A DNA stretch of 64,000 nt, from the NCBI GenBank assembly GCA_965227515.1, contig CBDDFZ010000001.1, forward strand, positions 832,001 through 896,000. The letters are read 5' to 3'. Shown here piece after piece: positions 1-64,000 of the stretch. Position 1 is the stretch's first letter; every line of letters begins with the position of its first letter. Origin of the DNA: Alphaproteobacteria bacterium (GTDB lineage Bacteria > Pseudomonadota > Alphaproteobacteria > CALKHQ01). The notes beneath the pieces are model-generated. The model did no database searches, was not told the DNA's origin, and saw only the letters and a program-made list of their open reading frames with translations. The position numbers and the translations under genes were made by a program.

Positions 1-86
1 TCGTGGGAGAGGGCGGGCCCCAAACCTGACCTTGGGCCGGCCTTCGGCCGGTCCCGAGGGCCGCTAGGTTTGGGAGGGTGAGGGGG
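1..86. repeat. Partial GC-rich palindromic intergenic repeat (family C, GGGAGAGGG...GGGTGAGGGG type)
   Basis: GGGAGAGGG at 5-13 and GGGAGGGTGAGGGGG at ~72-86 with nested hairpin GGCCGGCCTTCGGCCGG; same motifs as 35177-35292; truncated by window edge. Confidence 0.6.
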
Positions 87-94
87 ACAATACG

Positions 95-1039
95 TTACGC
101 TGCGGCCGAGGTAGGCAATTGTGCCTGGACCTCGACGTTGTCCGCTTCATCCTCCACCGACTCGTCTAACTTCAGTTGCGCCCGTTTCAGTGACCGCAAG
201 TGGCCATGCAGCGCCTCGGCGTCGTAGCCGTGCATCATCAGCCGGAAGCCGGTCTGCAGGCTGGGCAGCGGCACCAGCGGATGGCGGTTCTTGACCAGCG
301 CCAAGTGGTCGCCGGTGCCGAGAATGCGCGCGACGTAGATCGCGATGGTCTCGTCGAGTTGCAACGAATTGGCCGCGCGCTCGAACCCGCTGCGGCTGAG
401 CAGCAGCAGGTAGAGCGGCGTGTAGAGCTCGATCGCGGTCTGCACGTCGATGAATCGCCACCAGCGCTTCGGCGGCACCTTGAAGTCGAATGCGCCATCG
501 GTGATCGCCGAGAAGTTCACCCGGTCCGCAGGCACGATCTCGCGCTTTTGCGCCTTCAGCCCGGCGTTCAACTCGATGATGAAGTTGTAGAGGTTGAGGT
601 CGTGCTGGACGAAGGTGTTGCCGAGCAGGTCCTCCAGACCGCGCGGGCGCAGCGGGTGGGCCTGGATGTCGACACCCGCCACGTTGTCGCGGATGAAGCC
701 CAGGATCTCGGTGCCGACGTGGAAGTGGCGCAGGATCAGCATATTGGCTTCCGGCGTGCCGAACGCCTTCAGCCCCCAGTAGATCAGCCGGTGCAGCAGG
801 CGCGGTGCCTGCGGCCAGCGCGGCATGATCCAGCGGAACACGTGGATCAGCACGAAGAAGGTCAGGATCAGCGGGCGGACAGCCGGCAGGAACCAGCGCC
901 GGCACCAGCTCGCATTGCCTGAGATCAGCGCGTGCTTGGCCTGTGCGTCGACCGGCAGGCTTTCGTCCAGGGTCAGGGCCAGCCAAGGGTCGGGGTCGGT
1001 GCGGTCGAACCCGGCGATGCCGCTCTCGCGATCAGACAT
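95..1039 (-). CDS. Uncharacterised protein, third gene of the KAS III/diiron operon (possibly DUF6999-like; His/Glu-rich, one N-terminal hydrophobic helix)
   Basis: 314-aa ORF with high-GC codon usage, start overlaps the stop of 1032-1724; motifs RHFH, QHD, LDE, NRHP, MHG..E.LH. Confidence 0.7.
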   Translation of the reverse strand: MSDRESGIAGFDRTDPDPWLALTLDESLPVDAQAKHALISGNASWCRRWFLPAVRPLILTFFVLIHVFRWIMPRWPQAPRLLHRLIYWGLKAFGTPEANMLILRHFHVGTEILGFIRDNVAGVDIQAHPLRPRGLEDLLGNTFVQHDLNLYNFIIELNAGLKAQKREIVPADRVNFSAITDGAFDFKVPPKRWWRFIDVQTAIELYTPLYLLLLSRSGFERAANSLQLDETIAIYVARILGTGDHLALVKNRHPLVPLPSLQTGFRLMMHGYDAEALHGHLRSLKRAQLKLDESVEDEADNVEVQAQLPTSAAA

Positions 1040-1724
1040 TGTCGATCTCCTCCAGCTGCAGCACGTAGAGTCGCGCCGTCACCTTGGCGGTCTTGACCAC
1101 AGCGGCCGCGGTCGCTTCATCGGTCACCGCCTCGCCCAGGGCCGCCTGGAACTCGCCCATGTGGTCGCCGTCGTGGGCGCCATGGTGGAGCAGGAAGCTC
1201 ACCGCATCGTCGCCGAGGCCGAGCTGGTCGCGGATCGCCTCGCCCCACGCCTGTGCCTTGTGCGCGCCCAGCCCCTCGATCACGAACATCGCGCCCAAGA
1301 GGTCGAACGGATCGGGGCGGGAGGCGCGGTGATACATCCAGGCGGACAGCGCCTCGGCCCCGATGTTCTTCGGCGCCGCGCGGATGTCGTCCAGAGCGCC
1401 GCCGACCGCGACGTAGTTGTCCTCCAGCATGCGGAAGTCGCGGTGCTCGGTCAGCGCGTGGCGCAGGAAGCGGGTGCGCAGCGTGCCGCGCACGGGGTCG
1501 ATGTTGCTGGCCGCGCGCGCGATCCAGCCCGCGCCCTCCACCACCTGCTGGCGATGGTTGCGCAGGAACGCCAGATAATCGGCACGCCTCAGCGCGCCGC
1601 GGTTGAGGCGCTCGATCAGCGGCACCCGGTCGAGCGCGGCTTCCATGTCGGCCCAGACCACCGCCAGCCCGCGCATGAGGGCAGGGATCGACGGTGCGGC
1701 GCACTTCTTTTCCATATGAGTCAT
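1032..1724 (-). CDS. Heme-oxygenase-like (iron-containing redox enzyme / HDO) protein
   Basis: All-helical 230 aa with spaced ligand-like motifs VVEG, HALTEHRD, FVIEGLG, HHGAHDGDH. Confidence 0.75.
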   Translation of the reverse strand: MTHMEKKCAAPSIPALMRGLAVVWADMEAALDRVPLIERLNRGALRRADYLAFLRNHRQQVVEGAGWIARAASNIDPVRGTLRTRFLRHALTEHRDFRMLEDNYVAVGGALDDIRAAPKNIGAEALSAWMYHRASRPDPFDLLGAMFVIEGLGAHKAQAWGEAIRDQLGLGDDAVSFLLHHGAHDGDHMGEFQAALGEAVTDEATAAAVVKTAKVTARLYVLQLEEIDNV

Positions 1725-1725
1725 C

Positions 1726-2874
1726 TCAAACCACCGTCAGCAGCATGAACGAGACGATGCCGCGCCCGCTCTCCGGCACCACGCACAGGATGCGCTGCCC
1801 GGCCTCGAGCGCGCCGGAATAGAACAGCTCCTCGATCATGATGAAGAGGGCGGCGGCCCCGGTGTTGCCCTTGGTCGCCAGGTTGGAGAACCAGCGCTCC
1901 TCCGGGACCATCGCGTCGGTGGCGCTGAGCAAGCGCACCAGTTCCTCGCGCAGCGAATGCGCGGAGTAGTGGCAGAGCTTCCAGTCGATGGCGTCGGGCT
2001 CGATATGGCCGTCGTCGACCGCGCGCAGGTACTCGCCGACCCAGGCGCGCATCATCCGTTTCAAGAGCGCGAAGTCCTGCAACAGCATGACCGCGCCGTC
2101 CCGCGCCGCGTCTGCAGGGCTGGCATAGTGGCTCCACGGCTGGCCCGGCACCTCGGCGCTGGCCGGCGCGCGGCCGGCGTACATGCAGGGCTCGAACCGG
2201 TCGGCGAGCGAGACCAGGCTCATCCAGTCGACCCTGAGCGACGGCCCGTGCTCGTTCGGCGTCGGCTCCATCACCAGCGCGCCGGCGCCGTCCGACAGCG
2301 TCCAGCGCAGGAACTCCGCCGACATCCGCGTGGCGTCGTCGGCCAGCACGGGTGCGGCGTCGTGATAGAAGCCGGGCTGGAACCAGCGGCTGGAGAACTC
2401 GCTGCCGGTGACGACGGCGGCCTGGCGCTCGCCCGCGCCGACCATCAGCGACGCCATCCGCACCGCCATCATCGAACTGGCGCACACGCTCTGGAAGCTC
2501 GCCACTTCCAGGGCACCAATGCCCATCTCGGCCCCCATCTCAGCATGAACGGCACTGGCATGCCCCGGCACCAGGGCATCGCCCTGGGTAGTGGCGGCGG
2601 CCAGGAAGTCGACCTCGCCGCGCGCGACTTCGGCCCGGCCGAGCGCGGCGTTGGCCGCCCGCGCCGCCATTCCGGCATTGGTGTGGCACGTCGTGCCGTC
2701 CGGCTTGATGGCGTAGTGGCGGGTGGCGATCCGGTTCTGGCGCAGGACCATGCGGCCCAGCCGTTGCGAGCGGTCGTCTATCGCGCCGATGTAGTCGATC
2801 ATGCGCTCGTTCGTCACCGGCGCGCCGGGCAGGTACCTGCCGGCCGCGGTGATGTAGCAATGGGTGTTTCTCAT
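1726..2874 (-). CDS. 3-oxoacyl-ACP synthase III-like condensing enzyme (DarB/StlD-like)
   Basis: YLPGAPV N-terminus; Cys-His-Asn triad (SVCASS, LCHYSA, KGNTG); LSDGAGA; ATG at 2874 with GAGGA RBS. Confidence 0.85.
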   Translation of the reverse strand: MRNTHCYITAAGRYLPGAPVTNERMIDYIGAIDDRSQRLGRMVLRQNRIATRHYAIKPDGTTCHTNAGMAARAANAALGRAEVARGEVDFLAAATTQGDALVPGHASAVHAEMGAEMGIGALEVASFQSVCASSMMAVRMASLMVGAGERQAAVVTGSEFSSRWFQPGFYHDAAPVLADDATRMSAEFLRWTLSDGAGALVMEPTPNEHGPSLRVDWMSLVSLADRFEPCMYAGRAPASAEVPGQPWSHYASPADAARDGAVMLLQDFALLKRMMRAWVGEYLRAVDDGHIEPDAIDWKLCHYSAHSLREELVRLLSATDAMVPEERWFSNLATKGNTGAAALFIMIEELFYSGALEAGQRILCVVPESGRGIVSFMLLTVV

Positions 2875-2890
2875 GCCGTCCTCGACCAAA

Positions 2891-2939
2891 TGAACAACGT
2901 TCAGTTTTGCCATATAGGTATAATTGAACGTTGTTCAAT
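2891..2939. promoter_or_regulatory. Pair of TGAAC-N3-GTTCA palindromes, probable TetR operators of the KAS III operon
   Basis: TGAACAACGTTCA 2891-2903 and TGAACGTTGTTCA 2925-2937 (exact reverse complements) flanking an AT-rich promoter segment, downstream of a TetR gene. Confidence 0.7.
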
Positions 2940-3011
2940 AACGGAGCCGCGTCAGGCATGAGGAATTTTCGTGGCCGAATGGGGCAGCGATAGGAGCGGC
3001 CCGGGGCCGCC

Positions 3012-3632
3012 TCAGAGAGCTGGTGCCCGGCGGGCGGCAAGACCGGGCAAATAGGCCTCGATCAGCGCGTCGATCAGGCTGTCGACGCTATCCTCGCGAT
3101 GCATGCCGCCCTGGGCGGCGAGGATGCAGATGCCGTGCAGCGCGCTCCACAGCACGCGGGCGTGGCGGCGCAATGCCGCGCGTTCCGCCGGGTCGTCGTC
3201 GGGCCGGAAATATCCCGCGATGGCCCGCTCGGCCAGCGCCAGCGGGCGCTCGACCTTTTCGCCGTACCAGTCGGCAAGCGGCAGGTCGCGGGTGGAGGGC
3301 GCCTCGATCACCGCACCCCAGCGGCCCGGGTTGTGTGCGATGAAGGCGACGTAGCGCCGTGCCAGCTCGCGCAACTGCTCCTCGGCCGTCTCGCCCGCCG
3401 GGGTTGCGGTCAGCGCGGCATAGAGGTCGTCCAGCGTGCGCGCGTTCGCCCGCGCGATCAGCTCGTCGAGGTTGTCGTAGATGTTGTAGAGGGTGCCGAT
3501 GGTGTAGCCCATGCGCTCGGCGACCGCGCGGGCGGTGACGGCACGCAGCCCGCCCTGTGCCGCCAGCGCGGTGGCGGCATCCAGGGCCAGATCGCGTTTC
3601 TGTTCCAAGGTGTGGTCGGACCGGCGGGCCAT
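3012..3632 (-). CDS. TetR/AcrR family regulator with WHG-type C-terminal domain
   Basis: N-terminal HTH (TARAVAERMGYTIGTLYNIY) and LWSALHG motif. Confidence 0.9.
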   Translation of the reverse strand: MARRSDHTLEQKRDLALDAATALAAQGGLRAVTARAVAERMGYTIGTLYNIYDNLDELIARANARTLDDLYAALTATPAGETAEEQLRELARRYVAFIAHNPGRWGAVIEAPSTRDLPLADWYGEKVERPLALAERAIAGYFRPDDDPAERAALRRHARVLWSALHGICILAAQGGMHREDSVDSLIDALIEAYLPGLAARRAPAL

Positions 3633-3760
3633 GGGACTCCTTGAAGGCGATGATGCGCCAGCCTAGCCGGTTCGGCCTGCCGCCGTCACTGTTGGCCGCA
3701 TCGCGGCGGCCGAAAACGAAACGGCACGGCCGAAGCCGTGCCGATTGTTGCCAATGCGCA

Positions 3761-3849
3761 GTCTGTGCCAGCCCTCTCCCCCACCCGGCCACCCAGCAAG
3801 CATACTGTCGTTGGGTGGCCGGGTGAGGAGAGGCCCGATGCGGACTTCA
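3761..3849. repeat. Family A ~90-bp hairpin repeat, copy 1
   Basis: GCCCTCTCCCCCACCCGGCCACCCA / TGGGTGGCCGGGTGAGGAGAGG arms; six more copies in window. Confidence 0.85.
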
Positions 3850-3860
3850 ATGACTAGAAC

Positions 3861-5921
3861 CTATCCGGCGCGCACCTTGGCGACGAAGGCATCGACCTCA
3901 TAGGCCAGGGTCTCGGCCTGCTGCGACAGGTCGGTCGCGGCCTCCACCATGGTTCCGGCGGCTTGCCCGGCGTCCTCTGCCGACATGCTCACCTGGCCGA
4001 TGTTGTCGGTCACCTCCTGGGTGCCCTGGGCCGCGTCCTGCACGCTGCGTGCGATCTCCTGGGTCGCCGAGCCCTGCTCGTTCATCGCCGCGGCGATCGC
4101 CGACGCGATCTCGCTGACCTCGCCGACGGTCTGTCCGATCGCGCGGATCGCTTCCGCCGCATTGCCGGTGGCGCTTTGGATCGAGGCCACTTGCTGCGAG
4201 ATGTCGTTGGTAGCTCGCGCGGTCTGGTTGGCCAGGCTCTTCACCTCGCTGGCTACCACCGCGAAGCCCTTGCCGGCCTCGCCAGCGCGCGCCGCCTCAA
4301 TGGTGGCGTTCAGGGCCAGCAGGTTGGTCTGCTCGGCGATCTCGCCGATCAGGCGCACGACCTCGCCGATCTCCTGCGCGGCGTCGACCAGACTGGTCAC
4401 TTCGGCATCGGTCTGCTCGGCCTTGCGCGCACCTTCCGCGGCGATCTCCGAGGCGCGGGTGACCTGGCTGCCGATCTCGGTCACCGAGGCATTCAGCTCC
4501 TCGGTGGCACTGGCAACCGTCTGGACGTTGCCGCTCATCTGCTGCGCCGCGGTCGCGACGGAGCCGGAACGGTTCTTGGTGTCCTCCGCGTTGCCGGCGA
4601 CCGATTCCGCCATCGCCTTCACCTCGGTGAAGGCGGCGGCCACGGCGTCGACCACGCCCTTCACCGACGACTCGAAACTGTCGGCCAATTCGGTGACGGC
4701 ACGGCGGCGCTCGGCCTCGGTGCGCTTCTCGGCCTCCGCCTGCTCCGCGCGCAGGCGATCCATCTCGATCATGTTGTCGCGGAACACGACCACGGCGCGC
4801 TCGATATCGGCCACCTCGTCACGCCCGGTCGGCTGCTCGATGCCGATATCGGTATTGCCGTCGGCAAGCTCGGTGACCGCCGCCGTGACACGCCCCAGCG
4901 GACGGGTGATGCTGCGCACGATCACGACGCACAGAAACGCCGTCACGACAAGCAGCACGGCCGAGAGCCCGAGCTTGAACACGACCATCTCATTGGCGGC
5001 GTCCTCGAGCACAGTGGCCTCGTGAGACAGGTCGCCGGCGACATGGTCCTCGACCTCTTTCATCAGGTCGATCTTGCCGGTCATGGCCGCCAACCACGCC
5101 ACAGCCTCGACGCCGCCGGTGTGGCCGACCTCGACGCTTTCCAGTGCCGCTTGCCGCATCGCCTCGACCTCGCCGACGACGGGATCGGACATGGCATGCT
5201 CCATGTGCTCGACTTCGGCGGGCAGCGCATGGGTCACGAAGACATCCTGGAACGTCTCCTGCATGGCGATCAGGCTCACGAAGTTGCGATAGAGTGCCGG
5301 ATTGAATTCACCGGCCGCGAACCCAGCCGCGCCCATCGCGCGTTCCTGTCCGGCCCGTTCCTTGGCCTGCAGATAGGCGGTGTACGCCGCGATCTCGTTC
5401 AGGACGGTCACGTCGCTGGCGAGCGCCTTCATCGACTCAACGATGTCCAGGAGGTCAGAAATCGTTCCGGTGTAGTAGCCCGCCATCTCCGGCACGGTCG
5501 CGGCGGTGTCGGACACGGCACCGCGCATGTTGTCCAGCTCCGTCAGCCGGGCCATTGCAACGTCGATGCGACGGGCGAACTCGGCGTCGTAGCCATCGAA
5601 TTCGAACGCCGCGAGCGCGCCCTCAAGGTTGGCAATCCGCTGATCGGTCGCGTCGCGTTGCCCCGGCAGGCTGTCGGCAAAGCTGGCGCCGCCGCTACTG
5701 ATGAAACCGGCGGACATGCCGCGTTCCTTCTGCAGCTCGTGCACGACCTCGCTGACGCTGGGCGCCAGATCGGTCAGCTTATGAAGACGCGCCATGCGAC
5801 TGGATTCGCTCAATGCGTCCATCACCTGCATGGCTGTGAACACCAACATGGCCAAGACCGGGACCAGGATCGCGACCGCGATACGCGTGCCGATCTTGAA
5901 CCGGGACAGTACTTTCGTCAT
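3861..5921 (-). CDS. Methyl-accepting chemotaxis protein with periplasmic NIT (nitrate/nitrite-sensing) domain
   Basis: TM1; VHELQKERG and [13 protein letters not shown] motifs; TM2, HAMP; [34 protein letters not shown] signalling hairpin. Confidence 0.93.
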
Positions 5922-6190
5922 CGAGATATCAACCTTTCCGCAACGTCGGGGAGGCGTCTGCACCTACGCTGGCTGCACACCGCGCGGCATCGCCAATCCC
6001 TGGAACACATGCGGGGCGGACCATCGCTCAGTGGCCTCACTCCCCCATCGAACGGGGGTCGTATCACTGGGCCGGTTAAGGACTGCCTAAATAATAGTCA
6101 AACGAGCACTGCGTGGTAATACGAACGACCTCTCTGACACGGTAAAGTTGGCTATTGCTGCGGGGTATACGATCAATGCGTGTATCATGA

Positions 6191-6220
6191 ATTGGGGCGG
6201 CCCCTGATTGCCGCCCCAAT
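6191..6220. terminator. Hairpin downstream of the OmpA-family gene (possible terminator)
   Basis: ATTGGGGCGG-N10-CCGCCCCAAT inverted repeat. Confidence 0.5.
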
Positions 6221-6255
6221 GAATGCTTGCGGTATGGAAGTCTTGAGTGGGTCCG

Positions 6256-7233
6256 TTACTTCAGCACGAGTTCCACTCTGCGGTTCTGGGCCTGGCCCAG
6301 GTCGCTGGCGTTGCTCGCCATCGGTGCTGCCATGCCCACGCCGACCGGGATCAGCATGCCGGCATCGACGCCGTAGCCGCTGGCAAGCGCCTGGACCACG
6401 GCCTCCGCGCGCTGCTGCGACAGCGCGAGGTTGTAGGCGACGCCGCCCTGATTGTCGGTGTGGCCGACGACGATGAACTCGGCGTCGGGCCGGGCCTGGA
6501 TGTGCGCCGCCATCTCGGCCAACTGGTCGTTCGCCTCCGGGCGCAGGACCGCGCTGTCGAACTCGAACATGATGGCATGCAGCGCGACATGGCCGGTGGC
6601 CGACAACTCGTCGGCGATCTGGGCGCTGTCGATGATCTGGATGTTGATGTCCATCGCTTCGAGCTCGATCAGGTCCAGCTTGGCATAGGTATAGCCGCGG
6701 GTGGGGCCGCCGCTGTTGTTGTTCGCGGTGACGTAGAGCGACAGATAGACCTGGTGCTCGCCCTTGTTCAGCACCGCGGCGACGTAGCGCTGTTCGCCGT
6801 AGTTGTCGCCCAGGCCCTCCACATAGGGGACGGCGGCATGGTTGAAGTTGCGCCCGCCGCATTCCTCGGCCGCGCACTGGTAGATGATCTCGAAGCCGAG
6901 CCCGTCGAGCGCCAGCACGTAGTTGCGCATCACCTCCAGCGGCGACCGGTCCTCGGGCAGCAGGTAGGTGATCTCGGTGACCTCGCCTTCCAGCGGCAGG
7001 GTGTGCTGCAGGTTGTCGTTGATGCCGCCATAGGCCGTCGCCGCCTCGAACAACAGGTGATAGGCATCGTATGACGCATGGTCGTAACGGACGATCTCCG
7101 CGCCTTCGTACCGCGGAAGGATCGGGTGGTCGGAACTGCCGGCCACGTCGGCCGCCATCGCGCCGGCGGTCGCCGCACCGCTCAGCACCAGCCCGGCCAG
7201 AATGGCCGAGGTCTTCATCGCACGCTTGGACAT
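6256..7233 (-). CDS. OmpA-family peptidoglycan-binding protein with DUF4892-like N-terminal domain
   Basis: Signal peptide, DVAGSSDHPILPRYEG, SPLEVMRNY; C-terminal VGHTD..G...YNLALSQQRA and NRRVELV; AGGAG RBS before ATG 7233. Confidence 0.88.
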   Translation of the reverse strand: MSKRAMKTSAILAGLVLSGAATAGAMAADVAGSSDHPILPRYEGAEIVRYDHASYDAYHLLFEAATAYGGINDNLQHTLPLEGEVTEITYLLPEDRSPLEVMRNYVLALDGLGFEIIYQCAAEECGGRNFNHAAVPYVEGLGDNYGEQRYVAAVLNKGEHQVYLSLYVTANNNSGGPTRGYTYAKLDLIELEAMDINIQIIDSAQIADELSATGHVALHAIMFEFDSAVLRPEANDQLAEMAAHIQARPDAEFIVVGHTDNQGGVAYNLALSQQRAEAVVQALASGYGVDAGMLIPVGVGMAAPMASNASDLGQAQNRRVELVLK

Positions 7234-7439
7234 TGACCTTCTCCTGATGAGGGTAGTGTCCATGGGTGTCGCGGCGGGCAGGCGCGATGTTCAATCGCTG
7301 TGCGGGACGCTGGCCGGGCGCGGCGGCCAGTTTCTCGGCGCAGATCGCGCGCCGCCTTGCCTCGGGGCCGGTTTTTCGGCACTGTCCGCGCGGTTCCTCA
7401 CCGTAGCCGACCGATGCCCCAACACGCCGGAGACTTTCC

Positions 7440-8849
7440 ATGGCCGACACCGATTTCGACGTCATCTACATCGGGGCCGGCCCCGGCGGGTATGTCTCCG
7501 CCATCCGGGCCGCCCAGCTCGGGCTTGAGGTCGCCGTCGTCGAGAAGCGCGGTGCGCTGGGCGGCACCTGCCTGAACGTCGGCTGCATCCCGTCGAAGGC
7601 GATGCTGCAATCCTCAGAGCTCTATGCCGAGGCGGCGCACGGGCTGGAGGCCCATGGCGTCAAGCTGGGCAAGGTCACGCTGGACCTGAAGACCATGCTC
7701 GCACGCAAGTCGAAGGTGGTGAAGGACCTGACCAAGGGCATCTCGTTCCTGTTAGACAAGAACGAGATCGAGTGGATCGAGGGCACCGGCAAGATCCTGG
7801 AGCCCGGCAAGGTGCAGGTGACCGACGACGACGGCGAGACCTCCACCATCACCGCCGATTCCATCGTGATCGCGACCGGCTCGGAATCGACGCCGCTGCC
7901 GGGCGTGGACGTCGACGAGAAGCAGATCGTCACCTCCACCGGCGCGCTGGAGTTCGACAAGGTGCCGAAGCACCTGGTGGTTATCGGCGCCGGCTATATC
8001 GGCCTGGAGCTGGGCTCGGTCTGGCGGCGGCTGGGCGCGGAAGTCACCTGCGTGGAGTTCCTGGACCGCATCACCCCCGGCATGGACGGCGAGATCGCCA
8101 AGGCGTTTCAGCGCGTGCTGACCAAGCAGGGCATCAAGTTCAAGCTGGGCACCAAGGTGACCGGCGCGAAGACGACCAAGACCCAGGTGACCCTGACCCT
8201 GGAACCGGCCAAGGGCGGCGACGAGGAGACCCTGAAGGCCGATGCCGTGATGGTGTCGATCGGCCGCCGGCCCTACACCGAGGGCCTGGGGCTGGAGGAC
8301 GTCGGCGTCGAGATGGACAAGCGCGGCGTGATCCAGGTCGACGAGGCGTTCCAGACCTCGGTCGAGGGCATCTACGCCATCGGCGACTGCATTCCCGGCG
8401 CCATGCTGGCCCACAAGGCCGAGGAGGAGGGCGTGGCGCTGGCCGAGATCCTGGGCGGCGAAAAGGGCCACGTGAACTACGACGTCATCCCCGGCATCGT
8501 CTACACGTGGCCGGAGGTGGCCTCGGTCGGCAAGACCGAGGAGGCCTGCAAGGACGAAGGAATCGAGATCAAGGTCGGCAAGTTCCCGTTCACCGCCAAC
8601 AGCCGCGCGCGCGCCAACGCCGACACCGACGGCATGGTCAAGATCATCGCCGATGCCGAGACCGACCGGGTGCTGGGCTGCCACATCATGGGGCCGGACG
8701 CCGGCACGATGATCCACGAGGTGGTGGCGGCGATGGAGTTCGGCGCCTCGTCGGAGGACATCGCGCGCACCTGCCACGGCCACCCGACGCTGAACGAGGC
8801 GGTCAAGGAGGCCGCGCTGGCGGTCGACGGACGGGCGCTGCACATCTAG
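7440..8849 (+). CDS. lpdA: Dihydrolipoyl dehydrogenase (E3 / glycine cleavage L protein)
   Basis: GAGPGGY FAD motif, GGTCLNVGCIPSK redox disulfide, GAGYIGLE NAD motif, HPTLNE. Confidence 0.97.
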   Translation: MADTDFDVIYIGAGPGGYVSAIRAAQLGLEVAVVEKRGALGGTCLNVGCIPSKAMLQSSELYAEAAHGLEAHGVKLGKVTLDLKTMLARKSKVVKDLTKGISFLLDKNEIEWIEGTGKILEPGKVQVTDDDGETSTITADSIVIATGSESTPLPGVDVDEKQIVTSTGALEFDKVPKHLVVIGAGYIGLELGSVWRRLGAEVTCVEFLDRITPGMDGEIAKAFQRVLTKQGIKFKLGTKVTGAKTTKTQVTLTLEPAKGGDEETLKADAVMVSIGRRPYTEGLGLEDVGVEMDKRGVIQVDEAFQTSVEGIYAIGDCIPGAMLAHKAEEEGVALAEILGGEKGHVNYDVIPGIVYTWPEVASVGKTEEACKDEGIEIKVGKFPFTANSRARANADTDGMVKIIADAETDRVLGCHIMGPDAGTMIHEVVAAMEFGASSEDIARTCHGHPTLNEAVKEAALAVDGRALHI

Positions 8850-8886
8850 GGTGTTTGCTAGGCGCGTCTGGCACGGAGGGATCGAC

Positions 8887-9762
8887 ATGACGATGGCAAG
8901 CAGCGCAGGCCGATGGACCGGTATCTCGATGGCTGCGGCCTTCGCAATGTTCGCCCTGGCGCCCGACGCCAAGGCCGAGACCTACTATTTGGTCTGCGCG
9001 AACGGCGGCCAGATGCAGATCGACATCTCGGACGACTTCGCGACCGCGGAGGCATTCCACAACAACACCAGCAGCGGCCTGCTGGAGCGCGTGCCCACCG
9101 CCAATGGCATGCGCTATGGCTACGGCGCGTTCCAGGTGTTCCTGAACGGCCAGTTGACCGAGGCCCAGGTCGACTGGAACGGCCTGGAGACCACTTGCGT
9201 CCGCGACACCGGCACCACTGGCCCGTCCTCGAATATCGAAAGCGCCAACAGCCAGAACGGCAACGCATCCGGCAATGCATCCGGCAATGCCTCGGGCGGC
9301 GGCGCCAACCTGCCGCGTTGGACCGACGACGGCACCTACGAGCTGGAAGGCGGGGAGACGGTGTCCGCCGCCTCGGTGACCCACCAAGGCGTCATTCTCG
9401 TCGCCAGGTGCACCCCCGGCGGCAGCACCGTCGGTGTAGAACTCCTGGCGACCGGCGACTTCGCGCCCACCTGGGACGCCGTCATGGTCGATGCGACCGC
9501 GGGCGACGATCCCGACACCTTCGTGGCGTTTTCCGGTGGGGCGATCGGGCCGTTCGGGTCGAGCTTCGCCGCGTTCGACGGCAGCGTCGGAATCTCGCCG
9601 GCCTTTGCCGTGGGCAGCCCGGTGGTTTCAGGCCTGATTGTCGAGTCCGCCGTCACCTTCACGTTCAAGGATCAGTCCTGGAGCTTCCCGCTCGGCGGAT
9701 CGAAGGCAGCCATCTGTGCCGCGTTGGCCCGCTGCGGCCTGTCGCAGCCCAATTGCGTCTGA
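8887..9762 (+). CDS. Secreted hypothetical protein (MliC-like N-terminal domain, GNAS linker, beta-rich C-terminal domain)
   Basis: Signal peptide; Cys-bracketed domain with LERVPTANGMRY resembling the MliC S.SG.RY strand; GGAGG RBS. Confidence 0.6.
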   Translation: MTMASSAGRWTGISMAAAFAMFALAPDAKAETYYLVCANGGQMQIDISDDFATAEAFHNNTSSGLLERVPTANGMRYGYGAFQVFLNGQLTEAQVDWNGLETTCVRDTGTTGPSSNIESANSQNGNASGNASGNASGGGANLPRWTDDGTYELEGGETVSAASVTHQGVILVARCTPGGSTVGVELLATGDFAPTWDAVMVDATAGDDPDTFVAFSGGAIGPFGSSFAAFDGSVGISPAFAVGSPVVSGLIVESAVTFTFKDQSWSFPLGGSKAAICAALARCGLSQPNCV

Positions 9763-9780
9763 CGTAGGGTCCGCCGCGCC

Positions 9781-10806
9781 ATGGACCCGTTCTCCACCCG
9801 CAGCCTGGGCAAGTGCGGTGTCGACCTGCCACTCCTGGGTCTTGGCGGCGCGCCGCTGGGCGATCTCTACGACACCCTGGATGACAAGGCGGCCGCCGCG
9901 ACCCTGGACGGTGCCTGGCAGGCCGGGGTCCGCTTCTACGACACCTCGCCGTGGTACGGGCGCGGCCAGTCAGAGCACCGCATGGGCCGCGCGCTCTATC
10001 GCCGGCCGCGCGACCAGTTCATCCTGTCGACCAAGGTCGGCCGCGTGTTCCGCGCGCCGCTGGACCCGCCCGCGTTCGACACCGGGTTCTGGGCCGGCGG
10101 GCTGCACTTCGAGCATGTGTTCGACTACAGTTATGACGGCGTCATGCGGTCCTACGAGGACAGCCTGCAACGGCTGGGCATGAACCGCATCGACCTGTTG
10201 CTGATCCACGATCTGGACATCGCCCACCACCAGACGGACGCGCGCGTCACCGCCTATCTGACCGAGATGGCGAATGGCGGCTGGCGCGCGCTGGAGGAAC
10301 TGCGTAGCGCCGGGCTGATCGGCGGCATCGGCGCCGGCATCAACGAGACCGGCATGATCCCGCGCTTCCTGGACCTGGTCGACATCGACTTCTTCCTGGT
10401 GGCGCTGCCCTACACCCTGATGGACCAGGACGCGCTGGAGGTCGACTTCGCCCAGTGCGCCGCGCGCGAGGTGGGGATCGTCATCGGCGCGGTCTACGCC
10501 TCCGGCATCCTGGCCACCGGGCCCACGCCGGACGCCTACTACCGTTACCAGCCGGCGACGCCGCACGCGCTGGACAAGGCACAGCACATGGAAGCGGTGT
10601 GCAAGCGCCATGGCGTGTCGCTGGCGGCCGCCGCGATCCAGTTCCCGTTCGGCCATCCCTCGGTCGCCTCGGTGATCCCGGGCGCGGTGTCTGCCGACCA
10701 GGTGCGCTGGAACGTGGAGAACATGCGCCGCGACATTCCCGCCGACCTGTGGGCCGAGCTGCGCGCCGAGGGCCTGATCCACCCCAACGCGCCGGAGCCT
10801 GGCTGA
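9781..10806 (+). CDS. Aldo/keto reductase (D-threo-aldose dehydrogenase-like)
   Basis: GLGGAPLG, FYDTSPWYG.G.SE, LSTKVGR, IDLLLIHD, VIPG motifs. Confidence 0.9.
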   Translation: MDPFSTRSLGKCGVDLPLLGLGGAPLGDLYDTLDDKAAAATLDGAWQAGVRFYDTSPWYGRGQSEHRMGRALYRRPRDQFILSTKVGRVFRAPLDPPAFDTGFWAGGLHFEHVFDYSYDGVMRSYEDSLQRLGMNRIDLLLIHDLDIAHHQTDARVTAYLTEMANGGWRALEELRSAGLIGGIGAGINETGMIPRFLDLVDIDFFLVALPYTLMDQDALEVDFAQCAAREVGIVIGAVYASGILATGPTPDAYYRYQPATPHALDKAQHMEAVCKRHGVSLAAAAIQFPFGHPSVASVIPGAVSADQVRWNVENMRRDIPADLWAELRAEGLIHPNAPEPG

Positions 10807-10865
10807 CCGATCATTCCACTGCCGGTTTGGTTTCCAATATTGAATGCATCTAGAAGCATCGAGAG

Positions 10866-10900
10866 TTGACATTCGTTGTCATATTTGACAACATCAGTCG
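10866..10900 (+). promoter_or_regulatory. TA promoter with overlapping palindromic operator; likely leaderless toxin mRNA
   Basis: TTGACA 10866-10871; palindrome GTTGTCA-TATT-TGACAAC 10875-10892; no SD before ATG 10901. Confidence 0.65.
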
Positions 10901-11254
10901 ATGGAAAATGACACGCGGCCGATCGGCTGGATCAAGGCTGCGTTGAAAGACTTCAAGAAGTTTCCTGATCCGGTCAGAGACCGCATCAATGCCGCCCTCA
11001 CGATCGCAGCGGAGGGCCGTAAGGCTGACATCGCCAAGCCGATGAAAGGCCTGGGCATCGGTGTGATGGAAGTCGCGCTACGCCACCATACCGGCGCCTA
11101 CCGCGCCGTTTATGTGACTGAGATCGCCGGGTCGTTGTGGGTGGTGCATGCTTTCCAAAAGAAGTCCAAGACCGGGATCAAGACACCGAAGTTCGAGGTC
11201 GATTTGATCCGTAACCGGCTGAAGCGGTTGCGAGAGGAGTTGTTGGATGAGTGA
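10901..11254 (+). CDS. Type II TA toxin, RelE/HigB (Gp49-like) family
   Basis: KPMKGLG.GVME, GAYRAVY, VVHAFQKKSKTGIKTP motifs; toxin-first order. Confidence 0.9.
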   Translation: MENDTRPIGWIKAALKDFKKFPDPVRDRINAALTIAAEGRKADIAKPMKGLGIGVMEVALRHHTGAYRAVYVTEIAGSLWVVHAFQKKSKTGIKTPKFEVDLIRNRLKRLREELLDE

Positions 11255-11576
11255 CGACAATGAGCTGGTACACGGCAGCGGCAATGTTTACCGCGATTTG
11301 GACGACAGGGATGCCGATGTGAAGCAGGCCAAGGCTATCCTGGCGGCCCGCATCATTGGCGTGCTTGATGACCGCAAGCTGAGTGTGCGCAAGGCCGGCA
11401 GTCTGACCGGCTTCACGCCAGCCGATTTCTCGCGGGTGAGAGGAGCCGATCTCGGCCGGTTCACAGTCGACCGCCTCATGAAAATGCTGCGAGCGTTGGA
11501 TGACAGCATTGAGGTCAGTATTCAGTTCTCTCGGCGCGCATCCAGGTCGGTGGAAGCACCGGTGCCTTCCAGCTGA
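11247..11576 (+). CDS. Type II TA antitoxin, XRE/HigA-type HTH
   Basis: GSGNVY.DL N-terminus, HTH with ADFSRVR and FTVDRLM; overlaps toxin stop. Confidence 0.88.
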   Translation: MSDDNELVHGSGNVYRDLDDRDADVKQAKAILAARIIGVLDDRKLSVRKAGSLTGFTPADFSRVRGADLGRFTVDRLMKMLRALDDSIEVSIQFSRRASRSVEAPVPSS

Positions 11577-11671
11577 AACGCGCGGACTGCCCCCTGCCCG
11601 TATTGCGCGTGGCGGAACCCGCCCATTCGGCCTACCATCGCGCCAAACTAGAACCGTGGACGGGGAGAGAG

Positions 11672-12691
11672 ATGCTCAAGACGACCGTGGCCGGCAGCCT
11701 GCCGAAGCCGGCATGGCTGGCCGAGCCGGAGAAGCTGTGGGCGGCCTGGAAGCTGGATGGCGACGGCCTGGCTGAGGGCCAGCAGGACGCAGCACTCGCC
11801 TGGCTGAAGCTGCAGGAAGACTGCGGCATCGACATCGTCTCCGACGGAGAGCAGTTCCGCCGCCACTTCGTCCATGGCTTCCTTGAATCGATCGAGGGCA
11901 TCGACTGGGAACGGATGACCACCATGGGCATCCGCAACAACCGCTATGACGCGCAGGTGCCGACGGTGACCGACCAGGTGCGCCGGCCGACCCCGGTCCA
12001 TGTCGCGCAGGCCAAGTTCTGCCGCGCCCACACCGGACATCAGCTCAAGTTCACCCTGCCCGGCCCGATGACGATCTGCGACACCATCGCCGACGCCCAC
12101 TACGGCAAGCGCGCCGACATGGCGATGGCGTTCGCCGAGCTGCTGAACGACGAGGCGCGCGAGCTGGAGGCCGCGGGCGTCGACGTGATCCAGTTCGACG
12201 AGCCGGCCTTCAACGTGTTCATGGACGAGGTGAAGGACTGGGGCATCGCCGCCCTCCACCGCGCCATCGAGGGGCTCAAGTGCACCACCGCCGTGCACAT
12301 CTGCTACGGCTACGGCATCCAGTCCAACATCGACTGGAAGAACTCGCTGGGCGCGGAGTGGCGCCAGTACGAGGAAATCTTCCCGGCCCTCAACGACAGC
12401 CGCATAGGCCAGGTGTCGCTGGAATGCGCCAACTCCCATGTGCCGCTGGAGCTGATCGGCCTGCTCAAGGACAAGGACGTGCTGGTGGGCGCCATCGACG
12501 TCGCCACCAACGACGTCGAGACGCCGGAACAGGTGGCGGCCAATTTGCGCGCGACCCTGGAGTTCGTGGCGCCGGAGCGCACGGTGGCCTGCACCAATTG
12601 CGGGCTGGCGCCGCTGCCGCGCCACGTCGCCGAGGGCAAGCTGAAGGCGCTGGGCGCGGGTGCGGCCCTGTTGCGCCGCCAACTTGGCTAA
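11672..12691 (+). CDS. mesD: Cobalamin-independent core methionine synthase, MesD-like
   Basis: TT.AGSLPKP.WL, DGEQ, LPGPMT, IQFDEPAFN, HICYGYG, W..SLG.EWRQYE, CTNCG; only the C-terminal MetE barrel. Confidence 0.8.
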   Translation: MLKTTVAGSLPKPAWLAEPEKLWAAWKLDGDGLAEGQQDAALAWLKLQEDCGIDIVSDGEQFRRHFVHGFLESIEGIDWERMTTMGIRNNRYDAQVPTVTDQVRRPTPVHVAQAKFCRAHTGHQLKFTLPGPMTICDTIADAHYGKRADMAMAFAELLNDEARELEAAGVDVIQFDEPAFNVFMDEVKDWGIAALHRAIEGLKCTTAVHICYGYGIQSNIDWKNSLGAEWRQYEEIFPALNDSRIGQVSLECANSHVPLELIGLLKDKDVLVGAIDVATNDVETPEQVAANLRATLEFVAPERTVACTNCGLAPLPRHVAEGKLKALGAGAALLRRQLG

Positions 12692-12880
12692 TAGTTGCGG
12701 CGTCAATCCACCGGCGACCCATTGGCGTTAAGTATTATGAAGCGACGTTAAGTGTCGCGACCAGGCCATTATCTGGCAGAGTTCATGACAAGTAGTTCAT
12801 GAGTACGGTGGGCGAAGGGCGAAAAGACCCGCGCGCCGCAATATAGCGTTTTGGTCAACCGAAGTTGGGAGGAGACTGAA

Positions 12881-14179
12881 ATGACATATCTGAAGCGATA
12901 CACATCCGCCGCCTTGGCAGCCGGGCTTGCGGCCACGCTCGCTGTCACCGCCTGGGCCGACGAATGGACGTATGTCGAGCCCGAAAAGGTCGGCATGTCC
13001 AGCGAGCGTCTGCAACGCCTGACCGACCACATGCAGGCCTATATCGACAGCGGCGACATCGCGGGCATGGTCATTCTGATCGCGCGCGATGGCGAGGTGC
13101 CCTACGAGAAGGCGCTGGGCTTCCAGGACCTGGAGTCTGAGACGCCGATGCAGGCCGACACCATCTTCCGCATCGCGTCGCAGACCAAGGCCATCGTTTG
13201 CGCCGGCATCATGGTGCTGCAGGAAGAGGGCCTGCTGCTGGTCGACGAGCCGCTGGGCAAGTACCTGCCGGAGTGGATGGAGACCACCGTCGCGGTCGCC
13301 AACGACAGCGGCGGCTATGACGTGGTGCCGGCCGACCGGCCCATCACCATTCGCGACTTGCTGACCCACACGTCCGGCATCCCGTACGGCGCGTGGATCA
13401 ACGGGCTGACCGACGATGCGTGGGCAGAGGCCGGCTTCTCCGGCTGGTATTTCGCCAGCGACGACCAGCCGATCCGCGAGCTGGTCCGCCAGATGGCCGA
13501 CCTGCCGATGATCGCGCAGCCGGGCACCGAGTGGATCTACGGCTACAACATCGACGTCCTGGGCGCGCTGATCGAGGAGGTCTCGGGCCAGACGCTCGAC
13601 GTGTTCCTGCAGGACCGGTTCTTCGACCCGCTCGGCATGGCCGACACCCAGTTCTACCTGCCGGCCGACCAGGCCGACCGGCTGGCGACCGTGTACGACC
13701 GCAACGAGCCGGGCGTGCTGACCCGCGCGTCCGACGAAGGCGCGATGTGGGATCAGGGCAAGTACATCATCGGCGAGGGGCCGAACGTCACCCTGTCGGG
13801 CGGCGCCGGCCTGCTGTCGACCGCGCACGACTACTCCGTCTTCCTGGAGATGCTGCGCCGAGGCGGCCAGTCGATGGACGGCGCGCAGATCATGTCGCCG
13901 ATGTCGGTCAAGCTGATGACGACCGACCACACCGGGGACATTCCGTTCCGCCCCGGCGCCGGTTTCGGTTACGGCTTCCAGGTGGCGCTCGACCAGGGCG
14001 TGCTCGGCATTCCCGGCAATGAGGGCGAATACCGCTGGGGCGGCGCGTACCACTCGACCTACTGGGTCGACCCGGTGGCCAACATGGTGGTGACCGCGTT
14101 CACCCAGTTCGGCGAGACCGGTGGCATCGACGACCAGGGCAAGCTGCGCGCGCTGGTCTATCAGGCGATTCTGGACTGA
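12881..14179 (+). CDS. Periplasmic serine hydrolase (beta-lactamase class C-like family)
   Basis: Signal peptide; FRIASQTK (SxxK), LLTHTSG, PGTEWIYG, WGG motifs; GGAGG RBS. Confidence 0.9.
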   Translation: MTYLKRYTSAALAAGLAATLAVTAWADEWTYVEPEKVGMSSERLQRLTDHMQAYIDSGDIAGMVILIARDGEVPYEKALGFQDLESETPMQADTIFRIASQTKAIVCAGIMVLQEEGLLLVDEPLGKYLPEWMETTVAVANDSGGYDVVPADRPITIRDLLTHTSGIPYGAWINGLTDDAWAEAGFSGWYFASDDQPIRELVRQMADLPMIAQPGTEWIYGYNIDVLGALIEEVSGQTLDVFLQDRFFDPLGMADTQFYLPADQADRLATVYDRNEPGVLTRASDEGAMWDQGKYIIGEGPNVTLSGGAGLLSTAHDYSVFLEMLRRGGQSMDGAQIMSPMSVKLMTTDHTGDIPFRPGAGFGYGFQVALDQGVLGIPGNEGEYRWGGAYHSTYWVDPVANMVVTAFTQFGETGGIDDQGKLRALVYQAILD

Positions 14180-14201
14180 CGCCTGTCAGTTGAACCACGC
14201 G

Positions 14202-14234
14202 ATGGCGCCAACGCCTGTGTTGGCGCCATTTTTT
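14202..14234 (+). terminator. Rho-independent terminator
   Basis: ATGGCGCCAAC-N6-GTTGGCGCCAT followed by T run. Confidence 0.8.
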
Positions 14235-14259
14235 GTCCGGTGATGTCCACATCCCTCGC

Positions 14260-14288
14260 CGTCATTGCGAGCGAAGCGAAGCAATCCA
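14260..14288. repeat. CGTC-tagged REP half element
   Basis: CGTCATTGCGAGCGAAGCGAAGCAATCCA, a widespread alphaproteobacterial REP motif. Confidence 0.75.
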
Positions 14289-14308
14289 GGCGATGGCCCA
14301 ACTACTCT

Positions 14309-14480
14309 TGTCATTCTTGGCCCGAGCCCCAAGCAGGGGCGAGGCGCCGAGAATCCATCGCTGGGCCAGGTCCAGAGTTCGCCTGCTTATTCAACGGCCT
14401 AACGGCCAACTGCAGGCGTATTGGACAGGAATGGACCCTCGAAGCGCCGCGCCCAACTGGCGCGCCGGTCAAGGGTGACA
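14309..14480. repeat. Divergent family B REPIN-like element with nested hairpins in both arms
   Basis: TGTCATTCT...GAATCCAT / ATGGACCCT...GGGTGACA arms; carries the GTCCAATACGC motif (as GCGTATTGGAC, 14416-14426). Confidence 0.6.
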
Positions 14481-14504
14481 CGTGTGTTTACGAGGGGTGG
14501 GCCC

Positions 14505-16307
14505 CTACTCCGCCGCTTTGGCCGGCGTTGTGCGGTCAAACTGGAGTGCTGCGAGGCGGGCGTAGAGGTCGTTGTCGGCGACCAGCTCCTCGTGGGTGCC
14601 CTGGGCGACCACGCGGCCCTCGTCCAGCACCACGATGCGGTCGGCATCGCGCACGGTGGCGAGGCGGTGGGCGATGACCAGGGTGGTCCGCCCGGTGCGC
14701 AGCTTGGCAAGTGCGGCCTGCACCTTGGCCTCGCTCTCCGAGTCGAGCGCGCTGGTCGCCTCGTCCAGCAGCAGGATCGCCGGGTCGCGCAGCATGGCGC
14801 GCGCGATGGCGATGCGCTGGCGCTGGCCGCCCGACAGCCGCACCCCACGCTCGCCGAGCTGGGTGGCGTAGCCCTCCGGCAGCAGGCGCACGAAGTCGTC
14901 GGCGGCGGCGGCGACGGCGGCGGCCTCCACATCGGCGTCGCTGGCATCGGGCCGGCCGTAGCGGATGTTGTCGGTGACCGAGGCGGCGAAGATCACCGGC
15001 TCCTGCGCCACCAGGCCGATGCGCGCGCGGATATCGGCGGGGTCGGCGGTGCGCAGGTCGACGCCGTCGATGCTGACCGCGCCCTCGGCCGGGTCGTAGA
15101 ACCTGAGCAGGAGCTGGAACACCGTGGTCTTGCCGGCGCCTGAGGGGCCGACCAGCGCCACGGTCTCGCCGGGCTGGGCCTCCAGGGTCAGGCCGTGCAG
15201 CGCCGAGGTGTCGGGCCGCGACGGATAGGCGAAGGTCACCCCGTCGAACCGCACCCGCCCCTCGCCCGGCGCGGGCAGCGGCACCGGCGACGCAGGCGGC
15301 GCGATCTCGGCCGGCGCGTCGATCAGCTCGAACAGCCGCTCGCTGGCGCCGGCGGCACGCTGCAGGTCGCCCATCACCTCGCTCAGGCCGCCCACGGCGC
15401 TGGCGGTGATGATGGCGTAGAACACGAACGCCGACAGGTCGCCGGCCGAGAGGTCGCCGTCGATCACGCCCTGGCCGCCCATCCACAGCATCGCCACCAC
15501 CGCGCCGAACACCAGCGCGATCACGGTCGCCGCCATCATGCCGCGCACCTTGGTCTGCTTCAGGGCGGCGCGAAACGCGGCATCGATGCGCGCGGCGAAG
15601 GCATCCCTGTCCAGCGGCTCGTGGTTGAACGCCTGCACGGTGCGGATCGCGTCCAGGCTTTCGTGGGCGTAGGCGCTGGCGTTGGCCAGCTCGTCCTGTG
15701 CGGCGCGCGACATGGCACGCACCTTGCGTCCGAAATAGATGATCGGCGCCACGATCAGCGGCACCAGCAGCAACACGATGCCCGTCAGGCTGACGTTGGT
15801 GATGATCAACAGGATCACACCGCCCAACAACATCAGCCCGTTGCGTATGGTTGTCACCGCCGTGGTGCCGATCACCAGATGCAGGACGCTGGCGTCGCCG
15901 GTCAGGCGCGCCAGCACCTCGCCGGTCTTGGTCGCCTCGAAATAGGTGACCGATTGCCGGAGCACGTTCTCATAGGCCGCGCGGCGGATGTCGGCCGCCA
16001 CCCGCTCGCCGATCCAGTGCACCAGATAGGCGCGGAAGAAGGTGGCCCCCGCCAGCACAGCCACGATGACGCAGAGCGCGATGACGATGCCGCCGAAGGT
16101 GCCCTCGTCCTCCGGCGCGATGCCGTCGTCGATCAGCGTGCGCAGCATCAGGCCGACCGAGAGCAGGCTGCCGGTCGACGCCAGCAGCGCCAGGAAGGCG
16201 AGCCCGACCCGCATCTTGTAGGGGCGCACATAGCTGAACAGGCGGCTCAGCGCGCGGACGTTGCGCGAGCGGTCGCGGTCGCCGGCCTGTTGCGACAGGC
16301 GGCTCAA
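14505..16307 (-). CDS. ABC exporter, fused permease/ATPase (MsbA-related)
   Basis: Six TM helices; GPSGAGKT, LSGGQRQRIAIAR, LLLDEATSALD, IAHR. Confidence 0.93.
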   Translation of the reverse strand: MSRLSQQAGDRDRSRNVRALSRLFSYVRPYKMRVGLAFLALLASTGSLLSVGLMLRTLIDDGIAPEDEGTFGGIVIALCVIVAVLAGATFFRAYLVHWIGERVAADIRRAAYENVLRQSVTYFEATKTGEVLARLTGDASVLHLVIGTTAVTTIRNGLMLLGGVILLIITNVSLTGIVLLLVPLIVAPIIYFGRKVRAMSRAAQDELANASAYAHESLDAIRTVQAFNHEPLDRDAFAARIDAAFRAALKQTKVRGMMAATVIALVFGAVVAMLWMGGQGVIDGDLSAGDLSAFVFYAIITASAVGGLSEVMGDLQRAAGASERLFELIDAPAEIAPPASPVPLPAPGEGRVRFDGVTFAYPSRPDTSALHGLTLEAQPGETVALVGPSGAGKTTVFQLLLRFYDPAEGAVSIDGVDLRTADPADIRARIGLVAQEPVIFAASVTDNIRYGRPDASDADVEAAAVAAAADDFVRLLPEGYATQLGERGVRLSGGQRQRIAIARAMLRDPAILLLDEATSALDSESEAKVQAALAKLRTGRTTLVIAHRLATVRDADRIVVLDEGRVVAQGTHEELVADNDLYARLAALQFDRTTPAKAAE

Positions 16308-16418
16308 CGGCGGTGGGCCTTCGAGGCGGCGGGCAAAGAGCTGGGCAAAGCGGCAGGCAAGGCTTGCAACCCGTGCCCGGGTTCGTTATGAACCCCGCTT
16401 CCTTGCAAGGGGTATGAG

Positions 16419-16643
16419 ATGAAAAAGGACATTCATCCAGACTATCACGAAATCACCGTGGTGATGACCGACGGGACCGAGTTCAAGACACGCTCGACCT
16501 GGGGCAAAGAAGGCGACACCATGAAGCTGGATATCGACCCGACCACCCATCCGGCGTGGACGGGCGGTGGCCATCGCCTGATCGACACCGGTGGACAATT
16601 GGCCCGATTCAACCGGCGTTTCAAGAATCTCGGCCTCGGCTGA
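16419..16643 (+). CDS. rpmE: 50S ribosomal protein L31 (alphaproteobacterial, no Zn-ribbon cysteines)
   Basis: [10 protein letters not shown]...TRSTWG...DIDP..HPAWTGG...RFN.RF. Confidence 0.97.
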
Positions 16644-16765
16644 CGCGATTTTGAGAGCGGCGTAACGTCGCCGCTCTCTCAAGGGCATCGGTAACGCCCT
16701 CGCGCCCGACGCGGGGGCGTTTGCTTGTGGGCGGTGCGGTTGTGCCGTTCCCCCCATTCCTTTCC

Positions 16766-16944
16766 TTGACGCCCTCGGCCCCCGTGCCGAGGGCCCATGG
16801 TTTTGGCAGGCTCTGCGAGCGGTCAACGGGCGCTGGCATGCGAGCAGGCGCATCCGCCATTCATGCCGACCATGCCAGATGAAACCCGCAAGCCGTAGCG
16901 TGTTGGACCGAAATGGGCCCTCGGCACAAGGCCGAGGGCGTCAA
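16766..16944. repeat. Family B REPIN-like element, copy 1 (179 bp, 114-bp spacer)
   Basis: TTGACGCCCTCGGC..GTGCCGAGGGCCCAT / ATGGGCCCTCGGCACAAGGCCGAGGGCGTCAA inverted hairpin arms. Confidence 0.8.
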
Positions 16945-16957
16945 ATCTATTGAAGCG

Positions 16958-18478
16958 CTACTCCGCGGCTTCCGCCGTTGGCTCCTCCGGGGTCCAGCGC
17001 AGCACCGGCTGGCGGGCGGCGCGGGTCTCGTCCAGCCGGCGGCGCGGCGACATGCGCGGCGCGTCGTGGAAGAAGTCGGCGTCGCCGGATTTCGCCCGCT
17101 CGGCCAGCGCCCGCATCGAGCCGATGAGCGTGTCGAGGGCCGCCTTGGACTCGGTCTCGGTCGGCTCCACCAGCAGCGCGCCGTGCACCACCAGCGGGAA
17201 ATAGACCGTCGGCGGATGGAAGCCTTCGTCGATCAGCCCCTTGGCGATGTCGAGCGTGGAGACATCGGTGCCCTTCAGGAAGCGGTCGTCGAACAGCGCT
17301 TCGTGCATGCAGGTGCCCTCGAACGCCGGCGTCATCACATCGGCCAGCGAGGCCTGGATGTAGTTGGCATTCAGCACCGCGTCGCCGGAGACCTGGGCCA
17401 GCCCGTCGCGGCCATGGCTCATCATGTAGGCGAGCGCGCGGGTGAACATGCCCATCTGGCCGAAGTAGGCTTTCAAGCGGCCGAAGGGATGCGCACCCCC
17501 GGCATCGGCCGCGTGCTCGACCGGCTCGAAGTTGTCGCCGTCGCGCGCAACCCAAGCAAGCGGCGCGTAGGGCGCCAGCGCTTCTGAGAACACCACCGGC
17601 CCCGCGCCCGGACCGCCGCCGCCATGGGGCGTCGAGAACGTCTTGTGCAGGTTGATGTGCATGGCGTCGATGCCGAGGTCGCCGGGCCGCACCCGCCCGA
17701 CGATGGCGTTGAAGTTGGCGCCGTCGCAGTAGAAATAGCCGCCGACGCCGTGGATCGCCTCGGCGATCTCGATGATCTCGTTTTCGAACAGCCCGCAGGT
17801 GTTGGGGTTGGTGATCATGCAGCCGGCAACGTCGTCGCCCAGCTTGTCCTTGAACGCGGCAAGGTCGACCCGGCCACGGTCGTCGCCAGGCACCGCATCC
17901 ACCGTATAGCCGCACGCGACCGCCGTCGCCGGATTGGTGCCGTGGGCGGACTCCGGCACCAGCACGCGCTTGCGGGGGTTGCCGCCCGCCTCGTGCGCGG
18001 CGCGGATCGCCAGCATGCCGCAGAGCTCGCCATGGGCGCCGGCGGCGGGCGACAGAGCCACCGCCGGCATGCCGGTCAGGGTCTTCAGCCAGTGGGCCAG
18101 CCGGTCCAGCACCTCATAGGCGCCCTGCACGGTGGCGGCGGGCTGCAACGGATGCACGTCGGCGAAGCCGGGCAGGCGTGCCACCTTCTCGTTGATGCGC
18201 GGGTTGTGCTTCATGGTGCACGAGCCGAGCGGGAACAGCCCGCTGTCGATGCCGTAGTTCCACTGGCTGAGCCGGGTGAAGTGGCGCACCACCACCGGCT
18301 CCGACAGGTCCGGCAGGCCGATCTCGCCCTTGCGCTCCAGCCCGCCGAGCTTGTTGTCGGAGAGGTCGGTGTCAGGCCAGTCGACGCCGCACTGGCCGGG
18401 GCTGCCCTGCTCGAAGATCAGCGGCTCTTCGAGCTGCAGGGCGCGATGCCCGCTGGAGGTCTCGATATCGGTCATCAC
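16958..18478 (-). CDS. gcvPB: Glycine dehydrogenase (decarboxylating) subunit 2
   Basis: [40 protein letters not shown] (PLP Lys), EPTETES. Confidence 0.96.
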
Positions 18479-19818
18479 AGCACCTCCTTCAGCGCCTTGG
18501 CGAAGGCGGCGATGTCGTCGTCGGTCGTGGTCTCGGTCGCGGCGACCAGCAGCAAGTCGGCCACATCAGGGTTGTCCGGCAGCAGGCGGCTGACCGGCAC
18601 CCCGCCCAGCACGTCATGGCCGACCAGGGCGTCGACCACCCCGGCGGCCGGCTTCGGCAGCCTGACCGTGAACTCGTTGAAGAAGGTCTGGTTGATGACC
18701 TCGACACCTTCAATACCGCCCAGCGCCTCCGCCGCGCGCATGGCGGTGGCGTGGTTCAGCGCCGCCAGCCGCCGGAGCCCGGTCTCGCCCAGCAACGTCA
18801 TGTGGATGGTGAAGGCCAGCGCGCACAGGCCGGCATTGGTGCAGATGTTGGAGGTGGCGCGCTCGCGCCGGATGTGCTGCTCGCGGGTGGAGAGTGTCAG
18901 CACGAAGCCGCGCTTGCCGTCGGCATCCACCGTCTCGCCGCACAGCCGGCCGGGCATTTGGCGGATGTACTTCTGGCGGGTGGCGAACAGGCCGACATGG
19001 GGGCCGCCGAAATTGACCGGGTTGCCGATGGACTGGCCCTCGGCGACCACGATGTCGGCGCCCATCTCCCCCGGCGCGGCCAGCAGGCCGAGTGACACCG
19101 TTTCGGTGACGACGGCGATCAGCAGCGCCCCGGCCTCTTGGCAGGCCTTGGCGAGCGGGCGCAGGTCGTGCAGCTCGCCGAACAGATCGGGCGTCTGCAC
19201 CACCACGCACGACGTATTGCCGTCGATGGCACCGGCCATATCCTCGGCAGCGCCCGGCGCGGCATCCTGCGCCGCCACCTCGAAGCCCAGGAAGTGGGCG
19301 TGGGTCTCGACGATCTCGCGATAGTGCGGGTGCAGCGCGCCGGAGAGCACGGCCCGGCCGCGCCTGGTCGCCCGGTTGGCCATCATCACCGCCTCGGCGC
19401 ACGCGGTCGATCCGTCGTACATGGAGGCGTTGGCCACATCCATGCCGGTCAGCAGCGCGACCTGGGTCTGGAACTCGAACAGCACCTGCAGCGTGCCCTG
19501 GGCGATCTCCGGCTGATAGGGCGTGTAGGCGGTCAGGAACTCGCCGCGCTGGATCAGATAGTCGACGGCGGCCGGCACATGGTGGCGGTAGACCCCGGCA
19601 CCGACGAAGAACGGCCCGTCGCCCGCCGGCCTATTCTTGCCGGCCAGCAGGCGCATGGCGCGCTCGACCGACAGTTCGTCCTGATGGTCCGGCAGGTCGA
19701 GCGGCGCTTTCAGGCGGCCCGCCGCCGGCACGTCGGCGAACAGGTCGTCGACGGTATCGACCCCGATCGCGGCCAGCATGGCCGCCCGGTCGCCCTCGCT
19801 GTGCGGCAGGTAGCGCAT
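18475..19818 (-). CDS. gcvPA: Glycine dehydrogenase (decarboxylating) subunit 1
   Basis: [41 protein letters not shown]. Confidence 0.96.
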
Positions 19819-20186
19819 CAGTCGAGGCCCTTCACGTAGTCGGCATAGGCGCCGTCGTCCATCAGCCGCTCGAGGTCGCCCTTGTCGGCCAGCTTCAGCT
19901 TGACGAACCAGCCGCTGCCCTCGGCGTCCTCGTTGACCATGGCCGGCGTCTCGTCCAGCGCGCTGTTGACCTCGATCACCTCGCCCGACACCGGGGAATA
20001 GATCTCGCTGGCGGCCTTCACCGATTCGACCACGGCCACCTCATCGAACTGGCCCACGGTCTTGCCGACCTCCGGCAGCTCCACATAGACCACGTCGCCA
20101 AGCTGTTCCTGGGCGTAGGTGGAAATGCCGATGGTGGCGGTGTCGCCGTCGATGCGGACCCATTCATGCTCTTTCGAATAATGCAT
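19818..20186 (-). CDS. gcvH: Glycine cleavage system H protein
   Basis: [23 protein letters not shown] lipoyl-Lys motif. Confidence 0.97.
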
Positions 20187-20216
20187 ATGCCTACTCCGGT
20201 GGGTGTGCGGTCAGTT

Positions 20217-21329
20217 TCAGCGGTGGTAGCGGTGGGGTGCGAACGGCAGCCGGACGACCTCGGCCGGCAACGGCTTGCCGCGCACGATGACGTCGACCTC
20301 GGTGCCGACCTTGGCGTGGTCGCTGGCGACGTAGCCCATGGCGACCGGGTGCTCGACCGTGGGGCCGAAGCCGCCGCTGGTCACCTCGCCGATGGCGTTG
20401 CCGGCCTTGTCGTGGATCTCGCTGTGGGCGCGCACCGGCGCGCGGCCGGTGGGCTTCAGCCCGACGCGCTTGCGCGGCGCGCCGTCGGCGATCTGGCGCA
20501 GGATCGTGTCGGCGCCGGGGAAACCGCCTTCTTCGCGCCGCTGCTTGCCGATGGTCCAGGTGAGTGCGGCTTCCACCGGCGTGGTGGTGGTGTCGATGTC
20601 GTTGCCGTAGAGGCAGAGGCCCGCCTCCAGGCGCAGGCTGTCGCGCGCGCCCAGTCCGGCCAGCTCGACCTCCGGCTCGGCCAGCAGCGCCTCGACCACG
20701 CGCACCGCGCCGTCCGCGGCGATCGAGATCTCGTAGCCATCCTCGCCGGTGTAGCCGGAGCGGGTGGCGAAGCACGGCACGCCGGCAATCTCGGCATCGG
20801 CGCAGGTCATGAAGGCCATGTCGCGCAGACCGGGCGCCAGCCGCGCCACCGCGTCCGCCGCCTTCGGGCCCTGTACCGCCACCAGTGCGCGGTCGGGCAG
20901 CGGCGTCACCGTGCAGGTGCCCGCCATCGCCGCCGTCATGTGCTGAATGTCCTCGGCCTTGCGGCTGGCATTGACCACGGCGAAGTAGTGGTCGCCGCGA
21001 TTGGTGACCATCAGGTCGTCCAGGATGCCGCCATTGTCGTCGGTCAGCAGGCAATAGCGCGTGTGCCCGACCTCCAGCCCCTTGATGTCGGCCGGCACCA
21101 GGGTCTCCAGCGCGGTGGCCGCCTTGGCCTGATCGGCCGCGCGAATTTCGACCTGGCCCATGTGCGAGACGTCGAACAGGCCGGCCGCGGTGCGGGTCTG
21201 GCGGTGCTCGGCCATGATGCCGTCGGCGTACTGCAACGGCATGGCATAGCCGGCGAACGGCACCATCTTGGCGCCATGAGCGCGGTGCAGCGCGTCCAGC
21301 GGCGTGGTTTCCAGATTTTCTTCGGTCAA
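20217..21329 (-). CDS. gcvT: Aminomethyltransferase (glycine cleavage T protein)
   Basis: GLFDVSHMG, RSGYTGEDG.E, GLGARDSLRLEAGL.LYG; TTG start at 21329 with GGAGG RBS. Confidence 0.96.
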   Translation of the reverse strand: MTEENLETTPLDALHRAHGAKMVPFAGYAMPLQYADGIMAEHRQTRTAAGLFDVSHMGQVEIRAADQAKAATALETLVPADIKGLEVGHTRYCLLTDDNGGILDDLMVTNRGDHYFAVVNASRKAEDIQHMTAAMAGTCTVTPLPDRALVAVQGPKAADAVARLAPGLRDMAFMTCADAEIAGVPCFATRSGYTGEDGYEISIAADGAVRVVEALLAEPEVELAGLGARDSLRLEAGLCLYGNDIDTTTTPVEAALTWTIGKQRREEGGFPGADTILRQIADGAPRKRVGLKPTGRAPVRAHSEIHDKAGNAIGEVTSGGFGPTVEHPVAMGYVASDHAKVGTEVDVIVRGKPLPAEVVRLPFAPHRYHR

Positions 21330-21387
21330 GGCCGCCCTCCGCACAACAGGTTGGTACGCCACGCCGGCCGTGGCCCGCGCGCATACC

Positions 21388-21596
21388 CCGCTCTGTCGGA
21401 GGACCTGAGAGATTGCCCGCGCCGCCCATCACGATGCCGGTAGCGCAGGTTTCCCCGTCGGTGGACCGGCTTGTGGGCCGGCCGCTTTCCAGAGGTGCCT
21501 CGATCTGCGGTCCGTTGGCCTGAGAGTTTCCGGGGCGGTTGCTCCTTCGGCGCCGGCGCAAGGTGTTACCCTCTCACCGGACTCTCCCACAGACGT
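21388..21596 (-). ncRNA. Tandem glycine riboswitch
   Basis: Minus strand reads GGAGAG..CGCCGAAGGAGCAA..GGAAACTCTCAGG (aptamer 1) and CTCTGGAAAG..CACCGACGGGG..AATCTCTCAGG..GACAGAG (aptamer 2) directly upstream of gcvT. Confidence 0.93.
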
Positions 21597-21614
21597 CAGT
21601 GGCGATGTCTGGTC

Positions 21615-21642
21615 AGACTAACCGGCTGGCGGAGAGTGTCAA
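21615..21642 (-). promoter_or_regulatory. Sigma70-type promoter for the gcv leader
   Basis: TTGACA-N16-TAGTCT on the minus strand just upstream of the riboswitch. Confidence 0.6.
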
Positions 21643-21734
21643 TGCGGCTGCGCCCGTCCGTTGTGTTAGTCTGAGAGGGCTGTGATGCGAGTCGTCTAAA
21701 CGCCCAACGCTCAGGAACTACCACTTAAGAATCA

Positions 21735-22166
21735 ATGGCAATTGCAGAGCACCCACGACCTGGCACAATTCTGTTGTGTGATTTTGATACTGGGTTTCTT
21801 CCTCCCGAGATGGTCAAAAGAAGGCCTGTGGTTGTAATTAGCCCAAAGATATCTGTTCGCGCCCGATTGTGCACAATAGTTCCAATTAGTACTGAGGCGC
21901 CACGACCGCAAATGGCGTATCACTACGAACTTCGCGACCTTGACCCGCCACTCCCTCCGCCGTGGGATGTTGGTCCAAACTGGATCAAAGGCGACATGAT
22001 CTATTCGGTTAGATTCGAGCGACTGGATTTCTTCCGCTACGGAAGGGATGCGAACGGAAAGCGCATTTACCGATACGAGATACTTCCAGAGGAAGATCTA
22101 AAGGCAGTGAGACGTTGCGTCCTCAGTTCCCTTGGCTTAGCCAGCTTGACAAAGCACCTTCCCTAA
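21735..22166 (+). CDS. Orphan PemK/MazF-fold endoribonuclease toxin (YifN-like)
   Basis: P.PG.IL.CDF..GF..PEMVKRRPVVVIS..L.TIVPIST, W.KGDMIYSV.FERL; visibly lower GC than flanks; no antitoxin ORF. Confidence 0.85.
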   Translation: MAIAEHPRPGTILLCDFDTGFLPPEMVKRRPVVVISPKISVRARLCTIVPISTEAPRPQMAYHYELRDLDPPLPPPWDVGPNWIKGDMIYSVRFERLDFFRYGRDANGKRIYRYEILPEEDLKAVRRCVLSSLGLASLTKHLP

Positions 22167-22174
22167 CTCATATC
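22145..22174 (+). promoter_or_regulatory. Putative RpoD promoter overlapping the toxin stop codon
   Basis: CTTGAC-N17-TCATAT, close to the alphaproteobacterial CTTGAC-N17-CTATAT consensus. Confidence 0.6.
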
Positions 22175-22179
22175 TTGAT

Positions 22180-22312
22180 ACGAGTGCTGCTCTCGCCGCA
22201 AGGCGATCAGCGTCTAAGACCCTTCGGGGCACGCCGCGCACCAAGCGACACCAAGCTTTCGCGCGGCGTCGAGCAAGCCGGGCGGCACAAGGACTGTGTC
22301 GCCCTTTTTTTT
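22180..22312 (+). ncRNA. Putative structured small RNA downstream of the PemK toxin (candidate RNA antitoxin)
   Basis: Hairpins TCGCC-GCAA-GGCGA, CCC-TTCG-GGG, ACGCCGCG..CGCGGCGT with CACCAAGC twice in the loop; own promoter and terminator. Confidence 0.55.
22280..22312 (+). terminator. Rho-independent terminator
   Basis: GGGCGGCACA-AGGAC-TGTGTCGCCC followed by T8. Confidence 0.85.
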
Positions 22313-22362
22313 GTTAATGTCGGTGCAAGCATTCTGCCGGTGCCACGCGCCTCCACTCTGGC

Positions 22363-22902
22363 CTACCCGCCACCAAGCCGGTTGTACTGCAGCTCGTCGG
22401 ACGAAAGCTGGAAGCCGACATAGACCGTGTAGCCGCGCCCGCTGTCGACCCCGCCGGGTAGCGGGATCGTCTCGCCCACCACCTCGCGCAGGCCGATGCG
22501 GTTCTCGCCGTCGTCGAACGACACGGTCTGGTCGAACACCTGCTTGCCGATGATGGTCTGGTCCGGCCGCGCCACCGCGACATAGAACTGGATCGCCTGG
22601 CTGTCGGCCGCCATGCCGGTGTTGCGGTCGAACACCATGGTCAGCGCGGTTTCGACGAAGACGTCCTCGTCGGAATAGTCGCAGTCGACCAGCACCTCCA
22701 CGATCTCGCCACGCACCGCGACCTCGTCGGGCGTCGCCACCGCGCCGCCGAACCGGATCAGTTTGGAGGTTTCGGCCACCAGCACCACATCCGGGCAGCC
22801 GATGGTGATCGCGTCGCTCTCCGTCCCGCCGCAGGCCGCCAGTGCCGACGCCGCGGCGGCCATCGCAACGAAAGGTGCGACCTTGCGAACCGCCCGCTGC
22901 AT
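22363..22902 (-). CDS. Alphaproteobacterial lipoprotein of unknown function
   Basis: Lipobox LAAC, CP.V motif, C-terminal VYVGFQLS..ELQYNR; divergent from ispH; start codon uncertain. Confidence 0.75.
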   Translation of the reverse strand: MQRAVRKVAPFVAMAAAASALAACGGTESDAITIGCPDVVLVAETSKLIRFGGAVATPDEVAVRGEIVEVLVDCDYSDEDVFVETALTMVFDRNTGMAADSQAIQFYVAVARPDQTIIGKQVFDQTVSFDDGENRIGLREVVGETIPLPGGVDSGRGYTVYVGFQLSSDELQYNRLGGG

Positions 22903-23096
22903 CGCGGGCTTGCCTTGCCAACGCTGAAACTTCATCTTCCGATCGTCACGACTGGTGTGCCCCGATGGTTGGCGCGGACCCGGCGGTGCGGTGAGTTGCC
23001 CGCGAAGGCGCGGAGTCTAGTTGCCCCGGCGGCTACCTGCAATGGCCCCTGGCAGCAATGAACCGCCGGCCGCAAGCGACGAGAGCAAACGACACG

Positions 23097-24074
23097 ATGC
23101 CGCCCGACACGTCCAAGCCGAAGCTTCCCGATACGGCAAAGCCGAAACTTAGGGTGCTGCTGGCCGCGCCCCGCGGCTTCTGCGCCGGCGTCGATCGTGC
23201 GATCCGCATCGTCGAGCTGGCCCTGGAGAAGTTCGGCGCGCCGGTCTATGTGCGTCACGAGATCGTGCACAACCGCTATGTGGTGGCGGGCCTGGAGCAG
23301 AAGGGGGCGGTGTTCGTGGAGGAGCTGGACGAGGTGCCGGACGACGCGCCGGTCATCTTCTCCGCCCACGGGGTGCCGAAGGCGGTGCCGGCCGAGGCGC
23401 GGCGCCGCGCGCTGACCTATGTCGACGCGACGTGCCCGCTGGTCAGCAAGGTCCACCGCGAGGCCGAGCACCACCACGCCAACGGCTGCCACATCGTGCT
23501 GATCGGCCATGCCGGCCACCCCGAAGTCGTCGGCACCATGGGCCAGTTGCCCGACGGCGCTACCACCCTGGTCGAGACGGTGGACGACGTGGCCGGGCTC
23601 GCCTTCACCGGCGGCCAGGACTTGGCCTTTGTCACCCAGACCACGCTGTCGGTGGACGACACCGCCGCCATCGTCGCCGCTCTGCGCGCGCGCTATCCGG
23701 CGATCCAGGGGCCGAAGCGCGAGGACATCTGCTATGCCACCACCAACCGGCAGCAGGCGGTGAAGGCGATCGCACCGCGCTGCGACGCCCTGATCGTGGT
23801 CGGTGCGCCGAACTCGTCCAACTCGCGCCGGCTGGTCGATGTCGCCGCGCGTGCCGGCTGCGCCGACGCCATGCTGGTGGAGCGCGGCGGCGACGTGCCG
23901 CTGGACCGGCTCGCCGGCATTGCCACCCTGGGCATCAGCGCCGGGGCCTCCGCGCCCGAGATCCTGGTCGACGAGGTCATCGATGCCTGCCGCGCCCGCT
24001 TCGACATCACGGTGGAGCATGTCGACGTCGTGCGCGAGGACGTGACCTTCAAGCTGCCGCGCGCGGTGGCCTGA
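23097..24074 (+). CDS. ispH: 4-hydroxy-3-methylbut-2-enyl diphosphate reductase
   Basis: [47 protein letters not shown]. Confidence 0.97.
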
Positions 24075-24095
24075 GCGCGATGGCCCGACCCATGC

Positions 24096-24183
24096 TCGAC
24101 CTGCCCGCAGCCCTGCCCGGCGCCCGAAACGCCAGTAGTATGTCTGGGCGGCCGGGTGGGGGTATGGGCCGGCGCCGAATTCG
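24096..24183. repeat. Family A hairpin repeat, copy 2 (degenerate)
   Basis: Right arm TGGGCGGCCGGGTGGGGGTATGGGCCGGCGCCGAAT; left arm decayed. Confidence 0.65.
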
Positions 24184-24209
24184 GCGCACGCCAGTGCGCC
24201 TGATTTAAG

Positions 24210-25208
24210 ATGGCGGTTTATACCGAGGTCACCGACGAGGACCTGGCCACGTTCGTCGCCGACTACGACATCGGCGAGGTGGTCTCGGCCAAGGGCATCG
24301 CAGAGGGGGTGGAGAACTCCAACTACCTGCTGCAGACCACCGGCGACAGCTACATCCTGACCCTCTACGAGAAGCGGGTGAAGGAGGAGGACCTGCCGTT
24401 CTTCCTCGGCCTGATGGACCATCTGGCCGGCGCCGGCTTTACCTGCCCGACCCCGATCAGGGCCCGCGACGGCGTGGCGCTCAGGGCACTTGCCGGCAGG
24501 CCCGCCGTCATCATCTCCTTCCTGAAGGGCATGTGGCCGCGCCGGGTGCAGCCTTATCACTGCGCCGAGGTCGGCACCGCGATGGCGCGCATGCACGTCG
24601 CGACCGAGGACTTCACCATGACCCGCGCAAACGCGCTGTCGGTGGATTCCTGGCGGCCGCTGTTCCAGTCGTGCCGGGACCAGGCCGACAAGGTGTGGGC
24701 CGGCATCGGCGATACGCTCGATACGGAGCTGGCCGTGCTGGAGGCGGAGTGGCCGCAGACCCTGCCCACCGGCGTCATCCACGCCGACCTGTTCCCCGAC
24801 AATGTGTTCTTCCTCGGCAAGGCGCTGTCGGGCGTGATCGATTTCTACTTCGCATGTACCGACTGCCTGGCCTATGACGTGGCGATCTGCCTTAACGCCT
24901 GGTGCTTCGAGCAGGACGGCAGCTTCAACGTCACCAAGGCGCGCCGTTTCCTGGCCGGTTATTGCGAGGTGCGCCCGTTTACCGATGCCGAACTCAACGC
25001 GCTGCCGTTGCTGGCGCGCGGGGCTGCAATGCGCTTCTTGCTCACCAGGCTCTACGACTGGCTGAACCTGCCGCCCGGCGCCATGGTGCAACCGAAGGAT
25101 CCGATGGAATATCTCTACAAGCTGAAGTTCCACGCCAAGGTCAACGACCCCGGCGAGTATGGGCTGGACGCACGCCGGGTGGCCGGCTTCGTCTCACCAT
25201 GGCTGTGA
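24210..25208 (+). CDS. thrB: Homoserine kinase type II
   Basis: [49 protein letters not shown]. Confidence 0.96.
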
Positions 25209-25696
25209 GCGCCGCGAGCATGGTCGAGGCCTTTACCGACGGTGCCTGCTCGGGCAACCCCGGCCCCGGCGGCTGGGGCGTGCTGCTGCGCTACAAGGGC
25301 GTGGAAAAGGAGCTGAACGGCGGCGCGCCCGAGACCACCAACAACCGGATGGAGCTGATGGCGGCGATCTCCGCCCTGGAGGCGCTGAAGCGCCCGACAC
25401 GCATCGCCATCCACACCGACAGCACCTATGTGCGCGACGGCATCACTCGCTGGATCGAGGACTGGAAGCGGCGCAACTGGCGCACCGCCGCCAAGAAGCC
25501 GGTGAAGAACGCCGACCTGTGGATGCGCCTGGAAGAGGCCACCGATGGGCACGACGTGAGCTGGCACTGGGTGAAGGGCCACGCCGGCCACCCGGAGAAC
25601 GAACGCGCCGACGCGCTGGCCCGCGCCGGTATTCCGCGCTTCGACGGGGGCGACGAAGGCGAGGCGTTCGAGGAGGCGGACAATGAGCATGCTTGA
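25205..25696 (+). CDS. rnhA: Ribonuclease HI
   Basis: [49 protein letters not shown]; GTGA overlap with thrB stop. Confidence 0.96.
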
Positions 25697-26452
25697 CCGT
25701 TTCCGTCTCGACGGCCGGGTGGCGCTGGTCACCGGTGGCGGGCGCGGCATCGGGGCCGCGACCGCGCGGGCGCTGGCCGATGCCGGCGCGATTGTCGTGG
25801 TCACCGACGCCGATGGCGACGCGGCCGGCGCGGTGGCCGCCGAACTGGAGCTCGGCGAGGGCCATGCCATGGACATCACCAGCGACGAAGGGGTCGCTGC
25901 CGTGTTCGCCTCGGTGGCCGACCGCCATGGCCGGCTCGACATCCTGGTCAACAACGCCGGGCGCGGCGCGCGCATGCCGGCGGTCGACATGAGCCTCGAC
26001 ACCTGGGAACAGGTGATGGCGGTCAACCTGACCGGCAGCTTCCGCTGCGCCCAGGCCGCGGCCCAGCTGATGCAGACCGGCGATGGCGCCCCGGTCGGCG
26101 GCTCGGTGATCAACGTCGCCTCGATCATGGGCCTGGTCGGCGGCGGGCTCTACCCCAATGCCGCCTACCAGACCAGCAAGGGCGGGGTGGTCAACATGAC
26201 CCGCACCCTGGCGCTGGAATGGGCGCCCGACAACATCCGGGTCAACGCCGTGGCCCCCACCTTCGCCCGCACCGCGCTGACCGAAAAGCTGCTGTCCGAC
26301 GGCGAGATGGAGCGTGCCATCGTCGACAACACGCCGATGGGCCGGCTGGCCGAGCCGGAGGAGGTGGCGTCCGCCATCCTGTTCCTTGCCGGTGACGGCG
26401 CCTCGATGATCACCGGGGCCATCCTGCCGGTCGACGGCGGCTGGACCGCCCG

Positions 26453-26456
<4 letters not shown>
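25683..26456 (+). CDS. Short-chain dehydrogenase/reductase
   Basis: [17 protein letters not shown] (YxxxK), VDGG. Confidence 0.92.
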
Positions 26457-27329
<873 letters not shown>

Positions 27330-27355
<26 letters not shown>

Positions 27356-27893
27356 GGGACGCCGGCTGGAGGTTCCGGCCGGCATGGACGTACGCCCCAC
27401 CACGGACCGTACGCGCGAGGCGATCTTCTCCATGTTGCAATCGGGCCGGTTCGCCGGAGAGTCAGGCGGCGACCGGGTCGCCGGTGCGGTCGTGGCCGAT
27501 GTGTTCGCCGGTTCCGGCGCGCTGGGGCTGGAGGCCCTGTCGCGCGGCGCCGCGTTGGCGGTGTTCGTCGACAACGGCCAGCCGGCCCTGCGCGCCCTCC
27601 AGGCCAACATCGCCATGCTCGGCGAGGCCGCCTCCTGCCGGGTGATCCGCGCCGATGCCCGCCGCCTGCCGACGGCGCCACAGGCCTGCGACCTCGTGTT
27701 CCTGGACCCGCCCTATGGACGCGGCCTGCTGGAGCCGGCGTTGCAGTCGCTGGCCAATGCGGGCTGGCTGACTGCCGATGCGCTGCTGGTCTGCGAGGCC
27801 GAGAGCGGGCTCGACGCCCCGGAGGGATATTCTGTCCTCGACCGGCGCACCTACGGACGCAGCGCCATTACCTTGATGATCCGCAGTGTTTGA
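27330..27893 (+). CDS. rsmD: 16S rRNA m2G966 methyltransferase
   Basis: MRIVAGKHRGR, RPTTDR.RE, FAGSGALGLEALSRGA, FLDPPY. Confidence 0.94.
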
Positions 27894-27997
27894 ACGCGAA
27901 AAGCCCTCCCCCATGGGACTGGGGGAGGGCACATGATCGAGCGCAGTTGCGGGGTTCGATACTCGATCACGTAGCTCGCGTGTTTGATCGTTCACCC

Positions 27998-28327
27998 TTA
28001 CTCGATCACCAGGGTGTCGTTGGCGCAGAAGTCGAAGCCGTAGCCGTCCATCTCGTAGCCGTCGGCCCAGACAACCAGCACGTCGTAGATGCAGTGGTCG
28101 CCGTTGGAGCTCAGCTCATAGACGCCGCCGGCCGGCAGGATGTCGTTGCCCAGCACGTCGGTGCCCCAGTCGGCGGCGTAGTCCGGCGAGATGTAGACGT
28201 AGTGGATGTCCATGCCGCTGGCGTTTTCCAGGGACAGGTTCGACGCGGCCTGGGCGGCGGTGGCGGCGGCCAGCACGCCGGCGGCGGCGATCGTTGCGAC
28301 GGCGGTATTCCGGATGGTCTTGAACAT
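27998..28327 (-). CDS. Small secreted beta-rich protein
   Basis: Signal peptide then N.SG.DI.YVY.SP....WG.DVLG..IL..G, C.YD, D.C pattern typical of small proteobacterial secreted proteins. Confidence 0.7.
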   Translation of the reverse strand: MFKTIRNTAVATIAAAGVLAAATAAQAASNLSLENASGMDIHYVYISPDYAADWGTDVLGNDILPAGGVYELSSNGDHCIYDVLVVWADGYEMDGYGFDFCANDTLVIE

Positions 28328-28584
28328 GATGGTTGCTCCCGTTTTCCCCGAGGGGTGATCCAAGTGGCTGTGGGCTGTTTGCCCTGCCGATGAGTTGGAT
28401 TTGGGAACGCTTGAGACCCCTACCTGTGAACCAGATCACCGGGCATGCGCATTTGACTGAACCGCCCGAACGCGGGCTGCACGCGACACGCCACGACGAC
28501 AATCGGGCCAGCCGCCCCGCCGTTCGTGTAAGCTGGCGGCAAGGCCGTGCCCATGGGCCGGGCAAACAAGATGGGGAGGCAGCG

Positions 28585-29415
28585 ATGGCGACGTCCGAAG
28601 CGGTGGATGGGATGCCGCGACCGCTGAGCGCCGACGAGGTCGCGCGTTACCACGAGCGCGGCTACGTCACGCCATCGGTCAGGTTGCCTGACGATACCCT
28701 GGCGGCGCTGACCGCGGCCACCGATGCCCTGATCGCGGCCAATCCGGAGACGCGGCCGGAGGACCTGGCTGTCCCGCACGTGGCAGGCGGGGCCAGCGGC
28801 CGGCTGAACACGCCGGCAGACCTGCGCGAGACGTTCCTGGAGATCGGCCGGCATCCCAGCCTGGTCGGCGCCGCGGCCCAACTGATCGGACCCGACATCA
28901 TCCTGTGGTCGAGCCATGCCTTCTGCAAGCCGCCGTCCACCGGGGCCGCCGTGCCGTGGCACCAGGATGGCGCCTACTGGCCGATCAAGCCGATGGCGAC
29001 GTGCTCGGTCTGGATCGCCATCGATGCATCAGGGCCCGAGAACGGATGCCTGCGCGTGGTCCCGGGCAGCCATGCCGAGGGCCTGCTCGCCCACGGCCGC
29101 GAGGCCGACAAGGCGCTTGCGCTCGACTCCGCCGTCGACCCGCAGGCGTTCGACAGCGCGGCGGCCGAGGACGTGGTGCTGGCGCCGGGGGCGCTGTCGT
29201 TCCACGACGTCCATCTGGTGCACGGCTCGGAGCCGAACCGCTCCAGCCGGTCGCGCCGCGCGATGGTCTACCGCTACATGCCCGCGCACGCGCACTACGA
29301 CCGCGCGACGCCGGACTATGTGATGGGCAATGGCGGGGTGATGCACTGGGCCGACCGGCCGATCTGGCTGGTGCATGGCCAAAACCGCCACCCGGGCAAC
29401 GTGGTGCAGGCCTAG
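28585..29415 (+). CDS. Phytanoyl-CoA dioxygenase (PhyH) family Fe(II)/2OG enzyme
   Basis: KPP, PWHQD, WIAID...ENGCL.VVPGSH, HGSEPNRS...RR. Confidence 0.9.
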   Translation: MATSEAVDGMPRPLSADEVARYHERGYVTPSVRLPDDTLAALTAATDALIAANPETRPEDLAVPHVAGGASGRLNTPADLRETFLEIGRHPSLVGAAAQLIGPDIILWSSHAFCKPPSTGAAVPWHQDGAYWPIKPMATCSVWIAIDASGPENGCLRVVPGSHAEGLLAHGREADKALALDSAVDPQAFDSAAAEDVVLAPGALSFHDVHLVHGSEPNRSSRSRRAMVYRYMPAHAHYDRATPDYVMGNGGVMHWADRPIWLVHGQNRHPGNVVQA

Positions 29416-29428
29416 AGCATGATCACTT

Positions 29429-29517
29429 AAGTCGGCACCGGCCCTCTCCCCCACCCGGCCACCCACGAGAGTATCCTGCTGGGTGGCCGGGTGGGGGAGA
29501 GGGCTGGCGCAGATTCA
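29429..29517. repeat. Family A hairpin repeat, copy 3
   Basis: GCCCTCTCCCCCACCCGGCCACCCA / TGGGTGGCCGGGTGGGGGAGAGGGC perfect arms. Confidence 0.9.
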
Positions 29518-29603
29518 GCGTAAGCTGATCCCTGTCTAGGAACGCCAGTTCCCACCACCTCCCGTCGTCATGAGCGTTGTCAGTTGCGTTACAACACACA
29601 CCA

Positions 29604-29782
29604 TTGTCGCCCTCGCGCTTGTCGCGAGGGCCCATTTGCGGGGCGGTTCAGACCTGTGCCAAAGGGAGATGGTTGCGTTGACCCATCGAAACTGGGCGTT
29701 TGCCACATAGGGAGTCAAACCACTCTGACCTATTGATATACTGGACAAGAATGGGTCCTCGCCACAAGGGCGAGGACGACAA
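29604..29782. repeat. Family B REPIN-like element, copy 2 (179 bp, 115-bp spacer)
   Basis: TTGTCGCCCTCGCGCTTGTCGCGAGGGCCCAT / ATGGGTCCTCGCCACAAGGGCGAGGACGACAA. Confidence 0.8.
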
Positions 29783-29871
29783 TTTCTTCTTGTTGCGAGG
29801 GTCGAGCGAACGCGCACCAAAATGTGCAAGCTGCGCGGGCCGCAAAAAAGCGCGTTACGCCGGCCCTGACA

Positions 29872-30414
29872 TCAAGGATCGTCGCCGAAGATGCGGCCGA
29901 TCGGGATCGAGTAGTTGACGCTGATGATCTCGGTGCCGGGGTTGCGGTCGCCGAGGTCGGCGTTTGAGATGTGGCTGAACCCGACCGACAGGCGCGAGTA
30001 GTTGTCGAACCGGTAGCCAAGCTCGACGCCGGACCGGAACTCCAGCGCGTAGCCCAGGTCGGGCCCGTCGCCGTTGTTGTAGTAGCCGGCGCCAACGCTG
30101 CCGGTCAGCACCACGCGGTTGCCGAAGTAGATGTCGACAAGGCTGCCGGCACCGATCCAAATGGCCGAATCGCTGGTCACTTCCACGCCGGCCCAAGGCT
30201 TCAAGTAGAAGAGGTCGTCGTCGTGTCGGTACTCGATGCGGAAGTCGCCGGCCGAGTTGTCGTTGCGGATCACGTCGAAGGCACCGACACCCAGCGTCAG
30301 GAACGCTGGATCCTCGGCCGATGCCGACCCGACGGTCATGGGCGCCGCCGTGGCGGTGAGTAGCGCGCCCGCCAGCACGGTGCGCGCCAGGAGCATGGGT
30401 GCGAATCGGGTCAC
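29872..30414 (-). CDS. PagL-like lipid A 3-O-deacylase / acyloxyacyl hydrolase (outer-membrane beta-barrel)
   Basis: Signal peptide, DLG..LEFRS..E, HISNA.L...NPG.E catalytic motif; GTG start 30414. Confidence 0.82.
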   Translation of the reverse strand: MTRFAPMLLARTVLAGALLTATAAPMTVGSASAEDPAFLTLGVGAFDVIRNDNSAGDFRIEYRHDDDLFYLKPWAGVEVTSDSAIWIGAGSLVDIYFGNRVVLTGSVGAGYYNNGDGPDLGYALEFRSGVELGYRFDNYSRLSVGFSHISNADLGDRNPGTEIISVNYSIPIGRIFGDDP

Positions 30415-30509
30415 TGGAGCATTCTCCCTGTTTCGCGGGGGATCATAAGCGGGCCGGGGCGTGTTGCAAGCCGCGATGGGCGAACCGCGATGCGCACGGG
30501 GCCATGCCG

Positions 30510-30854
30510 TTATTCCACGCGGTTTGCCGCATGGGCCACGATCTCGCCGAACTCGGACAGGAATACGGAGCCGCGCACCGTGCGTTGCAACAGCACGTTG
30601 CGCCGGTCGGCCGGGTCGCGGCGCCGCTTGACCAGGCCGAGATAGGACAGGCGGTCGATGGCGCGGGTGATCACCGGCTTGGTGACGCCCAGGTCGGCCG
30701 CGAGCCCGCGCACCGTGTGCGGCGGCTCGGTCTTGTAGATGGCCAGGATCACCGCCATCTGGCGCGCGGTCAGGTCGGGACCGTCGCGGCGCACCGATTC
30801 CGAAATCGACAGCCGCCATACGTCAAGCGCCTGCTGGGGCGACAGCTCGGGCAT
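30510..30854 (-). CDS. MarR-family winged-helix regulator
   Basis: DLT.RQ, PHTVRGLA..L.VTKPVITRA.D.L, D..DRR.V. Confidence 0.88.
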   Translation of the reverse strand: MPELSPQQALDVWRLSISESVRRDGPDLTARQMAVILAIYKTEPPHTVRGLAADLGVTKPVITRAIDRLSYLGLVKRRRDPADRRNVLLQRTVRGSVFLSEFGEIVAHAANRVE

Positions 30855-30916
30855 GCGAGAGTCCTAGAGTACTTTCCGTGTGGGCTGGCGCCGGTTCAGC
30901 GTAACCGACAAACGAT

Positions 30917-32074
30917 CTAGCGCCCGCGCGCGTCGACCGGCCAGATCGCCTCCAGCGCCTCGCCGCGCACGCAGTGATAGGCATTGTGCAGGTTCACGGT
31001 CGGGTCGCAGTGCGGCACCACGCATTCGACCATGTGGCCGGGCTCCAGCGGCGGCAGCGCCTCCCCCAGCTCCAGCCGGCCGTGCTCGTCGCCCATGAAG
31101 CCATAGGCGATGTCGGTCGGTGCGCCGCGGGCCACCCGGGGCGGCGGGCCGTCGGTGGCGAACGCCTTCAGGCCGCCATCGGTGGTCGCGGCATTGTGCC
31201 GGTTGGCGCTGACCACGGCGGCGGCCACGAACAGGGCCGGCTCGAACGGCCAGGCATTGCCGCGCGGGCCGACGTCGATGTACTGGACGTCCATGAACGG
31301 GTAGGAGCCAACCTGCAGCTCGGTGAAGACGCCGAGCTCGGTCACCAGGTCGAAAGTGCCGGTGCCGCCGCCGCTGATGATGGCGGGAGGCAGGCCGGCG
31401 CCGGACAGGTCGTCGCGCACCTCGCTGACGACACGGCCCAGCTCGTCGGTGGCGGCGGTGCGGGCATCCACCCCCTCGATGTGCTGATGATGGCCGGCAT
31501 AGGCCTGGATGCCCTCGAACGTCAGCGCGGGCGCGGCGTCGATCGCGCGTGCCAGCGCCACCATATCCGCCGGTGCGGCCCCGGTGCGGTCCAGCCCGAC
31601 GTCCAGGTCGACGATCAGGCGCAGCGTCAGCCCGGCGGCGGTGGCGGCATCGTTCAGCACCGGCGTCATCCGCGCATCGTCGATCACGCACATCGCGTCG
31701 GGAGCGCGGCCGGCCAGGGCGATCAGACGGTCGATCTTCACCTTGGTGGTGACCGGCGAGGTGATCAGCACGCCGGCGACGCCGCCGTTCACCATCGCCT
31801 CGGCCTCGCCCATGGTCGCGCAGCAGATGCCGACCGCGCCCGCCGCCGCCTGGCGTCGCGCGATCTCGACCGATTTGTGCGACTTGGCGTGCGGCCTGAT
31901 CTTGATGTTGTTGCGCGCGGCATAGTCCGCCATCGCCGCCAGATTGCGCTCGAACGCATCCATGTCCAGCACCAGCGCCGGGGTGTTCAGCCGGCCGCGG
32001 GCGTCGGGCGCACCGATCAAGGCGGCGTTGGGGGAAAGCTCCGGCGCTGTCGCCGTATCCGGATGTTGTGTCAC
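30917..32074 (-). CDS. DSD1-family PLP enzyme (D-threonine aldolase / D-serine dehydratase-like)
   Basis: TPALVLD, RPHAKSHK (PLP Lys), SGGGTG, ELQ.GSY.FMD, EHG, HCDPTVNL. Confidence 0.9.
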   Translation of the reverse strand: MTQHPDTATAPELSPNAALIGAPDARGRLNTPALVLDMDAFERNLAAMADYAARNNIKIRPHAKSHKSVEIARRQAAAGAVGICCATMGEAEAMVNGGVAGVLITSPVTTKVKIDRLIALAGRAPDAMCVIDDARMTPVLNDAATAAGLTLRLIVDLDVGLDRTGAAPADMVALARAIDAAPALTFEGIQAYAGHHQHIEGVDARTAATDELGRVVSEVRDDLSGAGLPPAIISGGGTGTFDLVTELGVFTELQVGSYPFMDVQYIDVGPRGNAWPFEPALFVAAAVVSANRHNAATTDGGLKAFATDGPPPRVARGAPTDIAYGFMGDEHGRLELGEALPPLEPGHMVECVVPHCDPTVNLHNAYHCVRGEALEAIWPVDARGR

Positions 32075-32107
32075 GTCAGCCTGCCTTTTCTATAGCACGT
32101 CTTGTTC

Positions 32108-32197
32108 GATCTGGTTCAGCCCGCACCTCTACCCGGCCGCCCAACGATAGTATCCTGTCTGGGCGGCCGGGTGGGGGTGCGGGCCGGTGCCGACACA
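32108..32197. repeat. Family A hairpin repeat, copy 4
   Basis: GCCCGCACCTCTACCCGGCCGCCCA / TGGGCGGCCGGGTGGGGGTGCGGGC with compensatory changes. Confidence 0.85.
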
Positions 32198-32215
32198 GCG
32201 TAAGCGAAAAACGCT

Positions 32216-32530
32216 CTATCCGCCCGATTGCTCTATGCGCTCGATCTCGGGCCAGAACTCGTTGAAGACCTGGGCGCGCACCCCGGATTCGAAGGCGCTG
32301 CCATGGTCGTTGTTGGGGTGGTAGTAGCGGGCAAAGGCGCGCTTGACCGCGGTGAACCTGCCGGCCTGGGCGGCCGGATCGTTGGCCACCGCCGCGGCGG
32401 CGACCTGGGGCTGGCGCAGCCGCTCGACCTCCAGCTTCAGCATCGAGGCCCGGTTCTCCGCCTTGCGGGCGCGGTCCTCCGCTTTCGCCAGCCGATCCTG
32501 CAAATCTTTAATCTGATCCATTGCCGCCAC
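32216..32530 (-). CDS. Small coiled-coil protein with J-domain-like C-terminus
   Basis: Heptad-rich N-terminus; VKRAFARYYHPNN...F.E...I resembling J-domain helix II-HPD-helix III. Confidence 0.6.
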   Translation of the reverse strand: MAAMDQIKDLQDRLAKAEDRARKAENRASMLKLEVERLRQPQVAAAAVANDPAAQAGRFTAVKRAFARYYHPNNDHGSAFESGVRAQVFNEFWPEIERIEQSGG

Positions 32531-32619
32531 ATTTTCGCCGCCGACCGGTCGAAGCTATAGCACCCTCGAAACGGGGGCAGAAGGGTTCGGTTGAACACCA
32601 GTCGTTCGTGTCTTGGACG

Positions 32620-32710
32620 TGAAGTCGGCTCCGGCCCTCACCCCCACCCGGCCACCCCGCAGGATAATGTCGTGGGTGGCCGGGTGGGGGTGAGGGCCGG
32701 CGCAGACTCA
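32620..32710. repeat. Family A hairpin repeat, copy 5
   Basis: CCGGCCCTCACCCCCACCCGGCCACCC / GGGTGGCCGGGTGGGGGTGAGGGCCGG. Confidence 0.88.
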
Positions 32711-32889
32711 GTGTCAACGTCCGACGACACAGCTCCGCGGTTGGCCTTGAGGTGCGGCGAAACTCAAGGGTCGTTCCGCGTCCGTCACGGACGCGGGCGT
32801 GACCCGGGATTGTCACTGCCCTGGCGGCGAATTCGCGGTAGACTGTCGGCACCGGCCTAGCGCGATTTCACTCTTGCCAGGAGTCAATA

Positions 32890-35052
32890 ATGACATTGTT
32901 CGATCGACCCGATTCAGGGCGACCCGATTCTAGGCGACCCGATACGGGACGACGCCGCTGGGGGCGGGGCAGCACGATGCTGGCCGGCTTCGTGATTGCG
33001 GCAACCCTGCCCATGGCCTCGGCCTGGGCGCAGGACGACCTGACATTGCGCCGGGTCATGCTCTCCACGGGCGGCGTCGGCTATTTCGAGTACGAGGCGA
33101 CCATTTCGGGCGATGCCGCGCTGACCCTCGATGTGCGGCTGGACCAGGTCAACGACATCCTGAAGAGCATCGTGGTCTATGACGACCAGGGCGGCATCGG
33201 CGAGATCAGCCTGCCCGGCCGCGAGCCGCTTTCCGACGTGTTCCGCGAGCTGCCGTTCGGGCCGGAGGCGCTGTCGTCGCCGGTGGCGCTGTTCAATGCG
33301 CTGCGTGGCGCCGAGGTGGAGGCGCGCGGGTCGCGCAACGTCACCGGGCGCCTGATCGCGGTCACCGCCGAACAGGTGCAGCTGCCGAACAATGGCGGCC
33401 TGATCACCCAGCACCGGGTCAGCCTGATGACCGCCATCGGCGTCCAGCAGCTGATCCTGGAAGAGGCGGACGCGCTGAGCTTCGTCGATCCGGAGCTGCA
33501 GGAGCAGGTCAGCACCGCGCTGGCCGCGCTGGCGCAGCACAACGAGCGCGACCGCCGCGAGATCTCGGTGCAGACCTTCGGCGAGGCGGAGCGCACGGTC
33601 CGCGTCGCCTACGTGGTCGAGGTGCCGCTGTGGAAGTCATCCTACCGGCTGACCATGTCCGACGATCCGGCCGCCGAGACCGCCGAATTGCAGGGCTGGG
33701 CGGTGATCGAGAACATGAGCGGCGAGAACTGGGCGGACGTCGACCTGACCGTCGTTTCCGGCAATCCGGTCACGTTCCAGCAGGCGCTCTACCAGTCCTA
33801 CTACGTCGACCGGCCGATGGTGCCGGTCGAGGTGCTTGGCCGGGTGATGCCGCGGCTGGACACCGGCGCCATCGACATGCGCGACCAGTCGCCGGCCCCA
33901 CCGCCGGCCGCGCCGATGCCCGACGGGCTGGGCCGGATCGAGGCCGAGCAGGCCGTCGCCGGCATGATGGCGCCGGCCGACACCGCCGAGGAGTATTTCG
34001 GCGGCGACGCCATCGGCTATGACATGGACGACCAGCCCATGGGCCAGGCCCAGATCGTGGCGGCCGCCAGCGTCGAGGCGACGACCCAGGTGATGTTCCA
34101 GTTCCCGGAGCCGATCACGGTCGACAGCGGCCATTCGGTGCTGGTGCCGATCGTCAGCCGGGAGATTCCGGCTGAGCGGCTGTCGCTCTACCAGCCGGAC
34201 ACCCATCCGACCCACCCGCTGGCGTCGGTGCGTCTGACCAACGACAGCGGCAGTGGCCTGCCGCCGGGCGTGCTCACCATCTACGAGCGGACCAGCGCCA
34301 ATGGCCTGGTGGCGTTCGTGGGCGATGCCCGCCTCGCCGCCCTGCCGGTGGGCGAGGAACGGCTGCTGAGCTTCGCGGTCGACCAGAAGGTGAAGGTGCT
34401 GACCGATTCCGCGGGTAGCCAGGAGATCGCCAGCGGCCGCATCGTCGACGGCGTGTTGATCCTGACCCTGCAGGAGCAGTCGACCACCACCTACACCATC
34501 GATGGCGCCGCCACCGAGCCTCGTGTGGTGATGATCGAGCATGCCCGCCCGTCCGGCTGGGAGCTGATCGTCGACGAGACGCTGGAAGTGGAGATGACCG
34601 ACAACCACTACCGCATCGAGCAGCCGGTGGGTGCCGATGAGACGGTGGAGGTCGAGGTCACGCTGGAACGCCCGATCTCCCAGCGCGTGGAATTGCTCAA
34701 TATGTCGAGCTCGCTGATCGAGTTCTACTCGTCGGCGGAGGCGCTGTCGGACGAGGCGCGCGCGGCCATTGCCGAGATGGCGGAATACCGTGCCGTCGTG
34801 GCGGAGATCGACCGCGAGATTTCCACGCTGGAGGACCGCTACCGCGAGGTGGTGACCGACCAGGCCCGCATCCGTGAGAACCTGGACACCATTCCGCGCG
34901 ATACCGACCTCTACCAGCGCTATCTCGACCAGTTGGCGACCCAGGAAGACGAGCTTGGCGCGCTGGCGGTTTCCCTGGCCGATGCCAAGGAGCGTCTGGC
35001 CGAGGCCCGCGAGGTGCTGGGCGAGTACGTGGTCAACCTTAACTACTTCTGA
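32890..35052 (+). CDS. DUF4139-domain secreted protein
   Basis: Signal peptide; GVGYFE, Q.ND.LKS, WK.SYRL, QGWAV.EN.SGE.W..V.L.VVSG.P, LP.G; C-terminal coiled coil DQ.RIRENL. Confidence 0.82.
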   Translation: MTLFDRPDSGRPDSRRPDTGRRRWGRGSTMLAGFVIAATLPMASAWAQDDLTLRRVMLSTGGVGYFEYEATISGDAALTLDVRLDQVNDILKSIVVYDDQGGIGEISLPGREPLSDVFRELPFGPEALSSPVALFNALRGAEVEARGSRNVTGRLIAVTAEQVQLPNNGGLITQHRVSLMTAIGVQQLILEEADALSFVDPELQEQVSTALAALAQHNERDRREISVQTFGEAERTVRVAYVVEVPLWKSSYRLTMSDDPAAETAELQGWAVIENMSGENWADVDLTVVSGNPVTFQQALYQSYYVDRPMVPVEVLGRVMPRLDTGAIDMRDQSPAPPPAAPMPDGLGRIEAEQAVAGMMAPADTAEEYFGGDAIGYDMDDQPMGQAQIVAAASVEATTQVMFQFPEPITVDSGHSVLVPIVSREIPAERLSLYQPDTHPTHPLASVRLTNDSGSGLPPGVLTIYERTSANGLVAFVGDARLAALPVGEERLLSFAVDQKVKVLTDSAGSQEIASGRIVDGVLILTLQEQSTTTYTIDGAATEPRVVMIEHARPSGWELIVDETLEVEMTDNHYRIEQPVGADETVEVEVTLERPISQRVELLNMSSSLIEFYSSAEALSDEARAAIAEMAEYRAVVAEIDREISTLEDRYREVVTDQARIRENLDTIPRDTDLYQRYLDQLATQEDELGALAVSLADAKERLAEAREVLGEYVVNLNYF

Positions 35053-35176
35053 TAGTCGATCAGAGGGTTAGGTTCGCCTGACAGGGCCGCGTCGGCAACA
35101 GCCTGCGCGGCCCTGACTTCGAACGGGATCGACCCGTTGGCCTGTACAGGCTCATAGTTCGTGTGCATCGAGGACA

Positions 35177-35292
35177 CCCCCTCACCCTCCCAGCCGTTGG
35201 CTGGGTCCCTCCCTCTCCCGCGCGGGGAGAGGGATAATGCGAAGCCGACACCCCCTCTCCCGCAAGGTGGGAGAGGGACGGGAGTGTGAGGG
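35177..35292. repeat. Family C composite palindromic repeat
   Basis: CCCCCTCACCC..CCCTCTCCCGCGCGGGGAGAGGG..CCCTCTCCCGCAAGGTGGGAGAGGG..GTGAGGG; several nested hairpins between convergent genes. Confidence 0.75.
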
Positions 35293-35327
35293 CCGCCTGG
35301 CCGCCACCATGCGCAAGGCGCATCGCT

Positions 35328-35759
35328 TCAGTACCACCCCATGTCGCGTATGGGCACGGTCTCGCCGTCGGCCATGACGACCACGCAGTCGTCGATCCAG
35401 ATCGGCCCCTCGGGCGGAGGCGGCAGCAAGGTGAGGGTCTCCACCATCGCCTGGATGCGCTGCCAACTGCCCAACAGATCCGCGCGGCCCTCTGCGGAGA
35501 GGCCGCACGAGATCAGGATGTCTTCCGGCATGGTCTGGGTGTAGCCACACGCACCTTGCGCGTCCTCGCCATCGATGGTGTGAACCATCATGAAGCTGGC
35601 GCGGGCGGGGTGCGGCATCTCGATGGCCGCTGGCGCGCATGTCTCCAACGCATCGACCAGGTCGCGCAGGGCGGGCACCAGCACCTCGGGGTCGGCGGCG
35701 CTCGCCGTGGCAGTGCAACCGACGAGCAGTGCCAGGGCTGAGGCGAGACTCATCCGCAT
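35328..35759 (-). CDS. Secreted hypothetical protein (4 Cys in mature part)
   Basis: Signal peptide, AGGAGG RBS, C.Y.QTMP....C motif. Confidence 0.6.
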   Translation of the reverse strand: MRMSLASALALLVGCTATASAADPEVLVPALRDLVDALETCAPAAIEMPHPARASFMMVHTIDGEDAQGACGYTQTMPEDILISCGLSAEGRADLLGSWQRIQAMVETLTLLPPPPEGPIWIDDCVVVMADGETVPIRDMGWY

Positions 35760-35836
35760 GCTGTCCTCCTTGTTCTTGTTCTTTGACAGACGCCAGCTTT
35801 GTCGCGGCTGGCGGAGGACAGGTTCAAAATGCGGCG

Positions 35837-36670
35837 TCAGCTATCGTCGCGCACGCCCACGATCTCGGCCAGAACCGTGTGCCCGTTGACGAAATTCGCG
35901 ACCATGTTGGCGTACATCTCCCAGAACCGGTCGCCCATCATGATGTGGAGCCCGATCTTCGGGCGGCCCGCCTCCGCCACGCGCGCCCGCATCGCCTCGA
36001 ACCATTTCAGCGCGCTATCTGTCTTGTCGCGGTGCGAGCGGATGGCAAACCCCGCCGCCGTCACCAGGTCGGCCACTTCGTCGGGCGTCTTCAGAAAACT
36101 GGTGCTGGCGTCCGTCGCCCACGGCGTCGGATAGCTGGGGTCGCCCGCCGGCCCCAGGCAGATGTCGTAGAGCCCGAACGTGGCGCCCGGCCGCAGCACG
36201 CGGGCGATCTCGCCATAGAGCGCGGCGCGGTCGGCGATGTTCATCGCCACGTGGATCGTGAAGGCGCCGTCGAACACGTGGTCGTCGAACGGCATCGCGC
36301 ACGCGTCGGCAACCTGGAACACCACCGTGTCCGACATGCCGACCGCGTCGGTCAGGCGCTCGGCCGCCGCGATGTAGGACGGCGTCAGGTCGATGCCGCT
36401 CACCGTCGCCCCGCTGATGGCGGCGATGCGGCGGGCCGGACCGCCAACCCCGCAGCCGACATCGAGCACGTGGTCCGTCGATGCGAAACTCAGGGCCTCG
36501 GCGAACTCCACCGTCGCGTCGCGGCCGCGCACATGGAATTCGTCGACCGGTGCCAGGTCGTCGATGGTGAGGTTGTTCGGGTCCTTGGCCGCCGACCGTG
36601 CGGCCGTTAGCAGGCTCTCGGCCAGGTCGTCGCGGCCGTAGTGGCGGGCAACTGGGTTGTCGGCAACCAT
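35837..36670 (-). CDS. Class I SAM-dependent methyltransferase
   Basis: DLAPVDEFH.RGR.AT, VLDVGCGVGG, GIDLT, MPF....FD, VLRPG. Confidence 0.9.
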   Translation of the reverse strand: MVADNPVARHYGRDDLAESLLTAARSAAKDPNNLTIDDLAPVDEFHVRGRDATVEFAEALSFASTDHVLDVGCGVGGPARRIAAISGATVSGIDLTPSYIAAAERLTDAVGMSDTVVFQVADACAMPFDDHVFDGAFTIHVAMNIADRAALYGEIARVLRPGATFGLYDICLGPAGDPSYPTPWATDASTSFLKTPDEVADLVTAAGFAIRSHRDKTDSALKWFEAMRARVAEAGRPKIGLHIMMGDRFWEMYANMVANFVNGHTVLAEIVGVRDDS

Positions 36671-36816
36671 GGGCGATCCTCCTCTGCCGCATCCGCTGGA
36701 ATTCATAGCGCGTTCGACGCCCACAATCATTCGTGATTGCGCGGGTCTCGGCCGGGCGGTGCCCTATAGTCGAGAGCTCCAACCATGAACACCAAAACAA
36801 TGGCGAGGGCGAGGTG

Positions 36817-37731
36817 ATGAGAGGCTTGGCATTTGGCGTGGGCGCGGCGGTACTGGCCGTGGCACCCGCCGCTATGGCACCGGGGGCAATAGCGCAGCAG
36901 GACTTCGATGCCGTGGAGATCGAGACCATCGATCTGGGCAGCGGCGTCTACATGATGGTCGGCGCGGGCGGCAATCTGGGCGTTTCGGTGGGCGACGACG
37001 CAACCGTTCTGATCGACGACCAGTTCTCGCCGCTGACCGACAAGATCAATGCGGCCATCGCCGCCCTGTCAGACAATCCGGTGGAGGTGGTGATCAACAC
37101 CCACTGGCACTTCGACCACACCGGCGGCAACGAGAATTATGGCAACCAGGGCGCGATGATCTTCGCCCACGACAATGTGCGGGTGCGGATGAGCGGGCCG
37201 CATCGTTTCGAGGCGTTCGACATGGATCTGCCGGCCTCGCCCGATGCTGCCTTGCCGGTTGTGACCTACGATGACGGCCTGACCCTGCATCTGAACGGGC
37301 AGACCATCGACGTCATCCACGTCGACCCGGCACACACCGACGGCGACAGCATCGTCGTGTTCCGCGAGGCCAATGTCGTCCACCTGGGCGATGTGTTCTT
37401 CAACGGCCTCTACCCGTTCGTCGATCAGAGCTCGGACGGCAGTGTCGCCGGCGTGATCGCCGCCGCCGCGATGGCGCTCGACATGATCGACGACGACACC
37501 AAGGTGATCCCCGGCCACGGCCCGCTGGCGACCAAGGCGGACCTGCAGGCCTATCACGACATGCTGGTGGGTGTGTCGGGCGCGATCCAGGCCGGCATCG
37601 ACGCCGGCCAGAGCCTGGAGGAGATCATCGACGGCGGTGCGACGGCGGCCTACGACGAAGCCTGGAGCGGTGGATTCCTCAAGGGGCCGGACTTCGTCAC
37701 GATCCTGTACGGGATGATGGCGGAGCAGTAG
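36817..37731 (+). CDS. Periplasmic MBL-fold metallo-hydrolase
   Basis: Signal peptide; THWHFDHTGGN, AHTDGD, HLGD, IPGHG. Confidence 0.9.
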   Translation: MRGLAFGVGAAVLAVAPAAMAPGAIAQQDFDAVEIETIDLGSGVYMMVGAGGNLGVSVGDDATVLIDDQFSPLTDKINAAIAALSDNPVEVVINTHWHFDHTGGNENYGNQGAMIFAHDNVRVRMSGPHRFEAFDMDLPASPDAALPVVTYDDGLTLHLNGQTIDVIHVDPAHTDGDSIVVFREANVVHLGDVFFNGLYPFVDQSSDGSVAGVIAAAAMALDMIDDDTKVIPGHGPLATKADLQAYHDMLVGVSGAIQAGIDAGQSLEEIIDGGATAAYDEAWSGGFLKGPDFVTILYGMMAEQ

Positions 37732-39520
37732 AGGCGGCCCTGGCCAGATCGCGCGCGACCGCGCCGACCACGCTGGCCCAGTCGTTCAGCGCCGGCTGGC
37801 GGTAGAGCCGCATCGACGGGTACCACGGTGTCGCGGTGCCCGTCTGCCGCCAGCGCCACTCCGCGCCGAACGGCAGCATCGTCCACACCGGCCGGCCAAG
37901 CGCGCCGGCCAGGTGGATGGGCGCGGTGTCGACCCCGATCACCAGGTCCAGCTTGGCCATGATAGCGGCGCTGTCGGCGAAATCCTTCGCCGTCAGATCG
38001 GCGCGCACCAGCCCACCGCCCAATGGCGTGGCCGACGCGCGGTCCGCCTCGGCCCCGAATTGCAGGCAATGGAAGGCAACGCCGTCGATGCCAAGCACCG
38101 GCGCCATCGCCTCGAAGCGCAGCGAGCGGTAGCGGTCGTCGGAGTGGGACGGCCGGCCGGCCCAGACCAGGCCGACGTTCAGCATGCCGGCCACGCAGCC
38201 GTCATAGGCCGCATCGGTGGGCGGCCGCATGTACGGCATCGGGCCGGGCAGGTCGGCAACATCGATCTTCAGCCGCGCGGCAAGCGACAGCAGGGGGATG
38301 TGATAGTCGAATTCGGCGCAAGACTCGGTCGACACCGCGACCGCGTCGACCCCATCGACGGTGGCGATCAGCCGCGCCAGCGCCCGCTCGCACAGTACGA
38401 CGATGCGCGCGCCTTGAGCCACCGGCCGCCGCCGCAGTATTGGCACCAGCCGGATGAATTGCAGCGTGTCGCCGAACCCCTGCTCGGCGTGGACCAGCAG
38501 GGTCTTGCCGGCGAGTGGTGTGACACCGTCCCACATCCGGTCGTCGGCGCCCTTCACCTTGGCGAGGTGGCCATGCAGGTCCAGCCGCGCCTCATAAGCC
38601 GGCCAGCCCGCCGCGAGGTCGCCTGAAATCAGGTGCAGGTGCCCCATGGCGTAGCGGGTGCGCGGGCTGCCGGGCGAAAGCCGTTGCAGGCGGGCCATGG
38701 TCTTGTGCGCCGCGTCGAGCCGGCAGAGTCGGATTTGAGCCGCCGCCAGCCAGAACAGGGTGTCCGCGTCGTCGGGGGCCAGCATGGCGGCGCGTTCCAG
38801 CAGGACGACAGCCGGCAATGCGCGGGTCTGGCGCAAGTGCACGCGGGCAAGCCACCGAAGCGCGCCCACATTGTCCGGGTCCAGAGACAGGGCTGCCTGG
38901 AAGGCGTGCTCGGCGGCATCGAAGTTGCCGAGCCTGTTGTGGGCGGCGCCGGCCAGAATGCGCAGGTCGGCGCGGCGCGGCGCCAATGCGCACGCACGCT
39001 GGGCCATCTCTTTCGCGGCAAGGGTATCGTCCTTGCTGCCCCGGTTCATGCGTTGGGTCGCACCGGCCAACAGGGCATCCAACAGGTCCGGGGCGGTTTC
39101 CAGCGCGCGGTCGAAGACCTGGATGGCGTCGTCGGTGTGGCCACGCCGGGCCAGCAGATTGCCCAGGTTCTTCCACGCGGCAGCGAAACCGGGCGACAGT
39201 GCGACCGCCTCGCGGAAGGCCTTTTCGGCGCCGTCCGGATCGCTGTCGAGGGCAAGGCCGAGCTGGTTGTGGGCGTCGGCGAGCTGCGGATTGCGGGCGA
39301 TGGCCTGTCGCGCGGCGCTTGCCGCCATGCCGCCATGGCCGGTCACCCGCAGCGCATGGGCGAAGAAGCTGAGTTGGGCCGCCGATGCGCCGTCGTCCGC
39401 CACGGCCGCGCGCGCCTGGTCGGCCGCCAAGGGCAGGTCGCCACGGGCAAGCGCCGCACCGATCGACCGCTGCGCGGCGTCGGCGGATAGGTCCGTTTCC
39501 TGGGGCGCGATTTGCGGCAT
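37697..39520 (-). CDS. TPR-repeat protein fused to a GT9-like glycosyltransferase domain
   Basis: Multiple TPRs; GW..YE.R, EQGFGDTLQF.R, GLVWAG, LDLVI.VDT...HLAGALG.P, WRW, PWYPSMRL.RQ. Confidence 0.88.
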   Translation of the reverse strand: MPQIAPQETDLSADAAQRSIGAALARGDLPLAADQARAAVADDGASAAQLSFFAHALRVTGHGGMAASAARQAIARNPQLADAHNQLGLALDSDPDGAEKAFREAVALSPGFAAAWKNLGNLLARRGHTDDAIQVFDRALETAPDLLDALLAGATQRMNRGSKDDTLAAKEMAQRACALAPRRADLRILAGAAHNRLGNFDAAEHAFQAALSLDPDNVGALRWLARVHLRQTRALPAVVLLERAAMLAPDDADTLFWLAAAQIRLCRLDAAHKTMARLQRLSPGSPRTRYAMGHLHLISGDLAAGWPAYEARLDLHGHLAKVKGADDRMWDGVTPLAGKTLLVHAEQGFGDTLQFIRLVPILRRRPVAQGARIVVLCERALARLIATVDGVDAVAVSTESCAEFDYHIPLLSLAARLKIDVADLPGPMPYMRPPTDAAYDGCVAGMLNVGLVWAGRPSHSDDRYRSLRFEAMAPVLGIDGVAFHCLQFGAEADRASATPLGGGLVRADLTAKDFADSAAIMAKLDLVIGVDTAPIHLAGALGRPVWTMLPFGAEWRWRQTGTATPWYPSMRLYRQPALNDWASVVGAVARDLARAASTAPPSSRTGS

Positions 39521-39612
39521 CTCGGTCCGGTCGGAACTGCTGCGACCGGACCAGTCTAGTCAGGCGATGACACCATACGGTTAATTGCCGTTAGGGCCTG
39601 GGGGCGCCAGCC

Positions 39613-41382
39613 TCATCTGAACAGGCTGCTGCGCCCCTCCTCGAACGCGGACAGCTCGTCGTCCCAGCGCGCCGCGTTGGCGTCCAGCGCCCAGTCCGCC
39701 ATCACCACGCCCAGGCTGGGCGCGTCGATCTCGAACGCGATGGCCCGGTTGGCGACGTCCAGGCCGATCACCTCGTTCATCGTCAGCACCACCACCAGGT
39801 CATGGGTCGGCGAGACGACGATGTCGATGATGTCGACCGTCATGTCCATGATGGCGTCCGCATCCAGCGGCATGTCGTTGGACGGCGTCAGGTTGGACGG
39901 GGCCGGCCCCAGCCCGGTCTCCAGATAGGCCGAATAGCGCGGTGTCAGCGCGTAATAGGCGGGCACCGTGGCAAACGTGCGCGCAAACCATTGGCCGAAA
40001 TAGCGGTCGATATGCACCGGCATGTAGCTGAAGTCGGGCTCGCCGAGGCTGTGCAACTCGGCGACCGAGATGTTGACGTCGGATTCGCCGCGCGCATAGG
40101 CGGCATAGAGTTCCTCCACCGCATAGTCGAACGCGGCGGGTTCAAGCACCTGGCGCGCATCGACCTGCAGCAGGTCGGCGGCAAGGCCCTCGCCGATCCA
40201 GCGGCAGTCGCTGCCCCAGTCGGTCGAGGGGTGCGCCCACATCGGATAGGACAGGAAGCTCTCGTACGACCAGCACACGGCGCCGTTCACCACCGCGGTG
40301 ACGTAGCCGTATTCCTCATGCACGAAAAAGTCGTGGTTCTGGGCCAGGGCCTCGAAGTCCTCCGGGATCAGGGACTGGCGGATCGCGGCCGTCGCCTCCG
40401 GCTGCCGCGATACCCATACGGTTGCGACGTCGAAAGAGCAGTCGTCGCCGACGCAGAACTCCTGCGGCCGGTAGTCCACCTGCCCGATATGCCACCAGCC
40501 CTGCTGCTGGGGCGTGATGAGGTGATCGGCGATCAGGCGCCCGTCGCCATAGCCGTTCTCCAGCGTCATGTAGTAGGTGGCGTAGCCGTCGTCCTGCCAG
40601 GTGCCGAGGACCAGGCCCACCGGCCGGCCCTGCGGCGACAGCGTGGCCGCGGCCATGTCGAGGATGCGGGACAGGGCGTCGTCCAGGTTGGCGGCGGGCG
40701 GCACGCCCCCATCATTGCCCAAACCATCATTACCAAGGCCGTCATTGCCTAAGCCATCATCGATCTTGCCGTCGCCGGGGTCGGAACCCGGCACCTGGTT
40801 GTCGACGATGTTGGCGCCGCCGTTCTGACCGGGCGTGTCGATCACATTCGCCCCTGACTGGTTGACCGGGGACCCGTTGCAGAAGTCCTCCATCCGCTCG
40901 ATGGCCTGGCGCGACCCGTTCAGCGTGAAGCTGACGGACAGGTTGCTGCCGTCCGCCGCGAACAACTCCAGGCGCTGACCGCTGGCAAGGATCTCGCGCG
41001 TGTCCAGCCAACGGTCGAAGGAATCGCCGCTCACCGGTGTCATGTAGACGTCGTTCAACCCGTTGTAGACGTCATACCTGCCCAGGAAGGTCGTGCCCAC
41101 ATAGAGGTCGGCGAGCGAGAAAGGCGGCTCGGGCTGGTAGGTCGCGGGACCGCCGAGCACGAAAACGCCGTCGCACTGGATGCCGAACGAATATTGGACG
41201 TCGCCGGAGGCGACGATGGCGGTCGGGGGGTAATAGCACTCGTCGCCGCACTCGCCCTCTTCGGCGGGGAATGCCTGCCAGCTTTGCGGGGATTGGGCGT
41301 GTGCGCCGGTTGTGATCGCGGCGACGGCGAAACCAAAGGCGACGGCGAGCGGGAATCGGGGAAATGCGTGCATGTGTGCCAT
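39613..41382 (-). CDS. Large secreted acidic hypothetical protein (two domains joined by a GLGND-repeat linker)
   Basis: Signal peptide; long ORF with coding-like codon bias; low-complexity N/D/G linker. Confidence 0.7.
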   Translation of the reverse strand: MAHMHAFPRFPLAVAFGFAVAAITTGAHAQSPQSWQAFPAEEGECGDECYYPPTAIVASGDVQYSFGIQCDGVFVLGGPATYQPEPPFSLADLYVGTTFLGRYDVYNGLNDVYMTPVSGDSFDRWLDTREILASGQRLELFAADGSNLSVSFTLNGSRQAIERMEDFCNGSPVNQSGANVIDTPGQNGGANIVDNQVPGSDPGDGKIDDGLGNDGLGNDGLGNDGGVPPAANLDDALSRILDMAAATLSPQGRPVGLVLGTWQDDGYATYYMTLENGYGDGRLIADHLITPQQQGWWHIGQVDYRPQEFCVGDDCSFDVATVWVSRQPEATAAIRQSLIPEDFEALAQNHDFFVHEEYGYVTAVVNGAVCWSYESFLSYPMWAHPSTDWGSDCRWIGEGLAADLLQVDARQVLEPAAFDYAVEELYAAYARGESDVNISVAELHSLGEPDFSYMPVHIDRYFGQWFARTFATVPAYYALTPRYSAYLETGLGPAPSNLTPSNDMPLDADAIMDMTVDIIDIVVSPTHDLVVVLTMNEVIGLDVANRAIAFEIDAPSLGVVMADWALDANAARWDDELSAFEEGRSSLFR

Positions 41383-41640
41383 TCTCCGGCGCGAATGTGG
41401 CGGGCGTGGGATGTGCCGCGGACCGGCCCGTTAAACCATCGCTGCGGTATGCCGGGCAATGGCGCAGACCTGCCGCCAAGCCACGTTTTTGTTGCCCCGG
41501 CGCGCGCGGACGCGATATGCAGCGCCAAGTGCGCCTGATCGACCGCTGCCCAGTGGTTGCCACAAAGGCCTGAGATACCGCTGGCCTGACGGTCGCGACG
41601 CCAGAGCGCCAACCGCAGCGTGTCCACCCCCCGCAGGACC

Positions 41641-42600
41641 ATGATTACTGTCACCGACCTCGTTTACGACTATCCGGGCCTGCGCGCCCTGGACGACGTG
41701 TCGTTCACCATCCAGCCGGGCACCATAACAGCGCTGGTGGGTCCGAACGGCGCCGGCAAGTCGACGCTGATGCGCTGCATGGCGGCGCTCGACCGCCCGA
41801 TGGCGGGCAACGTGGTGATCGACGGCATCGATGCCCACGAGCATCCGCGCGACACCCACGCCCGCATGGGCTATCTGCCGGACTTCTTCGGCCTCTATAA
41901 CGACCTGACCGTGCGCCGCTGCCTGGAATACAAGGCGGCGGCCCAGGGCCTGCCCAGGGACAAGCGGGTCGAAGCGGTGCGCACCGCGGCCGGGCGGATG
42001 AACCTGGAAGACCGCATGAACCAGCGCGCCGGTGCGCTGTCGCGCGGCCTGCGCCAGCGGCTGGCCATCGCCCAGGCGATCATCCACGAGCCGAAGGTGG
42101 TGATGCTGGACGAGCCGGCATCGGGCCTGGACCCGGAAGCGCGCATCTCGCTGTCGGAAGTGCTGCGCGGCCTGTGCGCCGACGGCATGACGTTGATCGT
42201 CTCCTCGCACATCCTGTCGGAGCTGGAAGACTACGCCACCGACATGCTGATCATCCGCAACGGCAAGCTGGTGGACCATCGCGCACTGGACGGCCGCGAC
42301 GCGGCCTCCGGCGCCGCGCCGACCCAGCGCATCAACGTGTCGCTCGCGGCCGCGGATGCGCGGCTGGCCGAAGTGCTGGAGGGGATCGAGGGCGTCAGCA
42401 TCCCGGCGGTCGAGGGGCGCAACGCCACCTTCAGCGCGCCGGCCGACCCGCAGGCGCATGCGGCCATTCTGGCGGCCCTGCTGGCGGCCGACCTGGCGGT
42501 GTGCAGCTTCGGGCCCGACAAGGCGCGGCTGCGCGACGCCTACATGGCCCAGCTCGGCGACGGTGCCGGTGGTGGTGCCGGCGCGGGAGGCGGCGCATGA
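41641..42600 (+). CDS. ABC-2 type transporter ATP-binding protein
   Basis: GPNGAGKS, LSRGLRQR, LDEPASGLDP, SSHIL.ELE. Confidence 0.93.
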   Translation: MITVTDLVYDYPGLRALDDVSFTIQPGTITALVGPNGAGKSTLMRCMAALDRPMAGNVVIDGIDAHEHPRDTHARMGYLPDFFGLYNDLTVRRCLEYKAAAQGLPRDKRVEAVRTAAGRMNLEDRMNQRAGALSRGLRQRLAIAQAIIHEPKVVMLDEPASGLDPEARISLSEVLRGLCADGMTLIVSSHILSELEDYATDMLIIRNGKLVDHRALDGRDAASGAAPTQRINVSLAAADARLAEVLEGIEGVSIPAVEGRNATFSAPADPQAHAAILAALLAADLAVCSFGPDKARLRDAYMAQLGDGAGGGAGAGGGA

Positions 42601-44054
42601 ACCCGGAATTCGTGCGCAACATCTGGCTGGAGCTGACCGGCGCCCGGCTGGTTCTGGTGATCGGCCTGATCGGCATCATCTCGCTGGCGGTGTGGATCAG
42701 CCCGACCACGCCGATCTCCGCCGTCGAGCTGGTCTCGCTCATCCTGTTCTACATCATCACCGTGTTCTGGGGCTGCCGGCGCGCGGCGAACACGGTGGCG
42801 GGCGAGGTCGCGGGGCACACCTGGGAGGGCCAGGTGATGTCCGCCATGGGCGCGTGGTCGATGAGCTGGGGCAAGCTCTTCGGCGGCACGTCGCTGATCT
42901 GGCTTGCAGGCCTGATCTGCCTCGCCAACTCGTTCGCGGCCGAGATCCACACCCTGGACGTCGGCACCGCGCTGGCCAATGTCGGCCTGCGCATGGGGAT
43001 CGCCTTCTTCGGCCAGGCGGTGGCGTTCACCGGCGCCCTGGTGATCCTGCGCAAGACGCCCATCGGCAAGCCGATCGGCGCCACCATGAGCCAGTTGCTG
43101 GGCATCGCGGCCGCCATCGGGATCAGCTGGGCGCTGGCGCCGACCGCGACCCAGTACGACTGGATCTTCGATATCGCCCAGGCGCAGACCACCGGCTTCT
43201 TCGACGTCAGCTGGTACGGGCTGGACGCCGGGTCCAACGTGTTCCGCCTCGCTTCGATGGCCGTGTTCCTGGCCTGGGTGTGGCTGGCCGCCAACCGGAT
43301 GATGCGCGGCGCCCTGCAGTACCAGAGCTGGCCGTGGGCGTGGACCGCGTTCGTCATCTTCATGATGGTCTATATGTGCGGCTTCATCTCCGCGATCGCG
43401 GACTACGAGCGCTACATGGCGGTGGCGTTCACCACCTCGGTGGTCCTGCTGTATCCGGCGGTGCTGAGCGATCTGAAGGACCCGATCACCTATCGTTGGC
43501 TGGGCAACAACCTGAAGCGCCGGCAGTGGGGCATGGCCCTGACGCGCATGCCGTTGTGGATGGTCGGCATGGCGCTGACCGTGATCGTTGCCGTGCTCCT
43601 GGCGCCGATGGTGCCGTTCACCCGCGAGGGGACGACCGCGTTCTGGGAATACATTGCGCTGGCCGCCCTGGACCCCAACGCGGAGTCCACCTCCGGCATC
43701 ACCAGCGCCTACATCCTGGCGGTGCTGCTGTTTGCGGTGCGCGACATCTGCGTGGTCCACATGCTGGCGTTCTCGCAGGCCGGCCGCTTCTCCGACGTGT
43801 TGGCACTGATCGTGCTTCTGGTGCTCTACTCGGTGCTGCCGATCGTGGCGCTGGCGGTCAAGCTGGGCGACTTCACCGCCGCCTTCGTGCCGGTGGATAT
43901 CGGCCGCCCGGCGGTGACGCTGATCCCGATCGCGGTGCAGGCGCTGGTGATGCTGTTCCTGGTCCGCATGGTGGCGCGCAACGCGATGAAGCCGGTGGTG
44001 CGCAAGCCGGCGGAAGCGGCGCCCGCGCCGGCGGCAACCGAAACGGCTGGCTGA
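42597..44054 (+). CDS. Multi-pass membrane protein, probable ABC permease
   Basis: ATGA overlap with ATPase; MNPEF.RN.WLEL start; about 12 hydrophobic segments. Confidence 0.8.
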   Translation: MNPEFVRNIWLELTGARLVLVIGLIGIISLAVWISPTTPISAVELVSLILFYIITVFWGCRRAANTVAGEVAGHTWEGQVMSAMGAWSMSWGKLFGGTSLIWLAGLICLANSFAAEIHTLDVGTALANVGLRMGIAFFGQAVAFTGALVILRKTPIGKPIGATMSQLLGIAAAIGISWALAPTATQYDWIFDIAQAQTTGFFDVSWYGLDAGSNVFRLASMAVFLAWVWLAANRMMRGALQYQSWPWAWTAFVIFMMVYMCGFISAIADYERYMAVAFTTSVVLLYPAVLSDLKDPITYRWLGNNLKRRQWGMALTRMPLWMVGMALTVIVAVLLAPMVPFTREGTTAFWEYIALAALDPNAESTSGITSAYILAVLLFAVRDICVVHMLAFSQAGRFSDVLALIVLLVLYSVLPIVALAVKLGDFTAAFVPVDIGRPAVTLIPIAVQALVMLFLVRMVARNAMKPVVRKPAEAAPAPAATETAG

Positions 44055-44105
44055 GCCGCGCCGGCCGCTTCTGACCTTGTTGGCGTATTTTTGGGGGGTG
44101 GACGC

Positions 44106-45494
44106 ATGACGGATCGACGGTTGCTGGCGCGTGACAGCAGCCCGGTGGATGGCGATGCCGTCGCCGCCTTCGCGGCCGGCCTTGCCGGACATGCCATCGC
44201 ACCGGGGGATGGCGACTACGAGACCGCGCGGCGGATCTGGAACGCCCATGTCGAGAAGCATCCCGGCCTGATCGTGCGCTGCGCGGGCATCGCCGACGTG
44301 GCGGCGGCGGTGAAATTCGCTCGGACCCACGACATCCTGGTGTCCATCCGGGGCGGCGGCCACAACGTCGGCGGCCGGGCGCTGTGCAACGACGGCATGG
44401 TGATCGACCTCTCCGGCATGCGCGCCATCTACGTCGACCCCGAGACCCAGACGGTCCGCGCCCAGGGCGGTGCGACCCTGGGCGACCTGGACCGCGAGAC
44501 CCACGTGTTCGGGCTTGCGGTGCCCACCGGCGTTGTGTCGCGCACCGGCATCGCCGGTCTTACCCTGGGCGGCGGGGTCGGCTGGCTGGTGCGCAAGTAC
44601 GGCTTCACCTGCGACCACCTGCTGTCGTGTCAGCTCGTGACCGCGGACGGCGACGTGCTGACCGCCAGCGCGACGTCGCACCCCGACCTATTCTGGGCGC
44701 TGCGCGGCGGCGGCGGCAATTTCGGCGTCGTCACCTCGTTCGAGTACCAGGCGTTCCCGGTCTCCACCGTGCTCGGCGGCATCATCGCCTTTCCGCGCGA
44801 ACTGGCCCGCGACGCAGTGCGCCACTACCGCGCATTCATGGAGACGGCACCCCTGGAGCTGACCGCGCACACCGCACTGGTCACCCTGCCTGACGGCACC
44901 GAGGCGGTGGCCTACCTGCTGTGCTATTGCGGCGACATGGCCGAGGGCGCGCGCGTGATCGCGCCGCTCCGCGAGATCGGGACGCCGGTGCTGGACACGG
45001 TGGCCGAAACCCCGTTCCCGGTGCTGCAGAAGATGCTGGATGCCGGCAACCCCGACGGCGCCTACTACTACTGGAAGTCGACCTTCATTCGCGACCTCAG
45101 CGACGAGGCCATCGACGCCATCCTGGCCCAGGCGGACCGGCTGCCCTCGGAGCTGTCCGGCATCGTGATCGAGCTCTATGGCGGCGCCACCAATGTCGAC
45201 ACCGCACGGGCCGCGTTCGCCCAGCGCCAGTCGGAGTACGACATCGGCTTCATGGCGCAATGGCGCGACCCGGCGGACACCGACGCCCATGTCGGCTGGG
45301 CGCGGGCGGCGACCGACGCGATGCAACCGTTTGCCAGCGGGGCCTTCCTGCCGAACTTCCTGGGCCAGGAGGGCGACGACACCATCCGCGCCGCGTTCGG
45401 CGATGCCTATCCGCGGCTGCAGCAGATCAAGGCGCGCTACGACCCAACGAACTTCTTCTCGATCAACCTGAACATCAAACCGGCCGCTGGTTAG
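44106..45494 (+). CDS. FAD-binding oxidoreductase (berberine-bridge/VAO family)
   Basis: RGGGH covalent-FAD motif, GLTLGGG.GW, DLFWALRGGGGNFGVVT, K.RYDP.N.F. Confidence 0.92.
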   Translation: MTDRRLLARDSSPVDGDAVAAFAAGLAGHAIAPGDGDYETARRIWNAHVEKHPGLIVRCAGIADVAAAVKFARTHDILVSIRGGGHNVGGRALCNDGMVIDLSGMRAIYVDPETQTVRAQGGATLGDLDRETHVFGLAVPTGVVSRTGIAGLTLGGGVGWLVRKYGFTCDHLLSCQLVTADGDVLTASATSHPDLFWALRGGGGNFGVVTSFEYQAFPVSTVLGGIIAFPRELARDAVRHYRAFMETAPLELTAHTALVTLPDGTEAVAYLLCYCGDMAEGARVIAPLREIGTPVLDTVAETPFPVLQKMLDAGNPDGAYYYWKSTFIRDLSDEAIDAILAQADRLPSELSGIVIELYGGATNVDTARAAFAQRQSEYDIGFMAQWRDPADTDAHVGWARAATDAMQPFASGAFLPNFLGQEGDDTIRAAFGDAYPRLQQIKARYDPTNFFSINLNIKPAAG

Positions 45495-45523
45495 GGCGGG
45501 TACCCGGCCTACCTATTCACACC

Positions 45524-45627
45524 CGTCATGCCCGCACTTGTGGAGCCTGTCCTCGGACTTGATCCGAGGAGGCATCCACGTCTTGTTGGCCGCTTCGGCG
45601 GCCATACTCGTGGATGCTCGGGACAAG
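45524..45627. repeat. Left part of a CGTC-tagged REP element split by IS481 (right part 46908-46925)
   Basis: CGTCATGCCCG..GGCATCCACG..CGTGGATGCTCGGGACAAG | CCCGAGTATGACG; nested hairpin CCTCGGA-CTTGA-TCCGAGG at 45551-45569. Confidence 0.75.
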
Positions 45628-46907
45628 TGTTCGGCCCGGGGAGATAGCTTACAGGCGTTCGGGGACATGGTTGACACTCTTATTGGTGTGGTTGGCTTCC
45701 GATTTTGGAGTCGGCCATGCCTTGGCAAGAGGTGTCGATCGTGGATCAACGGCGTGAGTTTGTGATGCTTGCCTCTCTGGATGGCGCGAACGTGAGCGCG
45801 TTGTGCGCGCGGTTCGGGATCAGCCGCCAGACCGGGCACAAATGGCTGCGTCGGGCGGGCTGTGCGGGGGAAGGGTTGGCGGATCGCTCGCGTCGGCCGC
45901 GCCACAGCCCGCGCCGCACGGAGGCGCGGATCGAGGCGGCCGTGCTGGCGGTGCGCGATGCGCATCCGGCCTGGGGCGCGCGCAAGATCGCCCGTTGCCT
46001 CGAACGCGACGGGATCGCCCCGCCTTCGGCATCGACCGTTCATGCGATCTTACAGCGCCACGAGCGGGTGCCGCCGCGACGCCAGACAAGCCACGCCTAC
46101 ACGCGCTTCGAGCGGCCGGCGCCGAACCAGTTGTGGCAGATGGACTTCAAGGGACGGGTGCAGGTCGACCGCGGCCTGTGGTGCCACCCGCTCACGGTGC
46201 TGGACGATCACTCGCGCTTCTCGTTGTGCCTGCACGCATGCGACAACGAGCGCACGGCCACGGTCAAGCAGCTGCTGGCGCGCACGTTCCGGCTCTACGG
46301 TCTGCCCGATGCGTTCTACCTCGACAACGGCTCGCCCTGGGGCGGTGGGGTGCCGGGGCAGTGGACCCCACTCAGGGTGTGGCTCTTGAAGCTCGGCGTC
46401 GAGGTCATCCACGCTCGTCCATATCACCCGCAAGGACGCGGCAAGAACGAGCGCTTCCACCGCACCCTGGACGCCGAGGTGTTCGCGCTGCGACGCTTGC
46501 GCGATCTCGACCAGGTGCAACAGGCCTTCGATGAATGGCGCCCGGTCTACAACTCCGAGCGGCCGCACCAGGCCTTGGACATGAACGTGCCGGCCAGTCG
46601 CTACCGGCCCTCGACACGACCCATGCCCGACACCCTACCCGAGCCCGAATACGGACCCGACGACATCGTCCGCAAGGTCGGGGCAACCAAGTTCTACGTC
46701 AGCTTCAAGGGAAGGCTATGGCCCGTGCCACGCGCCTTCGCCGGCGAGCGTCTCGCCATCAGGCCGCGCGGCAACGACGGACGCTACAGCATCTTCTTCG
46801 GCGCAACCCAGATCGCTGACATCGACCTTACAATATGAGAAAAAACCAACCATCAATGTGTCAGCTATGTCTCCGAACAACTGTCAACCATGTCACCGGG
46901 CCATACA
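45628..46907 (+). mobile_element. IS481-family insertion sequence (1280 bp) with 5-bp target duplication ACAAG
   Basis: TGT...ACA ends; IRL TGTTCGGCCCGGGGAGATAGCTTACAG vs IRR(rc) TGTATGGCCCGGTGACATGGTTGACAG; second internal repeat at each end; ACAAG at 45623-45627 and 46908-46912. Confidence 0.92.
45717..46838 (+). CDS. IS481-family DDE transposase
   Basis: MPW.E N-terminus, HTH, LWQMDFKG, LDDHSR, DNG.PW, HPQ..GK.ERFH.TL..E; intact frame. Confidence 0.95.
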   Translation: MPWQEVSIVDQRREFVMLASLDGANVSALCARFGISRQTGHKWLRRAGCAGEGLADRSRRPRHSPRRTEARIEAAVLAVRDAHPAWGARKIARCLERDGIAPPSASTVHAILQRHERVPPRRQTSHAYTRFERPAPNQLWQMDFKGRVQVDRGLWCHPLTVLDDHSRFSLCLHACDNERTATVKQLLARTFRLYGLPDAFYLDNGSPWGGGVPGQWTPLRVWLLKLGVEVIHARPYHPQGRGKNERFHRTLDAEVFALRRLRDLDQVQQAFDEWRPVYNSERPHQALDMNVPASRYRPSTRPMPDTLPEPEYGPDDIVRKVGATKFYVSFKGRLWPVPRAFAGERLAIRPRGNDGRYSIFFGATQIADIDLTI

Positions 46908-46946
46908 ACAAGCCCGAGTATGACGACGAAGGTGGAAGCGGACGCC

Positions 46947-47816
46947 TCAGCCCGCCCGCGCGGCCATCCGCTCCGCGATGGCGAGCACGCGGTAGGCGCT
47001 GCGCACCACCGGCAGTTCGACCAGCTTGCCGTCGACCACCACCAGCCCGCTGTCGGCGGCCTCGAACGCCTGGGTGACGCGGCGCGCCTGGGCGATGGCC
47101 TCGTCGCTGGGCGTGAAATGCGGCTCGATGACCGGCAGCTGTTTGGGGTGGATGGCGCCCTTGCCGGTCATGCCAAGCTCGGCCGCCAATCGCGCCTCGC
47201 GGTCCAGCCCCGCCTGGTCCTGCAGGTCGAGCCACGGCACGTCGATCAGGTCGATGCCGGCGCTGGCGGCGGCATGCACCAGCCGGGAGCGGGCATAGAC
47301 CAGCGCTTCCCATGTCGGCGCGACCCTGAGCTCGGCGGCCATATCGACAGCGCCGAACAGCAGGGAGTCGATGCGCGGGCTGGCGGCGGCGATCTCGTGG
47401 CAGGCGGCCAGCCCCTCGTTGGTCTCGATGATGATCTGCAGCCGGATCGGGCTCGCCACCGCGGTCAGCAGGTCGTCGATCAGCCGCACCTCGTCGGGCG
47501 ACTTCACCTTCGGGACCATCAGGCCCGGCGGCGGCTTCGCGCTATCCAGGATCGCGGCCATGTCGGCGAGCCCGTCCGGGCAACGCAGGCTGTTGACCCG
47601 CACCAGCAGCTCGATGGCGCCGTCGTCCTCGTGGGCGGCGAACATGGCGAGGGTGTCGGCGCGCGCCTGGGCCTTGTGCTGGGGCGCGATGGCGTCTTCC
47701 AGGTCGACGCACACGATGTCGGCGCCCGATTTCAGCGCCTTCGGGAACATGGCAAGCCCGCTGCCTGGCACGAACAGGAAGCTGCGGCGCGGGCGAATCC
47801 GGTGGTTTTCTGTCAT
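46947..47816 (-). CDS. CitE/HpcH-family CoA ester lyase (citryl/malyl-CoA lyase-like)
   Basis: RRS.LFVPG, DLEDA, VRVN, IIET, G..D, GK.AIHP.Q, DGKLVE.P. Confidence 0.9.
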   Translation of the reverse strand: MTENHRIRPRRSFLFVPGSGLAMFPKALKSGADIVCVDLEDAIAPQHKAQARADTLAMFAAHEDDGAIELLVRVNSLRCPDGLADMAAILDSAKPPPGLMVPKVKSPDEVRLIDDLLTAVASPIRLQIIIETNEGLAACHEIAAASPRIDSLLFGAVDMAAELRVAPTWEALVYARSRLVHAAASAGIDLIDVPWLDLQDQAGLDREARLAAELGMTGKGAIHPKQLPVIEPHFTPSDEAIAQARRVTQAFEAADSGLVVVDGKLVELPVVRSAYRVLAIAERMAARAG

Positions 47817-47831
47817 GGGGATATGGTGGCT

Positions 47832-49067
47832 TCAGCCGGTGGGCGGCGCAATATGGCGGGCTGTTTCGTCGCGCGGCACGCCAAGCCACAGCACGGCGAT
47901 GGCGCACGCCACGCCGGCGACCATCACCATGGGCATGGCCAGGATCGGCAGGCCAAGCTGCAGGAAGCTGACCGCGACCGCGCCGATGGCCCCGCCGGTC
48001 ATCTGGATGAAGCCCTGGAGGGCGGAGGCGACCCCGGCCCGTTCGGGAAAGCGCGACAGCACCTGGGTCACGGCGGTCGGCATGAAGATGCCGAGGCCGG
48101 CGACATTCACCACCATGGTGCCGACGAACAGGAACTTGTGGACCAGGCCGAACAGCGGGAACGCCAGCATCAGCCCGACGGCCATCGCCATCAGGGCCAG
48201 GCCATAGGCCGCCAGCCGCCGCGGTTCGATCTTGCCGGCCGCGCGGCGGGAGACCATGCCCCCGATGATGAAGCCGGTCACCGCCACCGGCGGATAGAGG
48301 CCGTATTCGGAGGGGCTGACGCCAAGCTCGTCGATCAGCAGCGCCGGGGAGCCGGCGAAGAACGCCGCCATGCACGAGAACACGCAGCCGGCGGTCAGCG
48401 CGTAGGCCATCGCCGCACGGTTGGACAGGACGACGCCGTAGCTGCGCACGATGGCGCGCGTTTCGATCCGTTCCAGCCGCTTGCGCGCGGTCTCCGGCAG
48501 CTTGACGGCGGCGAAGGCCAGCACCGTCGCGCCGACCGCCAGGGTCAGCCAGAACGTCGCCCGCCAGTCCAGGTGCTCTTGCGCGATGCCGCCGATCAGC
48601 GGCGTCACCCCCGGCACCAGGGCGAAGGCGATGGTGATGGCGGCGATGGTGCGGGCAAGCTCGACCCCGTCGAAGCTGTCCCGGGTCGCGGCGCGCGACA
48701 CCACCATCGCGCCGGCGGCACCCATCGCCTGGACCGTGCGGGCCGCCAGCAGGGTGGCGATGTCGGTGGAGAGCGCGCAGCCGAGCGTACCGGCCAGGAA
48801 CAGCGACAGACCGACGAACAGCACCGGCCGGCGGCCATAGCGGTCGGTCAGCGGGCCGTATACGAGCTGCGCGCAGGCATAGGCGAACATATAGATCGCC
48901 AGCGTCTGCTGGGCGACGCCGGCCTCCACACCCAGCGCGCGGGCCACGAACGGCAGCGAGGGCGTATAGATGTTGGAGGCGAACTGGCCGACCGCGGCCA
49001 GCGCCGTCAACAACACCACGCTGCCCAGGCCCGGCGCGAGGCGCCGCGACCGTGTCTCGATCGCCAT
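47832..49067 (-). CDS. Bcr/CflA-family MFS efflux transporter
   Basis: IYTPSLP, GPLTDRYGRRPV, 12 TM segments. Confidence 0.9.
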   Translation of the reverse strand: MAIETRSRRLAPGLGSVVLLTALAAVGQFASNIYTPSLPFVARALGVEAGVAQQTLAIYMFAYACAQLVYGPLTDRYGRRPVLFVGLSLFLAGTLGCALSTDIATLLAARTVQAMGAAGAMVVSRAATRDSFDGVELARTIAAITIAFALVPGVTPLIGGIAQEHLDWRATFWLTLAVGATVLAFAAVKLPETARKRLERIETRAIVRSYGVVLSNRAAMAYALTAGCVFSCMAAFFAGSPALLIDELGVSPSEYGLYPPVAVTGFIIGGMVSRRAAGKIEPRRLAAYGLALMAMAVGLMLAFPLFGLVHKFLFVGTMVVNVAGLGIFMPTAVTQVLSRFPERAGVASALQGFIQMTGGAIGAVAVSFLQLGLPILAMPMVMVAGVACAIAVLWLGVPRDETARHIAPPTG

Positions 49068-49139
49068 GCCGCCTTGTGGTCACCTCCTCGCGTGACCTTC
49101 CCCCAAGGCGGCCAGCACCCGCACCCTATAGGCGTGGCG

Positions 49140-50807
49140 CTAAGGGATCAAAACGTAATCGGAGGCGTCGACCTGCCCAGCGGCGCCGACCAGGCGCACC
49201 GTGTCGATGTAGGTCCAGGCGGCATCGAACATATCGATGTAGGCGTCGGCCCCGGCGTCGTTCACCACCACATTGTCCACCCCATAGAGCTCGATCAGGT
49301 CCAGCCCGTCCTGAAAGTCCTTGATGGTGTCGTAGCCGTGCCCGGCGCCGGTGTCGGTGATGCGGAAGATGTCGGCACCGCCGTCGCCGATCAGGGTATC
49401 GTCGCCGGAGCCGCCGTCCAGCGTGTCGCTGCCGGCACCGCCGCGAAGCTGGTCGTTGCCGTCCAGCCCGTACATATCGTCGTCGCCGGCCCGCCCCTCG
49501 AAGCGGTTGCTGTTGGCATCGCCATAGAGGCTGTCGTCGGCGCTGCCGCCGATGGCGCCTTCCATCTCGATCAAGGTCTGGAACCGCGCGAAGCCATCTG
49601 ACCCGTACATCGAGAACAGGTCGACGAACACGTCGGTGGTGGCGGCGCTGAAGTCGGCGGTGTCCAGGCCGGCCCCGCCGATCAGCACGTCGCCGCCATA
49701 GCCGGTGCCGCCGTCCAGCAGATCGTTGCCCCGGTTGCCGATGAGGGTGTCGTCGCCGTCGCGCCCGATCAGCGTGTCGCTGCCGCCGCCGCCGCGGATG
49801 ACGTTGCGGCCGGCATCGCCGGCGATGATGTCCGCCCCGCTGCCGCCGGTGACGTTCTCGATGTCCTGCAACTGGTCGATGCCGGTGCTGCCGCTGGCGA
49901 TGGCCTGGTCGACCGCGCGCTCCAGGTCGATATCCAGGTCGTCGCCGGAGTTGCCATAGTCGGCGAGGTCGATGCCGTCGCCGCCGGCCAGGGCGTCATT
50001 GCCCGTGCCGCCGCGCAGGGTGTCGTCGCCGACGTCGCCGAACAGGTCGTCGTCGCCACCGCGCCCGACCAGCGTATCGTCGCCGGCCAGCCCCCACAGG
50101 TACTGATCGTCGCCGTCGCCGCGCAGGATGTCGTCCTCATAGGTGGCCCAATATTCCTCGAACCCGGTAACGGAGGCGGTCAGCAGCCCGCCATGGGATA
50201 CCAGCTCGTTGCCGGTATCGAGCAGGTCCAGCTCGGCGCCGTCCGCGTTGTAGATCAGCAGCAGCCGGTCGCCAGTACCGGCGCCACCGTCAAGCACGTG
50301 GTCGCCGTACCCGTGGATGTAGACGTCGTCGTCGCCGTCACCGGCGAAAATGGTGTGGTCGCCGCCAAGTGCCGCATCGACGGTGAACCAGTCATCGCCC
50401 GCCCCGCCATAGGCGGTGTCGCTGCCGCCGCCGACGACGATCTGCAGGATGTTGCCGGTCGGCGCCGCGCCGGAGGCGTCGATGATGTCGTCGCCGGCGC
50501 TGGCGAAGACGGTGAACCAGGAATTCGGCGCGCCGGTGCCGCCCTGGGCGACCATCGCGGTGTCGATCTCGATGCTGGCCGCGCCGTCGAGCTGGATGTT
50601 CTCGATGCCGGACATGCCGGCAAAGTCGGCGGCGGCGTAGGTGCCGCCCCCGAGATGGACCGTGTCGAGGTCGCCGCTGCCGCTGCTCAGCCCGCCGGCG
50701 ATGATGTCGCCGCCGGAAAGCGTCGTGGGGTTGAGAAAGAAGTCGTCGGCCAGATAGTCGGCGCCATTGAAGACGTCGAGGCCGGCCGTTCCGGTGAAGG
50801 TTGTCAT
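49140..50807 (-). CDS. RTX-type calcium-binding secreted protein
   Basis: Many GGxGxDxL nonapeptides, IENV.G.SG.D, C-terminal D.IKDF..G.D.I T1SS-type tail. Confidence 0.9.
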   Translation of the reverse strand: MTTFTGTAGLDVFNGADYLADDFFLNPTTLSGGDIIAGGLSSGSGDLDTVHLGGGTYAAADFAGMSGIENIQLDGAASIEIDTAMVAQGGTGAPNSWFTVFASAGDDIIDASGAAPTGNILQIVVGGGSDTAYGGAGDDWFTVDAALGGDHTIFAGDGDDDVYIHGYGDHVLDGGAGTGDRLLLIYNADGAELDLLDTGNELVSHGGLLTASVTGFEEYWATYEDDILRGDGDDQYLWGLAGDDTLVGRGGDDDLFGDVGDDTLRGGTGNDALAGGDGIDLADYGNSGDDLDIDLERAVDQAIASGSTGIDQLQDIENVTGGSGADIIAGDAGRNVIRGGGGSDTLIGRDGDDTLIGNRGNDLLDGGTGYGGDVLIGGAGLDTADFSAATTDVFVDLFSMYGSDGFARFQTLIEMEGAIGGSADDSLYGDANSNRFEGRAGDDDMYGLDGNDQLRGGAGSDTLDGGSGDDTLIGDGGADIFRITDTGAGHGYDTIKDFQDGLDLIELYGVDNVVVNDAGADAYIDMFDAAWTYIDTVRLVGAAGQVDASDYVLIP

Positions 50808-50949
50808 GGGGGTGCTCCGGGTTGCCGCAAGTGCCCTGAACAGGCTCAGCGTCGTGCCGATTGGCACCACGCCCCGGTGCTACGCGCGCAGGCGAATGAC
50901 CCTGCGCGCCAGGCGCTCAAATCACGGAATCACCCCGGATGGGGCGGGA

Positions 50950-51477
50950 TCAGGGCAGGTGGTCTTCCGCCCAGCCGATGCGGAAATAGCCGGTACCCTC
51001 AATGGTCAGGCACGGCAGGTCGACGCCCAGCTCCGCCATCGGGTCGTGCTCGGACGCGCAGGCGGCGGCCGGATCGACGAAGATGGTGCCGCCTGTTTCC
51101 AGCACCCGCTCGGTGCCGCCGACCAGGTCGCAGGCGATGGCATCGCAGGCACAAGCGCCGCCGGTGATGACCGTGCGCTCGGCCTCGCTCAGCACCACCA
51201 TGCCGTCCTCGACCGCCCAGGTGCCGGCGCGGCGGGGCACCGTTTCCTCATGCAGCGCGCCATCGGCCTCGCACAGATACTGGTCGCCGAATTCCCAGCG
51301 GCCGTCGCGGAACAGCGCGAAGTGGTCGGCATAGCCAGCGCCGATGCCGCCGGGCGTGATGTAGTAGAAGCCGGCGAGGTCGTCCTGGCCGAACGCGGAG
51401 CCGCTGCCTGCCAGTAACAGCGCGGCGAAGGCTATCGGCGGCAGGCGGTCAGTTCGACGCTTCGCGCAGCTTGGCAT
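50950..51477 (-). CDS. Hypothetical exported Cys-containing protein
   Basis: Hydrophobic signal-like segment then acidic domain with six Cys; start uncertain, overlaps 3' end of cNMP gene. Confidence 0.5.
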   Translation of the reverse strand: MPSCAKRRTDRLPPIAFAALLLAGSGSAFGQDDLAGFYYITPGGIGAGYADHFALFRDGRWEFGDQYLCEADGALHEETVPRRAGTWAVEDGMVVLSEAERTVITGGACACDAIACDLVGGTERVLETGGTIFVDPAAACASEHDPMAELGVDLPCLTIEGTGYFRIGWAEDHLP

Positions 51478-51892
51478 TTGTCACCTCCAGCCGGTGCGCC
51501 AGCTCGCGCATGATCTCGATCGCCATCTGGGGGAACTCGGTGATCAGGCGGAAGAACAGGTCCTTCGAGATCTTCAGGGTCTCGAGGTCGGAATTCGCGG
51601 TGACGGTGGCGGTTCGCGGCACGTCGCACAGGATCGCGATCTCGCCGACGAAGTCGTTGCGCCCCAGATTGGCCACCCGGATCGCGCCCTGCGGGCTGGC
51701 GATGTCCACGCCGGCCTCGCCGTCGATGATGATGTAGGCGGCATCGCCGGGCTCGCCCTGCTTGAACAGGGTGCGGCCGGAGCCGAATTTCAGGCGCTCG
51801 CTGGTGAAGGCCAAAAGCTTCAGCTTCGAAGGCTCAAGATTGGCGAACAGAGGTATGCGGCGCAGCAGGTCGACTTCTTCTTGCAAGCTCAC
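51449..51892 (-). CDS. Stand-alone cyclic-nucleotide-binding domain protein
   Basis: LRRIPLF, LF.QGE.GD.AY.I..G, phosphate-binding cassette GEIAIL..VPRTATV; no HTH. Confidence 0.9.
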   Translation of the reverse strand: MSLQEEVDLLRRIPLFANLEPSKLKLLAFTSERLKFGSGRTLFKQGEPGDAAYIIIDGEAGVDIASPQGAIRVANLGRNDFVGEIAILCDVPRTATVTANSDLETLKISKDLFFRLITEFPQMAIEIMRELAHRLEVTNAKLREASN

Positions 51893-51964
51893 CGGTCATC
51901 TCCCCCTTCACGCGTCTGCCGCTTGCGTCCAAGCGGCATCTGACAGACTAGAGCACTATTCGGT

Positions 51965-52055
51965 TGATCTGCGCCAGCCCTCTCCCCCACCCGGCCGCCC
52001 AGACAGGATACGATCGTTGGCCGGCCGGGTGGCGGAGAGGGCTGGAGCCGACCTA
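51965..52055. repeat. Family A hairpin repeat, copy 6
   Basis: CCAGCCCTCTCCCCCACCCGGCCG / CGGCCGGGTGGCGGAGAGGGCTGG. Confidence 0.85.
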
Positions 52056-52097
52056 GCTTAGGCAAAAACCGATCTGGCGCGAGCTTCGGCATGTTCG

Positions 52098-54755
52098 CTA
52101 CTCCGATGCGATCAGGTCGTTCAGCGCCGACCCTTCGCCGCTCAGGTCTTCGTAACTGCCGGACTCGATCAGCCGCCCGCCCGACATCACCATGACGTGC
52201 TGGAAGTACATGGCGTGGCCCGGCCGGTGCAGCACCCACAACATGCCCTGGTCCTCGCGCAGCTTGATCAGGTTTTCCATCAGGCGGGTGTGGGTCGGCC
52301 CGTCCAGCGCCGACGTGGCCTGGTTCAGGATCAACAGCTTCGGGCGCTTGAGCAGCGAGCGCGCGATGGCGACCTTCTGGCGCTGGACGCTGGACAGGCG
52401 CGCGCCGGCGACACCGGCCTGATAGGTCGTGCCCACCCGCATCACGCTCTTGCGCAGGTCGCGCGCGTCCAACACCTCGCCGACCAGCGTGCCGATGCGC
52501 TGCTCGGCCTCCGGCTGGCCATAGGCAATCTTGCCGAACAGGATGTTGTCCTGGATCGAGGCCGGCGCGTTGTACTCGTCCGGTGCGTAGAACGCGATGC
52601 GGCCGTTCAGGTCCGCCGGCAGATTGTCGTGGAACAGCTTGCGCGCCGCCACCAGCTTCGTCTCGATGGTTTCGTCGATCAGACCCAGGCGATGGCGCGC
52701 CGGAATGATCTTGAACGGCAGCGACAGCAGCCGGTCGCGGTCCTCGTCCTGCAGCTCCTCCAGCGAGCCGCGGCCAACCCGGTTCAGGATCGACTGGAAC
52801 TCCGGCAGGTCGTCGGACTGGATGAAGCTGAACTGCTCGAAGAACTCGTGGCCCGGCGGCAGGTCGGCGAACAGCTCGACCATCGTCTCGGCGACCTGCC
52901 GGCCCATGTTCAGGAAGGTTCCGGTCAGGTCCGCCTTGTCCAGCACCCAGCGGACATATTCGTGGTTGGCGACCCGATCGACGTCGATGGCGTCGCCGAC
53001 CGGATTGCCGAACAACAGGTTTTCCGCCACCGAGGCATTGCTGTTGTAGCTGTCGCGGTCGAAGCGCTCGACCAGGGCGCCGTCGTCGGGGTGCTCGGCC
53101 AGCGTGTCGCGCAGGGCCGCGCGCGCGTCCAGGATGTTGCTGGCGATATCGGCCTGGCGCTCCGGGTCGATGTGGCCGCGCAGGCCGAACTTGTAGATGT
53201 CCTGTTCCAGCTCGACCGCGCGCAGGATTTCCAGCGCTGCCTCGATCAGGCCCTCGCGGTCCTCGACCCCGGCGGCGGCGTAGTCGATCCAGTCCAATTC
53301 GGAATCGTAGGGCGAGTTGCCCGCGTGCATCGCCTCGGCAAGCCATGCCTTGCGGTCGTCGTCGGCGCTCGCCTCGGCGCCCGCGTTCGGCCGGTGGCGC
53401 AGCCCGTAGGTCAGGTTTTCGGCCACCGAAGCGGCGAACAGATAGGCCGACGGGCCGACATAGCCGATATCGCGGCCGATGATCGCCTCCGGGATCGTCG
53501 CGGCCGGCTGGTCGCCAAAGCTCAGCGAACCGCTGGTCGGCGCCAGCAGCCTTGCGACCAGCAGCGCCAGATCGTCCTTGCCGCTGGCACCGTCGCCGAC
53601 CACGGCCACGTGCTTGTCCATCGGCAGGGTGGCCGAGACCGCCTGGATGCGCGGGCTGCCGTCCTCGTCCGCCAGGCCGGTGTTCGACAGCGTAATCGGG
53701 CCCGACAGCGGTGGCGCGTCCTCGGCCGGCGCCTCCTGCTGCGCCTCGTCCATCAGGCCGGGCGGGTCGAACTGCTCGATCACCTGCTCGTACTTGATCC
53801 GGGAGTCGGCCTGAAGTTGGTAGAAGGCCAGCAGCTCCTTCCACGGGCCGGACAGGTCCTTGTAGGCGGCCAGAACCGCCACCAGGGCGCCGAACGTCAG
53901 GTCGCCGTTGATCACCAGGTAGCCGCCGACCGAGTAGAAGAAGAAGGGCGTCAGCTGGGCGATGAAGTTATTGAGAAACTTGATGAAATACTTGCGGCGG
54001 AAAATCTCGTAGCGGATCTCGTAGATGGTGCCCAGGCGGTCGGAGATATCGGTCCGCTCCAGCGCGGACGTGTCGTGGGCATGCACCTCGCCCACCCCGG
54101 CGATGGTCTCGCCGATGCGGTCGGCCAGCTTGCGCACGGTCCGCACCCGTCTCTTGGCGAGTTGGTTGACCCGCGCCTGCAGCTTCGGGATCAGGTACAT
54201 CTGGATCGGGTAGAGCGAGATCGCCAGCACACCCAGCATCCAGTCCTGGATCATCATGAAGCCGATCAGGGTCAGCAGGTAGCCGCCCTGGAACGCCGGC
54301 GTGATGATCGCCGCCCCCATGAACCCGCCAAGCGGCTCCACCTCCGACGTGATCATCGGGATGATCTCGCCCTGGCTGACCTTGCGGAAGTGGGGCAGCG
54401 GAAACCGCAGGATGCGGCCGTAGAGCGTGTAGCGCAGCCGGCGCAGCAACTGCTCGCCCAGCCGTCCCTGGGAGACGTTCAGGTAGTATTTGATGCCGCC
54501 GTTGATCACCACCATCAGCAGGAACAGCAGGCTGAGCACGATCAGGAAGGTGATCTGGTCGAAGTCGATCGTGATGTCGGTGAACGGCACGGTCAGAAAA
54601 TACGGATCCTGACCGCCGATGGCTTCATTGACGATGACTTTCGGCAGGTCGAGCGAGAAATACAGCACCGGAAACGTCAGCACGGTAACGAACAGCAGCC
54701 AGATTTGCTGCCCGGACGAATGGCGCCAGATGTAGCGGTAGATATTTTGGTCCAT
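52098..54755 (-). CDS. ABC exporter (TMD + NBD) with large NBD insertion and degenerate catalytic motifs
   Basis: Six-TM ABC membrane domain; Walker A GDGASGKD; signature LSSVQRQK; Walker B LLILNQAT. Confidence 0.85.
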   Translation of the reverse strand: MDQNIYRYIWRHSSGQQIWLLFVTVLTFPVLYFSLDLPKVIVNEAIGGQDPYFLTVPFTDITIDFDQITFLIVLSLLFLLMVVINGGIKYYLNVSQGRLGEQLLRRLRYTLYGRILRFPLPHFRKVSQGEIIPMITSEVEPLGGFMGAAIITPAFQGGYLLTLIGFMMIQDWMLGVLAISLYPIQMYLIPKLQARVNQLAKRRVRTVRKLADRIGETIAGVGEVHAHDTSALERTDISDRLGTIYEIRYEIFRRKYFIKFLNNFIAQLTPFFFYSVGGYLVINGDLTFGALVAVLAAYKDLSGPWKELLAFYQLQADSRIKYEQVIEQFDPPGLMDEAQQEAPAEDAPPLSGPITLSNTGLADEDGSPRIQAVSATLPMDKHVAVVGDGASGKDDLALLVARLLAPTSGSLSFGDQPAATIPEAIIGRDIGYVGPSAYLFAASVAENLTYGLRHRPNAGAEASADDDRKAWLAEAMHAGNSPYDSELDWIDYAAAGVEDREGLIEAALEILRAVELEQDIYKFGLRGHIDPERQADIASNILDARAALRDTLAEHPDDGALVERFDRDSYNSNASVAENLLFGNPVGDAIDVDRVANHEYVRWVLDKADLTGTFLNMGRQVAETMVELFADLPPGHEFFEQFSFIQSDDLPEFQSILNRVGRGSLEELQDEDRDRLLSLPFKIIPARHRLGLIDETIETKLVAARKLFHDNLPADLNGRIAFYAPDEYNAPASIQDNILFGKIAYGQPEAEQRIGTLVGEVLDARDLRKSVMRVGTTYQAGVAGARLSSVQRQKVAIARSLLKRPKLLILNQATSALDGPTHTRLMENLIKLREDQGMLWVLHRPGHAMYFQHVMVMSGGRLIESGSYEDLSGEGSALNDLIASE

Positions 54756-55041
54756 GCGCGTCCTGGGCGCGTTCTGGCGCCTGCGTGTCGACCGGTTTCC
54801 CGATTCTCAGACACCCGCACATGGCGGGCGGTCACAGGTATAGATCATTTTCAGCCATGGGGAAATCGGCTGCCGCAAGGCAGAATTGGCGGCGTCATGT
54901 GTTGGTCGCGGGCGGGCTTGCGTGCCATAGTGCCCGCGCCTGCGCACGCAGGGCCGGCCGACACCGGCTGCGGCGGTTGCGTCCGATCGGGAAACCGGGT
55001 GGCAGGGGAGGCCGCCCGAAAGGCGACGTGGGGGAGGGACG

Positions 55042-56265
55042 ATGGAGGCGACGGCGAGCATCCGCATCCTGATCTATAGCCACGACACGTTCGGCCTCGG
55101 CCACTTGCGCCGGTGCCGCGCCATCGCCCACGCCATGGTCGAGCGCAACAAGAACCTGTCGGTGCTGATCCTGTCCGGTTCGCCGATCATCGGCAGCTAC
55201 GACTTCCGCGCCCGGGTCGATTTCGTGCGCGTGCCCGGCGTCATCAAGTTGAGGAACGGCGAGTACACGTCGCTGTCGCTGCTGGTCGACACCCAGCAGA
55301 CACTGGACATCCGGGAATCGATCATCCGCCACACCGCCGAGATCTTCGACCCGCACCTGTTTCTGGTCGACAAGGAGCCGCTTGGCCTGCGCGGTGAGGT
55401 GAAGCCCACCCTGGAGGTGCTGAAACACCGCGGCACGCGCCTGGTGCTCGGCCTGCGCGACGTGATGGACGAACCGGCCAGCCTGGCGCCGGAATGGCAG
55501 CGCAAGAACGTGATGCCCGCGCTGCAATACCTCTACGACGACATCTGGGTCTATGGGCTGCGCGAGATCTGCGATCCGCTGGAAGGGCTGTCGATCCCGC
55601 CATCGGTCCGCGCGAAGATGCAATACACCGGCTATCTGCAGCGCAGCCTGCCGGCCACCGCCAGCGGTGCCGAGCTGGATGAGCGCATCGGCCGGCGCTA
55701 TGTGCTGGTGACGGCTGGCGGCGGCGGCGACGGCGAGAGCCTGATCGACTGGGTGATCTCCGCCTACGAGCACGACCCGACGCTGGAGCCGGCCGCGCTG
55801 ATTGTGTTCGGGCCGTTCATGGCGCCGGACCATCGCGACGCCTATCTGGCGCGGATCTCCAAGCTGGACAATGTCGGCGCCCTGGTGTTCGACGCCCATA
55901 TCGAATCCCTGATCGACGACGCCGTCGGCATGGTCACCATGGGCGGCTACAACACGTTCTGCGAGATCCTGTCGTTCGACAAACCGGCGGTGATCGTGCC
56001 GCGCACGGAGCCACGCATGGAACAGTACATTCGGGCCGAGCGGGCGGAGGCGCTGGGCCTGGCCCAGATGCTGCCCGACGACGGCAGCCGCGTGCCGCAG
56101 GCAATGGCCGATGCCATTCGCCAGTTGCCGCATCGCCGCAAGCCGTCGAGCGCGATGATCCCCGGCATGCTGGACGGGTTGGACATGGTGAACCGGTTGA
56201 TGCTGCGCGCCATCGGCCAGCCCGACCACGGCCTTGAGGATGTAGCCCGGCGGGTCGGGTCGTGA
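55042..56265 (+). CDS. GT-B glycosyltransferase (COG4671/GT28-like)
   Basis: YSHDTFGLGHLRR, VDKEP.G, LGLRD, VTAGGGGDG, MGGYNT..EI, VPR..PR.EQ. Confidence 0.87.
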   Translation: MEATASIRILIYSHDTFGLGHLRRCRAIAHAMVERNKNLSVLILSGSPIIGSYDFRARVDFVRVPGVIKLRNGEYTSLSLLVDTQQTLDIRESIIRHTAEIFDPHLFLVDKEPLGLRGEVKPTLEVLKHRGTRLVLGLRDVMDEPASLAPEWQRKNVMPALQYLYDDIWVYGLREICDPLEGLSIPPSVRAKMQYTGYLQRSLPATASGAELDERIGRRYVLVTAGGGGDGESLIDWVISAYEHDPTLEPAALIVFGPFMAPDHRDAYLARISKLDNVGALVFDAHIESLIDDAVGMVTMGGYNTFCEILSFDKPAVIVPRTEPRMEQYIRAERAEALGLAQMLPDDGSRVPQAMADAIRQLPHRRKPSSAMIPGMLDGLDMVNRLMLRAIGQPDHGLEDVARRVGS

Positions 56266-57593
56266 GCATGGCGGACGTGATGAACCGGCCCGGTGGCGGG
56301 CGCCTCGCCGTGGTGGTGAAGGGCTATCCCAGGCTGAGCGAGACCTTCATCGCGCAGGAAATTCATGGCCTGCAGAAGCGCGGCATCCCGCTGGTCATCG
56401 TTTCGCTGCGGCACCCCTACGACCCCGGCACCCACCCCATCCACGACCAGATCGACGCGCCGGTGATCTACCTGCCGGAGTACCTGGAGGACGACCGCGA
56501 GCGGGTGCGGCGCGCCTGGCGCACGGTGCGCGAGCGGCCCGGCTATCGCGAGGCCTGGAACACCTTCCGCGCCGATTTCGCCCGCGACCGCACCGACAAT
56601 CGGATCAGGCGCTTCGGCCAGGCCATGGTGATGGCGGCGGAACTCCCGGAGGATGTGAGCGCGATCTACGTCCACTTCCTGCACACGCCGGCCTCGGTCG
56701 GCCGCTATGGCGCGCGGATTCTGGGGCTGCCCTGGGCTTGCTCCGCCCATGCCAAGGACGTGTGGACCACGCCGGAGTGGGAGATTCGCGAGAAACTGGC
56801 CGACATGGAATGGCTGGTCACCTGCACCAAGATCAACGCCGAGCACTTGCGCGGCCTGGCGGATGATCCGGACAAGGTGTCGCTGCTGTACCACGGCATC
56901 GATCTCGATCGTTTCGGCGAGGTCCAGGGCTCGGGCGAAGTGCGCACCGGTTTCGATCCGGACAAGCCGGTACGCCTGTTCAGCGTCGGCCGGGTGGTGC
57001 CGAAGAAGGGGTTCGACGACCTGATCCGCGTGCTCGCCAGCCTGCCGCGCACCCTGCACTGGCACTGGACCCACATCGGCGGCGGCGCCCAACTGGAAGA
57101 GATGAAGCACCTGGCGCGGGGTCTCGGCATCGCCGACCGGGTCGACTGGCTGGGACCGCAGAACCAGGACGTGGTGCTGCTGGGCTACCGGTCTTCGGAG
57201 CTGTTCGTGCTGCCGTGCAAGATCGCGGAGGACGGCGACCGCGACGGGCTGCCCAACGTGCTGATGGAGGCGCAGAGCCAGGCGCTGTGCTGCCTGTCGA
57301 CCGATGTCTCCGCGGTGCCGGAGCTGATCGAGGATGGCGTCACCGGCGTGCTGGTGCCGCCGGGCGACAAGATGAGGCTGGCCGAGCAGTTGATCCGGCT
57401 GATCGGCTCGCCCGGCCTGCGCGGGCAGCTTGGCCGCAATGGCGCCGCCAATGTGCGCAACCGCTTCAACCACGAGGACGGCATCGGCGGCCTGGCCGAC
57501 CGGCTGAACCGCCTGCGCGGCGCCGATCCGGCGGCCGTGCGCGCCCCGGGCTCCGGCGCGGCACCCGACCTGACGCCCGCCAACCAGCCCTGA
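56262..57593 (+). CDS. GT4-family glycosyltransferase
   Basis: KGYPRLSETFI..E, SAHAKD, VGR.V.KKG, DGDRDGLPNVLMEA. Confidence 0.9.
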   Translation: MSMADVMNRPGGGRLAVVVKGYPRLSETFIAQEIHGLQKRGIPLVIVSLRHPYDPGTHPIHDQIDAPVIYLPEYLEDDRERVRRAWRTVRERPGYREAWNTFRADFARDRTDNRIRRFGQAMVMAAELPEDVSAIYVHFLHTPASVGRYGARILGLPWACSAHAKDVWTTPEWEIREKLADMEWLVTCTKINAEHLRGLADDPDKVSLLYHGIDLDRFGEVQGSGEVRTGFDPDKPVRLFSVGRVVPKKGFDDLIRVLASLPRTLHWHWTHIGGGAQLEEMKHLARGLGIADRVDWLGPQNQDVVLLGYRSSELFVLPCKIAEDGDRDGLPNVLMEAQSQALCCLSTDVSAVPELIEDGVTGVLVPPGDKMRLAEQLIRLIGSPGLRGQLGRNGAANVRNRFNHEDGIGGLADRLNRLRGADPAAVRAPGSGAAPDLTPANQP

Positions 57594-57600
57594 TAGTCCC

Positions 57601-58746
57601 GTGCGCGTCGCCTTCTATGCGCCACTGAAGGCGCCGGTCCATCCGGTGCCGTCCGGCGACCGGCGCATGGCGCGCCTGCTGTTCCAGGCGCTGCGGACCG
57701 GCGGCCACGATGTCGAACTGGCCTCGACCCTGCGCGCCTACTGTGCTTCGCCGGACTTGCTTGGCGAACGACAGCGCGCGGCGGAAGCGGCGGCGGCACG
57801 ATTGGCCGGCGGTTTGCGTGCCCGGCCGATGCGCGACCGGCCGCGGGCGTGGCTGACCTATCACCTCTATTACAAGGCGCCGGACTGGATCGGCCCCACC
57901 GTCGCCCGCGCGCTCGAGGTGCCGTACCTGGTGGTCGAGGCGTCCTCGGCCCCGAAGCGCCTGGCCGGCCCATGGGCGCCCGGCGAGCGGGCAGTGGCGG
58001 CGGCGCTGGCGCGCGCCGAGGCGGTGCTTTCGCTGAACCCGCGCGACGACGACGGTGTGATCGCCCATCTCGACCGTAGCGACCGCCTGTTCCGGTTGCC
58101 GCCGTTCCTGGACGTGACGGCCTATGCCGATGCGCCGGCACGGCGGGAACGGGCGCGCGCGGACCTCGCGGCCGAATACGGCCTGCCATTGGATGGCACG
58201 CCCTGGCTTGCCACCGTCGCGATGATGCGTTCGGGCGACAAGCTCGCCTCCTACCGTCTGCTGGCGGCGGCGCTGGACCGGCTGGCCGGCACGCCGCTGC
58301 GGCTGCTGGTCGCGGGCGATGGCGAGGCCCGCGCGGAGGTGGCGGCGTTGCTCGGCAACCGCGCCGTCTTTCTGGGCGAGCTCGGTCCCGACCGGCTGCT
58401 CGACCTCTATGCCGCGGCCGACCTCTATGTCTGGCCGGCGGTCAACGAGGCATTCGGCATGGCGTTCCTGGAGGCACGCGCCGCCGGCCTGCCCGCGGTC
58501 GGCGGCAACGAGGGCGGCGTCGCCGGCGTGATTTCCGACGGCGAGACCGGTCTTTTGGCGAATCCGCGCGACCCGGATGCGCTTGCCGATTCCATTCTGT
58601 CGCTATTGCGCTATCCTGAAACCCTGCGGCGGATGTCGCGGGAAGCACTCCGGTCCGCCGCGGCCGACCACAATATCGATCAGGCAGCGCAGCGGCTGAC
58701 CGCAGCCATTGCGTTCGCACGTGAAAACCGCCGAACGGGCTCATGA
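57601..58746 (+). CDS. GT4-family glycosyltransferase
   Basis: FYAPLK...HPVPSGDRRMA, YHLYYKAPDW, EAFGMAFLEA..AGLP. Confidence 0.88.
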   Translation: MRVAFYAPLKAPVHPVPSGDRRMARLLFQALRTGGHDVELASTLRAYCASPDLLGERQRAAEAAAARLAGGLRARPMRDRPRAWLTYHLYYKAPDWIGPTVARALEVPYLVVEASSAPKRLAGPWAPGERAVAAALARAEAVLSLNPRDDDGVIAHLDRSDRLFRLPPFLDVTAYADAPARRERARADLAAEYGLPLDGTPWLATVAMMRSGDKLASYRLLAAALDRLAGTPLRLLVAGDGEARAEVAALLGNRAVFLGELGPDRLLDLYAAADLYVWPAVNEAFGMAFLEARAAGLPAVGGNEGGVAGVISDGETGLLANPRDPDALADSILSLLRYPETLRRMSREALRSAAADHNIDQAAQRLTAAIAFARENRRTGS

Positions 58747-59387
58747 CGCAACTCGCCATCATCCGACACGGTCCCACCCAATGGAACGCGGCGCGCAAGC
58801 TGCAAGGCCACACCGACGTACCGCTCAGCCGCGAGGGCCGGGCGATGGTGCGCGGCTGGCGGCTGCCGGACGAGCTGCGCGACCACAGATGGGTCTCCAG
58901 CCCGCTGAGCCGGGCGCTGGAAACCGCGCGCATCATGGGCGCGCCGACAGATATCGGCCTCGAGCCACGGTTGCGCGAAGTCGGCTATGGCGACTGGGAG
59001 GGGCGGACCTACGCCAGCATCGTGCGCGAGATCGGCGAGGATGCGATGAACGCGCTGCAGGCGCGCGGCCTGGACTATCAGCCGCCCGGCGGCGAGAGCC
59101 GTCGCGAATTCCACGACCGGCTGAACGACTGGCTGCGCGACATCGCCCACGAGGGCGGCCGCGTGCTGGCCTTCGCCCACCAGGGCGTCATTCGTGCCCT
59201 GGCCGCCATCGCCCACGACTGGGACTATCTGGGCAAGCCGCCGGGCCAGCTCTCAAGCCTGAAGATCCGCGCCGTGGCCCACTATTTCGAGGTGGCGGAC
59301 GGCGGCAAGCTGACCATCCGCACCCTCAACGTGCCGCTGGCCCAAAGCGCGCACGCCGTCAGCGCCGACCCCATGGTCGGCCGCTAG
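58743..59387 (+). CDS. Histidine phosphatase (phosphoglycerate mutase family)
   Basis: IRHG.T.WN, SSPL.RA.ETA, E..YG.WEG, PPGGES, H.GVIR. Confidence 0.9.
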   Translation: MTQLAIIRHGPTQWNAARKLQGHTDVPLSREGRAMVRGWRLPDELRDHRWVSSPLSRALETARIMGAPTDIGLEPRLREVGYGDWEGRTYASIVREIGEDAMNALQARGLDYQPPGGESRREFHDRLNDWLRDIAHEGGRVLAFAHQGVIRALAAIAHDWDYLGKPPGQLSSLKIRAVAHYFEVADGGKLTIRTLNVPLAQSAHAVSADPMVGR

Positions 59388-59390
59388 TTC

Positions 59391-60500
59391 ATGAGCCAGT
59401 CGCCGAACATCCGCACGTTCAAAATCGCCGTGTTCCCCGGCGACGGAATCGGGCGGGAAGTGATGGCGCCGTGCCTGGTGCTGCTGAACGACGTGATGGC
59501 GGCGGCCGGTGATGCCCGGCTGGAGTTCGTGGAGATGGAGGCCGGCGCCGACCTCTATCACCGGACCGGCGATGCGCTGCCCCAGGAGACACTGGATGAG
59601 GCCGGCCGCGCCGACGCCATCCTGCTCGGCGCCATGGGCGACCCCAACATTCGCTATGCCGACGGCCGGGAGATCGCGCCGCAGGTCGACATCCGCGAGG
59701 CGTTCCAGCTCTTCGCCGGGGTGCGGCCGATCCGCACCTGGCCGGGCCTGCCGTCGGTGCTGAGCGATCCTCGCGCGGCGGCGCTGGACGTGATCCTGAT
59801 CCGCGAATCGACCGAGGGCATGTTCGCCGGCCGCAAGTCGGGCGTGGTCACCGCCGATGTGGCCCACGACACCATGACGATCACCCGTCCCGCCAGCGAG
59901 CGGCTGTTCGACTTCGCCTTCACGCTGGGGCGGCGGCGCAAGGCGGCGGGCCATCCCGGCCGGGTCACCTGCGTCGACAAGGCCAACATCTTCGGCTCGT
60001 TCGCGTTCTTCCGCTCGATATTCGACGAGCGCGCCACGCACTATGCGGACGTCACCGCGGAGCACTGCCACGTCGACGCGGCGGCCATGCACATGGTGCG
60101 CAGCCCGTGGTCGTTCGACGTGATGGTGACCGAGAACCTGCTGGGCGACATCCTGTCCGACCTGGGCGCCGGGCTGATGGGCGGCATGGGCATGGCGCCG
60201 TCGGCCGACATCGGGGCCGAGAACGCCGTGTTCCAGCCGTGCCACGGGACCGCGCCGGATATCGTCGGCTCCGGCAAGGCCAACCCGACGGCGATGTTCC
60301 TGTCGGCGGCGATGATGCTGGACTGGCTGGGCGAGCGGCATGCGGTGCCGGGCTGCCGCACGGCGGCGGGCATGATCGACGGCGCGGTGCAGGCCGCGTT
60401 CGCGCACGGGACGCTGAAGCCTTTCGAACTCGGCGGCGACGCCGGGCTGGACGCAATCACCGGTGCGATCCGCGGCGAGCTGGAGCAGCCGGCGGGTTGA
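59391..60500 (+). CDS. Isocitrate/isopropylmalate/tartrate dehydrogenase family beta-decarboxylating dehydrogenase
   Basis: PGDGIG.EV, RESTEG, VDKAN, FDV.VTENL.GDILSDL, HGTAPDI.G.GKANP. Confidence 0.9.
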   Translation: MSQSPNIRTFKIAVFPGDGIGREVMAPCLVLLNDVMAAAGDARLEFVEMEAGADLYHRTGDALPQETLDEAGRADAILLGAMGDPNIRYADGREIAPQVDIREAFQLFAGVRPIRTWPGLPSVLSDPRAAALDVILIRESTEGMFAGRKSGVVTADVAHDTMTITRPASERLFDFAFTLGRRRKAAGHPGRVTCVDKANIFGSFAFFRSIFDERATHYADVTAEHCHVDAAAMHMVRSPWSFDVMVTENLLGDILSDLGAGLMGGMGMAPSADIGAENAVFQPCHGTAPDIVGSGKANPTAMFLSAAMMLDWLGERHAVPGCRTAAGMIDGAVQAAFAHGTLKPFELGGDAGLDAITGAIRGELEQPAG

Positions 60501-60517
60501 TCGTGGACAGCTTGCGC

Positions 60518-60610
60518 TGAGTTCTGCGCCAGCCCTCTCCCCCACCCGGCCACCCACGAGAGTATCCTGTCTGGGTGGCCGGGTGGGGGAGAGGGCCGGT
60601 GCCGAATTGA
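60518..60610. repeat. Family A hairpin repeat, copy 7
   Basis: GCCCTCTCCCCCACCCGGCCACCCA / TGGGTGGCCGGGTGGGGGAGAGGGC perfect arms. Confidence 0.9.
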
Positions 60611-60681
60611 ACGACAAGGAATAGACCGAATACCCTGGGTCCCCAATATCAGCAGGGGCAAATGTTTGATGGAGGCGCGAC

Positions 60682-61671
60682 ATGGGCGTGATGATCGACG
60701 GCCAGTGGTTCGAGGGGTTCCACAAGACGCGCAAAACCGGCGAAGGCGGCCGGTTCGTTCGCCAGCAGTCCAAGTTCCGCAGTTGGGTCACCGCTGACGG
60801 CAGCGCCGGTCCCACCGGCGAGGACGGCTTCGCGGCCGAGGCGGGCCGCTATCACCTCTATGTCTCCCTGGCATGCCCGTGGGCGCACCGCACCCTGATC
60901 TTACGCGCGCTGAAACGGCTGGAGGACGCGATCTCGCTGTCGGTGGTCGACTACTTCATGGGCGAAAACGGCTGGGAGTTCAGCGACCGGCCCGGTGCGG
61001 TGCCGGACACGGTGAACGATGCCGCCTTCCTGTATCAGGTCTACACCACGGCGGAGCGCACCTATACCGGACGGATCACGGTGCCGGTGCTGTGGGACAA
61101 GCAGCGCAAGACCATCGTCAACAACGAGTCCGCCGAGATCATCCGCATGTTCAACACCGCGTTCGATGGGTTGGGCGGCGGTGTCGGCAACCCGGACCTG
61201 GACCTCTATCCCGAGGACCTGCGCGACGAGATCGAGGCGGTGAACGACCGCGTCTACGACACCGTCAACAACGGGGTCTACAAGTGCGGCTTCGCCACCA
61301 CCCAGGACGCCTATGACGAGGCCATCGGCCCACTGTTCGACACGCTGGACTGGCTGGAGGCGCGGCTGTCGCGGCAGGCGTTCGTCGCCGGCGACCGGCT
61401 GACCGAGGCCGACTGGCGCCTGTTCACCACCCTGGTGCGCTTCGACCCGGTCTACAACACCCACTTCAAGTGCAATGTGCGCCGTTTGGTCGACTATCCC
61501 AACCTCTGGGCCTACACGCGCCAGCTCTACCAGATGCCGGGGGTCGCGGGGACGGTGAACTTCGACCACATCAAGGGCCACTACTACACCAGCCACGAGT
61601 CGGTGAACCCGCACCGCATTGTGCCTGCAGGCCCGCTGGTCGACTTCGACGAACCTCACGGGCGCGGTTGA
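60682..61671 (+). CDS. yqjG: Glutathionyl-hydroquinone reductase (omega/Xi-class GST)
   Basis: GRYHLYVS.ACPWAHR, TVPVLWD, IVNNES.EI, NNGVY..GFA..Q, HIK.HYY.SH. Confidence 0.92.
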   Translation: MGVMIDGQWFEGFHKTRKTGEGGRFVRQQSKFRSWVTADGSAGPTGEDGFAAEAGRYHLYVSLACPWAHRTLILRALKRLEDAISLSVVDYFMGENGWEFSDRPGAVPDTVNDAAFLYQVYTTAERTYTGRITVPVLWDKQRKTIVNNESAEIIRMFNTAFDGLGGGVGNPDLDLYPEDLRDEIEAVNDRVYDTVNNGVYKCGFATTQDAYDEAIGPLFDTLDWLEARLSRQAFVAGDRLTEADWRLFTTLVRFDPVYNTHFKCNVRRLVDYPNLWAYTRQLYQMPGVAGTVNFDHIKGHYYTSHESVNPHRIVPAGPLVDFDEPHGRG

Positions 61672-61694
61672 ACGGTCTGGCCGCCCCCTGAGAT

Positions 61695-61874
61695 CTGTCG
61701 TCCTCGCCCTTGTGGCGAGGACCTATTTGTGTCCAATACGCCAATAGACCCAATAGACTACGAGTGTGACTGGCGTTTGCGGCGGCTACGGAGCGGTTCG
61801 TCAGGCTCAAGCCACCGGGCACGGACCACGCCGTCGGCGAAATGGGCCCTCGCCACGGCGGGCGAGGGCGACGA
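61695..61874. repeat. Family B REPIN-like element, copy 3 (115-bp spacer)
   Basis: TGTCGTCCTCGCCCTTGTGGCGAGGACCTAT / ATGGGCCCTCGCCACGGCGGGCGAGGGCGAC. Confidence 0.8.
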
Positions 61875-61885
61875 GAGATGGATGG

Positions 61886-62488
61886 ATGATGCCCGAAGCA
61901 CCCCGACCTGACCGCTATGGCGCGGTCGCCCAGGCCCTGCACTGGATCATGGCGCTGCTGATCGGCGCCATGCTGGTGGTCGGCATCTACATGCTGCGCC
62001 TGCCGCAGGCGGAGAAATTCCCCGGCAAGATCGGCTACGACCTCTACCAGCTCCACAAGTCGGTCGGGCTGGTGGTGCTGGTGCTGGCGGTGCTGCGGAT
62101 CGGCTGGCGGCTGACGCACCGCGCGCCGCGCCTGCCGGCGACCCTGAAGCCCTATGAAAAGGGGCTGGCCCATGCGAGCCACCTGGCGCTCTATCTGCTG
62201 ATCCTCGCCATGCCGCTGAGCGGCTGGCTGATGGTCTCGGCCAGCGAGCTGGCCCATGGCATGCTCCCAACTCGCTTCTTCGACCTGTTCACCGTGCCGA
62301 ACCTGCTCGCCGCCGACGAGGCCGCCGAGGCCACGCTCGGCCAGGTCCACACGGTCCTCGCTTTTGCCGCAATCGCGGTGCTTGTGCTGCATGTCGGCGC
62401 GGCGCTGAAGCATCATTTCGTATTGAAGGACAACGTGCTGTTGCGCATGTTGCCGTTCACCCGGCTGAGGTCGACGCCCGGGGATTGA
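61886..62488 (+). CDS. yceJ: Cytochrome b561 (YceJ-like)
   Basis: RY......LHW, HKSVG, H.ALY, PLSGW, H..A.LKHHF..KD..L.RM. Confidence 0.87.
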   Translation: MMPEAPRPDRYGAVAQALHWIMALLIGAMLVVGIYMLRLPQAEKFPGKIGYDLYQLHKSVGLVVLVLAVLRIGWRLTHRAPRLPATLKPYEKGLAHASHLALYLLILAMPLSGWLMVSASELAHGMLPTRFFDLFTVPNLLAADEAAEATLGQVHTVLAFAAIAVLVLHVGAALKHHFVLKDNVLLRMLPFTRLRSTPGD

Positions 62489-62518
62489 TCCACCACACAC
62501 AGGTAGGAGCCCGCATCC

Positions 62519-63091
62519 ATGATCCGTCCCGCCATCGCCGCTGCGACAGTCGCCGCCCTGGCCGTTTCCGCAGTCACAGGCCAGGCCATGGCCGCCACCT
62601 GGGCGGTGGATGCGACCGAGGACGCGCTGACCTGGATCGTGCCGTTTGCCGGTGAGACCCGCCTGGGCCGATTCGAGCGTTTCGACGCCGATATCCAGTT
62701 CGATCCGGCCGATCCGGCGTCGGCCAGCGTGACCGTGGTCGTGGATATGTCGAGCGTGTCCACCGACAACGAGGAAGAGGACCTGGAACTGGCCAAGCCG
62801 GAGTGGCTGGATATCGCCGGCCAGCCGACCGCGACGTTCACCGCCCAGGGCTTCGAGCCGCTGGAGGACGGTCGCTATCGCGCCGCCGGCACGCTGACCT
62901 TGCGCGGCGCCTCCAACCCGCAGGTGCTGGAGTTCGCCTTCGATGTCGAGGGCGCGACCGCCCATGTGGTGGGCGGCACCGTGATCGACCGCATCGCCTA
63001 TGGGGTGGGCCAGGGCCAGTGGGAGAACGACGACGTCGTCGGCTTCTCGGTCCAGGTCAACTTCGACCTCGCGCTGCACCTTGCCGACTGA
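62519..63091 (+). CDS. yceI: YceI-family periplasmic lipid/polyisoprenoid-binding protein
   Basis: Signal peptide, W.VD, G.F.RF...I.FDP, G.LTLRG, DR..YGVG.G.W. Confidence 0.85.
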   Translation: MIRPAIAAATVAALAVSAVTGQAMAATWAVDATEDALTWIVPFAGETRLGRFERFDADIQFDPADPASASVTVVVDMSSVSTDNEEEDLELAKPEWLDIAGQPTATFTAQGFEPLEDGRYRAAGTLTLRGASNPQVLEFAFDVEGATAHVVGGTVIDRIAYGVGQGQWENDDVVGFSVQVNFDLALHLAD

Positions 63092-63761
63092 CGAACCGAC
63101 CGCCGCACCCCGGCAACCGGACACGCCCGCGCAACCGGAGACGCCGGAGGCCAAGGACGGCGGGCATGATGCCTCGCCACGCCCGCTGTCGCAGGTGCTG
63201 GTCGAAATGACCGAGCGCGGCAGCGAACGCATCTCGCTGGAAGAGATCGCGACCGCGCTGGCGGACCGCAGCTTCGCGGCGATGCTGCTGCTGTTCGCGG
63301 CACCTAACATGCTGCCGCTGCCGCCGGGCGCCTCCGGCGTGCTGGGCGCGCCGCTGGTGCTGATCGCGTTCCAGTTGATGATCGCCCGCGATCATCTGTG
63401 GCTGCCGAATTTCTTGCGCAAGCGGTCGGTGGACCGCAGCAAGTTCCGCCGGGTGGCGGAAAAGCTGCGCTCCAAGCTGGAGCGGCTGGAGAAGCTGGTG
63501 CGGCCGCGGATGTGGCCGTTCCCGCGCGCGTTGACCGAGCGCTATGTCGGCGTCGTCACCCTGCTGCTGGCCGTCATCCTGGCGCTGCCGATCCCGTTCA
63601 ACAACATGCTGCCGGCGTTTGCCATCGTGGTGCTGAGCCTGGGCCTGATGGCGCGCGACGGCCTGTGGCTGCTGTTCGGCACGCTGTTGTTCCTGGGCTC
63701 CGTCGGCATCATCGTGGCACTCGCGTTCGCGCTCGACTTCGCGGCGTCGGAACTGCTGTAG
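63081..63761 (+). CDS. exoD: ExoD-family membrane protein
   Basis: RSFAAMLLLFA.PN.LP.PPG, LWLP, LPIPF.N.LPA, ARDG. Confidence 0.87.
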   Translation: MPTDEPTAAPRQPDTPAQPETPEAKDGGHDASPRPLSQVLVEMTERGSERISLEEIATALADRSFAAMLLLFAAPNMLPLPPGASGVLGAPLVLIAFQLMIARDHLWLPNFLRKRSVDRSKFRRVAEKLRSKLERLEKLVRPRMWPFPRALTERYVGVVTLLLAVILALPIPFNNMLPAFAIVVLSLGLMARDGLWLLFGTLLFLGSVGIIVALAFALDFAASELL

Positions 63762-63803
63762 CAGGTTCCGCTCGCCGCATTGCGCTTAACCGTTTCCCCC
63801 TAA

Positions 63804-63983
63804 CCGTCATCCTCGGGCTTGTCCTGAGGATCCATTTTTGTCCAATCCGCCAAAGGGTTAAGTGCTGCTCGCACAGCTACGGGGCGATCGCCTGATATGG
63901 CAATCTGCATCACGATCGGATCAAGCCGGACCCATCCGGTCCCGCGGCAACATGGGCCCTCGCCACAAGGGCGAGGGCGACGA
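63804..63983. repeat. Family B REPIN-like element, copy 4 (116-bp spacer)
   Basis: CCGTCATCCTCGGGCTTGTCCTGAGGATCCAT / ATGGGCCCTCGCCACAAGGGCGAGGGCGACG. Confidence 0.8.
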
Positions 63984-64000
63984 TGGTGGGGGTTTTCTGT

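Follow-up and report, generated by a model that had tools for sequence, protein, structure and literature searches.

The window examined here, a stretch of 64,000 nucleotides, contains a gene of the PemK/MazF family followed on the same strand by a small structured RNA (Table 1). The original prediction had placed a 143-aa PemK/MazF gene of low G+C content between the gcv side and a lipoprotein gene, and the locus was found to be organized in this way. Upstream of the nuclease gene, gcvT and a pair of glycine-riboswitch aptamers (21391-21494 and 21498-21599) are encoded on the minus strand. On the downstream side, a 190-aa ORF bearing a lipoprotein-type signal runs in the convergent direction. 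The G+C content across the nuclease gene is 0.475-0.53 compared with 0.67-0.73 in the flanks, which marks a low-GC islet. The RNA beside the nuclease gene gave the sole credible covariance-model match in the window, with a runner-up of 8.7 bits (E 0.66), and it was also the sole such match in the 5.5-Mb genome, which contains exactly one RNA and one nuclease gene, adjacent to each other.

Table 1 Features of the nuclease gene and the adjacent RNA (positions refer to the window)
Feature	Position	Strand	Basis
YifN-type PemK/MazF-family endoribonuclease gene, putative toxin	21735..22166	+	143-aa ORF; PF02452 match
-35 box TTGACA, inside codons for Leu-Thr of the nuclease C-terminal tail	22146..22151	+	Sequence; conserved in relatives
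Candidate -10 box CATATC, 17-nt spacer, weak in this copy	22169..22174	+	3 mismatches to TATAAT
Conserved structured small RNA (core ~90 nt + terminator)	22180..22314	+	Covariance-model match, 78 bits, E 4.5e-23
P1 (22186-22189/22208-22211), around internal loop GCUCU/AUC and P1b	22186..22211	+	MFE fold
P1b hairpin (22193-22197/22202-22206), loop GCAA	within 22186..22211	+	MFE fold
Single-stranded linker, near-invariant AAG(A/U)C motif running into P2	22212..22219	+	Alignment A1 and tallies
P2 hairpin, CCC-UUCG-GGG in this copy	22220..22229	+	MFE fold
P3 long stem (22231-22239/22261-22269), encloses P4	22231..22269	+	MFE fold
P4 (22243-22246/22255-22258), 8-nt loop of type GANNNCAA	within 22231..22269	+	MFE fold
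Intrinsic terminator, 10-bp stem (7 G-C pairs) at 22280-22304, then T8	22280..22312	+	Terminator scan

The encoded protein matched PF02452 (PemK_toxin) above the Pfam gathering score (E 9.6e-12, 45.5 bits, cut-off 23.1), and this was the only family matched at E ≤ 1. NCBIfam gave no match and PADLOC contained no model matching the protein at E ≤ 1, while PHROGs returned phrog_15698 (unknown function, E 9e-20) and phrog_1936 (MazF-like growth inhibitor, E 9e-7). A search at E ≤ 1e-3 yielded 200 homologues, and identities are 47-75% for the 120 best ones listed; relatives bear the JGI label 'YifN (PemK superfamily)'. The AF2 model (pLDDT 89.8) found 67 PDB chains in Foldseek at E ≤ 0.001, and the chains listed are MazF-family toxins (MazF, YdcE/EndoA, MoxT) with target-normalized TM scores of 0.67-0.82, so that the predicted fold is the MazF/Kid SH3-like barrel. 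In a profile alignment to 3nfc and 5ck9, R30 falls on R29 of MazF and S52/T53 on the MazF TT (T52), and R30 and S52 are invariant in the 49 sequences aligned. R29 and T52 are the catalytic residues of E. coli MazF. Judged by its predicted structure, the nuclease is a MazF proper and not a ToxN.

The endoribonuclease probably works as a dimer. A homodimer model reached an ipSAE of 0.83 (best control, 0.00), a score that may reflect likeness because MazF dimers have already been solved; 20 of 30 proteins with structures solved as pairs attained the ipSAE mark, as did 1 of 23 solved as single chains. Contacts agreed by at least 91% between runs, and the pLDDT of the partner was at least 88. Relative to classical MazF, the protein is ~30 residues longer and contains a Pro-rich insert, which is conserved, as well as a C-terminal tail. 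This tail overlaps the promoter of the RNA, and the dimer model puts its Leu-Thr at the interface.

The minimum free energy (MFE) of the segment 22167-22316 is -63.8 kcal/mol (z = -3.74), a value equaled by none of 200 shuffled sequences, and the MFE fold agrees with the layout of hairpins that had been proposed from the sequence. The strong terminator with T8 was likewise confirmed. The GCAA and UUCG tetraloops highlighted in the same proposal are real in this copy, but the loop sequences differ among relatives. A duplicated loop sequence, CACCAAGC, is also present as described, but occurs in 0 of 156 other aligned RNAs, and 8-mer repeats other than this one were seen in 18 of the 156, at different places. 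Its suggested role as a binding or decoy cleavage site finds no support, because the duplication is unique to this copy. Apart from a weak 23-nt repeat inside gcvT, TRF detected no tandem array in 21000-23000, and every alignment shows the RNA as one unit. Rfam 15 yielded no family, such as the pemK, abiF, or ToxI motifs named in the original prediction, for 22140-22320 at E ≤ 10; for the RNA of relatives, it yielded none in 10 loci at gathering score and none in 7 divergent loci at E ≤ 0.1.

Relatives of the RNA were aligned from a first set (A2) and from an independent set of viral contigs from IMG/VR (A4). A preset test, namely whether a downstream structure is conserved with covariation among homologues, was strongly positive. 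In a sequence-only MAFFT alignment, compensatory changes were present in all 19 of the 19 base pairs. Pairing was observed in 96.1% (A2) and 94.6% (A4) of the cells, compared with 31-48% when the partner was slid, and the covariation score was 0.79 compared with at most 0.20 in controls; none of 500 shuffles reached the pairing or covariation values. P1 and P1b were paired in 98.8% and 90.5%, respectively, every pair showing compensatory changes. P2 (98.3% paired) had changes on both sides in 3 of 3 pairs around a loop of variable sequence, and all 10 pairs of P3 (96.1%) and P4 (96.7%) were changed on both sides. The terminator stems covary as well (columns 270/289, 268/291, and 273/286).

Three further elements of the RNA are conserved. 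The internal loop of P1 reads GCUCU in 65 and AUC in 77 of 81 RNAs; in the linker ending in AAG(A/U)C, an A is invariant in alignment A1 and G, C, and C are nearly so; and nearly all P4 loop types listed are GANNNCAA in both sets. Mutual information with APC on A2 recovered the helices and the terminator only. This analysis revealed no tertiary contacts, and the leftover correlated columns (91, 159/214, and 232) divide along the two main sequence types, so that their correlation may have a phylogenetic origin. By comparative sequence evidence, the ~130 nt after the nuclease gene are a conserved structured RNA that covaries in ~150 relatives. A small peptide encoded inside the RNA was considered and rejected: the median ATG-ORF has 11-13 codons, and no ATG-ORF exists in 20 of 81 (A2) and 13 of 69 (A4) sequences. 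Two 'protein clusters' over the RNA, comprising 10 and 4 loci, are a product of the conserved RNA sequence itself.

A separate promoter for the RNA, CTTGAC-N17-TCATAT, had also been predicted. Its -35 part is real and conserved among relatives, but the -10 part is weak in this copy, as judged by a stricter promoter scan of 21400-22500 that gave 0 sites. A TTGACA-like -35 box (≤1 mismatch) is located ~40 nt upstream of the RNA in 79 of 81 (A2) and 55 of 67 (A4) distinct upstream regions, compared with only 1-11 of 59-79 regions at four control offsets. Some of the conservation of this box could be due to selection on the protein, whose tail residues Leu-Thr it encodes. The -10 boxes of relatives at the equivalent place are mostly better than CATATC.

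The covariance model matched 82 of 83 first-set sources, each directly 3' of the gene and on the same strand; 74 of these sources were in the model seed and match by construction. The eight matches outside the seed are L012, L038 (with an RNA identical to that of L035), L041, L055, L059, L080, the plasmid L081, and the Vibrio element L083. In the single miss (L058), the sequence stops at the stop codon and has no flank. Among 80 loci of the independent IMG/VR set, the RNA adjoins the gene in 72, two have no flank, and the six others share one 126-aa protein; three of three of these six that were tested with filters off gave a match at the canonical place (16 bits, E ~4e-4). The RNA of the 72 viral loci is situated downstream on the same strand in 65 cases, convergent in two (L144 and L147), and upstream in five (L153, L155, L157, L158, and L170). 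In the upstream layout of L157, L153, L155, and L170, the RNA terminator ends 2-15 nt before the start codon of the nuclease. The order RNA-terminator-toxin is present in 5 of 72 viral loci and absent in the window, where the RNA lies downstream. The E. coli plasmid p5217 carries a convergent RNA copy with its own promoter, and at L106 an additional copy of the RNA lies 460 nt before the gene, although only one nuclease gene was detected. Persistence of the pair in the upstream and convergent layouts points to a partner RNA that acts in trans rather than to a plain 3' UTR. For the distant chromosomal YifN of E. coli, no RNA was detected by the covariance model. There, a consensus-like promoter is present and a short hairpin and terminator follow the stop codon of yifN.

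The predicted lack of an antitoxin ORF was borne out, as no ORF in the list for the window fits this role and clustering of 2025 flanking ORFs from 81 loci identified no conserved protein neighbor. The largest real cluster is an upstream HTH_3 ORF in five loci, and p5217 has an 86-aa ORF upstream; each of these ORFs could encode a protein antitoxin or else a regulator. The module is mobile: it forms a low-GC islet, is present in 0 of 40 relatives searched, and was recorded on plasmids (26 records), in Vibrio integrative elements (11), and in viral IMG/VR stretches (91). Repressors of the S24 (CI/LexA) type make up 13 of 148 upstream neighbors, and the linkage of RNA and gene holds across phyla, plasmids, and prophages. 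In three genomes of the same family, the gcvT flank and the ispH/lipoprotein flank are on separate contigs, and thus an empty site or insertion boundary could not be defined.

In a small clade of three to five loci, the RNA is fused at its 3' side to a circularly permuted tRNA-like domain. The gene order of this extension is a 3' half with CCA, a short spacer, and a 5' half, with the break in the anticodon loop, and a G3:U70 pair in the acceptor stem was recognized by eye in L011, L016, and L043. Two-piece tmRNA and permuted tRNA genes have the same gene order as the extension in these loci, and permuted ssrA genes occur in Alphaproteobacteria. Unlike two-piece tmRNA, the extension has neither a tag reading frame nor pseudoknots. 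An assignment as ssrA was rejected in favor of a permuted tRNA-like domain, as ARAGORN was blank there in 11 loci and no Rfam tmRNA or tRNA matched at gathering score. The RNA might act through tRNA mimicry, or the nuclease might be released depending on how the RNA with its alanine-type extension is charged or processed.

We favor the interpretation, with a probability of roughly 0.55, that the locus encodes a type III-like module for toxin-antitoxin function or abortive infection, whose RNA antitoxin is of a non-repeat type. We infer toxicity, direct RNA binding, neutralization, and the biological role. The two-gene mobile module would consist of the YifN-type MazF/PemK endoribonuclease and a dedicated small RNA of ~105-130 nt with three hairpin units, which are P1/P1b with the conserved internal loop, P2, and P3/P4 with the conserved 8-nt loop. 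This RNA would be made from its own sigma-70-type promoter, whose -35 box lies in the last codons of the nuclease, and would end at the intrinsic terminator. Where the RNA is downstream, as it usually is, transcription of the nuclease gene would continue through the RNA as far as its terminator, so that every toxin message would carry one RNA copy in cis, with the internal promoter supplying an excess. Abundant RNA would bind the nuclease directly and keep it inactive. If the supply of RNA drops, through loss of the element or phage shut-off of host transcription, the nuclease would be freed to cut cellular RNA, resulting in addiction or abortive infection. We see even chances for the wider proposition that the pair represents an undescribed class of RNA antitoxin, in which one non-repetitive structured RNA, transcribed independently, binds directly to a genuine MazF-family nuclease and restrains it. 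Such a class would have been carried through Proteobacteria and further taxa by plasmids, prophage immunity regions, and mini-islets, would act as an addiction or abortive-infection device, would explain part of the 'solo MazF/PemK' genes, and would include one clade with the alanine-type permuted tRNA-like fusion.

Linkage alone fits the RNA as a substrate, cofactor, or sensor equally well, and strict linkage combined with tolerance of rearrangement agrees with such a ribonucleoprotein as well as with an antitoxin. The RNA could be a substrate matured by the nuclease, a cofactor or scaffold that directs or activates it, or a sensor that responds to a signal from a phage or the cell; we regard this as unlikely. 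The conserved single-stranded GCUCU/AUC, AAG(A/U)C, and GANNNCAA resemble sites of protein recognition or cleavage, and the permuted tRNA-like fusion hints at tRNA biology beyond inhibition. However, the MazF active-site residues have been kept, which implies a need for restraint, and no other restraint is encoded nearby. The plasmid and prophage-repressor setting is typical of toxin-antitoxin or exclusion modules, and variation in the RNA falls on hairpin caps rather than on obvious guide segments.

The overlap of the RNA promoter with the end of the ORF is compatible with control of nuclease-gene expression by the RNA, either through type I-like pairing with the mRNA or through promoter or terminator interference at the 3' end. 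Moreover, the upstream layout forces expression of the nuclease to read through the RNA terminator, and the convergent RNA overlaps the 3' end of the gene in p5217, L144, and L147. Nevertheless, we consider this mode of action improbable, since in 65 of the 72 viral loci and in all 82 first-set matches the RNA is on the same strand and has no antisense overlap. Conservation resides in the structure and loops and not in a pairing stretch, and the 5' regions of the nuclease genes, several of which begin with GTG or TTG, are unconserved among relatives. Duplexes of the RNA with its own translation-initiation region outperformed shuffled sequences in only 41 of 78 loci (p = 0.12) and were marginally better than those with the regions of other loci (48 of 78, p = 0.05).

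A regulatory sRNA with targets elsewhere, which merely travels with the gene through the embedded promoter, would also be expected to have its own promoter and terminator, and the second RNA copy of L106 could be read in this sense. We find such independence quite improbable, as the linkage is kept where embedding of the promoter is lost (the upstream and convergent layouts), extends across phyla and kinds of mobile element, and includes the single adjacent pair in the genome studied here. Finally, the view that nothing more than an orphan toxin gene is present, ending in a structured 3' UTR and a terminator whose hairpins arose by chance, as might be supposed from the ready folding of G+C-rich DNA and the blank promoter scan in this copy, is already contradicted by the comparative data (covariation of 19 of 19 pairs in two independent sets, a promoter conserved among relatives, and loci with the RNA upstream of the gene or on the opposite strand) and by the fold z-score.

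If the RNA is indeed the antitoxin, the preferred interpretation would add a new kind of toxin-antitoxin pair and would mean that RNA antitoxins acting on proteins are not confined to ToxN-like families or repeat arrays. It would also define a new RNA family with ~150 members here, 19 covarying pairs, and three conserved motifs, and the conserved promoter in the last codons of the toxin would offer a search rule for more such pairs. With 143 aa and ~110 nt, the protein-RNA pair would be compact enough for structural work and tools. Given the prophage repressors next to the module, an anti-phage role can be tested directly.

Few bacterial toxins have been studied as well as the MazF/PemK nucleases, which are taught as type II, that is, neutralized by a protein. 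As in MazEF and PemIK (Kis-Kid), the toxin of the module described here belongs to this family, has the same fold, is predicted to form a dimer, and carries an Arg and a Ser/Thr that align with the catalytic ones. Unlike these systems, it has no upstream co-transcribed protein of the MazE/PemI type at this locus, and no such neighbor is conserved in the 81 loci. We know of no precedent for a genuine MazF that is inhibited by RNA. The antisense feature of type I systems is missing in the window, where the RNA is on the same strand as the gene and does not overlap it. AbiF-motif RNA lies upstream of the abiF gene, and Rfam 15, which we take to include this motif, gave no match at E ≤ 10 here. 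A report on the AbiF system of Clostridioides difficile describes a phage-borne abortive-infection toxin under RNA-based control (PMC12373285), but the toxin family differs from the MazF/PemK nuclease of this study.

That many toxin genes occur alone, for reasons left unexplained, is a longstanding observation of genomic surveys. According to Makarova et al. 2009 (PMC2701414), solo genes account for more than 50% of the largest toxin and antitoxin families, and the antitoxin function could be provided by a small RNA; that survey names no RNA for MazF-type solos and contains 0 occurrences of YifN. The YifN-type family would be a case of such a solo toxin with an RNA antitoxin. No RNA partner of this family was found described in the literature searched, and supplementary motif lists of RNA-discovery papers could contain the RNA.

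Close parallels are seen with the type III systems (ToxIN, CptIN, and TenpIN), which also combine an endoribonuclease toxin with a non-coding RNA, have no protein antitoxin, and are likewise mobile, patchy, and linked to phages and plasmids. The ToxIN layout is RNA, terminator, and toxin, with expression by read-through, and a layout of this kind is found in the five upstream loci of the present module. Two publications state that the type III RNA binds and inhibits the toxin (PMC8860590, PMC13682666). Type III antitoxins are tandem direct repeats, whereas the RNA described here is a single unit with three hairpins, has its own promoter, and is usually located downstream of the toxin gene. The ends of the RNA here can be explained without the processing by the toxin that is known from type III systems. 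Type III toxins are of the ToxN/AbiQ type, in contrast to the genuine PF02452 MazF/PemK protein of this module, whose Foldseek list is headed by MazF. Because the predicted fold is that of MazF proper and not of ToxN, the analogy to type III would be one of function, without membership in the same family.

The product of the nuclease gene, the putative toxin, matched the Pfam family PemK_toxin with 45.5 bits (cut-off 23.1), and the gene has a G+C content of 0.475–0.53 versus 0.67–0.73 in the flanks. On the minus strand, a glycine riboswitch precedes gcvT-gcvH-gcvP. The toxin-RNA islet lies ~135 nt past the riboswitch 5' end, so that the gcv promoter and the islet occupy one short divergent intergenic region. 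Downstream of the gene, positions 22167–22316 fold with a minimum free energy (MFE) of −63.8 kcal/mol (z = −3.74; equalled by none of 200 shuffles). The original prediction of a low-G+C PemK/MazF-fold gene, followed by a ~130-nt fold and a T8 terminator, was correct, as the ORF, fold, and terminator are all as it stated.

Features of the module and its surroundings in the window, and of related loci
Feature	Location	Strand	Remark
Nuclease ORF, 143 aa	21735–22166	+	ORF list, Pfam PemK_toxin
−35 box TTGACA	22146–22151	+	inside last codons of nuclease gene
Intrinsic terminator, strong	22280–22304, then T8	+	terminator prediction
Tandem glycine riboswitch aptamers	21391–21494 and 21498–21599	−	67 and 39.9 bits
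gcvT	upstream of nuclease gene, opposite strand	−	ORF list
190-aa ORF, lipoprotein-type signal	3' of module		convergent
Permuted tRNA-like domain	L011:3528–3612, L016:3537–3620, L043:3524–3608
Degenerate permuted tRNA-like domain	L018, L041
Second RNA copy	L106:3423–3542		460 nt upstream of gene
Two complete gene-RNA pairs	L119: 793–1363 and 3995–4565		~3 kb apart, one viral contig
p5217 module stretches	L082:90–350 and 855–1199		convergent
p5217 RNAI	L082:1097–1199
yifN-ppiC intergenic stretch	L092:2440–2560

A homology search at E ≤ 1e-3 retrieved 200 proteins, of which the best-scoring 120 span 47–75% identity and are nearly all 139–143 aa long. Labels given by some sources include “YifN (PemK superfamily)” and PemK/MazF family toxin. 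Among 1.84 billion representatives, a profile search found 1124 clusters at E ≤ 1e-3, of which 722 reach E ≤ 1e-10 and 137 reach E ≤ 1e-30. Among the 19 invariant columns of an alignment of 49 sequences are R30 and S52, which in a profile search of PDB sequences align with an Arg and a Thr-Thr of E. coli MazF; we take the aligned Arg and Thr to be the catalytic residues. The AF2 monomer model (pLDDT 89.8) resembles MazF chains of S. aureus, B. subtilis, E. coli, and M. tuberculosis (TM 0.67–0.82, normalised by target), and ToxN was absent among the structural matches listed. A homodimer was predicted with an ipSAE of 0.83 (best control 0.00). Among proteins of solved structure, this mark was attained by 20 of 30 determined as pairs and by 1 of 23 determined as single chains. 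The homodimer runs agree in at least 91% of contacts, with pLDDT at least 88, but MazF dimers have been solved and the prediction may only reflect likeness to them.

One sequence pattern recurs in almost all 170-nt stretches 3' of the stop codon in the 80 GTDB relatives. RNAalifold derived a structure of 19 pairs from a MAFFT alignment of 74 downstream stretches, and all 19 showed compensatory changes. The covariance model of the RNA, R1, matched 82 of 83 sources (the window, the GTDB relatives, one Polaromonas plasmid, and one Vibrio element), each time on the gene's strand and directly 3' of it; 74 of these matches are seed members and eight are not. The sole miss was a relative (L058) whose sequence stops at the stop codon. 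In this first set, 96.1% of the alignment cells pair, compared to 38–48% with partners slid by one to three columns, and the covariation score was 0.787 (slid controls ≤0.199; none of 500 shuffles as high). In an independent set of 80 IMG/VR loci, relatives 37–63% identical and unseen by R1, the RNA adjoins the gene in 72 (E = 3.6e-31 to 0.0012). Here 94.6% of the cells pair versus 31–44% when slid, with a covariation score of 0.793. Two other loci have no flank, and six with one common 126-aa protein were missed under default filters; with filters off, all three tested gave a match at the usual position (16 bits, E ~4e-4). Homologues thus share the conserved, covarying downstream structure that the original prediction had proposed to look for. 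No Rfam 15 family matched the window RNA at E ≤ 10, no Rfam 15 model fits any form searched (window, relatives, and divergent loci), and we regard the RNA as a new RNA family.

Within this RNA, a P1 stem of 3–4 bp surrounds two elements: the variable hairpin P1b and a conserved, asymmetric internal loop with GCUCU (65 of 81 RNAs) on one side and AUC (77 of 81) on the other. The linker terminates in AAG(A/U)C, P2 is a hairpin with a variable loop, and P3 (7–9 bp) surrounds P4 (3–4 bp), which has an 8-nt loop of the type GANNNCAA; the terminator stands 3' of P3/P4. The duplicated CACCAAGC, formerly proposed as a binding or decoy site, has no support in that role, as it is confined to the window copy, where the P4 5' strand happens to resemble the loop plus 3' strand. 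The GNRA and UUCG loops are indeed present in the window copy, but hairpin caps vary among relatives.

In a small alphaproteobacterial clade, a circularly permuted tRNA-like domain, with a terminator after it, stands in place of the RNA terminator. The domain runs from the anticodon-stem 3' strand through the T arm and the acceptor 3' strand with CCA to a 5–6 nt spacer, the acceptor 5' strand, the D arm, and the anticodon-stem 5' strand and loop. The cloverleaf was the MFE structure in three of four folded sequences. Judged by eye, L011, L016, and L043 have a G3:U70 pair in the acceptor stem and differ there by one compensatory pair. ARAGORN and Rfam gave no call at these domains. Among RNA-bearing loci, a T-loop pattern search matched only L011, L016, and L018, with a fourth match (L032) outside the RNA; L041 and L043 were assigned by eye.

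Of the 81 distinct upstream regions in the first set, 79 have a −35 box with at most one mismatch to TTGACA (55 of them exact) ~40 nt 5' of GCUCU, as do 55 of 67 viral-set regions; four control offsets gave 1–11 of 59–79 regions. Spacers measure 17 nt in 59/81 and 52/68 regions, respectively. The central prediction, a conserved structured RNA partner with its own promoter, is borne out. In the window itself, the promoter proposed in the last codons retains its TTGACA, but with a 17-nt spacer the best available −10 box is weak, and a strict scan of 21400–22500 reported no promoter. In the common layout the −35 box is dual-use, also encoding a Leu-Thr in the C-terminal tail of the protein, and protein-level selection could add to its conservation. 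This conserved tail (residues 135–143, Leu-Thr-Lys-His-Leu type) is modelled with lower AF2 confidence (pLDDT 58–81) and placed at the interface of the dimer model. Relatives with the RNA elsewhere than directly downstream tend to be shorter, so the promoter may account for part of the tail's conservation. Promoters of displaced RNAs read TTGACA-N17-TATATT (viral locus L144, convergent), TTGATA-N17-TATAAT (E. coli plasmid p5217, convergent), and TTGAAT-N17-CATACT (viral locus L157, upstream). The module pairs a MazF-type nuclease, its active-site signature intact, with a dedicated structured RNA that has a promoter of its own.

The gene-RNA pair survives REARRANGEMENT. Of the 72 viral loci, 65 have the RNA downstream and five have it upstream, in each case on the gene's strand, and two have it convergent. 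In the upstream layout, as judged from four of the five loci, the RNA terminator stops 2–15 nt 5' of the start codon, so that the nuclease would be made only by read-through; in ToxIN, the toxin is expressed by read-through past the RNA terminator. One viral contig (L119) carries two complete pairs, and in L106 an extra RNA copy, beside which no second nuclease gene was detected, places RNA on both sides of the gene. Divergent RNA forms accompany more distant relatives on a Kingella plasmid (R1 27.8 bits), Xanthomonas pCuR (13 bits), and p5217 (7.9 bits, opposite strand); in the p5217 form, the promoter is clear and the 5' motifs can still be recognised. The ColE1-type p5217 encodes a 169-aa family member, within whose last codons the RNA terminator falls; an 86-aa ORF upstream has sub-threshold HTH matches only. 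At the E. coli chromosomal yifN (29% identity), R1 detected no RNA. The stop codon of YifN (149 aa) overlaps TTGACA-N17-GATAAT, followed by a short hairpin-rich stretch and a terminator before ppiC. No ncRNA annotation appeared there among the matches listed. The region, which 4016 of 5426 complete E. coli genomes contain, may represent a partner RNA that is reduced or unrelated.

Clustering of 2025 flanking ORFs of at least 40 aa from 81 loci revealed no conserved neighbour. The largest real cluster was an 83-aa HTH_3 (XRE-type) ORF close to the nuclease gene at five loci (L050, L054, L055, L059, and L062): four have it upstream on the gene's strand, and one has it downstream on the opposite strand. 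All five retain the RNA, and the ORF could act as a regulator or add a second, protein-based control layer. Nuclease-gene 5' regions were unrelated to one another across relatives, and several genes start with GTG or TTG. Linkage of gene and RNA is obligate and independent of gene order, with no protein partner.

The distribution of the module is mobile and patchy. The source genome has one gene and one RNA, none of 40 sampled relatives encodes the protein, and family members were found in 26 plasmid records as well as on 91 IMG/VR stretches. Eleven Vibrio cyclitrophicus integrative elements (Vibrio “phage” 10N.239.311.A09_PE001 and ten sister records, 13–15 kb) carry the module at their very end, as the last gene beside cro-like, S24-type, and excisionase genes; in the former, the RNA lies ~115 nt past the stop codon, near the element end. 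Upstream neighbour ORFs (n = 148) included 13 Peptidase_S24 and 11 HTH_3 proteins of the CI/LexA type, and prophages often keep exclusion genes beside such repressors.

The simplest and best-supported reading, with a probability of roughly 0.55, is a toxin-antitoxin pair in which the structured RNA would act directly on the nuclease protein as antitoxin, in type III fashion. The single-stranded motifs conserved in the RNA could serve as contact or pseudo-substrate sites. A ribonucleoprotein, with the RNA as substrate, cofactor, or sensor of the nuclease, would share the tight linkage, and we consider it possible but rather unlikely. Control of nuclease expression rather than of the protein appears improbable: the RNA pairs with its own translation-initiation region no better than shuffled sequences (41/78, p = 0.12), and the nuclease-gene 5' regions lack conservation. 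That an independent small RNA hitch-hikes with the gene is very doubtful beside a linkage kept in every gene order, and chance or a plain 3' UTR can practically be dismissed next to the covariation in both sets. A type I system was rejected, as the RNA is on the gene's strand in the window and shows no excess complementarity to the initiation region.

Passages of Makarova et al. 2009 (PMC2701414) describe solo toxins as abundant and suggest small RNAs as possible antitoxins. Searches of freely accessible main texts turned up no RNA partner described for the MazF/PemK (YifN-type) family, and a prior description is possible. As a toxin-antitoxin pair, the module would work like type III systems, but its toxin falls outside the known type III toxin families in Pfam, defence-model, and fold searches, and its RNA is without the repeat array that is a defining feature of these families. 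It likewise differs from type II, which is defined by a protein antitoxin that the module does not have, whereas its toxin belongs, as in type II, to the MazF/PemK family.
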